A stretch of 54,524 nucleotides of DNA, counting the filler, from Sluysia triapertura (Eukaryota), in assembly GCA_046118255.1 (NCBI GenBank). It is 4 parts of 4 records of this genome, joined end to end, with 100 filler letters (N's around TTAATTAATTAA, not from the genome) between each part and the next. Parts side by side here need not be neighbours in the genome. Positions count along the whole stretch, not along the records: positions 26,395 to 39,540 come from JBJNIA010056882.1; 3 more parts are not named here. One strand, 5' to 3'. The translations under genes were made by a program, and so were the position numbers. Under the pieces are notes generated by a model that saw only the letters and a program-made list of their open reading frames with translations, was not told the origin of the DNA and did no database searches. Positions 1-54,524 of the stretch are shown here, one piece after another (the first letter of the stretch is position 1; each line of letters opens with the position of its first letter).

Positions 1-47
<47 letters not shown>
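1..47. repeat. (ATT)n microsatellite
   Basis: Uninterrupted attatt... run at the window start. Confidence 0.97.
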
Positions 48-689
48 CGTATTTTATTATTATATTAGTCCTATATTGATACAACAAGGTCAAGGTTATT
101 GAAAGGAATAAAAATTTTTAAAATCTAATTTTATTTTGTTTTATTAATTTTTAATTCGAGCTAACTTTAAAAAAGTCAACTATATATGAATTAATAGTAT
201 GACCTTAAAAAGATTTAAAAATTTTTGAATTCGAGATAATTGAAAATAAACTGAATGATGCTGTTTAATCCATGCTCTATGAATGGTGCGCCAGATGCAC
301 GATCATGTGAAGAAGCTACTGCTGTATTTCAACGAAATGCAGTCTCATCAATGAAGCACCTGCGAATTCGGGCAGAAATGTATAATCATGAACACATTAA
401 GCCAAGATCAACTTTCTGTAACTATATATTACAGTCGATTCGTTTTAATTCATGTCACAAACACCCTTCGAGGATTAGATGAAGAAGGCCATGATGCCAT
501 GTATAGTTTTAGTCCTGCAGGATCAAACGAAAGAGAATGTTACAGAGCAAGTGGAAGTAGATCTGCAATGTTACAGCCATTTTTGGACAACCAAATAGTC
601 AAGAAGTCAAAGACTTGATTGCTGAAGATGAACTTTATTTTGTCAAAGGTATGTGCAGTAGTGTCGCAGAAAGAGATACATTGTGGTAA

Positions 690-1030
690 CTCTGTTTTAA
701 AAGTAAAAAATAGTGAAATTATTTTAAAATGCGTTATTAAATTCAGAGATGTCATTTTTATTTTATTTCGTAAAGTTTATAAATATAATGTCATGTTAAA
801 ATATGTTGCATGTCATAAAGTTCATAAAGACAAAAATGTTATTCTAAAATGTAATTCATTTCATAAAGTTTATGAAGATAATCATGTTTTATAAAGATGA
901 TGATGATCAAACAAAAGCTTACTTTGGCCAACATAAATATATTAATTTTAAATATGCTTTGTTTTATAACTTGTATCAAGATGAAGATATTGTAAAATGC
1001 ATTTCGTTTTATAAAAATGATAAAGATATT
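690..1030 (+). repeat. Degenerate ~45-48 bp tandem repeat
   Basis: Recurring unit like gttattctaaaatg...tcataaagtttat(g)aagat; reads as VMLKYVACHKVHKD / VILKCNSFHKVYED / IVKCISFYKNDKD in ORFs 619-894 and 872-1240. Confidence 0.55.
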
Positions 1031-2399
1031 ATGCCGAGCAGGCTACATCGAGACGAGAGCCAGATTGCCGCCTCCGGTCATAAGGAAGCTGTTCGCACGC
1101 ATGTCAACGGTATCGGGCAGAGCAGTGACCCCATGTCAGCTGGAACTGTTACCCGTCTAGAATGTAAGCGTTACGTGCTTGATTTCTTTTTTGTGTGTTT
1201 CAATAATGACAATAAAGCGACTGTTATCGACAATAAATAAAAAAGTTTTGTGTTATTTTTGTTTTAAAGGTTTTCGTGATAATAAAATTTTCATGTGTCT
1301 TAAGCAACAATTTATTAATTATATTTAGGTAAATATGGATAACAATTTTTATAATCAATTAAATAACATAGTTAAATTAATTATAATAGAATTAATATTA
1401 GACATCAAAACAATAACGATAATAAAATTAGATTTGATAACTCTAACATAATCTGATCTACTATAACTCCCTAGCATAATTCAGAAAGATTGTCATTTTT
1501 TCGAATATTTCGTGCCTTTTGCAGATTCTGTATACTTTTGGAACTGATTATATATCTTTGAACATATGCGTTTAGTACATTTATAACAATTTACCTTAAA
1601 GATAATTTCATTCTCACGTCATACATTTTATCATTTCCAAAAGATATTCAGGATTTACTAAACATATTCGGTTATAAATTATTTAAAGTTATAACGAATT
1701 TTCTCAAAATAGTGCAGAATTAAAATATAAATTAAATATTGAAATCGATCAAATACATAAACGAATATTATCTTAACACATTGAAGACGTTATGTGATGA
1801 AAAGCACATAATCTGAATTCCGGCATTTTACGTTGAAATTATATAAATTAAAAGTAAATTATATAAATTATTTAAATTATAAACATGTTGTTTGAAATTC
1901 CAATTAACGTGAATTAAGGTCATATGTCCTCATTTCATTAAACTTGGAAAAAAGTGATTATTGAAGTGATTATTTCACAAACTAAGAAAGTAAGTGAATT
2001 AACAGAAGAAGTAACAAAGGAACTCTGCTCTATGCATTAGAGCAGAGTAATGATGATTTGGAAAGAACGTACAGTTTTAGAAAATGAATTAGAAGAAAAT
2101 GATTTCACGATTGCATGGTGCAAGGTATAAAATACGAAGCGCCAAATCTAAGGCAAGATTTAAAGTTAAAGAAGTCAAAAGTGTCGTAAATCACAAATGG
2201 ATGAAGAAAACATCAACATTCTTTAATAATAACGAGATTGATTGAAGAAAACATCAGCATTCTTTAATAATAAGTCCACTGGTGCAAGCTTATTTTTTGA
2301 CCTTCTTCATGAGAATAGTATCAGTTCAAGAAACAGTGACAGTAAACCAAGTTCATGGCTAACTCCTTCATCTTTAATAACTAATCCACGGTAACAAAA

Positions 2400-5100
2400 C
2401 CCGTTATAAGTTGTTTGAAATGTCCGCTCTAAGCCTAAATTCTTTATATTCTTGATGATGTGTGTTGGTGCCTTTCAGAATTACTCCTTTAGCACTTTTG
2501 CATTCAATAGTACTAAATAATAAAGAATAGAATTTGGCCCTCAAAAATATCCATTGAATTTATTTTAACTTAATTTGACTCTTGTCTTTAAATTTACCTA
2601 CTATACCTGGAAATTTCGTATTATATATTGGATTGTTTGCTTCATGATTTGACTTCTCCAAAAATTCATCGTTAATCATTTCATTTAATAATGAAACTAA
2701 ATTAACAGTACACTTTAAAAATGAACCAGCTGTGTTACCAGCCATAATTTCAATCTTACAATTAAATCGCTGTCGATATTTTTTAATTCTTCACAATGTA
2801 ATTGATACATCTATAATTTACTTAAATCTAAAACAATTTGACCCACATAATCTGGTTTTTCCAAGCACACTACTTTTCATAGTAAAACTGCAATCAAATC
2901 GTCAGCAACTTTAATTGAATTTTTAAAATTGGCTTTAAAATTAGCAGTACCACAAAATCTTTCGCTAGCATGTCGTTTTAAATTCTTTACAGTCTTACAA
3001 TAAAGAGAATTATTTTTAACTTGTAAAAATTTTTCCGGAATTTTATTGTTGTTGACTACGCTTATTTGAATTATAATCAGCATTTTTTTAATTACAAGTT
3101 TGATCAAATTCAATTGTTCTAAGAATTTTACAAAATGAGGTTCCTACTTTTTTATACTTTTGTAGGATACACTAATGCATTAGAAAAATTATCATGCACA
3201 AAAGATGGAATAATCAAGTCAACTTAGAATTTATAACCTATTTTACTATTTACACTATCTGTATTTTGTAAATTTACAATTAATTAATTTAATTTATTTG
3301 CATCATAAATCCATTCGAAGTCATTATGCGGCAATGGTTGTGATAAAGCCCAGCCTTATAAATTATTAATATCTATGTACAATAAGCTAGTATTATTTTC
3401 AGCTTTCGCATAATGCTTATTTTATTTCAGCTCTTACATAATGATATGACAAATGTTATTCCACTAATCATTTTTCCCAAATAACTAAGTAATAAGAAAA
3501 AGTTGACAGAATGGAAAGGATATTCATTTAAGACTGTTTTCCTAAATTCTTTAAAAATGTGCCTAATTTTAAGTAGGCCATCATGTAATCAAATAAATTA
3601 TCACAATTTAATTCTTGCCACATTTTTAATGCCTTAAAATAATCGTCTTCACTTATACCATTATTCCATTTTAGTAGTAATGATTTAATATTTGTAATAT
3701 TTGAAATAACCTTATGATATGGAAAAATACATTTTGATTTTTCTACATTATTTCAAAATAATTTACTAGTTAATGATAAAGCAGACATCGTGCTTGTTAA
3801 ATTTGCTAAATTACTTCGTAAAAATTGAAAATTATTTATAAATTTAATTGAATAAGTTTTCAATGATTTAAAATAAATAAATAATGCTTGAAACGTTTCT
3901 GAATTTTTGGATATACAGATTATTTCCCATTTTATTAATTAATCCAATGAACATTTTAATATGCGATGAATGTCATATCCACATAAACTGGAACGAATTT
4001 TTCTACTTAAATTACATTTATTACAAGATGCATATAAATGCTTATCACTAAAACCATCATGATATTTAAGAAGTTTAGTTGCTGGTTTTTTTAACAAATA
4101 ATATCATTTTGCATTAAACCGAAATTATTCGTAACTAGTTAAATTCATTTCTTTTTTATCGTGGTAATTAGGCATAACTATATTTTGAACAAGTTCTTCA
4201 ATTTTATTAAAAAAAACTCACTACACATTTATCATCAGCAAAACTACAGCATTTCGTTTTGGGCCTACTAATGATTAACCTACAACTACTGGTTCATGCT
4301 TTTGTTGATATTGTTCGTCTGCCAGTGATGCAGATTCAAAATCTGCTTAAATAATAAATAATGGTGATATTGATTTACTGAGATCATTAAATTCATATTT
4401 ATTATCAATTTACAAAATTTACAAAGTATCTCCTTTTAATGACTTAATATGTTTATTAAAAGAGATTTCTGTCCCAAATCCTCTTAAACACTTTATACTC
4501 TAATTATTTTTAAAAAGTTCTCCATGCCTACATTAAGATATTTGTTTAAGTCTTTGATTGATTCATAATAGAAGCTATTTTCGTCTTCCAATAATAAGAA
4601 ATAACTAACACTTACTTATATATAAAATATCAATAAATGGATTCTTAAAATATCGTTCTTATCATGGATATCACATTCAACAATTGAAAAACATTTATCC
4701 GTAAGTTATTTAATCGTTCAAATTTAGATATGTTAAATATAGTCAATAAAGGGAATTCAAAATCTTTATAATTGAATTCATCCAAATATTTTGTGTAATT
4801 GATTTGGTTTTTATTTACAAAATCGTTATCATTATTTTGAATATTAACCTATCTCGTGTCTTAATATATGACCTACTACTTAAACATGTTTAGTCTGACA
4901 ATTTTGTTACATTAAAGTACAACTCCAAAATATGGTCTACAATCCAAGAACTACCTAAATTTACTTATACTTGTATTTTTTCATTTATTGAATTTTTTGA
5001 GAAATTTATAAAATCAATATCGTAACATTAGCTGGTTCACTTTCGTATCATTTTTTTAATTTCACCATCATTACTAAATTTGATTTTAGCTCCTGCATGG
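2400..5100 (-). pseudogene. Family B DNA polymerase of Maverick/Polinton type, heavily disrupted
   Basis: Motifs in the expected order on the minus strand: GSSWIVDHI, VNIQNND, II*ADFES, CNKCNL, LCGYDIH, LYIDINNL*GWALSQPLP, NNSLYCKTVKNL, KPDYVGQIVLDLSKL*MY, GIVGKFKD, LRAKFYS, KSAKGV. Many stops and frameshifts. Confidence 0.85.
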
Positions 5101-5859
5101 ATTTTAATGTTTCGTAATTGATATTTAATTTCTCTTAACTTAACTATTATTTCGTTAGGAAAAAGTACTGATTTTATATCATAATCACTTTAATTGTAGT
5201 GGATATTTTAAAAATGGTTATCTTAAAGGATAAACTATGTAATTCAAATTACGTTTTCCATTTGCATTTCCACCTTCGTCGACGATTTTCCAAAGTAAAA
5301 TTGTTAAATTCATATATTCTATTTTTCTTAATATTGCCTATAATTTTAGCCCTTAAGTGTATAAGTCTAAGGTTATAGGAAACTCACGTTAAAAAGTTAA
5401 GAAACTAATAAACTCCAAACATTTCCCATATTAACAATTATATTAATAATAAAAAGTAATATCGTCCGATAATTGTGTATATATTATACACTGAACTGAT
5501 TTTAATTCTATAAATTAATAATAAGTAAAGAAAAAAACTTGTTAATAAACACATCTTCTTTGTTGAATACGTCGTATTATTCAACATCTAATAAAAATAA
5601 AATAATATTTAACTAAAACAAAAACGACACTAAAAAGGTAATATCTTTGTTTAGTTAGTTTTTATCAATAATTTACTACTTACTGTTGTAAATAGTACAT
5701 TATTGATTTTAAAATAATTCTGATGACAAAAATTATTTTTCACTAAAATTATTTTAGTTTACTTGCAAATTTTTGTAATATAAAATATGATAATTAAAAA
5801 GACATCAAACTTTATTAATACAATTTATATTAAGACAACACTTATAAAAATTATATACA

Positions 5860-6330
5860 AACTATTTTTGTATGAAATAATCTAGGCATAATGCCAAACA
5901 TTTTAAATATGCACAATATTTGTTATAATCACTAAGTAAACATGTGAAATTTTTTGGTATTACTTTAAGTATTACTACATTGCACAAAAATATTCTCAAT
6001 TCTAGAAATAACATTTTCACATGCGCATACTTTTCTACACCATATATAAAAAGAACTATGTGTTTAATATCATATTTGAATTTGATTTCTTGTAGTACTC
6101 ACTCTCTGCGAAATTTTATATTTCCTTTGACCATAATAATTTATGTACGTTTCATTAAATACGTGTTTGTTTAGCTTTTTCTTTCAATTCATTCCATTTA
6201 ATTGATGTTAGGTACGTATCATGAATTGGATCAAACCAATCTTCTACATACATATACATAATTCTATAATTAATACTTTGTTCTCATTATTAACAAAATT
6301 TTCTATATCAATGAAACCGAACTAATTTTT
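5860..6330 (-). pseudogene. Polinton-associated exonuclease-like accessory ORF, disrupted
   Basis: FIDIENF...IIELCI...WNELKEKAKQT...HKLLWSK...YGVEK...KYCAYLKC fits the remembered DxEGF / KEL / HGLxW / KGxEK / CA pattern of small ORFs found beside polinton PolB. Confidence 0.5.
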
Positions 6331-6389
6331 ATATTTTTATTGGACGACAATTTTTTATAGCAATAAAAAGATTATTAACAAATTAAGAT

Positions 6390-6700
6390 ACATTTAAATA
6401 AAATTATTGACACAAATATTGATAATACAATCATAAAATTCGAAATTGTCTCAAAATTGTTAATATATTTTGAATTGTATAGGTCTAGTAATTTCAATAA
6501 GACGATTAACTCATTAATTTTGATAACAAAAACCAAATGGATCAAATGAATAAACACATTTAGGTTTCAAATAAATTGCAAGCCAATTTTCACCATCTAA
6601 ATTACTTGTATGTGTATTTACAATTTAATCCCATTCATCTAAATATAATGGAATTTTTTCCAGTGAGTATACACCTTTAAACTCATTTTCAAGTAGAGTG
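6390..6700 (-). pseudogene. Adenain-like cysteine protease (Maverick PRO), disrupted
   Basis: EFKGVYSLEKIP...IVNTHTSNLDGENWLAIY...YSFDPFG matches FxGVY / IVNTxxSxxxGxHWxA / FDSFG; the catalytic His position reads Asn and stops are present. Confidence 0.75.
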
Positions 6701-7705
6701 GTACTAATTTGATTAATTTTTAAAGAATTAATTATATTATAATATATAAAAACTTAACTCAAAATTTAAACCAATCTTATAAATAAACAAAATGATCTAC
6801 TATATAACATTTTCATGTGACATACTATTAGAAAACTACTAATGAAATTTACACCTGGGCCCCTTTAACCCGACTTGTAGGTAAACTGTGAAAATGAAAA
6901 CTTGATCGAAAATTACGATAAAAATTTTTTACTTGAAATTATGACATTCATCATTTTTGTGCCATGAACATGACTGGCATCATTTATTATGATACCGAGA
7001 CAAGAAATATGGATATTGATTGGAATCCCGAAAAGTTTTTTTGGAATTTGTCTTGCAAGGGCTCATTCGTTTCAGGAGTGACATGATGTGTTAAGAATAG
7101 AGGAAAGTGTGGGTGGTACTGGTTAATACATGAAAATGACTAAAGTAATTTCGAGTTTTCCCTGTTATCTAGGTTTTGTGAAGTAAGAGGTTCTTGTCGA
7201 CAAGAAAATTTTTAAATAAAAATTTTCCACTTCTGTCGCAAAATAGAATTTTTAAGATATGGCCAAATTCAAGAAACATCCAGTTTTTGTATAATTATTA
7301 TTTGTAGACATGCTCAAATATGGGATCAAAGAATGGATCAAAAAGTCTATAAATATGTCACCGCAAGCACTAATAACAAGATTAATAAAATTAATACGTT
7401 ATATTATTAACTTATAAAATTCTAGTTTATAATCGGTTTATAATCGGCCTAGAAAATTAAATAAAAGTAATGACTTGAAAATGTCTAGTTATTTATATAA
7501 TTATTTATAAAAATTATATAAATAACTATTTATATAATTATTAATTTTATGAATCGTATTAAATATAAAAAATTTGGAAATTACATCATAAAAATCTGAA
7601 TCAAAATTGAAATTATTGTAAAAGGTGTTGCTGAATTTTATAAATGAATCTCTTTATAATTGTTGTCATTATAAGTGATATTATTGTTACTACAGACATA
7701 TAATA

Positions 7706-8179
7706 TAGTCATATCTCGATTTATTGCCATCTTTCGTCTTACGTATTTTATGGCATTAAAAGAAAAATTGCAATAAATACAGTTGTTAAGAAATTAACAA
7801 TATAAATTTCCTTAAATATTGGCCTGCTACACTTAAATTAGTTTACTAAACAAACAAAATTTAATATATTAATATTAAAAAATTACTTAATTTAAAAACT
7901 ATTATTGTAAATAATAGCAATCATCTTAGTTAATTTGTACTTTTCTTTATAAATTAATAAGCCATTCTAAATACAAATGCATATTTAGTGTAAAAATAGA
8001 TACTGTAGTCATTAATCTTGAATTGAACGAATTATTTTCTATACTTACGTTATATTATAGTTTAATTATATAATTAATTTTTATATTAAATTAATTTTAA
8101 TGTTATTTAAATATTGGCAATAATTAAAATATTGACTGATGGTTATATGTGAAAATGGTATTAAATCGAGATATGATTG
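7706..8179. mobile_element. Tc1/mariner-pogo (Tigger-like) MITE, 474 bp
   Basis: Imperfect TIRs tagtcatatctcgatttattgccat / atggtattaaatcgagatatgattg, each flanked by TA; non-coding interior. Confidence 0.75.
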
Positions 8180-9629
8180 TATATATATAAATATTGAATC
8201 TTAAGATAAATAAAATTGGTGCTTTAGGAAATAAGTTTTTCACCGTCAACAGAATCCTTTATTTATTACTTACTCTGATAAATAGCAATGTATACTATTA
8301 CTAATATGAAGATTAACATTTTGATTAGTCAAGATTTGTGATTAAGCTTGAGACATTAGAACATCAATAATTTGAATTTCCTGGTAAAGAATTGACAATG
8401 TATTTGCTTTAATTAGTAAGTCATTTTTTGATAAAGGCTTGTAAATGAGGGCCAAAATAATAACAAATCAAAAGCCAAAAAAGGCTTCAATTTTAACTTC
8501 GTCTGTTGTTATTAATAATAAAATTACCGATATTAATACTTTTGTTTTAATTGATTGTAATCCCATCAAAATTTGCATTCAATTAATGTAAACTTGTGTT
8601 AATACCCTCCATTTAAGAGTTTAAGTATTAAGAGCAATTTATTTAGCTTTTGAGGATTAATTATTTCGTGTGAAGTAAACTGAAGTAATAGAAATTAACA
8701 GATAAACTTCATGTTTAGTTTCAGGAATGCTCACTTAAAGTTGTAAGTCGGTTACTATAACCGGATCCTGATAAAAAGAGTCAAGAAAACCACACTTACA
8801 GCTCTGGATAGGCATAATTTTCATGGATAATTTCTTTTAAATAACTTTATTATTTTCTGTTACAGCTTTTTCTACAACAAATGAAATATTGCAGTACATA
8901 AACTATACTTAGTTATCATTTGTGAAATTTCAAATCTAAAATGACAAATTTAATACATTTACTTTTTTATTAGAAAGTGATGATGTAATTAACGATTTCG
9001 AAACCAGTGTTTCACTTTTCCTTACACCTTTTGATTTATCTTCGCATTTTATGTTAAGAAGTAATTTAATAATTTGTTTTAGTACTGCTTCTACTAACGA
9101 GGAGTTTATCTTTTAGATATTTCAGTTTTTTAAATTCTAGCCGTTGCTACGCAGTTCTCTTTCAAAAACAAACTTAAAAATCTCTTTCAATTTGAGAATT
9201 AGCAAATACATTCAAATTTTAGGACCAGACTCATTATTATTATTTTGATGTATCGATTTATTAATTTATAATTTAATTTAATTTATTAATTTAAATTTAT
9301 TAATTTAATTTATTAATTTATAAGCGCCAAACAGATATTTTATAATGTTTAATAAACGTGATCAAAATAAAATTTAAAAGTGAATGTGATCAGCAATTGA
9401 ATATTATTTAAAACGCTCTCATTTGTTAAAAACAAACACTTACGTAAAAACTTCTTTAATTGCAGCTAAAAATGAAGTTGAACAAATGCTGAAACAGTAT
9501 GAAATAACGTCTAGTTCGTCAAGATCTTTAATACAATCAGTAAAATTATATTATAGATGTAATAATTTTGTAATGTTCAACCAAAAGCAAATTGCTTTAC
9601 GCATTACCTCTGATACCTTATGAATTTTT

Positions 9630-9865
9630 CAGGTGAGTAGAAGATCACATGTAACACCTTATCTTAAAGAATTACATTGGTTGCCAATAAAAGCAAGAAT
9701 ATAATTCAAAATAATGACAATAATTTATAAATGTTTACATTACGGGAGTCCTTGATATCTTTTAGAATTAATAAAAAATTTGGAAAAGAAGATGAATATT
9801 TCATTAAGACATAATAATAATCTATACAGAATCCACAGTGATAATAAGCTAGGTGATAAGTTTGT
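9630..9865 (+). mobile_element. L2/Crack-clade LINE ORF2 C-terminal fragment
   Basis: RSHVTPYLKELHWLPIKARI*FKIMTIIYKCLHYGSP*YL, the HxTPxLxxLHWLP...YK...PxYL signature. Close paralog at 37085-37370 on the minus strand. Confidence 0.85.
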
Positions 9866-10689
9866 TGTGTATGAATTCATTCAAATTATAATTCATTTAA
9901 ATTAAAGTCCAGGTGTATTTGTGTAAATTATATGAATATTTGAATTATAGACTTCAAAGTTATATAAAAATAAATCAATATTGTTAATACATATGAAATT
10001 GGAATACATATTAAATATTTTATTAATTTTATTACTTTAATTATTTTAATTTTTAATTATTTATTTACTGTAATTTTTCAAAAAATTGTCGCATCGTCAT
10101 AAAAAATATTTTATTATTATCATTTTGACTTTTTGTTTAACAATTATAATATTTTTTTTGTTTAAATGACCACAAGGTCATTCATCTGATTATATAAGAT
10201 TAAACAATTTTAACATATTTCACAACACAACACGTAGTTTTGAATTCTTAATTCACGTTTTACATTTTTCAATCTTAGATTTACAATTTTTCGATTTATA
10301 CTTCTCAGTTGTCAATTCTCAATTTCCAATACGCACTTTGCAATTCGATCGCTGTTTCCATTATAAATAGTCAAAATTTTAAAGCAATTCTTACGAAGAT
10401 ATAGATATATCGCTGATCGTTAGTTTTTTATTTTAAGTTTTTCAGCAGTATTTATAACTGCATTTTTAAAATATAGGTAAAATTATCTTAACATTAAACA
10501 GCTACTTTTTCATAGTAGCTAATTAAAATCAATCTTTAAAATCAGAATTTCACTGAAGATTATCAAATTATAATCTTATTTAAAATTTTTATATATATTG
10601 CCATTGTATATTTTCTTTTTATATTGTGTAAAATAGAATTTGATTAGTATTTACTTTAATTAATTACTAAAATCTATTTATTAAAGAAA

Positions 10690-10789
10690 AGGTTCTGTGT
10701 AAGAACCTAATTAAAATATCTACAGTATTATTAAAGGTTCTGTTTAAGAACCTCATTAAAATCATTTTTTAGGTTCGAAGCAAGAACCT
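10690..10789. repeat. Three copies of a 19-bp hairpin AGGTTC-N7-GAACCT
   Basis: Copies at 10690-10708, 10735-10753 and 10771-10789. Confidence 0.8.
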
Positions 10790-11339
10790 TTCTGTTGCCA
10801 GATTCAAACCTTTGGACTTCAAAATAATTTGTCTGACACCATATCTGCGAAGCGTGATAAAACCAAACGCCACATAATTACTGAAACTGAATTAAGTACA
10901 ACCGCAATAATTAAAATTATTTTATCTTTTCTTTGGGTATTACTTACCTTTCTGATTCAGCACAGTTTTTATGTTCTACTTTTTAATAAGCCTGTTTGTT
11001 CTCATAAACAGTAAAACTAGTGTCCGACTTACAACTTATGATGTCACACTTGCCGGACTCACTAGGCAATCAGAATTAATATTCCAAATATTTACAAAAT
11101 CATTAAAAATTTGTATTAATTTTTTTACGATATTTAATACTTAGATTTGTAATCTTTGAAATTATATTACATATAGACTTATATAAACAAAAAATAGAAA
11201 ACATAATCATTAAACTAATAACAAAATAATATCGAAATATTTTATAATGCATTTAATTATTACATTAGTAATATTAATAATCAGTTTATTATCAGTTGAA
11301 GGTAATATTTAATTAAAATACTTTGTCTAATATTTTTAG

Positions 11340-11556
11340 GACAAAATCTTTGTAGAGCATATACTATTTATATGAATAACTGTTTATGTGGCAATATTCA
11401 AAAGTTTACAAAAAATGGTGCTCACTATATTTCAAATGCTTTAATAAAAGTTGGGTTTATTGAATTGATGCATGATTATAGGCTATTAAAATGTATTTCT
11501 AGTAGACCAATTCGTGTTAATCAATTATTACAATGGTCTCGGCGTAGATTTAAAAA
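11340..11556 (+). CDS. Putative isolated exon of an unknown, possibly extracellular Cys-containing protein
   Basis: tttttag acceptor, stop-free frame QNLCRAYTIYMNNCLCGN...WSRRRFK, gtaaag donor. Confidence 0.35.
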
Positions 11557-12264
11557 GTAAAGTTAATTTTTGTTCACATATTAATAATGAAAACCAATAA
11601 GCTAAAAATAATAAATTGCATTTATTATTTATGGTGTATTTAACTCTGAAATTCCCAACCTTAGAGGCGTTGGATTTAAAAATTATTCCTGTAAGATAAA
11701 ATGATAGTAAATACATTAATAAAAAACGTTAAAAGTTTTCTTTCTGTTAAATTGTGCACTTGTAATTTGAAAAGTATAATTGTGTATTGATATAGATGTA
11801 TTTATTCTTTATTAGTAGCTTTTGAGAGTTGAGACGATTATTTAATTAAGTATGTTAAGTAATTTATTTGTAATAATTAAACTAAATTTGTACAGAATAG
11901 TTAAAAGATATTTATTGAACTTATATGCATAACTTTATATTTTTTGAAATTTTTAGTAATTTCCTACATTTTAAAATTATGATAAATATTTTTTTAGATT
12001 TTATTTGGAAATACGGTAGTAAGTGTAACCAATGAAATCACCATAGATTTATTTAGAATATATATCATAGTTTTGTTTTTATAGGCACATTACCATAAGT
12101 AAATGAGCTCAGGAACATAGTGTTATTTATAATTTACTATTATCAAATAATTAAAACACTAAATTAACGCATAAAGCAGCACCTAATTTTTGGAAACTTT
12201 ACGTACACCTACGGCTATTGTACGGAATTTGAAGACGCATGAATTTTTAATCAAAATTTCTCAT

Positions 12265-12418
12265 GATTATAATAAAAATGAACATGGAAGAAAATATTAA
12301 TTGTATTGTTAAAAAGTGTAAATATCAATTAAGTAAAATGTCACATATTCGAAAATTTATTAATAAAGAAACAACTAAACTTATTGTTCACTCATTGATA
12401 ACTAGCAACATAGATTAA
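12265..12418 (+). mobile_element. L2/Crack LINE reverse transcriptase fragment
   Basis: MNMEENINCIVKKCKYQLSKMSHIRKFINKETTKLIVHSLITSNID matches the IRxxL...LVHALVxSRLDY region. Confidence 0.75.
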
Positions 12419-12706
12419 TTAAATCTATTAATTAAATCCAATATACGAAAATGTATGTGCATTACAATTAAGAATTTCAATAAAGGTAATTATATAGAAA
12501 ATAAAATTGTGTATATTTAGAATTATTAAAATAAATTTACAAAATATTCTGCCTTTAGGATTTGTCTTCATATGTGATAAACATTTAGTTATTAAATTAA
12601 ATTTATTTGTCTTGTTACTTCATAATATATTGTGTACTGCAAGCTTCTTCATTACAAGGAATTAGTAATACAAAATACTTAATATTTATTCTAATGAATT
12701 TTATAG

Positions 12707-12809
12707 AAAATATTTTCCTGATGGATTTATGAATGCCACAATAAAGAGCTCTGATAATGATCCTAATGGAATAAAAGTATCAGATTTAATACGACTTAAT
12801 GTGATATAA
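12707..12809 (+). pseudogene. Exon-like fragment resembling the start of an F5/8 type C domain
   Basis: tttatag acceptor, then KYFPDGFMNATIKSSDNDPNGIKVSDLIRLN (compare IPDxQITASS...ARLN), then a stop. Phase-compatible with the 11340-11556 exon. Confidence 0.3.
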
Positions 12810-13338
12810 AATATAATGCCAATATTAATAAAACGTTTATAATATTGAATAAAGAATCTGACCATGTTCTGAATTTTAATGACTTTATCTCCGAACAATG
12901 TAAAATAGATTGCAAATGTATAATTTTACAGTTAATTCTGTTTTTGGTTTATTTTGAAATTCGTATTCAATATTGTTTGTTTTTAGTGTCAAAAATTAAA
13001 ATCAAAAAGATTCACGCTACATCTTAAAAATTTTACTTTTGAAAGATTAAACCTATTCGTAAATAAAATTAATAGTAACTTAAATCATTACATCCGCAAG
13101 AGTAGTCATGAATTGTTTGAATTAATTAACGAACCCTCAAATTCCTCAAATTAACTAAAAATAATTAATGATTTTAATATGTTAAGGGAAATTTGGATAA
13201 AGTTTTCTTAAAAGAATAAAAAAAGTATCGAAAAAAAATTTACAATCACATTACTTATTAGATAATCAAAGATTTTGAAGAAAGGTTTTATACTTTTTTA
13301 ATACACTTTTATCTAATTACTAAGTTTGAATTTCAAAC

Positions 13339-13438
13339 NNNNNNNNNNNNNNNNNNNNNNNNNNNNNNNNNNNNNNNNNNNNTTAATTAATTAANNNNNN
13401 NNNNNNNNNNNNNNNNNNNNNNNNNNNNNNNNNNNNNN
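13339..13438. other. Artificial assembly spacer
   Basis: N44-TTAATTAATTAA-N44; the core has stops in all six frames. Confidence 0.97.
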
Positions 13439-13551
13439 TGTACCAGTTTTTCCCTCATTTTTTGATTTTACTTATGTTCATTCCTCTCCAGATCCTCAGT
13501 TGGGCAATCCCAACACTTATATAATCAATATCGTTCTTATTCTTTTTATAC

Positions 13552-14087
13552 TTAAATGAGTGTTCTATATTTCTTAGTTTTATATTTCTTAAAGGGTTTT
13601 CCCTCTATTAAGGTAACATAAGTTATTAATTCTGGTCGTAATCCAGTTTTTAATTTATCTAATAATGTTATTTCTTTTTTTGGCTCTAGCAACAAGGCTT
13701 TTAAGAGCACAAGCATATTCATATATAGATTCATTTGGTTTTTGTATTCTAGTATTTAACATTTTAGCAGAATATTTACCCATGTCATCAAGTAATTCAT
13801 TAATTATTCTGTAATTCATTAACAAATTCGTTCCATGTTTGTTTATTATTATTACTTATATCTTTATAAGTCTGGATAGCCACTCCAGTTGGATAATTTT
13901 GGATCCGTTTTATTTTCTTGGCTTCATTCCAGCTGTTTGCTTCTGCTATGCTTTCATATTCAAATAAGAAATCGCACAGATCTTGTTCTGCTCCGTCAAA
14001 TTTTTTCATTTCAGGTAAAGACATTATTGGGCGCATTTCTCTGGCTAATTGTGCCATATATTCCTTATATTCATTAGGTAAATCCAT
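13552..14087 (-). mobile_element. Ty3/Gypsy-type gag, frameshifted and truncated near the gap
   Basis: KFDGAEQDLCDFLFEYESIAEANSWNEAKK...TGVAIQTY...TWNEF, then in shifted frames RIQKPNESIYEY (QxxxESxxEY) and KTGLRPEL. Confidence 0.85.
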
Positions 14088-14447
14088 ATAATTCCTTAAT
14101 TTTGATCTGTAATATTCGTATAATACAATTTGCTTATCTATTTTTCTTAAAACTTACTTAATCTATTAATAATCTGCTTAGAGAGTAATAATTTTGCTTA
14201 AAATTAACTTAATCTTAATGAAATCTTGATACAATTATTCTAAAAATGCTTAAATCTTAATATTAATTTTCAAATTCTTCTTTAATTCAATACTAATCCT
14301 TAAATTCTTCTTAAATACTTAATTCTTATGTTAATACTATTCCAAAAATCTTTCTATTTACTTAATCTTTTGTTTATTTCTATATTATTGCAATACTGAT
14401 CCTCAAATTCTTCTTTAAAATCTTTATTTTTATATTATTTAAATACT

Positions 14448-15094
14448 GGTCCTCAATCTGGGGACCAGTTTATTCTATGTGAGAAAAGTAGAGAATAAAT
14501 CAAAAATTTAACCTGAGTTCACCAACGTACTGGGCTTACCAGTTATGGCCAGCCGTTGGATTTTGCTGAATCAAAGGAAGGTCTCAAAACGTTTCAAGGT
14601 TTATTTAAATCTTTAACTAACTGGAGGTAAGTAACGATATTAATGAAATTTTATCTAAAAAATTCATAATAATAAAGTTTATGAGACGATTTTTCGTAGA
14701 TTCCTTTATATGGAATCTTTAAATGGTATTTTACGTGGCTAGAGATAAATTCTAGCCAAAGAAATCATAAAGCAATTAATTTTATATTTGAAGCTACATA
14801 AGTTATATAATACGACGAAATTAAGAGTTAGTGAAATTTATTCTCAAAATATTTCAAAACAAAATATACAACTTTGTAATAATATATACTTTGCTAAATT
14901 AACTACACTAGTTAATTTCTTAATGATAAAGATTTTAAATATATTTTTCGTTTGATCTGTGATAAGATCAGGAAATTAGTTAAAAAATGATTTTGAGTCA
15001 CATTTTACCTATGATACACTAAAGTATCATCCTTAAAATAATTAAACTAACGTAGATTTCGAAGCAAATGTTAAAGGTAAAGAGTATCGTGACA
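14448..15094 (-). mobile_element. Putative 5' LTR (~15094-14470) and primer-binding site of the gypsy element
   Basis: Minus strand begins TGTCACG at 15094; TGGTCCCCAGATTGAGGAC (TGG-initial, PBS-like) at 14467-14449, about 360 bp before the gag ATG. The LTR 3' end lacks a clean CA. Confidence 0.45.
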
Positions 15095-18000
15095 AATTGA
15101 AATTGGATGGAATTCTTTGAATAATCTTTGAATATTAAGCAAAGTTTTTTTACAAAATATTTATAAAGATTGTGTTTTGATTGCAAAAAGTATGTTTATG
15201 CAGTTTCAATCCAACCTTAATCGGATTGAAACAAATATTAAGATTAAAACAAATTATTTTTCAAAAGCTAATAATTTCAAAAACTAAACGTTAGTCTAAA
15301 AGTTAATTAATTAAATAATTAAAATTAAAAATAATTACTTACAAAAATGTAATTTTCGATAAAATTTCCAAAGAAATAAAATATTTGAGAGTCGATAAGA
15401 AAATAAATTAATAATAATATTCAAATAAAACAAATTAATGATTATCAAAGTTTATAAATCAATCAATAATTCTTATTCAAATGTTTGATGTTACATTACA
15501 ATGACCAAATTAAAAATATAGTGTTTATCAATAAATAAATCGATAATTGTTAGTTCGAATGTTGATGTTACAATATTTTTCAACCCAAAATTAAAAAAAC
15601 TTTATATTGATAAGTATAATCAATAATCAATTTTTTTATCAATAATGAACAATATTATATTTTAAAATTAATGTAGGAGAATATAAAAAGAACTTACGTA
15701 GGTTACATGAATCACAAAAGTTAAATTAATTATGGTTTGCCAGGTGCAGGTCCGACCAAGTTATAAGGTCTATGGTAATGAAATTACCATATCAAGTTGT
15801 AGAATCGATATCAATGAAATATACCAAATTAGATCGTAAAACCAAATTATATTAATTTATAAATCGAATCAAAGTATAATATTAAAAATTGTATTATCAA
15901 TATTGTGTGTGAAACTAAAATTGGCGAAAACTTACATAGTGCTTTCTTACATACAAATTTCATTAAATTTTTCACTTATTATAATTATTAGTTATTTCGT
16001 TTTATTAAGAAAGTTATTTATAAAACATTATTAAAATTTTTACATATCATTATTTACATAGAATTCGCATTAAACGGAAAATTTACCACATGCAAAATTT
16101 TCATTGTTGATCTAATATAAGTTACATACAGAGTTTAACATTACATTCATTCACATTAAACATTTATTTAATATTGGCTCATTATTTACATTTATTACAA
16201 AGTAATTTATTAATTCTGTGGCGCACCATTTAATTAACTCCAACATTCTTAATTTTTTTAAATTTATTATAAATATTTGAACATTTTATTCATCTATTTG
16301 GATATTTACAAGTATTCGTTTGAATTCAAACATTTTGTGGCTCACAATTTTACTTCAAGAATTTTACGTTGGACCTTTGATAAGATCCTAAAAATGATTA
16401 AAAGATTTCAAGTGATATTTTACAAATGTTACACGAATGTATCAGACCTTACAATAATTAAACTAACGCAAATTCAAATAATAATTGAAAATATTTGATT
16501 GTTGCTGGAATCGTGACGACGTAAATAACTTGTAATTCAAGATTTTTAACAAAATTATGAAAATTGTGACCAAAAAATTATGTAAAACATTGTGTCTTTA
16601 CTCTAAAATTTTAAATCTATTTCATCGGATAAAAACAAATATTAAAAATTAATTTATCAAAACAAAATTTATTTAATTTAAAATAATAAATGTATTTTAC
16701 GTTAGTTTAATCAAATTTAACAAAATAATTAAAATTACTTATATTAATTCCATTTGAAAACCATTAAAATTCCAAAAATAAAAATTTCCAAAATTATTAA
16801 AACTTTAAATTAAATTTGTAATAGATAATAAAAATATAAATCATAATAATGTTAAAAAATCAATAATATTGTTATTAACAATTAATATACTAAAATTGAG
16901 TATGTGAATAAATCAATAATAATGTTATCAAAAATTGAATGTGTTTAATGATTGTTACAAATGGTATTTCTGAAAGGTTTACTAGTTGTGCAATATTTAG
17001 ATATTTCGTAACGTGTTTGTTAATATAAAAATGAACTGAATTCTTCCGGTTTCATTGAAATCTTATAACCTAATGGACATAACATAATTGATTTTATCAT
17101 AATTATGCAAAATAGGAATAAAATAAATAGGAGTAAATTAAAAAATAACAAGAAGTCAAACGATAGTAATAGGAATAGAGCAATAGAATAATGACAACAA
17201 AATAATAACTGTGGTGGTCAACCCTTAATACTATTAAAATTTTATAAAATTAACCCTTAACATTCTAATATTTACACATCATCTTATTCACAACCTTATG
17301 ACTTACACTTCACAGTTACATCCAATACTACCAATTTATATCAACAAATCCATCAAAAACATATAACTCCACATTCACAACAACCAAATAATAACCATAT
17401 TTGAAATTATCCACTGTACACCTTCGAATAATTACAAAACCTTAAGTTCAGCATTTGTCACTACATAACCACGAACAACACAAAATACAATATCACATAA
17501 AAACAACAAAGAAACAATTCACATAAAACATTGATTATTAACCTTTCAAATATGCCAAGAGTTGTATTATAATTTACATTTTCACGCTTACCAAACTACA
17601 CTCTTCTCAACAGGTCTTTTATTCAAGATCAAAAACATAATCAAAAACATAAGTCAATATCTAAAAGTTCATTCTAGTGTTCTGCATTGCATAAGAAATA
17701 CTATCATACCTACATATCATACCTACTATCATACTACATATACAAAATTCATTTAAACTAATCTTTATTCAGTTTCAGTTTATTTTAGTTTCTAACACAT
17801 TTAAAGTTGTTGAAATATGTCAAGAAAGGAAGATCGTGTACAGTTTTAAAGAATTCAGCAATTAGGTAATTTAATAACCATATTAACTTCAACACCGATT
17901 CTTTTGTCTTCATTGTTACAGAATTCAATTTAACCATTTCTGGATTTAAAGTATGTTGAGAATTCAACGAAAGATCGTGTTTTGTAGAGGAAACAAGAGA

Positions 18001-18613
18001 TTTATGCATTTTTCTTTTTGTGTTAATAACAATAATAACAATATCGTTATTATTATTATTATGTTCAAGTTGTCATTTTATTTATTGACATAAAATTTTA
18101 TTAATTATTTTGAAGTATTAAAAATTGTTACTACCATCACCAATGTTGACATTGTTCATTACTGTCGACACATTTATGTCAACACTGATAATGGCTAATC
18201 ATTCACAATGGTCTTTCTGTTATCATTATAAATTTTACATTCATATTACTGGCCATCCAACCAGAATCAAGTTCATAATTTTCCAGACAAACAATTCTGG
18301 TTGGATGACCAATTACCGATCATCTGACACAAAATTTAATAGTAAAAATAATAAAAATTAGTTTACAATAAACAAAAAAGGAGACAGAAATTAAAAACTT
18401 TCAGCTCAACGTCAAGTTATATGTTTTATTCGCGATTTCTGAACCATCTAACACCTCTTAGCAAATTTAATTTCAAAAGTGACAATGTGACGATCATAAA
18501 TTATATATTTAATTTATCTGATGTACTGAAATTAATCAATATTTTAGTGATAATTTATTTATCGAATCCTAAATGAAACATTCTGGTTTAATGGTTTAAG
18601 TTATTTAAACATC

Positions 18614-19923
18614 GTGGAAAAACTATTTAGTGGCGCTAAGATTTTGTTAGTAGATCAATGTTTGAAAGATTATAAATCAATATTCATATCGAATTATCAT
18701 AGTCGTACCTGCCACAATAAATTATCTATCGGAAAATATAACGAAATTCAGAAGTTAAGATTAAAGCTCAATTTAGAACCAAGTAATTTGATTATATTAA
18801 CTGGTATCTGGCGATTACACTTTTCGGAGTATATATTTTATAATATTAAGTTAAATTCGATACAAGAACAAATTGTTAAATTAGACTTTGATCAGCAAAA
18901 TGAATGCAATTACTTGGCTGAAGTAATTTTAAATACTATTAAAAAATTCTATTCTGTTAGAATGAATGACAATCTATCTTCATTCCTTACCTATAACAAA
19001 TATAAAGTATTATATTTTATGCCCAATTATCAAGAATGTTGTAAAGTTTACAAGTATATTAATTCTAATTTAATATCTAATTTGGGTGCTTATTCGTTTA
19101 TGTATTATAATAATGAATCAGTCAATTCACTTGACAAATACGAGTATAATTCGTTGTTGTCTTCTACTTCCAACCTAGATGCTATAGAAAAATTTAGACC
19201 AAATTTTGATGCAGTTATTGATAGAGAAATTCAATCCGTATTGAATCAAAATCCAGAATGTCATAATTTTACAAATACAATTGGACCTATTTCTCCACGT
19301 GAACATGTCGTAAAGTCTACTTACTGTAATCGATCTGGTACCACAAATTCACAATTATACCCATTACGTTACATTAGGAAGTTATGGATGATCTAGTTAA
19401 AATATCTAATAAGCGTATTTCAGTCAAAGATGATGAACAAGCTTTTCTATTTATTCGTTTAGCTTTACATCAAGCGAATGATGTTTTTAAACCGTCTTAT
19501 AATCATGAGTCGCCTTATGGTGCTGAAATCAATTTAGTTCGCTCAGAAATATTTCAGACACGAAAACAAATGTTAAAGATTATTAAATCATTTCAAAGCA
19601 GTGATGATTTTTGGATTTACGAAGTTTTAAGTTTTGATAAATAATGTTCAAGGACTTGTTGTTTTGATTATTTGGAAGAAAATTCATTAACCAGGGCTTT
19701 ACATGGAGCATGTGTAACAGCAGTATTTACGCTTACAGTCACGTTTCAAAAACTCTTTGAGTTATTCGCAAACCTATGCAATACCAAACATTTAAGAACA
19801 CTCTCTTTTAACTATTCGGAAAACGACGATCCTGAAGATTTGTTGGAATTGTGTTTTTGGTATACTCCGAATTGTTACAATAAACCAAGCTTGGAAGTCA
19901 ACAGTTATCCAGCTTACTATTAA
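18614..19923 (+). pseudogene. Divergent DEAH/RHA helicase-like sequence with degenerate motifs, one frameshift and one in-frame stop
   Basis: LIILTG (motif III region), KVLYFMPNYQEC (IV), LLSSTSNLDAIEKFRPNFDAVID (V), NPECHNFTNTIGPISPREHVVKSTYCNRSG (VI) with DEAH-like spacing. ORFs 18614-19396, 19384-19644 and 19672-19923; the last two share a frame separated by one TAA. Confidence 0.5.
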
Positions 19924-21725
19924 TGTAAATTTATCTTTTACTTACTTTTTACATGATTTAAATTGTCATTTTTATTTAGTCGTTTATTTCAAATGATCTA
20001 CATAGGAACATAGAGAAAAATTGTGTAATTCTTGTGTTAACATTAAATATAAAATTTCTTATTGTTAAAGAATTGATAATTTGTTTCAGAAATTTAATTA
20101 ATCTTAAATTGTATAAAAATTTCAAAGATATTTCTTATAAAGAAATTAATTTCCTTAAGGCGAAGAAGGTTTATTTAAGATATGATTTAAAAACTATAAA
20201 ATTGTTAATCAAATGAGTTATTTTAAATTAAATTTGATAATTGACTTACGAAGATTATTAAACCTATATTATTTGAAGATGAACTTTAAGGCATTGCTAG
20301 ATAAGCCTAAAATAAATTTAATTTATTATAATATCAAGCACTTGAATTGGAACCTTATTAATTTAATATTTCGTAACACAACATTACTAAATTGGTGTCA
20401 CAAGATAAACTCATATTACTAAAATAACATTATAATTGATAAATTTTAAATAAAACCTTTCCTTTTTCAGCAAATTCCAATCTGTAAATTTCCCATCTAA
20501 AATATTTCGTGCACTTTTATTGAATTTATATGATTTTGAAATTTATTTTAAGAAACTATTTAAAATATTTAAAATGCTTTTGGTGGATTCAATACAAGAA
20601 GAGGAAATTTTATTTAATATCAAATGTATTCTTTCACATGTCTAATACTAGTGTCAACTTTTCTATATTAAAAGATTATTGCACAACTCTATAACATTAT
20701 TATAAATGTTTTTGTCTTCATGATTCTTGCTAAATCAGTGTTTGTAACATTCTATTCATTACTGTTTATCAGTTTTCCCTTCATTTTATGGTTCTAAATG
20801 TTTCTCACTCATCTTCTGATCCCCAGTTCCTCAACAGCTGCTTGATGAAATGAATTAGAGAAAAATCTAGGCTTAAGAAATTATTGCAGGTTATGATGAG
20901 GACAATTTTTGGTTGTAGCACAATATTCGTAACAATAATTTATGTAAATTATGATTATGTAAATTGTTTCAGTAGAAAACAAATTAACTCAAATTGAAGA
21001 TATTAATCTTGATTTATTGTAGATTTGACAAAAGTGATAATTATAAAACTAGGTACAATATCTTGTAAAATAAAGTTGTTTTATTTAACATTTTGCCCAT
21101 AGATAAACAATTGGGCGTTATAAAATTTTAAAATATTTTATTTTTAGACTAAAAATAATTTTAAACAGATTCAAAGTGATAGATTTCTTGGACCCATTGA
21201 TTTTTTATTTTTATATTAATAAAATAAATCTGCATAATGCACATAAAAAATCGTATAATCAGAATTAATAATTCCATCACCCACTGTTACGATTCTTATG
21301 TCAAAATAGCCAAATTTAATTAAATGTGCATTGTTTCCAATTACAAAATGAACCGTAATGTAAAAAGTTATACCTCATTTAATGACTATATATCTATCTA
21401 GTTTGAAATATCAAAAATTTATGAATTATAATTTCGTAAAACAATGAACATTTATAATCCTTCATAGCAAATTATTCATTATCCAATTTATACTTTTTCA
21501 ACATTAACTTGCCTTAATCCTTATAGCACTTAACATATACATTATTTAATCAAGTGCGAATTTATCCATTATTATATTACACATTGCAATATTATAATTT
21601 ATAAACTTCTAATGCCAAGAATCACAAATTTACCTTAACTAATAATACAGCTTCAACATCCATACAAATTTAAAAAGTTTAATAAAAACTCAAAACAAAG
21701 ATACACATTAACAATATATTACAAT

Positions 21726-23234
21726 TTAATCAACTTCTTCCATTTTACCAGCTTCATCATCATCAACAGCCGTCGGTGCTGGAGCTACATTATTATCACC
21801 AGTTTCCGTAGTCATCTCTACATCTTCTTCATCGATTCCCAAACCTAGTTTGATCATTCTATGGATTCGATTACTGTGCACCTGAGGATCTTCTAATGAA
21901 AATCCACTACTCAACAGTGAAGTTTCAAATAACAACAACACTAAATCTTTAACTGATTTATCATTCTTATCTTCATCAACTTTTGCTTTCAAATTTTTCA
22001 TTATTGAATGGTCGGGATTAATTTCGAAGTGCTTTTTAGCTGCCATATAACCCATGGTACTTGTATCACGTAAAGCTTGTGCCTTCATTATTCTTTCCAT
22101 ATTAGCAGACCAACCAAACTGAGATGTAACTATGCAACACGGAGAAGATACCAAACGATTTGAAACCGTTACTTTTTCTACCTTTTTATCCAAAATATCT
22201 TTCATTACTTTACATAATGGTTCAAATGCTGCTTTTTGTTCTTCAAATTTCTTTTTCTCTTCTTCTTCTTCTGGTAATTCCAAGCCTTCTTTAGTAACGC
22301 AAACCAATTTCTTCCCATCATATTCTTTTAACTGCTGAACACTGTATTCATCAATAGGATCAACCATTAAAAGAACTTCAAATCCTCTCTTTGTTAATCT
22401 TTCTACAAAGGAAGAATGCAGAACAGTCTCACGACTCTCTCCAGTTATGTAATAAATATCTTTCTGATTTTCTTTCATGCGTGATACATAATCCTTCAAA
22501 CTAGTCAAATCATCACCCGACGAAGTTGAATGGAATCGTAGCATATCTGATAATTTCTTTCTATTTACACTGTCCTCATGAATACCTAACTTTATATTCT
22601 TACTAAATTGTTCATAAAACTTTTTGTAATTTTCGCTATCTTCCATTAATTCTTCAAACAATTCCAAACATTTCTTTACTAAATTCTTACGAATTACTTT
22701 TAATATTTTATTTTGCTGTAACATTTCACGACTGATGTTCAACGGTAAATCTTCACTATCAACAACACCTTTCATAAAGTTCAAATACTCTGGAATTAAA
22801 TCCTCACAATTATCCATAATAAATACCCGTCTTACATATAATTTTATATTATTACGTTTCTTTCGATTCTCAAATAAATCGAATGGCGCACGTTTTGGGC
22901 AGAATAACAGAGCCCTAAACTCCAACTGACCTTCAACACTAAAATGCTTTACAGCCAAATGATCTTCCCAATCATTAGTCAATGATTTATAAAATTCAGC
23001 ATATTCTTCTTGACTAATATCATCTGTATTACGAGTCCATATTGGTTTAGTTTTATTCAATTCTTCTTCATCAATATACTTTTCTTTAATTTTCTTCTTT
23101 TTCTTTTTATCTTTATCTTTGTCACCACTCTCATATTCATCAGTTTCATCTAGATCTTCAGTTTTAAGCTTATCATCTGGTTCTGTTTCATCTTTCTTTT
23201 CCACCTTTATCCTTATCCTCTTTTTCTCCTTCAT
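21726..23234 (-). CDS. HSP90: Cytosolic HSP90: charged linker, middle and C-terminal domains, open and intronless
   Basis: [67 protein letters not shown] and terminal MEEVD. First in-frame ATG at 23234. Confidence 0.95.
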
Positions 23235-23797
23235 CCTCAGAAACCTCGTTATCACGTTCTTTTTCTTTTAACTATCTTCTTTATTTTACTATGTTCGATG
23301 TATTCCATTTGATCCTTTTTCAAATAAAATATAATCTTTATACCACGACCTAGTGGTTCACCATCTTCATTAATACGAACAGTAAACAATCCACCAGCAC
23401 TAGATTCCCAGTGTACTGTTTATTATCATTACTTTTAGATATCACTTGCACACAATCAGCCACTAAATAAGCTGAATAAAAACCAACACCAAATTGACAA
23501 ATCATAGAAATATCATCACCAGCTTGTAGAACCTTCATAAATTCTTTTATACCACATCGTGCGATAGAACCCAAATTATTTATCAATTTAGCTTTTGTTA
23601 TTGCTATACTAGTATCAATTATAGTTAAAATACCAACATATTTGTTCGGAATCAATTTTATATATAATTCTTTAGCCAAAGCAACGCTTGCATTAGATAT
23701 CATCTCTCTCAGAAATATCTCCTTGTTCGAATAAAACGTGTCGATCCTCAAACTCATCAATTGAGTAACTTCTGAGTAATATCTTCATTCCAGGCAA
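23235..23797 (-). pseudogene. HSP90: Disabled HSP90 N-terminal ATPase domain
   Basis: [12 protein letters not shown] and [13 protein letters not shown] survive, but DTGIGMT reads DTSIAIT, the DKIRY...LDS block is deleted, a 1-nt deletion precedes WESSAGG (~23412), KHSQFIGYPI is deleted and another frameshift lies in the linker. Confidence 0.9.
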
Positions 23798-24192
23798 AAT
23801 TTATTAATTTAAAAAAATAATAAAACCTACCAGTATTATAGAAAAAATTAATCACAATCAACATGCAAATATTAGGATACCGATTAGCAAAAATAATTAT
23901 TACTAAATCGGAAATTAATAAATATATATTTACTTATATATTACATTAGTAATTGGTTCAGATAGTTATACTTACAGTACACATAATAAGTCATTTATTG
24001 AAAATTAATGTATAATGGTAAATATATAATTATTATATTAAAACATTAATATTTTAATATTACTATTTTAATACATTTTAATATTTTGTCTAAAATTAAA
24101 TAATAATAAAATAAAAATTAATAATTTATCTTGATGATGTTTAAAAAAATAAAGTTCATTTGTTTCAGAAATATTACAGTGAATGATCCATT

Positions 24193-24280
24193 TTAAGCAC
24201 TTTTGAGTACTTATTTATTACATTAAATATGAGCACAGTATAAATTAATATAAATATAATAATAGTAATGATAATAATAA
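24193..24280 (+). mobile_element. L2/Crack LINE 3' terminus
   Basis: taagcacttttgagtact...atgagcacagtataaattaat plus (taa)-rich tail; similar copies at 33662-33722 and 36150-36211. Confidence 0.6.
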
Positions 24281-24339
24281 ATATATCAAAAGTATTAGCC
24301 TTAATTACAACATCATAAAACATGAACATCACTTTAACG

Positions 24340-26130
24340 TTCTTATTGACCAAGTCTCATCGATTATTTCTGGTACATATATCTTTACTTGGTCATGACA
24401 TTTTAACTTTTCAGCTAAGGCCTGTAAGCTATGATGACAATGGAATCTAAAATGATAACTTAACCCATAAAATATGACACTATATGAAACACTTTAATGA
24501 TCGAGGCGTATTTCCTATAAACTACGTAGGCTAATATGAACATATCCATAAATGCACTTAGCGAGTCCAAAATGTTCAACAATCTTTAGATGAGAATCAG
24601 CTGCGATCTTTCTTATATGTCACTTGCAACAACTAATATTTTCAAATTGTTCATCCAATATTAGACGATGTTGTAGATACTGTTATGATTATCCGAAATT
24701 TTTTCTTGACAATAAAACGATTCCTTCTCATTAATTGACTATTAAAAGGTAAACTTCCTGGAACACCATTTATAAAATCTCTATCAAAAAATAAGTTTGT
24801 ATTTACAATATGAGTAAACCGATAAGATTTTATACTGAAATCTTTTGAAAAATTATTCATAGCTTTACATAATCCCGCAATGTTATTCATAACATTTTTA
24901 AATGATCGGCAGTTTCATTTTCACTAAGTGTTAGATAAAATATAACAGTTCTCCAAATAAATGCAAATTTAAGAGATTTATAAATTATTCTTTCAAACAA
25001 AAAATAAATAAATGCATTAATGTAAACATAGCAGAATGTTCATTAAACGAATATAAAATGAAATAATTTATTAACATAACAAAATTAAGGTTTATTTTGA
25101 ATATAAAATAATCATGAAATGTTCAAAAACTATTTTTAATAAGGAAACTCAAGCAGTATTTAAATTAATTGCGGAAACATTGCAAAAGTTTTTATTGATG
25201 TCTTCACCCCGTTATAAAATAAATAATAAATCATGAATCACAAATCATAAATCACAGACGATATATCATAACATTATAACTTATGTTATAATAAAAATTA
25301 TAACTTATAAAGCATAAATTATGAATTAGAATTCTATAAATTACAAATCATAAATTGCAAATTGTAAATTAAGGAGTAGATCAAAAGCTAGAAACTATAG
25401 ATTATACACTATAAATTATAAATAATAAGTTATAAATTATAAAATGTAAAAAAATATATTGACAATGTTAAGTTAAACATAAGATTCCATTACCTAATTA
25501 GAATTATTACTTACAAGCACACCACAATTTGCATAAATATTATCACGATCCTCAACAATCTTTGCAAATTCATCTAACCACAGGAATTATTGATCAATGC
25601 TATTAAATGTATAAAATTTTGTAGCAGGTACTGGGAATGCACTGCCACGTAATATCTCTTTCGAATCTATTTTTAAAACTACAATTATAAAACAAAATAA
25701 ACCCTACCATTGTCATAATTAATATCATTATATGTAATCCTATAAATATGGTTGTAAAATTATGCCTGTAGTAAATCGTTGCATTCACTTTTGAGTAATT
25801 CATATTAGTTATATTTATTGCTGATTCTTTTTGATGTGTAATAAAATTTTTGATGTGTAATAAATTTTATTTGACCATTTACTACAATATTTTGATGACA
25901 AATAATTTTTATATCGTAGTTTAAAGTACAACGATCTGCTACATTCACATATTTGAACCCAATGATTAACATTATGCATTATTTTAGCTATTAAATATTT
26001 CCTATTTTCATAAAAAGAATCTTTTATTAATGGGAATATTTCAATGTTAATTATTTTATTCATAATTTCTATAAAATAATGAACTTGTTGTCCATGTTTT
26101 AGTTTATAATAATGTTGGGATTGCCCAAAT
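24340..26130 (-). pseudogene. Decayed spliced protein-coding gene, tentatively DNAAF9/C20orf194-like
   Basis: Fragments GFILFYNCSFKNRF, LCKAMNNFSKD..YR, RRNRFIVKKKFRIII, EHFGLAKC and SVIFYG..LQAL are colinear with my recollection of DNAAF9; donor gtaag near 25514; many stops. Family call is from memory only. Confidence 0.25.
25225..25450. repeat. Degenerate 7-bp periodic repeat (tcataaa/ttataaa/ttacaaa)
   Basis: aatcatgaatcacaaatcataaatcacaga...ttacaaatcataaattgcaaattgtaaatt. Confidence 0.6.
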
Positions 26131-26294
26131 GTAGATTATGAAATGAGTAAGAAACTTATATAACTATAAAATCAAGAGAAAACTGATACAAAGTGATGGA
26201 TTGAACATGGTAAACAATATTGGAATAAGAATCATAAAAGTAAAAACATCTATAATAATGTTAACAGTTAAAGAATACCTTGGAGTTCCAAAGA

Positions 26295-26394
26295 NNNNNN
26301 NNNNNNNNNNNNNNNNNNNNNNNNNNNNNNNNNNNNNNTTAATTAATTAANNNNNNNNNNNNNNNNNNNNNNNNNNNNNNNNNNNNNNNNNNNN
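26295..26394. other. Artificial assembly spacer
   Basis: N44-TTAATTAATTAA-N44. Confidence 0.97.
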
Positions 26395-26414
26395 ATAATA
26401 ATTTTATAGTATAA

Positions 26415-26448
<34 letters not shown>

Positions 26449-26610
26449 TATATTATATTATAATAATAATAATATATTATATTTTATAATATAATATAAT
26501 AATAATTTTTTATAATATTTATAATTTTTACAATTTTTTACATAAAACAAAAAATAAAATTAAAATTTTTACACCTTTACAAATTCATTCCATCATAGGA
26601 AGATTTGTCC

Positions 26611-27567
26611 TCAAAAGTGGGATAAATCATAAAATCGATCATAAAAAGTTGAATGAATTATTGTTTTGTTAATGTCTAAAGAGTCACTTATATGGTTAAC
26701 TGTCGAGGTCGAACGCATCGCCGTCATCGCTGGAATCTGTTGTTTTCCGATGATCCAAAAATTCTTTCCTGGGAACGTCCACACGGGCGAAGTTGTACCT
26801 GTGATCTGACGGGAATTGTCGATATAAGGTGATGTTGGTGGCGATCGACAGGTGATCATGTTGTTGACGACCATTTCTGCTGGGCCAGGTGGAAGAAAAA
26901 GAGAAGGAGAAAGCAGATTACAATTGGGAATAAAGGATAGGTCATGCTTTCTGATATAATCAAATAGATGGACAAATTCAGTGGCCATTTTTACACAATC
27001 AAATCGCGGCAATACAGAATATAAGAGTTTGAAAGTTTGCCGAGTATCGAGAAATAAGATTGCGATTATTGAAATTGATAATTCCTCGGACCCATCCGAA
27101 AGGAATGTGTAGTGTTCTTAAGACCAAGCTAGGGTTGGAACTTGGCCAATAAATATCGCTGTGTATCGTAAAGGTCATTGGTTGTTTTTAGATCGTCTTC
27201 TTTAAGACCATGTACGTCAGTACGAAAGTTGGATAACCTGCAATAATGACGGACTTTTGCCTCCCTGTGGTATTGTTTACTATATGGCGTACGTGCCAAT
27301 TGGATAATCATTGGGTTATCCTCCAAATCAACAAGCCACAAACAAAAGGCGTTCTTCATCAAAGATGGATAATGGAGGTTTGTGTGTAAAGGAAGAACCT
27401 CCCATCCATCTGGCGATATTATCAAGATCTTTTCATAGAAGCAGGGCAAAAAATGAATTAGGATCTCTCGGTGGCAATAAGAAAATAAGTGCTAGAGAAG
27501 GAGGTAGTTCCAAGGCTTCAATATATATAACGCAACCCACATTTAAGTGGGAAAGACAGGTCGACAT
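26611..27567 (-). pseudogene. Intronless, GC-elevated disrupted ORF of unknown family
   Basis: ATG at 27567 (MSTCLSHLNV...), then ORFs 27449-27129 and 27012-26611 in shifted frames. GC visibly higher than the flanks. Peptide echoes elsewhere in the window. Confidence 0.5.
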
Positions 27568-27636
27568 AGCGTCAACTCGTAAAATGACAATTTATTAACG
27601 TTAAATGTAGAATTAAATATCCTCAATATTCATAGA

Positions 27637-27917
27637 TTATACTTTTAAATTGAGGTAGAAACTGTTCTCACAGTCCGAGTATGTTAAATTTTATCCCTAC
27701 AATGACAAAAACAATTGTGTGCTGTAAAATTTGTAGAATGTTATGCTGTATATTGGAAAAAGAATCAATATGTACTGACAATCGTTAGAATAATGAAGAA
27801 AAGAAGGATTAGATCATTCTAAATCAATTAATTGTTTTGGAAATAGTGAGATAACTCAATTAATAATTCCGAAAGACAATACTATTTCAGAGAAATTGAA
27901 ATATTGACCGGCGTTGG
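27637..27917 (+). pseudogene. Disrupted exon resembling the end of an F5/8 type C domain
   Basis: catag acceptor; EYVKFYPYNDKNNCVL..FVECY (compare RYVRxxP...LRxELYGC); ends FREIEILTGV/gtaaaa; internal stops. Confidence 0.3.
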
Positions 27918-29937
27918 TAAAACTACATTCAAGAGTTGCGTCTTTAAATTATTTATATTAACCTTTTAATAACTTTAAATTCAAAACTCAGAAAAACAAA
28001 GATTTACCTTCAATTATATTCTCTATATCACATTAAATATAATATAACAATTACGACAATAAATATCAATGATATTATAATAAATATTATAATCAAGATA
28101 TGTAAAACATTAATCAAATGACCGTTAACTTATAGAGCATTAATAGCATAAAATTACACAATTAAGAAAAGTTACCGCAAGCGACAACCAAAATTGTAAG
28201 ATTAAATTAAATCAGTATAATCATATGCAAAATAAGTAATATAAGTAATAAGTAATATTTATCTTTTAATACTATAATTCAAATTGAACTCACGGTTCAC
28301 AATTCTAATAATATGAAATTCTTAAAAATTTCATATTGCTTAAATTTTTGAATTAAAATCTGTATTTTAATACATTATTATTATTTGCATTATTGAATAA
28401 ACTTTATTATTCCACGTGTTACTATTGTTTAACTGGAATATTCCATTTAATCGAATCACCACTCACAAAATAAATTTTTTACGTAGTAAATAAATTATAA
28501 AGTTATAAGCTTTATAAAATTTCAGAGAGATAATATGTATTAATTAAAAAAATTATCGATTAAATTATATTATTTTTAAATATTAGGATCACACAAACTA
28601 TCTCTACGTAACCTCGCTTTAATAGCGGAATTTAATCATAGCGTACTTTTATAGTATCGTTTATAGTATCATTTAGAGTATCGTTTCTTGACCTCCATTC
28701 GTCCCTTTTAACGTTACGCTGACATTTACAAGTCCAATATGGTAAGGGACTCATAAATTTACATAAAGCATCAATAAAATCAAAAGTTAAAGATTTACCA
28801 ACATATTGTTCGGGTTATCAGAAGATAAATGATTGTAATTGTATCAATATTTTCTAAAATTTTACAAAAAATTTATTAGTATATTTATTAATTAATTTAC
28901 TGAAAATTATTTGAAAATCATTTTTGATCAATAACTTTCCGTATGATGTTTGCATAAGAGCGGGTATAACATATAATAAAATACAATTACGAAATTTATT
29001 GAAATATTTTAAGATTGATTTGTAATAAATTGTAATTAATTGTCGCAAAAGCATGAGTTATATTAAGGTAACTATTATTTGATTTCTCTTGTAATATATT
29101 CTTCCACACATTAAAGCTCGTTTGTATAAATTTTCCATTTTTGTTTTTAATAAAAGTTATATTAATAATAATAATAGTATTGCTTTTTGTTAATTATGTA
29201 TTCGACTGGTTGAAAGATTATAATAAGCTTAAATAATTTTTGCGCTAATTTTAAAAAATTAATTGCATAAATGTAGCAACCCTCTATTAAATCAAATAAG
29301 GATAAATTATTTTAACGGAAATTGATAATAAAAAACCCGCAGAATTTAAAATTAAATCAATCTTCTAACAAAAATTTTAAGTAACATAAATGAGACTATT
29401 ATTTTTCTATTTTTAATAAAAACCTTTCGGTTTAACTTCTTTTCCTTCCAAGCATAATCAATATATTATTATTCTTTTGCGCTAAGCTTAATTTTTAAAT
29501 GTTCTAAATTATTGCCCAAATTGGTGTTAGGAATGGTCTCAAGAACACATGAGAAAACAAATCACTTTAAAATAAATCATAAATTATGTTTCATGTGCAT
29601 CGGACTATCTGGAATTAAAATACAAATTATTTTATGCTTCAAATCTAAAATGAATATTAGCATTCACAATTAAGCTTTTACTATTGCTTCTTTTTTTCTG
29701 CTTTTTTTCCAGGTGTCGTCAATTTCTATCCAATTACATTAATTTACAATAACAATATTTCCAAAAATGATAACATATATAAATAATGTAACACATTAAT
29801 AATGTAAATAAAATAAGAGAATACAAAAATATCAATAAATCATTTCTTTTCAAAATAAATAAAAATGGTTTAGTAAATAATCTATTTTCAAATTACATAT
29901 TTAGAATTAGTTTCTAACGTTTCAGTTTATTTACGAA

Positions 29938-30065
29938 ATGATCATTTTTAAAATTCTTACCATAAAATTAATACTACATTACATTAAAAATGATATTATA
30001 TCAGTGGATAAAGCCATAAAGCCAAATGGATTCAAAGTACTCTTTGACAATAATGACAAAACTTG
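29938..30065 (+). CDS. Exon A of F5/8-type-C/fucolectin-like repeat gene (5' boundary uncertain)
   Basis: ...IKPNGFKVLFDNNDKT then TG/gtttgt; phase 2 joins exon B to give LFDNNDKTC. Confidence 0.55.
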
Positions 30066-30604
30066 GTTTGTTATCTTTTTAAAATTTTGGATTTAAAAAT
30101 TAATCATAATGTTTGAAATAATTAAAAATAAAATAAATTTTAACAGTAATATATGATTTTATTACAATTGAATAATTATCTTATTAAATTAGCGATTAGA
30201 AGAAGTCAAGGCATTAAATTTTAAAAATAATTATATAATGACCAATATTCACAATAAACTGAAAAGCTATTTAATAACAGTTTGGAACCAAAATCTTCCA
30301 ATGACCCAGCATATTTCCAATGAATGTTTATTTTATTTATATAGCAACTTTAACAAACGCAGTATCATAGAATTCCGAATCCTTATAGAAAGAATTTAAA
30401 AATTAATCTTAGAGACTTTGGAATATTATTTTATAATATCAACATCAGTAAACAATATTATAATTATTAAATTTCTAACGTTATTATTTTTCCTGAAGCT
30501 GTGCGAGTTTTTAACCCAATTTTTACAATATTTTTACAATAATTTTAAAATATTCCAATCCAACATGCACAGCAATGACTTGTGGATTTTATAAACATTT
30601 CACG

Positions 30605-31354
30605 TGTTAGATTGTCACCACAACTCTATAATATAATGTAAAATATCATAACACTTTAAAATTATTTACAACTATTTAAAAATTAATTAAAATCATAGAT
30701 AATGCTTTAAAAGTATTTATTAAAATCTCTTAAAACGTAATTATTTTCCAAAAAAGAAATTACTTTTCGAAAAAAGTAAATTAGCTTATAAAAATAGAAT
30801 AGAAGTTTCTAGAATGTCCTAGAACATTCCAGTGGCTGATGACTAGTACATAAACTAACTTCAGTTTACTGAAAATAGCCATTTTAAAAAATTTATCGAT
30901 TCATTTTTGCAGCGCCTTTGTTCTAGGAACGGTTCAAAATTCGCAGTCATTCAACAATTTGGAAAATATCCATCGGATATTATCGGATAACATCCATTCT
31001 TGGTAATTTATGTATTTGTAGGGTCAATTTCAACTTTAGAAGTTGAAATTTTAAAATACACGTAAATTTCATAACATTTTGTAAATCTTTTTCTAAGTCT
31101 CCGATATATTGAGGGCTAATATTAATTTAAAGTGTTCGAGTGTTAGATTAAACGCTCTCTGAGCTTTAATCCATAGAATAATAATCTTTTTATAATTTAT
31201 TTTTTTGTCTTATTAATATAAATAAAATATAAAAGTATTTTATAAATAAAATTAACGTTTTTCTTTTACTTAATTATTAAAGAATTTTTAAGCATAAATT
31301 ATTAAAGTTTTTTTAATACTATTGAGCACTTGTTAACACCCTATCCACATAACA
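30605..31354 (+). mobile_element. Solo-LTR-like element with heat-shock element (copy 1)
   Basis: Starts TGTTAG, ends CATAACA (TGTTA/TAACA inverted ends); first ~290 bp align by eye with the reverse complement of 36780-37025. No target-site duplication found. Confidence 0.55.
30801..30854 (+). promoter_or_regulatory. Heat-shock element plus TATA-like box
   Basis: aGAAg tTTCt aGAAt gTCCt aGAAc aTTCc at 30801-30830 (5 of 6 pentamers perfect); TACATAAA at 30847-30854. Confidence 0.75.
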
Positions 31355-32024
31355 TTTAGATAAATTATTAGCTTACTTAGTTACAGGAACACCCTCTCCA
31401 CGACATAAGAACCATACACGTCAGTTCTTATATAAAAATACATGTTATAAATTTGTTAATGTGTTTCTTTTATTACGATATGTTTTTATTATTGTTGGTA
31501 TTAATTAATAGTGCTTCAAAATAAGTCAAAGATAGTTTAAAATAATTTTATGTAATATGGTTAATTTTAAAATGTTTGCTATCAAAACTCACTTAATTGT
31601 TCAATTGGCACTTTAAGCTAATCAAATGTCCAACAAAACCTTTGCAATATTTCTTTTTTACATTGTTTGGGCTTTAGTTTTTACTTAGTGTAATCGTAGT
31701 AGTACATTGACAATTAAATCAGCATATTAATATAATCGATAATATAGGATTTGGTGTAACGTGATAATTCTTGGCTATGTATATGCTTAAATAAATTTCC
31801 GAGATTTTTAAAAAATATTTTTCACATTTATTAAATATTAAATATAACCTTTTTAATTTCTTTTTCTATAAAGTTTAATTAATTTTTGTATCTAATTTAA
31901 AAATTTTATATTCTAAATTTTATATATTATATATTTTTAAATTATATAATATGGACCTAAATTTTATATATTATATATATTATTCATAACTAATTATAAA
32001 ATAAATTAATAAATTTCTCTTTAG

Positions 32025-32281
32025 TATTTTTCTACCTAATAATTCCGAATGGTTTTTAACATTAGAAGGATATGGAATTGTTGAAAAAATCAGAATAGCA
32101 TCGAAATCAAATTATTCAAATATATATGTACATTCGTATAATCTCAATAAAATAGTTTATTCTCAAATTATATCTGGGAAAGCTATTGAATTCATTTACG
32201 AAAATGGATTCTTAACAACAATGCTGGCATTCTTCGTACCAGATAAAATAAACTCTTTTTGTGAAATTACAATTTTGGGAG
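32025..32281 (+). CDS. Exon B of F5/8-type-C/fucolectin-like repeat gene
   Basis: ctctttag acceptor, 85 open codons IFLPNNSEWFLTLEGYGIVEKIRI...SFCEITILG, G/gtaaga donor. CEITILG matches the CEVEVxG domain end. Confidence 0.7.
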
Positions 32282-33661
32282 GTAAGATATTTATTTGAAT
32301 AAAAATTGCTTAGAAATAAGTGGAGTGTTCATTATTAGTAAGACTAAGAAATTCTTGGTTTTCTGAATAACGTTATAATTATATCTAATTTAACAAAATA
32401 TATGTTCTGTATTAATATTATATTTTATTTTGTGAAAATTCACAAAAGTGGAAAGAGTATATTTTAAGAATTAAACATGTGTTTAAAAATTTTTGGTCAA
32501 CATTTTGTTGATCATTTTATATTAAATTTGTAATATTTTTCATACCCTTTTGTGCTTTAATAAAACTTTAGCGTTGGAGGAAATTTAATTTCCAATGAAA
32601 CATAATTACTTCTTTCAAATATCTTTTTCAATTTAATAAAAATTTTAATTTTAATTAACCTCAACTTATTAATTAGTTTTAGTTTAGCTAAATAATTTTT
32701 GTCCATTTTGTCCGTAAAAGAAATCCAACCATTACTACGTATAGGAGATTAGTAATGATTTTCCAAGTTTTTCAAATAAACTAAAGTGTCTACAAGCTTT
32801 TCAGTGTTCCAAAACGCTTTTTATTTTTATTATTTTCCTCTTCAAGTTTTTTCATTTGGTTTTCTTGTCTGACTTATTTTCATTTCAGTGTCAACTGTGT
32901 ATTACATTATTTAAGTGTACATTGTCAGAATCACTAAAGCGTAGAAAAGTCTAATATTTTTGAATGGTTTCGAGTAATTTAATAAAATTTATTTTTAATT
33001 TTTTGTACTATTTTTAGTAATTATAATTATAGACAAAATATTTGTAAACAAAAGAGTTTCTGCATTTACCTCAATTTTGAATATCAAGGCAATATATCGT
33101 AATTTAAGTATTTTATACAATTATGGAAATATTTACTAAGTAAGAAACATAAAAAGGTTTTACGACAATAACACTAATTAACAACAAGCACTTAGAACAC
33201 AATTATTCTAAAATACTTAATTTTAGAATAATCAGTTTTTGCACTTTGAAAATGCAAATTTCAAAAAAGAATTAATTGTTAAAAACAAAAGAAAAATATT
33301 TGACTTTAATTGCTCTAAAGATCATGGTATTATGACAGTTTAACTGTTGTCAAATAATTATTATGAAATATATAATAAAGTCTTTCTAGTCATTAAAGAT
33401 TTTGCATATATTTTAAACTTTGCAGTTGAGTACAAAAAGCTTTGTTTAAAATGATGCGAAAATAAAAATAAAGTGTGGGTGTTAGCATCAATTTTTGACT
33501 TTTGTAAAGTAAAATTCATGCTAAAATTTGTTAATTTGGTTTCGCAAGTTTTGGAACGAGTTTTAACCTTAAGATTAAAATTTTCAAATCTTAATCTTAA
33601 TTCCAATCTATAGCTAAATGTACAAAATGCATTGTGGTAAATTTACGATGAGATATATATA

Positions 33662-33722
33662 ATATAATATATTAATTTATATTGCACTCATATCTATTGC
33701 GTAAGTACTCAAAAGCGCTTAA
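33662..33722 (-). mobile_element. L2/Crack LINE 3' terminus
   Basis: Reverse complement ttaagcgcttttgagtact...atgagtgcaatataaattaat. Confidence 0.6.
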
Positions 33723-34072
33723 ATTAAATTAAATACAAAAAGTTTATAATTTTTTCTAGGCCACAAAGTTATTTGATTGCGGCTGTTTATTGAATAATCC
33801 ATAAAAGTTTTAAATAATTTAATAATTTAAAATGTGTTCAGTGCACATGAAATAATGTGCCTTTATTTCCTATATTCTGTGTAAAATTATAATTTTATGG
33901 GCCACAAAAATTCTGAATTAAGGAGGCATTTTATAAAATAAGTTTTTTTATAGAAAAAAATTGATAAATACATTGAAAAATGTGTATTTTATAATTTTGA
34001 AATATTTTATTTGCCAGTAATTTTTTAAAACAACATTCTATAATAAATGCATAAAATATTTATTTTATAAAG

Positions 34073-34181
34073 TAATGGTGAATTACCATCCAGAAATGTT
34101 TAAATATATCCAGTATGAAGATTTGAAAAATGTAAAAGATGTACCTCCTTCTTTGTTTGATAATAACATCAATTTAAAACC
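34073..34181 (+). CDS. Exon C of F5/8-type-C/fucolectin-like repeat gene
   Basis: Phase-1 acceptor matches exon B; VMVNYHPEMFKY...PPSLFDNNINLKP repeats the LFDNN motif and ends in phase 2 like exon A; gttagt donor. Confidence 0.6.
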
Positions 34182-35015
34182 GTTAGTAAAACTGATATAT
34201 AACGTGAATAAATGTGCATTGAAAAGCAACAAATTAAATATTTTTCATTAAATTTTGAATTAAAATAAAAAAGAAAATTGCTTATAGGCACATTATTATA
34301 TATTTTTCTATTAAAATTATTCAAGTATTGTAATAAAATTTCACATTTAAAATATATTTTTTCTAAGACACAGTTTAATCTAAACGTATTACAATGTTAA
34401 TTTTTTTAACGAACAAAATTTATACAGTTAGTTAATTATTGATGTATTTAAGTAAATATAACAATAATACATTATTTCATAAAGGGCTAATATCCATTTT
34501 GAAATAAATACCTAATATTTCTACAATAGAAACAACTTTGTCGTCTATTTGAATATTTAATAATATTCTAAGATATACTATCTCCTGCTAAGTGATTCTA
34601 GATTTTTAAAAACAAACTATTAATTATTCTACTACCTCTGCGCATTTTGCAAATAATTGTTATCTTAAAATATAATCATTTTAGTTATTGCATTTTACGG
34701 ATGCATAATGAATACTATTACCAACATATGCAAACCTGCAAACTTATCAAAACAAACTTCTGCAGTATAACTATAGAAATACTTCGGGGCAGTATAAAAT
34801 TATTGGGGCATATATATTCTTACTGGCTAATTGGGTATAATTAGGTATAGTTAAGTATAAGAGTATAAGATTGAGTATAATAAACCATTATTACATTTCT
34901 TACATTATTAGATTTCTTAAAATGTTGCATTTCCAGGCGATATATTTCCAAACATTTCCAATTCAACACTATTTATTATTACAGTTAATTGTTTAATTAG
35001 AGTTGGTAACCTTAA

Positions 35016-35215
35016 CCTTCCGCCTTCCAGTTAGGTCCAATGGACCCGAGAGTAAATTTGACTAGTTATTTTTATTAATGTTTCATGAAAATTGTATTGA
35101 ATAAATAAAATGTATTAAATAAATCCGTTTAACAAAAAAAATTAACTTTGTTATTATGAGTCCAATAGATTCCATATGTATGCAATGCATACATACTTTT
35201 TTGGTAGACTGAAGG
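35016..35215. mobile_element. piggyBac-like MITE, 200 bp
   Basis: TTAA/CCTTCCGCCTTCC...GGTAGACTGAAGG/TTAT with internal ggtccaatggaccc motif. Confidence 0.6.
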
Positions 35216-36149
35216 TTATCGCACCAAAATTTACAATCTATATTAAAATTATTGCTAAATTATTCTTACTCTTGAAAAAATAAATTGATATATGTTACGG
35301 GTTCGTATACAGTGTACATTTTGTTTTCCTCAAAAAATGCACAAAGATAGATTTTAATTGCTAAATAAACATAGCTTTCAAATGTTGCGTAGAATCTTAA
35401 TAATATCTTATCTGCAAAAATTTAGGTATATTTTTAAAGGCTAAGCACAATAAAAATGAATTTAATAATAAAGTCTCTATTACATACGTAATTAAATTAC
35501 ATGTAAAATCAAAAGCTCAGTATGGCATACGTAATTAAATCAGAAGTTCACTATTATATGTGCAAGTTACTCCTCCAAAATGAGTATTTTAAATTTGTTC
35601 ATAATTAAGCAGAATAATGGGTACTTTTATTTTTGTTTCTTTTTCTTTTATTATAAGATTTTTTCTTTCTAATTGCAAGTACGCACAATTATGTAATGAT
35701 TATTTTTCTTTTCATAATTTTTGTAATTGCTGACAGGCACAAATAACTACTGATATCAAAATCTGATGTGTGTATTGATGTAATAACAATATTGATTTTT
35801 ATTGTGTATAAATAATATTGTAAATTATTGATAAATTATCGATTTTTAATTCATTTAACAACTTTGAATTTGGAATAATTTTAATTTTATTTGGAACAAT
35901 TTTATGTAAATAATATTTAATTTTATTTAAATTTTATAAAAGTAAGATTTTTTGTTTTATTATTTGAATTTATTGTTCGTTTAAACCTATCAAGGTTAAA
36001 TTAAAATGAGTATAAATAATCTCAACATAACACAAGACAGCACAAGTTAATTCTTTAACACAAGTTAATTCTTAAAATTTTTAAACAATCTTGGCTAGAA
36101 AAGGTCTATTCTTGGAGAGAAAATTTTTACCATATATTTTGTCGTAAAT

Positions 36150-36211
36150 AATAATACATTAATTTATATTGCGCTCATATATGCTGCGACAGTACTCAAA
36201 AACGCTTAAAG
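36150..36211 (-). mobile_element. L2/Crack LINE 3' terminus, separated from its body by an insertion
   Basis: Reverse complement ttaagcgtttttgagtact...atgagcgcaatataaattaat; same strand as the LINE body at 37026-37530. Confidence 0.65.
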
Positions 36212-37025
36212 TGCTATGGTTTTCCTTAATGCTAAACCTACGGTAAAATAAAATTGAGCAGGGTGCAGCTACAGTAAGTCTCTTACACCTCTGTGGCTAA
36301 GAAAATTGAAATCGTACTTAAACTTCTTTAAAAGTCACGTATAACGTCTTTTTATTATGAGAGTCTTACATCTATTTATCAAAGAATAAATAACAAAGAT
36401 TAAATTTTATTATTATTTTCAAAATAAACAGAGATTTAAGAATATATTAGTAATAATATAAATTAAAATCAAAATTTCTGGAAATATTTGACTTTAAATT
36501 AAAAATTTAATAATCTAAAATTCCTTTCATTACATCGAGGATGAAAAATCAATTAAATAAAATATTTTAAGTTGATTTTAATATTTTTTATCTTTCGTAA
36601 TCATAGAAGATAAGATAGAGTTTCCAAAATCCAAATTAATGCGACTGAACCAAATACCAAAATAGAGTCAATGCTAATTGTATAAAACGCCGAATAACTG
36701 ATTGAATTACTAAATTTATGATAATTGTTTCGCAAATTGACTGAATAGAATCAAAATGGCTACTGAATAAAATTAAATGCTAAATTTAAATGGCGATTTT
36801 CATTAAACTAATGCTGGTTTATATACTAGTTTATATTCTAGAACATTCTTGAAGCTTCCATTCTATTTATAGAGGCAAATCTTCCTTTTTAGAATTTCTA
36901 TTTTCTTTTTTGGATAATAAATGTTTTTTGGATTTTTGGAAACTCTTAAATATTTTTTAAATGATTTAAAAGAAATTTTAATAATATTTTACATAATTTT
37001 AAGGGGTTGTTATGGAAACCTAACA
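36212..37025 (-). mobile_element. Solo-LTR-like element with heat-shock element (copy 2), nested in a LINE
   Basis: Minus strand starts TGTTAG at 37025 and ends CCATAGCA at 36212; 5' part homologous to copy 1. Confidence 0.55.
36818..36859 (-). promoter_or_regulatory. Heat-shock element plus TATA box
   Basis: aTTCt aGAAc aTTCt tGAAg cTTCc at 36835-36859 (five perfect alternating pentamers); TATATAAA on the minus strand at 36825-36818. Confidence 0.8.
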
Positions 37026-37530
37026 ACCATAATATTTTTGAAACAGAAAGAATTTTGCCTTATTCTTAAATATTTCATTATCTTCTAGTAATTTGACAAT
37101 CTCTGGTAACTATGGTATATTTTTGAGACATAAACACTATAAAACCTATCACCTAGCTTGTTATCACTGTGGATTCTGTACAAATTATCATGCCTCAATG
37201 AAAAATTCATCCTGGTTTCCCATTTTCTTATTATTTCTAAAAGATATTCAGGACTTCGGTAATGTAAGCATTTGTAAACTATTGCCATGATTTTGAATTC
37301 TATTCTTGCTTTTATTGGTAACCAATGTAATTCTTTAAGATAAGGTGTTACACGAGATTTTCTTTCAACTTGGAGAATTAGTCTTGTTGCTTGATTAATT
37401 ATTAATTATAATTTTTTTACTTTTCTATAATGAATGGAGTACAATAAACCATTGTTAAAATCTATGCTCCTACTTTAGCTGTTTCTTTATTAATAAATTT
37501 TCGAATATTTGATATTAAGAGAAATAAGTA
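37026..37530 (-). mobile_element. L2/Crack LINE ORF2 C-terminal fragment
   Basis: RKFINKETAK...SRVTPYLKELHWLPIKARIEFKIMAIVYKCLHYRSPEYL...GDRFYSV...FKNKAKFFLFQKYY. Confidence 0.88.
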
Positions 37531-39464
37531 GGTCTTACGAATTAATATTGTGAATAATTAATAAATTAAGATCTAATTTACTTTAATAATAATTAAATTA
37601 TGATTTCTTGTTTTATTTTGATTAATGAATGTGACAATTTAAATATATTGTGCATTTTAAAATAATCATTTTTAACTTAATGGATGCAAAATAATAAATT
37701 ATATAAAATTTCAAATTACTTATAATATTCGCATTATACTATCAGATATACTATCAGATTCAGTATAAATATAAAGAAAAGAAAGAGCAAGATGGATATT
37801 TTTTCGTTATTTAATCTTAATCAAGAAATTTTAATTACAACTTATTTCCAACATTAAATCGGGGTGGGGAAAGTGAATTAAATAAATGATTTTACAAAAT
37901 ATTTTACTATTCCAATCTCTAAGATTAAAATTACTGAATAATAATGGTAAAGGCTGGACACTCGATGAATTCAGGTGTAGTGACCAAACTTATTACTCGA
38001 AATTGCAAACTTTTCATAACACACCAACATAAACAACCACATAACACTTAAATCACCCAATCCGTAAAAATCCAGTAAACTCATGTTTAAAATCTATCCA
38101 AAAAATGAAATGAAATTTATATAAATTTATTTTCAATTTCTCTTAACCCTCCTATATAAATCTTTCTCTTACTCAGTTTCACTTCTCCTTAACTTTCTAT
38201 CCAACTGTCCTTTTTTCTAACACTCCTTTGTCTCATTATCATCACAAACCTAATCAACATCAATATCATCATGAAGCTCAAATAAAACAGTCACGAGCAT
38301 CACGAACATCAACAATTACAGTCAGAAGTTTAAAGTCTAAGAGAACACTAACGCAATTCGACATGCCAACTTTATCAAAATTCTCATTACAATCCACAAT
38401 GCGCTTTTGCGATTCTAATTTTAAAGAATATCTTGAAATGCAAATACGCCTTGGACATTAAATCGAGGCAAGCTAAAGTAGAACATGAATTAATTATGCA
38501 AGATCGAGCAGTTGTTCACACAGACCTAAGAGAACAGTCTCAAGAAATTCAAGACGAAAGTTAATGACGTGATTTGACCCTAGAATCCTAAGCTCTTCAA
38601 AGTAGTATTAGTGGAGGTGATACAATCAATATACCTGAGGATAATGGTTCATTATTTGATAGTACCTCTTTCTCGTATAAAACATCAAATACATATACCG
38701 GCGCAATCGCTGCATGATTATATGATTTTCTAAATAGTCATTCAATAAAGCGATTTCTACAACATAGCTTGTATGATTATCTACAATCGCAGCATTTATT
38801 TAGCATTTATATCGGAATTACAACGGTATGATGATTGAAAATTGTATAAACAGTAGGGGTTCGACAGTTTTACTCAGTGCTCAACAAAATCCACAAATTC
38901 AACAGCAATATTTATTTAATCCACCACTTTTTCAACAATTTTTGTTTTCCAGCACGTGATTCACTCTTATTGAAACATATTTAATACTTCAATTATTTGA
39001 AAATCATTTTCGACAATTTCGTTATCTGGTATAGATGAAGTACATGGTTGTCTTTCATCAGCATCTAATAATTCAATACCACATCTAAACTCATCATCAA
39101 CAGCATTGTTTGCAAAGCAAAGAACACCAAAGGCATTTAGAGCGAAAATTAAACGTTTATAACATATCAGGCTGAGTTTAGATAAGTTTCAATACAAAAA
39201 GGAATCAAACATAAGTTTTCAACTTATTTTAGAAGCTATGAATGAATCCAATCTTATGGGTGTTTCTGTGTGCGTGAACATTATAATAAAATTATAATAT
39301 ATAGATATTTAATAAATATGAAAACATTGTAAAATAAAAATGATCCATTTACAATTTTTTTGCCATGCTGGAAATTAAATTCGTGTAAGTCTAATCCATT
39401 TAAAAGTATGATTTTGAAACATTATTACTTCATTATTGGCTTAATATAAACGTGAAATTAGCTC

Positions 39465-39510
39465 TTAACAGTCGGATGGTAGAGGGGGGGGTCCAATGGA
39501 CTCCGGGTGG
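39465..39510 (+). mobile_element. piggyBac-like element end, cut by the gap
   Basis: TTAAC...gggggggtccaatggactcc, same subterminal motif as the 35016 MITE. Confidence 0.45.
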
Positions 39511-39540
39511 ATAAGAAATAACTTTTGGCAAGGGAATATA

Positions 39541-39640
39541 NNNNNNNNNNNNNNNNNNNNNNNNNNNNNNNNNNNNNNNNNNNNTTAATTAATTAANNNN
39601 NNNNNNNNNNNNNNNNNNNNNNNNNNNNNNNNNNNNNNNN
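39541..39640. other. Artificial assembly spacer
   Basis: N44-TTAATTAATTAA-N44. Confidence 0.97.
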
Positions 39641-39659
39641 AATGATTGAAAAGTATCAG

Positions 39660-39712
39660 ATCTTTGCGACCCCCTTTCAGTAGTCTCGCGACCCACAGTT
39701 TAAGAAGCCCTG
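39660..39712. mobile_element. hAT (Charlie-like) transposon end
   Basis: cgcgacccacagtttaagaagccctg (reverse complement CAGGGCTTCTTAAACTGTGGGTCGCG) followed by the 8-mer atttagag, a Charlie-type target pattern. Confidence 0.7.
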
Positions 39713-40180
39713 ATTTAGAGTTAAGAAACAAATCTTTCTCATTAGTTTTTTAATGAATTTTGTCATATTTTACTTTTCCAAGTAATTGCATAACATTTGT
39801 GTAGTAGCAAGTTCAAGAAATAATCCAAAAATTGTAATATATTTTCATTTTCACATGTAATAACAAAAAGAATAAAAATTTTATTGAGTTTGTCATATTC
39901 GTTTCGTTATAATTTCGTTATATATTTCATACTTTTAGTTAATAAATAAGAAAAATTCAAAAAAATAGAATGTACTTTTATAGCGAAGCGTGTTAACTAA
40001 ATAATTTACTTAATACTATAACATAAGACAGCAAATTCCACTCAAGAGTATTTTCGCAGAATATGTTCAATGAGTCAATTTAACCATATGATCAAATTAT
40101 TTAGTTTCAATTTAAAAGTCTTATTGTAATATTTTATCTCTTGTATTTTTTACCTTTTTTTCATAATTATTTTATATTAG

Positions 40181-43100
40181 GTCCACGTGACTTATAATTC
40201 CTTTACATTGATCGGAGAATTACGTGCAGAAGCTCGGTATTACTATCATCAATTTAACGGAGAATGCAGTCATAGAGCTGATGGTGTTCCAAATCAATTA
40301 TCAACAGACAACTCTTTACTAAACCGCATAAAGTTGTTTGTAGATAATATCGGTTCTGCAGTTTCTTCTTCTGAGGTATGATATACTTTAAAATTAAATT
40401 AAAGTATTCGTTGATTGAAATAATTATTTTTTTCAGAATTTCCTATTTAAATTGTGTTTAGAAATGGTTTGAAAAAGTTTTAGTCTTACCAAACGTAATT
40501 ATTCTCCCCTTTAGATATGTAGAATCATAAAAATTACAATAATGCATTTGTATTAAATCTGCTCTAGTCAACCTAACTGCTTTTTAAGTTATCAACATAT
40601 GTATTGATGATTGATTGCAGTTCATGTAGATTTGCAATAGGGAAAAGCTCTGGCTTTGAATCTGCTTTGAGCAAATCAGTATAACGAAATTTTTACTGAA
40701 AGAGTAGCATCTAAAGAAGTGTGGATGGAAAATGGAACTTCATTTAAAAGTGACGACTTTAAGAATTAAAAATTAAATAACATTCAAAAGTGATACCAAT
40801 AGATTGTTGAGGGGTGTCTCAATATCATCATTGAAATTACTGAAAAAGCTAATATACTGATATGTTATTATATGTATACTCTATTATATACATTATTAGA
40901 TAACTATTATTCAGACAATAAATTATTAATAAAAATTAATTATAAACAGACTGTATAAATCATAGTAAAACAAAAATGACCAATCATATAAATAATAATT
41001 AAGTTACTTACTTTTAATAAAAGACTGTATAACTATCACTGTTATGGAAAAAGATACACACGGTATTATTAGAAGACAAGATTGATTATTTTGAAATATC
41101 GAGAATTGATTTCGAATTAAAATCGACTTTTTATTAAACTGGTTATTTTATCGGAGTTCTAAATCGATCGATCTGTTCCTGATAATTAATTATTTGTTAC
41201 AAAAAAAACATTTAACTTGCCGCGCTATTAATCGAACATTCCAATTTAATTAAAGGAGTTAGTAGTGTTTGTTTTTTTGTCTGAATAATAAAATTAAAGG
41301 AAAAATGAAAATCATTTATTATTACTTCATTATACAGTGAATAATTTTTAAATAATTGTAAATAAATTTTACTGAGTTTAAATTTTCATTAATTTTAAGA
41401 GATTGAAAATACAGCTTCCAAGAGGGAAAAGGTGTACTGCACACAAATAAAATTGAATTATAATTAAAAAGGTAACGCTTTTTGTATTAGTCAAAATCGA
41501 ACTCAGACTTCTATAGATAAATAAAATAGAATTTTACTCTTTTGGGTAGTATCGAATATTAAATAAGATAAAGACTCACACGTTGCACTTTCATTTCAGA
41601 CCATCGAAACGAATATTCGAATTCACTTCCAGATAAGGTAAACATGATAAATATAGATAATACTTGCAGAATAATTTAATTTACATTAACAATAAATTGT
41701 ACTTCCAGATAAATTTAAGCAGTAAAATAAAAGAAGTTTGAATTATCACCAGAGACTAAGAAATCATGTAGGCTCATACAAATTATATAAAATTAAAATT
41801 TTTATATATATATTTTTGACATTTTTCTTTAAATTTCCTAATTATCTACTACTACTAGAGAAGAAAGCATGATACTTTTAATAATCTATATGCAATGTTC
41901 CTCATCTATAATGTAACATTTGAACATCACGAAAAGAATCTTATCTTAATCCTAACATTTATTTCGTAAAGTTTAGTTTTATCAAAATTTAAATTTTCGA
42001 CAAAAGACTGAGCCCATACTTCATTTTTAAATATAAATAGTTGTCAAATTAGTTCTGTCGCTATTGTTTTTTTATTTATTTCATGTTTACTGGTAAAATA
42101 TCACTTTGCTGCAAACAGTTACACAATTTTATATTGTAATAGGTATCAGAAGAATATAATGGAAAACAACTAATCGAACTATGCCAGAATTTGGGTTGCA
42201 ATACTTTTACAATATTAGTATTTGTAGAAGATCATCATTCACAACAACAACAAGAGCAACAAAATCGTTCCATATATAATTGTCAAGTTCTCGACACACC
42301 ATTCAATTTGTATAAACTACTTATTGAAGATATGGATTTTTATTCTACATTACGAGACGACACATTTGCTACGTTACAGCAGTTATTGTGGCGAGATGAT
42401 TTGAGTGATAATTTCAATAATACTGACAAAATCACTTCTTTTTATGATAATGATAATCAAGGTTTATCCATATCAAATAAATACAAACTGTGGTTACTTA
42501 ATAGGTTATTTTATTTATTATTAAATTAGAATTAACACATTATGAGCGGGGCGGGTATTATTACCCGTTTTATGGACTGTACTTAAGAATACCCGCTCAT
42601 AATGTGTTAATATACATTTTTTTTGCAATTTACTTATGTAAAAGTATAAAATTCATTTATTTGACTTCAAATCTAAAAATTATCTAATAAATTACATTAA
42701 ACAAATTTCTGGATTAAAATGCATAGTTATAATAATCATATGTTGCATAATAAAAATATTTTGAAAATAAATTTCGAAAAATGTGTTTTAATAAACCGGC
42801 CATAAATTTATTATTTATTATTATTTTAGTAATGAGGTCAAAATTATTTAGTCAAATTGATCGCGACGCCATAATATAATGTGAAATATATCATTTAAAG
42901 CCTTTTTTAATATTTATGTTCCAATGTCGAGTTTAAGAATAGTTTTAAACTATTTTTAATTTTCACATGTTCACCTTTCAACGATACTTTGACATTATTT
43001 GTTTAAAATAATTTTTTGTATTTTTTATATTTGCTAAATATATGCAGTCCTTGAACTAATCAGTCCATTTTTGAATATTAATTTATTCATATCATCTTTG

Positions 43101-45197
43101 GGTTAATCAATTTTTTATTTTTATCAATTATTTAATTTATTTTATTATTAAGCTTTTTTAACTATATTACAGGAAATCAATTTATTAATTTTATTTATAT
43201 TTTTTTGTAATTTGTCAATACGAATTATATATAAGTTCCCATTTTGATACAAAGTCAAAAGAGTTACTAAAGTGAATCTACTATTTTGTATACTTATTTA
43301 AACGGTAAATAATATTGACTGATAATATTGATTTATCAGATTTTTTTTCTGCAATTTGTAACATGTAAAACTGTAGATCGATTTTTTAATTATTTATTTT
43401 ATATTTTCAAATAACAATAATTCAAAACAAATGTATAAACAAAATTCCTCCAATAATCAATTTAATCATTAACATTTAAACAATCTTTATGCACTTTTAA
43501 ATGTATTATTATTAATAATGTATTTGGTATGTCGTTATATTGAAATGATATTATTTTCCTTCAAATAAGCATAATATTAAAAGTGAAATGTATTATTCCG
43601 TTACATTTAATTGCGATTTCTCTTTAAAATTAAAAATACTTATTTACTTATTTACTTATTTAATATTTTGTTAAGTACAATAAGAGTATTACTAATTTTG
43701 GTGGAAGTGTTTGAATCCACAAGATAAACATTTGATTTTTTTAAGGTCGAATTTCAATTGGTCGATATATATATATAAATAAACTGAGATCAAACATAAA
43801 TATTAGTATAAAATTTATAAAATCATGCAATCAAAATAATTTTTGATTTATTGTTTGTTAAATCTATTTGTTTATAAAACAAAACAAATGTTCGTTATAA
43901 TTTTTTTCAATTTTAATCATCGATTAGAATAACAAAGACAAATTATTTGACTTTTGGTTTATTTAGTGCACCTAAATTTTATTAATACATTTCTACATTT
44001 TGATGATATTCTCCAATTATTACCAACTTTTGTTTAGGTATAGGTTGAAAGTAATGTTAGCAAATAAATGTATAATTATCTAAATTCATAATTAGATAAT
44101 ATGTAATCTTATTAATTTATATTTTCATAAACAAATTATACATTTCGGTTTTAATAACTATTGGTAATAAATTGGAGTTTTATCTATGAGGAATAAATAA
44201 TAAGGTGATTATATAATAAATGAAGTTACTTAATATGATCGGAATGATTCAGATTATTAAAACTATGAGGCGTTACTCTTGTTTATAAAAAGGTTTTAAA
44301 CTATCTAATTTAATACGATGAATGGTCTGATAAAATTCATGCTGTAATTCATTAATTTTTTATATTGTCAAAATCAAATTTGTGGATCAATACATTGTCT
44401 TTTATAAATGATTTTTCATTTTACATTTTGCATTCTTAACTCACTTTATAACATTTATTTTATAGTTCTTTTGTTAGTGTTATGCAATGTTAAATACAAG
44501 CTTTGTCTATAGTTTGAAATTAAAAAATGGCAAATTTTGATTTCAACAAACATTTATTTCAAGTTTTTTCGTACAATTTTGGATTTATTATTTAACATTA
44601 ATTTTTGATCACTTTGTTAATACATTTAGACATACACTGGAAATGCTGTATAATTTTTCTAAATGGAAACAGTACAGTGATATCAATTTTATCAATTTAA
44701 TTAATCCAACACAACTTTCAATCGATCAACCAGATAAATTGATGCTGTATTTAAGATTTTCGCAGTCTATTTTACAAAACAATTATCGATTCTTCAGTCC
44801 AGCTCGGTTCATTGAACAATTATCAAGTAGCGGTATCAAACATTTACAAAGCATTCTATTTAATATAATAAATAAGATAATTTCTGTTGGCAATAATAAT
44901 CATAGTGAAAATAGTAGAAATAACACTGATGTCTATTCAATCTCTTTTTGTCATTTAGACGTTTTGGGTTCTATTATTGATGTACTTTTAAGTATTTTTA
45001 AGTACATAAATGAACATCATAATTCTTTCTCCGTTGTTATTAATGATCATTCAGATAAGTATTTAACTAAATATTTTCAATTGACTACTATTTTAGTAAA
45101 AAATATAAATAAATGCATTGGTTCAGGTAGTAATAATTGTAATGGCAATGGTGGTAATATTAATAATATTAACAGTAATATTAACATCCAAAATAAT

Positions 45198-45251
<54 letters not shown>

Positions 45252-48200
45252 GCATCGAATATGTTTGTGGAAGCAGAAATTGATTGTGTTCGTATAATTT
45301 TGCGTTATTTACAAACTATACTTACAGTAGACACTGTGATTGAATTTTTAAATGAATCTTTTTCGAAATGGTTGTGTGAAATGTTGATCGATTGTCCAGT
45401 GAAAAATATTCGATATGATTTTGTTTCCCTGATTAAACACCTGTGCCAACAATTGTATACTGTAGAACAATTTGAATCAATAAAAAGTTTATTTACATGT
45501 GCTCTACATTCATTGGATTATGCAATAAAATCTCCAAGATTTGTTTTTTATACAAATCGAATATTTAAAAATGATAAAACGCAATCTTCAAATATAACAA
45601 ATTGTTCGAATAAACTGAATAATGATAATGATGTATTAGTTAGTGATTCTGATGTTGACGGTTATTTTGATCTGTTACAGTTGATTTGTGGTTATTTTGC
45701 TAATGATTCTTCAAATTGTGATGTATGTTGTAGTTTTATACGGCTGTCGATGAAAACTTTAAAAAAAATTGTGCACCTGATTGATAGCCGTCCTATTTTT
45801 GATCGCAGACCAATAATAAAACAAGAAGATTCGGTGTTAATTGGTTCTTTACGGCTTTTAATCAGATTAGTTAAATACATTCGTGAATTCGAGAATGATG
45901 ATTGTTATATTAGAATTATGAGTCGAACAGAAGAAGACACATTGATCCAAGTAATTTCAGTAATACTTAATTGGTTATTCGAAATAATGAATAAAGAAGT
46001 TAGTGAAAAAAATCAAAATAACGCGTTAACTTCTAAAGTTATGATACCGTTTAATTTCAAGGATTTATCGATGAATTTACATCCACGTCTCAAAGGTGTA
46101 TTTGTACGAAAATTAGGTTTAGAGTTATTACTAGAATTTAGTAAATTATCGAGTTGCTCTTCTGATGAGGATCAAAATAGATTTTGCAATTTTATTTGTT
46201 TCGAATTAGCTCGAAATGATTGGACTAAAAGTAAACGAATTTCTTTTGACAAAATATCAGAAATAAATAGTTATTGGCCAGCCGATGAAATTCGTACTAA
46301 TGAAGATTTAATTAGTTTTGGTGGAAGTGTTTGTGGTGATTATTGTGGCATTCAAAATCTAGGATCTACTTGTTATTTAGCTGCCACATTTCAGCATCTG
46401 TTTATGATTCCGAAATTTCGACAACTTATACTCGAATTGGATTCAGATTCAAATGCAAATTCGAATAATTTTAAAGAGATGGAATGGTTTCGCTGCTTTC
46501 AAAACAGTTTTGCTTATCTTCAATTATCGCAATACAAAGTCCTACATCCGAAAGTATTTTGTGAAAAGTATCAAACTCGAACTTCAATTGCTAATTTGAG
46601 AGATCAAAGTGACATGATGGAATTTTTTAATGACATCATTGCTAATCTTGAATGTGTCAATCCATCTTTGAAAAAAGGAATTAAAGAGTAAAAATAGTTT
46701 TTTTGTATTTTTAATTAAGAAATTTAAATGTTATATTAAAAAATAAAATAAAATATATAAAACATGATTTTAGGATTTGAAATAAGTAATTTATTTGCAC
46801 AATTTTTGAACAAAAGAATGAAGAGACAAATAATCATCAGAGTATTTACCTATAACGGCCTTTATCAGCGAAGCTTTCTGAACCAATTAACTGCACTGAC
46901 AGTCCGTTATAGATAGCCCTTTTTAACCTTACACTTGCAGTTAGCAAAGACATAATTTAAGAGAGCGCATCGCTAATTTTGAGAAAATATAAATTTATCT
47001 ATTATAACAAAGGCGGAGTGAAAATATCTTTCGAAGGCTACATTTTTAAAATAAATGATTTTTAATATTTTTTAAATAAGTGTTATTCACTTGTGTTATG
47101 TTTAACTTATGTTATATTTTAAAGATTTCACTGACCGTTTAAATTAACTTTAAATACTTTAGTAAGGATTTTGATGATTTTCTTTCGAACGATTTCTTCA
47201 CCCGCGACATTTTTCCTGAAACCGTAATAAATCATTGAAAAAGTTTAATAAGTAAATATTTCTTAATTGAATTTGATTTTTGAAAATTTATTGCACACAT
47301 TAACGTTAAATCACTTTTTATCTATTGTCACTGTGTTTTTCATAACAGACTATTCGAAGGTGAGTCGGTGGAATACATCAAATCTCAAGATTGCCCTCAT
47401 ATACGTCGTATCAAAGAATCATTTTATGTGCTACCATTACCAGTAAATTCTATGACTTTACTTACACAAGCTCTTGCTCAATTCGTAGAAGCATATGTAT
47501 TGGAAGGAAGTGATAAATACTTGTGTTGGGAATGTGAACCAAATCGCAAAGTTACGGCTGATAAATATGCACGATTTACAAAATTACCTAGAATTATGTG
47601 CATCAATATCATGCGATATTATTTTGATGCAGTTACATGTCGTCGTGAAAAACTAAATAATTATTTCGAATTTCCTGCTCAATTAGATATGCGAAATTAT
47701 ATGGAACGGAACAGCGAAGCTTCAAAGCGTGAAACTCGTTATAAACTAATCGGTGTTACTGTTCATTCGGATAATACTGATTCTGGTCATTATTATAGCT
47801 TTATTATGGATCGTTTTGATGGTACACCGTTGCGTTGGAATAATAAAGATTGTGCAGGAACTTCTGGGGAATGCATACCATCTACTAGTAAGTCTAGTTA
47901 GTATTTGTTTTACTAAAATAACTTTCACGTTTACCTTAGAGATAATGATGAAATTTGTTTGATTTACATAATTTTGTAGCTTTTTCTGGTTCCTTTGTTA
48001 AATAATATCTTTCTTTTTATTTTAAAGGGATTGTGAATCATTTGTTTAAGATAAAGTTTTATTTCACAAAATGATTAATAAATTAATAATATTGACATTA
48101 AAAACGAAGTTATTAACATTATATTTGTAGATAAGATAAGAAAAATAAATACAATAATTATATCTCTAAATGAATAAAAACCCTCTATCTTTAATATCAG

Positions 48201-51200
48201 AACCACTAATTTTAAAAACTTCAGACTTCCTTTATAGAAACATTAGGTATGGAATTTATTTTCACATCTATTGTTTTTCAATTTAATCTTTTAAACAAAT
48301 GTAAATAAAAGTTACTTGCGTAATTTTCTTACTTTTATTAACGCATTCGTTGCCAAACTTCGTAGGTCAAAATTTGTGTTTGTGTCGCTCGACAGCGAAC
48401 GTGTTAATTGAATTATTGTCATAGTACGAATTTAAATCTGTATCAACTGTTTTCGTTTTAGCTTTCATGTTACATTTTTATAAAGTTTTTCAACACTGTT
48501 TTTTTGTATATAAACACAATAGTCTCACGCTACTCGAAAGATTATCTCTATACATTATATTTGTTATCTCATGCACTTAATGTTTCTATTAAGTGCATCA
48601 CTTAATTATTCTGTTAATTCTTAGATATTTTCATTAAAACCACAAATTCATAACTCAATTATTCGAATATAAACAATACATTTTATGAGTAATAGAATTT
48701 CATAGACCTGTTCTTGTTTATCTAATAAATACAAGATTGACTTCAATTTAACTACATTTTCATATCTCACACTAATTGATGACAAATTATAAATTATTAG
48801 TAACTCTTATCGGAATAAATATTTTTTATATTTTCAATTCAGATTATGACAATGATAATTGTTTCACTGGTAAATGGTATTCGTTTAATGATTGTAAAGT
48901 GAAATTATTTGATCCAAGTAATATTCCTGCAGAATGTTTTGGAGGTTCAAATAAGCGTCCTTACAATTTGATAAACCCGGAATATAAAACAAATAACGCT
49001 TACATGCTTTTTTACGAACGTATATCACCCGAAGATGATGAGGATAATTATAGTGAAAATAACGGATCCACTGCAACAACTAGTGATAATATAATTAGCA
49101 CCGATATTTGTCCAAGTCATATTCAAATGAAACATAAATTGTATAAAGAAATAATGACTGAAAATATGCAACTGCTTCATGATTTGTTGATATATGATAC
49201 AGACTATTTCAAATTTTTCTATCAACTTGCTTCATTAAAAGTCGGTCAAATTAAGTGTCGCCTAGATCGACCTGTTGTTAATGAAGTATTTCACAAAATG
49301 GATTTCAAAATATTAGAATATACCAATAAATATTCAATAACAGATGAGTCGTCATATCGTTGTATAGCTAAATTAATTGTCTCTTTTATTTTCACTGTAC
49401 TTATGTTTTCAAAAGAAAAGGTTGACACTTCTAAATGGATTGAATTGTTGATAGCAGTAATTAGAGATAGTAACCAAATACGAGATGTTATGCAACTATT
49501 ATTTGCTAACAACAGTCAATTAGTTTTGTTTTTTATTTATTCACTTGCTTTACAAGAAGATCTTACGGCTGCTCATAATTTTCTGTTTTATCTAAATTTG
49601 TTTATCGAATTTAAACCAACTTCATCAAATGAATCTACTACAGATAATCCTTTGCGAAAATTAATTATGAAAAATTGTGCATTACTATGTAGTATTAGCA
49701 AATGTGGTATTGTTGTGTGGAAATGGATTCTCGGTTGTTTACCCGACAACGACTTGGCATTGCATCTTGTGGAATGTATGGATAAATGGGTATTTCAAAA
49801 TTTGGTAGAACAACTAAACTTAAAAGTGCGGCAATGTTAGTTTCATAAATTGAACTTTTAATTACTTGATTTTCATATTGTCACTTTATTTTAGGGGTCT
49901 TAAACCTTGATTCTGCGAAAATTAAGGCTTAAAATGACTTCCTGGACCATGTGAACAAAATAAAACTTCAGAAAACATATAAACCTAAATTTCTTTCAAG
50001 TGTAACATAAACTGCAAAGGTTGTAGTTGATGTAGTTGATAAAATTTCTTAAGCAAGCACAATATGATTTTCTTTCAAAATTAATCAAGTATTAAAATCT
50101 AACAAATAAATAAAATTTATTACATCTTTTTATTGCATCTTTTTCTTATTTTTGATTATGACTTTCTCGTTACAGAACCAGTGGCTACACCATTGAGCTA
50201 TCAATCTAATAAACAATTTACTTTTATCGTACAATTATTCAACTTCTTTATTTAGCACTTTCAGCATTCTTTTAAAGTATTTTAGCTAATTTTATTTTCA
50301 TGCATGATAATAAAATGATTAATAAATATTTTCGCAGGTATACGAGATATTGTCACAAAGTTGTTAACAGTGGAATCTATTCGAAAATCTATAATTGATA
50401 AACTTTTCTCTTATATCACTAATGTAACTGATTATTTTTTTACATTTTTATTCGATACATTTCATCGAAAATCAATCAGTATTTCAACGGAAGCATCTAT
50501 TAAAACAAATCACTTGTTACCATACTATACTGTTCTGTCATGTTGCCTAAATTATCAGGAACATGTACAAGATTTTATCAATCAAGGTATTTTAAAAGAT
50601 ATAATTGCTAAATTGTGGAGTATGTATCATCCTTGCTTGAATCAACAACACGTTGCAATCAATTGGGATAAATTTGGTATATTGTCATTGATAAACAAGA
50701 TATGCAGCATTGATAATACAGCATTGGATTATTTGTTAGCTATGCATGATTTTGTGCATTCGGTTACAGAACAGTACATTGTTCATGATACGCAAGTAAG
50801 TTGTAAATTATTTAGTAAATTTATTTTGTTTTTTTTCTAGGATTATTATATATACCGAGTATTTTATCAATTCCTTACTCAAAATTTTTCAAAATTTTTC
50901 TAATTCTTTTGAAATCTAATTTACACATTAAAAATGTCTTTCTAAATTTGATGTTTAATTATTTTTAATGATTAAGACAAAAACAATCAAACATTCAAAC
51001 ACATTTAAAATTTTTTTAACCCTTTTTAATAAAAAATTTATTGACAAAAGCCAGTCTACAAAATATTAAATAACAGAATAACATGCATTTAATGACAGTT
51101 TCCTCTCGATAAAACAATAATAAATTTTTACTTATTGAAAATTAAATATAAAAATTTACTTATTATTTACTTACAGGATTCTAGTATAAAAATATTTAAT

Positions 51201-51550
51201 CGAAAAATGCTACCGCATTATTTTAATTTATTGTTTCTGTGCTGTCGTCGTTCAATTTCATTTCGAATAAGTTTATGTCGAAATCGGTTTGATACATTAG
51301 ATTGGTGTTATCGTCAAATATTTCCAAATCCGCTGTATTATGATACAGTAATTGATGATTTGTTTAATTTTATCGAGGTTTTATTAACAACACCGAATGA
51401 CGATACGGAAGGATCTAGTATTTCTGAATATCTTCGAAATGATTGTCATGATGCACAAGCAATGTTTCGTAACAAATTTATCAAGAAATTCTTATACTTT
51501 TCGGAAAGACAATCACAAATATTTATAAGGTAAAATTTTGTAATTATAAA

Positions 51551-51593
<43 letters not shown>

Positions 51594-53998
51594 TTCACTA
51601 ATAAATTTTTGCTGAAATCACTGATAAAGTTTATTCATCAGTTTTTGACTTTGTGAGACCTAAATTAAAGATAAATTGGAACTTACTTTTATACTCAATA
51701 TCCTTAAAAATACTTCGATAAGTTTAAGAAAATAAAGCACCATAACAAAGCACCGTGAAAATATCTTAAACCAAAATTCCTTGAAAAAAATGAGTCAACG
51801 TAAGAAAGTAAAAAACAGGACATATAAAACATACTCCACTTAATTAGTATGAAAAATGTTTTACTAAATGATAAATAAAATAGAAAATAAAAACTGAATA
51901 TTAACACATTATGAGCGGGGCGGGTATTATTACCCGTTTTATGGACTGTACTTAAGAATACCCACTCATAATGTGTTAATTACAAGCTATAAGAATAAAT
52001 AAATAAATAAATTATATAACCAAAGTTATATTATAGAATAAAATTAATTATTATGTAGAAGAAATGGTCGTATCATCACAAAAATACGTATATTAAGATC
52101 ATATATGTACATTTAAGTACGAAATGAAATTAGCCATATAATAGAATTTACTATAGAAAAGATATTGTAGAATAAACTAAAAAAATTAATTGGCCGCATT
52201 CAGTATAAAACAAAACTTTATTTATTTAAGCACACAAAAAAGGAAAGAGGAATATTTTGTAAAATTGAGTCACTTGGTATCAAGAAAGAATTGGAATCAA
52301 GAAGATAATTTGTATTCAACTAATTTGATTAAATATTAGCTAATTTGAATTTAATATATTTCATTGATAGATACACTACAGAGCAATTTAATTCAGCTAA
52401 TAGTATTCAGCGACTTTTTTCTTTTTTGAAAGTTCTTTTGCCGAATTTTTTTACAGATGACGTAAGTACAATTATTAAATCAACATTTATAAAATATCTA
52501 AATTTAAATTTAATTTGAAAAGTAATTAATATAGATCCCAACTATATGTAATATTTTGTTCTGCAATATGAGATTTTTTATAACAAATATGTTTTCTTAA
52601 ATTTTAATTATTCTTAAGTTTGGTGATAATTGAAATTCTGAATCACAATAATTATTAAAATAATTTCACTTTCAGTTTCACCAACCTCTCCGATATGAGA
52701 TTACTTTCTATGTGATTTGAAATAAAATTTATTTAATGTCACTTAATTATAGAATTGTTAAATTACATTAATGTTAAATTATTGTTAAAATTATATAATG
52801 CTGAATAGTTATTATTATAGAATTATTAATATTAATTTTACTGAATAGTTAAAGAATTATTATAGAATTTATTAGTAGTTATAAAATTTAATGTTGGAAT
52901 TAAATTTATATTATATTAAATTAATATTGGAATTACTATTGGAATTTATTATTGGAATTTATTAGATAAATAGTATTTAATGACCAATAAATTGCATTAT
53001 ATTACCACAATTTTTATCATGTTCATATTGAAATTATTGAAGATTATTGTTAAGTTTATTGAATTATATTCAATTTAATTAAACGTAGAAAGAGAATTCA
53101 ACAATAAACTAATTAAGTAACCTAATATCAAATTTAAAAGAAAAAATATTCTAAATCACCATTAAATTAAGTGTGGTACTCTTACTTTTGTTAAACATAT
53201 TTATATATATAGTTTTGTGTTTTAACTAAGTCTTTTATTTTGTTTAAGTACAAAATAAGAGAATGTTTGAAATGTTAAATTCTTAAAATTAAGTGCATTT
53301 ACATTAGAGACGTGTAGAGACTTTAACCTTCAGAATAACTTTGACAATTCTAAAGAATAGGATTTAAGTAAAGTTTATAAAAATCCAGTAGTAAATAACA
53401 AAATAAAAATTGAACGTAAGACTCAAATTTTGTAAATCGATTTAATTTATTTGAACGAATAAATTTTGATTTAACACAATTATAATCTAATGTTCATATT
53501 CCTTAAGTAAATGTTAATAAAGTTTTTCATTACTGCTAAATTGTTAGTTTAGTGGTATCAGATAATTATATTTTTTAGGTTAGCTTTTTGAGAATTTTAT
53601 AAATAAAAAACCGTTTATGACAATTTTATGGATAAATGTCAAATGAATAAAGCATTCTACCCTTAATCATTTATTTAGAAATTAACTAATAAACATTAAG
53701 CACCGAATTATGCATGTTTATTTTGCTAAATGTCCTAATCAGTAAGACTTTGAGTTGTATTCTTTATATCTAAGTTTTATTGAAAACTTGACTGTTGTAT
53801 TTTAATGAATTAATTTATTTAATTTTATTTATTTATTATTATTAAATTAGGTTATGCTCAATTTTATTAAAAGACGAAGAAGATTATTGGTGTTTAGCAA
53901 ATCAACCATGTTTTCAAGTTCTGTGTTTTATTGCCAATGATAATGTTTCAGGATTTATAGTTAATCCTTCAGAAGAAGAAGAACAAATTATTACAAAT
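40181..53998 (+). CDS. USP34: USP34-like ubiquitin carboxyl-terminal hydrolase, partial and multi-exon
   Basis: Phase-consistent GT-AG exons 40181-40375, 42143-42504, 44630-46687, 47349-47887, 48843-49835, 50338-50795, 51177-51529, 53851-53998. Cys box GIQNLGSTCYL, DQSDMMEFF, His box YKLIGVTVH...GHYYSFI, WYSFND, ECFGG, AYMLFYER; ELRAE block as in USP34. 5' end is missing before the gap and the 3' end is unresolved. Confidence 0.85.
42536..42606. mobile_element. 71-bp TTAA-flanked piggyBac-type MITE (copy 1)
   Basis: TTAA/CACATTATGAGCGGG...CCCGCTCATAATGTG/TTAA, perfect 15-bp TIR. Confidence 0.9.
44630..46687 (+). CDS. USP34: USP34-like exon with Cys box and poly-Asn tract
   Basis: ORF 44643-46691; acceptor tttag/A, donor GA/gtaaaa. 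Confidence 0.92.
45201..45251 (+). repeat. Coding (AAT)16-AAC microsatellite, poly-Asn17
   Basis: In frame within the USP34-like exon. Confidence 0.95.
47349..47887 (+). CDS. USP34: USP34-like exon with His box
   Basis: acag/A acceptor, A/gtaagt donor; REKLNNYFEFPAQLDM and GHYYSFI. Confidence 0.93.
48342..48403. mobile_element. 62-bp TTAA-flanked piggyBac-type MITE, second family
   Basis: TTAA/CGCATTCGTTGCC...GACAGCGAACGTG/TTAA, imperfect 13-bp TIR. Confidence 0.65.
48843..49835 (+). CDS. USP34: USP34-like exon ending the catalytic domain
   Basis: ttcag acceptor; KWYSFND, ECFGG, NAYMLFYER; T/gttagt donor. Confidence 0.92.
51553..51593. repeat. Intronic (AAT)n microsatellite
   Basis: aataataat run just after the 51529 donor. 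Confidence 0.95.
51905..51975. mobile_element. 71-bp TTAA-flanked piggyBac-type MITE (copy 2)
   Basis: Identical to 42536-42606 except one G>A in the right TIR; TTAA on both sides. Confidence 0.9.
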
Positions 53999-54524
53999 GT
54001 AATTTTATTTCAGTTGTCTATTTTTTTATTTTCGTGTGTGAAAATGATTTTGTTGATTTTATTTCAGTTTGCAGTAAATTGACAAAATGACCTAATTATA
54101 TAATTAATGTGCATTATTATTATTATTCCTATTTTAATATAATATGCTAAATAAAAACCAATTTTTCGTTAATTATTGGTTACTTTAAGAACATTATACA
54201 ATATAATAAAAATCCTATATAATTTATATGGAAGGATTGATGGTTGAATTCATTGAAATTTATAGTAATAAAAATTAAAGCATTTATATAACAGTCGAAA
54301 ACATTCACTTAATAGTTTGCTTAAATAGTCTTTCATATTATAAGATTATCTAAGTTTAAGATATTCTTTTCTTAACCCTCTATGGGCCGAATTATTTTCT
54401 TAAATATAAAAAAAATTATTTATTTTGACATTTTAGGTTGATGGTGATTCCAACCGTCATCAAAATTGTTATTGATTATTTCAGAGGTAACATGTAATTA
54501 TGACGTAAAACTATTTGGTAAAAC

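What the first reader, a model, noticed from the sequence alone, without database searches (positions are those of the whole stretch)
30605..31354. LTR-like element carrying a complete heat-shock promoter module
Seen: two copies (here and 36212-37025) that differ widely yet both keep 5-6 correctly phased nGAAn units next to a TATA-like box, with changes mostly at the n positions. Known: three or more alternating nGAAn units bind HSF trimers, and heat-activated LTR elements exist (ONSEN in Arabidopsis). Inference: a stress-inducible retroelement family spreading HSF-responsive promoters through this genome.
Basis: partly seen in the sequence, partly recalled or inferred. Interest (0 to 1): 0.7.

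Follow-up and report, generated by a model that had tools for sequence, protein, structure and literature searches.

The report
Dispersed repeat carrying a heat-shock promoter
Two old, inverted copies of a multi-copy repeat each keep a textbook heat-shock promoter (five to six HSF-binding units next to a TATA box), a kind of stress-wired mobile element already known from plants, worms, flatworms and slime moulds; whether this one is an LTR could not be shown.

Summary
The heat-shock module is real. Copy A has six phased nGAAn units (one imperfect) at 30801-30830. Copy B has five perfect units at 36835-36859. Each array abuts a TATA box. Arrays this long are expected about 0.007 times in the piece by chance.

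The copies are inverted, not direct. Significant homology covers only about 260-300 bp (30605/30650-30907 against 37025-36769), not 750-814 bp.

Contigs of the one public run that holds this DNA show a multi-copy family. About 92-137 distinct contigs cover the module, against 1-8 at the single-copy places checked. They also show that copy B (36211-37031) interrupts a very abundant LINE fragment. At four sampled places the other family copies agree with A rather than B. They carry a CCAAT box and a sixth HSE unit where B has a deletion, so the promoter belongs to the family.

The LTR reading is neither proven nor refuted. B has TG...CA ends and a U3-R-U5-like layout. But there is no paired copy, no target duplication, no PBS or PPT, and no retroelement gene anywhere in the 13 kb. 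With only two copies the HSE array is no better conserved than the rest of the module (80% against 77%). No RNA data exist. Element-borne heat-shock promoters are already described, so this is a new member of a known kind.

The parts
30605..30907 (-). Copy A of the shared module; promoter sense is the minus strand (HSE then TATA then ~180 bp to the CTAACA end at 30605)
   Evidence: Gapped blastn 30650-30907 against 37008-36769, 71% identity, E 7e-25. Segment identities are 70-85%. The extension to 30605 is borderline (39/500 shuffles).
30801..30830 (.). HSE array of copy A: six alternating nGAAn/nTTCn units, the fourth imperfect (TCC)
   Evidence: Read directly; pattern search; array count against simulations.
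30787..30797 (.). TATA box of copy A, 3 bp from the array
   Evidence: Read directly.
36211..37031 (+). Copy B as a discrete 821-bp insert, bounded on both sides by one LINE fragment; starts TGCTATGG (36212) and ends CTAACA (37025)
   Evidence: Contig joints 36210->37032 and 33722..33731->37026..37063 in other genomic copies (table 5).
36769..37025 (+). Shared module within copy B, promoter sense on the plus strand
   Evidence: It is covered by 92-137 distinct contigs of run X1 at 80% likeness or more (tables 3 and 7).
36835..36864 (.). HSE array of copy B: five perfect alternating units plus a sixth non-alternating aTTCt. A 12-nt deletion relative to A, just upstream of it (break at 36830), removed one more unit and the CCAAT region
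   Evidence: The loose-end consensus at 36830 from 137 contigs carries CCAAT and GGAATGTTC (table 7).
36864..36872 (+). TATA box of copy B (TATTTATAG; TATAAATA on the other strand)
   Evidence: Read directly.
36916..36921 (+). AATAAA about 50 bp after the TATA box, a possible poly(A) signal if this is an LTR R region
37032..37516 (-). 5'-truncated LINE fragment (called R1 here) that copy B interrupts; it encodes the C-terminal ~100 aa of an endonuclease-RT ORF2
   Evidence: phmmer: 14,077 relatives, with the match at the C-terminus of 940-1284-aa proteins that carry Exo_endo_phos + RVT_1. More than 100 distinct contigs cover each sampled position.
36151..36210 (-). 3' tail of the same R1 LINE copy, separated from its body by copy B
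   Evidence: 87% identical to 33664-33723; contig joints.

Best explanation
Both sites are decayed members of an abundant interspersed repeat family. Its ancestral sequence carried a complete RNA polymerase II heat-shock promoter. In order it has a CCAAT box, about 20 bp, six contiguous alternating nGAAn units (sites for two HSF trimers), an abutting TATA box, and then about 150 bp to a fixed element end (CTAACA) with an AATAAA on the way.

Shown:
- The arrays are far beyond chance.
- The family is multi-copy.
- B is a separate insertion into a LINE.
- A and B lie in unrelated contexts.
- Other family copies agree with A at the four places sampled.

Inferred: on heat shock, HSF trimers bind the array and start transcription about 30 bp past the TATA box, toward the near end of the element. 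That is leftward on the minus strand from about 30760 for A, and rightward from about 36895 for B.

This geometry (enhancers and TATA ~150 bp from one end and pointing at it, poly(A) signal just downstream, TG...CA ends) is what a U3-R-U5 long terminal repeat looks like. The single likeliest class is therefore a solo LTR or similar terminal repeat of a retroelement (about 0.4). The class is not established. At this locus neither copy drives any recognisable gene.
For: - HSE statistics.
- Layout read directly.
- Multi-copy family: 92-95 distinct contigs at 36874-36915 and 137 at the 36830 break, against 1 contig at 35349-35396. Summed depth is 59,665 in bin 36784-36982 against 11-22 for single-copy contigs; the tool warns this is not a calibrated copy number.
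- B is an insertion: joints 36210->37032 and 33722-33731->37026-37063.
- A has no R1 on either flank.
- Other copies match A at 36874, 36881 and 36915. At the 12-nt gap they carry CCAAT and one more HSE unit (tables 3 and 7, compared).
- Precedents for HSE promoters in mobile elements: PMC12801592, PMC6927752, PMC13602373, PMC2685390.
Against: - The HSE array is no better conserved than the rest of the module between A and B (80% against 77%).
- No RNA run holds the locus, so activity is untested.
- For the LTR class: no direct partner copy within the piece, no retroelement protein domain in any of the 61 stop-free segments of 45 aa or more, and no target-site duplication, PBS or PPT by reading.
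- The upstream halves of A and B are unrelated.
- Positions 36362-36526 are covered by 8-24 contigs, against 92-95 at positions inside the module. That fits 5'-truncated retroposon copies as well as variable U3 regions.
Confidence: 0.7

Rival explanations
1. The module is the 3' untranslated end of a non-LTR retroposon. On this reading A is a ~300-bp and B an ~820-bp 5'-truncated copy sharing a fixed 3' end. The heat-shock promoter would then be cargo that fires out of the element into flanking DNA, not the element's own promoter.
For: - The end is fixed (CTAACA in both copies) while the 5' extent varies.
- A/B homology stops at ~30907/36769 although B's insert runs on to 36211.
- Contig coverage falls away from that end: 92-95 contigs at 36874-36915, 11-24 at 36492-36526, 8-21 at 36362-36383.
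- There is no target duplication of the integrase type.
- The genome is full of truncated LINEs.
Against: - No poly(A) or microsatellite tail at the end.
- The terminal hairpin in B (z -2.0) is not kept in A (z +0.7).
- No ORF lies upstream in B's 820 bp.
- A complete CCAAT-HSE-TATA-AATAAA cassette in sense orientation near a LINE 3' end has no known rationale.
- There is no similarity to the tail of the resident LINE.
Confidence: 0.25
2. It is a non-autonomous DNA element (a MITE, Helitron fragment or similar) that spreads captured HSEs, as Helitron1_CE does in Caenorhabditis.
For: - High contig multiplicity and small size.
- No coding capacity.
- Imperfect terminal inverted match at B's ends, TGCTAT against TGTTAG.
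- There is a precedent in PMC6927752.
Against: - No clear terminal inverted repeat longer than ~6 bp.
- No TA, TTA or other duplicated target site.
- Ends are not 5'-TC...CTRR-3', and no conserved 3' hairpin.
- The promoter points out of the near end, unlike a transposase promoter.
Confidence: 0.12
3. A and B are the inverted terminal repeats of one large DIRS-1-like or foldback element spanning about 30605-37031.
For: - The orientation is inverted and the spacing is ~6 kb.
- DIRS-1 has heat-shock promoters in its inverted terminal repeats (Zuker 1984, cited in PMC2685390).
Against: - B is flanked on both sides by the two halves of one LINE copy, so it inserted alone.
- The arms are only 71% identical.
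- The interior has no RT, RNase H or tyrosine-recombinase remnant and holds another LINE tail at 33664-33729.
- With the usual HSE-to-TATA order both promoters point outward.
Confidence: 0.03
4. They are promoters plus 5' leaders of two diverged heat-shock genes or heat-induced non-coding RNA genes, not a mobile element.
For: Canonical promoter layout, with similarity continuing ~150 bp downstream of the TATA box.
Against: - Some 92-137 distinct contigs of the genome carry the module.
- No ORF or Pfam domain lies downstream of either copy, and there is no Rfam match.
- B sits inside a LINE.
Confidence: 0.03

Closest known systems
HSE-bearing Ty3/Mdg4 LTR retrotransposons of the flatworm Macrostomum lignano (PMC12801592)
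   Same: An animal mobile element with one to four canonical HSEs just upstream of the transcription start in its terminal repeat. There the HSEs were shown to be necessary for more than 250-fold heat induction.
   Different: Those are full elements with paired LTRs and gag-pol, at 4-20 copies per family. Here only solitary fragments are seen, the class is unproven, contig multiplicity is far higher, and expression is untested. There is no sequence homology.
ONSEN (Ty1/copia) of Arabidopsis and other Brassicaceae (PMC13602373, PMC8376061)
   Same: HSF-binding motifs in the LTR make the element heat-activated.
   Different: ONSEN is a plant copia element of low copy number with proven HSFA2 dependence. 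None of its defining coding parts is present here.
Helitron1_CE and related Helitrons of Caenorhabditis (PMC6927752)
   Same: A high-copy, mostly non-autonomous repeat that scatters HSEs through an animal genome and can wire nearby genes to HSF-1.
   Different: The Helitron hallmarks (TC...CTRR ends, 3' hairpin, A/T target) are not seen here. Also, the module here is a full promoter with TATA and CCAAT rather than HSEs alone.
DIRS-1 of Dictyostelium discoideum (Zuker et al. 1984, cited in PMC2685390; PMC4482531)
   Same: A retroelement whose ~330-bp inverted terminal repeats contain an active heat-shock promoter. The host genome is very AT-rich and the copies are inverted, as here.
   Different: DIRS-1 repeats bound one 4.8-kb element with tyrosine recombinase and RT. 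Here B inserted on its own, the interior is non-coding, and the surrounding LINE type points to an animal genome.

Membership tests
Heat-shock (HSF-dependent) promoter | Three or more contiguous alternating nGAAn units | tested here: met
   A has six units (one imperfect) and B has five perfect units. Chance expectation is 0.007 per piece.
Heat-shock (HSF-dependent) promoter | Array placed just upstream of a core promoter (TATA) | tested here: met
   The TATA box lies within 0-3 bp of the array in both copies. Other family copies add a CCAAT box ~20 bp upstream (table 7).
Heat-shock (HSF-dependent) promoter | HSF binding and heat-induced transcription | not testable with these tools
   No RNA run holds the locus.
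LTR of an LTR retrotransposon (or solo LTR) | Two direct copies flanking gag-pol, or at least retroelement genes next to a copy | tested here: not met
   The only partner is inverted and separately inserted. None of the 61 stop-free segments has a Pfam domain. A solo LTR would not show this feature, so the test does not exclude one.
LTR of an LTR retrotransposon (or solo LTR) | TG...CA termini with a short inverted match | tested here: inconclusive
   B's ends, fixed independently by the LINE junctions, read TGCTAT...CTAACA. A's 5' end cannot be placed because end homology is not significant.
LTR of an LTR retrotransposon (or solo LTR) | 4-6 bp target-site duplication | tested here: not met
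   No matching flanks for A or B by reading. At B the LINE lacks 11-17 nt that other copies have at the junction (table 5c). The copies are old, so decay is possible.
LTR of an LTR retrotransposon (or solo LTR) | U3-R-U5 layout: promoter near the 3' end pointing to it, poly(A) signal downstream | tested here: met
   In B, TATA at 36864-36872, AATAAA at 36916-36921 and the end at 37025. A has the same order.
DIRS-1-like element | Inverted terminal repeats bounding RT / RNase H / tyrosine recombinase genes | tested here: not met
   B is inserted on its own in a LINE, and the interior has no protein domains.
Helitron | 5'-TC, 3'-CTRR with a subterminal hairpin, insertion between A and T | tested here: not met
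   The ends read directly do not fit. The hairpin in B is not kept in A.
SINE | Pol III head (tRNA, 5S or 7SL-like) and a LINE-matching tail | tested here: not met
   ARAGORN found nothing, Rfam found nothing relevant, and there is no similarity to the resident LINE tail.
Penelope-like element terminal repeat | Hammerhead ribozyme motif in the repeat | tested here: not met
   No hammerhead in the Rfam scan at E up to 1.
Non-LTR retroposon 3' end | Fixed 3' end with variable 5' truncation, plus a 3' tail or conserved terminal stem-loop | tested here: inconclusive
   The fixed end and variable 5' extent fit. There is no tail and no conserved hairpin.

The most novel reading that the evidence does not exclude
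The family is not an LTR. It is a very abundant short retroposon or other non-autonomous repeat, in thousands of copies, whose cargo is a complete outward-firing heat-shock promoter. On this reading an animal genome carries thousands of potential HSF-binding, heat-inducible start sites. These could act as an HSF sink and put many neighbouring sequences under heat control, at a scale and in an element class not described so far.
Probability: 0.2. Interest if true: 0.65.

Novelty: new member of a known kind. Interest (0 to 1): 0.42.

Why it matters
Mobile elements that carry HSF sites are a recurring, convergent way of tying transposition and nearby gene expression to stress. Validated cases are still few: ONSEN, Macrostomum LTR elements, Caenorhabditis Helitrons and DIRS-1. 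A family with a full CCAAT-HSE-TATA cassette and very high multiplicity in an AT-rich animal genome would be another independent case. If many copies are still bound by HSF, it would be a sizeable part of that organism's heat-shock regulatory landscape. At this particular locus nothing recognisable is driven, so the local consequence is probably nil.

Tried and rejected
- Flanking heat-shock genes: I first suspected divergent heat-shock genes. No ORF or Pfam domain lies downstream of either promoter.
- Known RNA families: only one sub-threshold bacterial sRNA hit. No tRNA-like head.
- More family copies from JGI metagenomes using the HSE core pattern: 15 loci, but only the ~23-44-nt HSE itself matches, so none is a family member.
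- More family copies from IMG/VR using a conserved non-HSE word of the module: 0 hits.
- Word-index protein search with the LINE fragment: one hit only. This also suggests the organism's own predicted proteins are not in that index. I therefore did not spend a search on the short ORFs across the module.
- ESM Atlas: no usable hit.
- Only one sequencing run holds the locus and it is not RNA. The single read-laying run covered copy B only, so copy A's flanks have no multiplicity data.
- Reading B as part of a long-form 3' UTR of the LINE: rejected, because A has no LINE sequence on either side.
- Conserved terminal hairpin: rejected.
- The organism is coded and I did not identify it. The LINE type and 22% GC suggest an AT-rich animal genome, no more than that.

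Full report
**What is at the coordinates**

The piece (26395-39540) is about 22% G+C. It has no ORF longer than 133 aa.

At 30801-30830 the plus strand reads aGAAg tTTCt aGAAt gTCCt aGAAc aTTCc. That is six alternating units, the fourth imperfect. A TATAAAAATAG lies 3 bp to the left, at 30787-30797.

At 36835-36859 there are five perfect alternating units, followed by one further non-alternating aTTCt. TATTTATAG follows at 36864-36872.

The three-unit HSE pattern occurs four times in the window against 0.14 expected, and only at these two sites. Arrays of five units with at most one core mismatch are expected 0.007 times per piece under a first-order Markov model; they occur at both loci.

- The copies are inverted: A on the plus strand matches B on the minus strand.
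- Gapped blastn finds one significant match only, 30650-30907 against 37008-36769, at 71% identity and E 7e-25.
- A weak extension reaches the shared CTAACA at 30605/37025 (39 of 500 shuffles score as high).
- The other 450-550 bp of each claimed copy (30908-31420 against 36180-36768) is no more similar than shuffled sequence (99 of 500).
- The shared unit is therefore about 300 bp, not 750-814 bp.

**Layout of the module**

In the orientation where the HSEs lie upstream of the TATA box (A minus strand, B plus strand) the order is:

1. about 65 bp of conserved upstream sequence;
2. the HSE array;
3. the TATA box;
4. about 150 bp to the end of homology, with an AATAAA at 36916-36921 in B.

Identity per segment is 84% and 75% upstream, 85% over 36833-36865 (the array with flanking bases), 70% at the TATA box and 74-78% downstream. 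Within the array, 14 of 15 core positions are identical against 6 of 10 n positions (Fisher one-sided p 0.064). The array as a whole (20/25) is not better kept than the rest of the module (179/231; p 0.49).

**Family and context from the sequencing run**

One public run holds the stretch. It is kept as contigs, it is not on record as RNA, and its organism is coded. I laid it on 33600-39540 at 80% likeness. The tool warns that summed contig depth is not a copy number, so I rely mainly on counts of distinct contigs.

- Single-copy places carry 1 contig (35349-35396). The long single-copy contigs have depth 11-22.
- Module positions 36874, 36881 and 36915 carry 92-95 contigs.
- 137 contigs break at 36830.
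- Summed depth in bin 36784-36982 is 59,665.
- Positions sampled in 36362-36526 carry 8-24 contigs.
- The stretch 36983-37579 is covered by more than 100 contigs at most sampled positions, with summed depth up to about one million.

The module is therefore part of a multi-copy family. Its upstream neighbour in B is much less repeated, and the sequence to its right is an extremely abundant repeat.

**Copy B is an insertion**

The best-supported joints in other genomic copies connect 36210 to 37032. Equivalently they connect 33722-33731 to 37026-37063, with 2-20 other letters between (tables 5 and 5c).

The segment 36151-36210 is 87% identical to 33664-33723. The minus strand of 37088-37405 encodes a 106-aa fragment. 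That fragment has 14,077 relatives at E up to 0.001, matching the last ~100 residues of 940-1284-aa proteins. Those proteins carry Exo_endo_phos and RVT_1 domains.

So 36151-36210 plus 37032-37516 is one 5'-truncated LINE copy, and 36211-37031 (821 bp) interrupts its 3' untranslated tail.

Copy A has no LINE sequence on either side. The module therefore occurs in two unrelated contexts. B is not simply a long form of the LINE's 3' UTR.

The same evidence excludes reading A and B as the two arms of one DIRS-like or foldback element. B went in alone, and the interior has another LINE tail and no protein domain.

**The promoter is ancestral to the family**

Where nearly all contigs differ from the window (36874 G to A, 36881 C to T, 36915 T to A, table 3), copy A has the contigs' letter.

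Where B lacks 12 nt relative to A, the 137 contigs continue with a 30-nt consensus reported by the tool. That consensus contains CCAAT and ends in GGAATGTTC, which is one more unit pair in phase (table 7). No near-unanimous difference is listed inside B's array, although 300 rows were not shown.

The typical family member therefore has a CCAAT box about 20 bp upstream of six alternating HSE units abutting a TATA box. That is the architecture of a bona fide hsp promoter by established knowledge. Neither A nor B acquired it by chance.

**Which class of element**

For an LTR:
- An upstream-enhancer-plus-TATA promoter can be inherited through an RNA copy only by a terminal-repeat retroelement. A DNA element would carry it unchanged.
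- It sits ~150 bp from one end and points at that end.
- An AATAAA follows the predicted start.
- B has TG...CA ends.
- The size fits.

Against an LTR:
- There is no direct partner, target duplication, PBS or PPT.
- No retroelement domain appears in any of the 61 stop-free segments of 45 aa or more.
- The upstream halves are unrelated.
- Contig coverage falls steeply away from the fixed end. This, together with the fixed end itself, is equally what 5'-truncated non-LTR copies would give.

Other tests:
- The terminal hairpin in B (z -2.0) is not kept in A (z +0.7).
- There is no tRNA-like head and no hammerhead or other Rfam family.
- The Helitron ends do not fit.

My estimates are about 0.4 for an LTR-type terminal repeat, 0.25 for a non-LTR 3' end, 0.12 for a DNA element, and the remainder unknown.

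**Function**

Mechanism (inferred): HSF trimers bind the array on heat shock and fire transcription about 30 bp past the TATA box toward the near end of the element. At this locus that means leftward from ~30760 and rightward from ~36895. Neither direction meets a recognisable gene. B's transcript would run antisense into the LINE fragment. No RNA data could be obtained.

**Comparison with what is known**

HSE-bearing mobile elements are established:
- ONSEN in Brassicaceae (PMC13602373, PMC8376061);
- four Ty3/Mdg4 families in the flatworm Macrostomum lignano, with HSE-dependent induction above 250-fold (PMC12801592);
- Helitron1_CE in Caenorhabditis (PMC6927752);
- DIRS-1 in Dictyostelium, with a heat-shock promoter in its inverted terminal repeats (Zuker 1984, cited in PMC2685390).

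The metagenome scan for this very HSE word incidentally hit sequences lying just 3' of Ty3-type integrase ORFs (L014, L001) and 3' of a copia-type RT ORF (L008) in unrelated organisms. This suggests the arrangement is widespread.

The present family is thus a new member of a known kind. Its distinguishing points are the very high multiplicity and the completeness of the promoter cassette.

**Limits**

- The single read-laying run covered only copy B.
- No further family copies could be fetched, so boundaries, class and column-wise conservation remain open.
- I built no consensus of the element. Family letters quoted are those printed by the reads tool.

Noticed in passing
window 37032-37579 and 36151-36210 (minus strand): A 5'-truncated non-LTR retrotransposon copy. 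It encodes the C-terminal ~100 aa of an endonuclease-RT ORF2, including an LHWLPIKARI motif. It is by far the most repeated sequence in the piece: more than 100 distinct contigs per position and summed depth up to about one million.
   Followed up: yes
window 33664-33729: A second, much shorter copy of the same LINE's 3' tail, in the same orientation and 87% identical to 36151-36210. It is truncated after about 66 bp.
   Followed up: partly
L014:436-1117, L001:1-534, L008:157-2827: In unrelated metagenome contigs the same 23-nt HSE word lies ~150-240 bp beyond Ty3-type integrase ORFs (SH3_Tf2-1, chromo domain) and ~950 bp beyond a copia-type RVT_2 ORF. That is where a 3' LTR would be, so HSE-bearing LTR elements appear common elsewhere.
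   Followed up: partly
window 36244 (within 36211-36300): The left ~50-100 bp of B's insert is covered by 121 distinct contigs, although the next 450 bp is covered by few. No explanation so far accounts for this. It could be another repeat, an A-rich low-complexity effect, or a conserved 5' end of the element.
   Followed up: no
window 36755-36826 and 30739-30799: Two small internal duplications. In B, the ~35-bp unit starting AAATGGC occurs twice in tandem upstream of the HSEs. In A, a 20-bp A-rich unit is repeated 2-3 times just downstream of the TATA box.
   Followed up: no
window 26600-27600: A G+C-richer island (32-38%) with stop-free frames of 96-168 aa on both strands and no Pfam match. 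A GWEVLP motif in the 27132-27491 minus-strand frame recalls mariner-type transposases from memory, but no search supported this.
   Followed up: partly
window 26395-26530: An AT-only palindromic, microsatellite-like block (ATA / ATAAT units, arms 76-80% self-complementary) at the edge of the piece.
   Followed up: no
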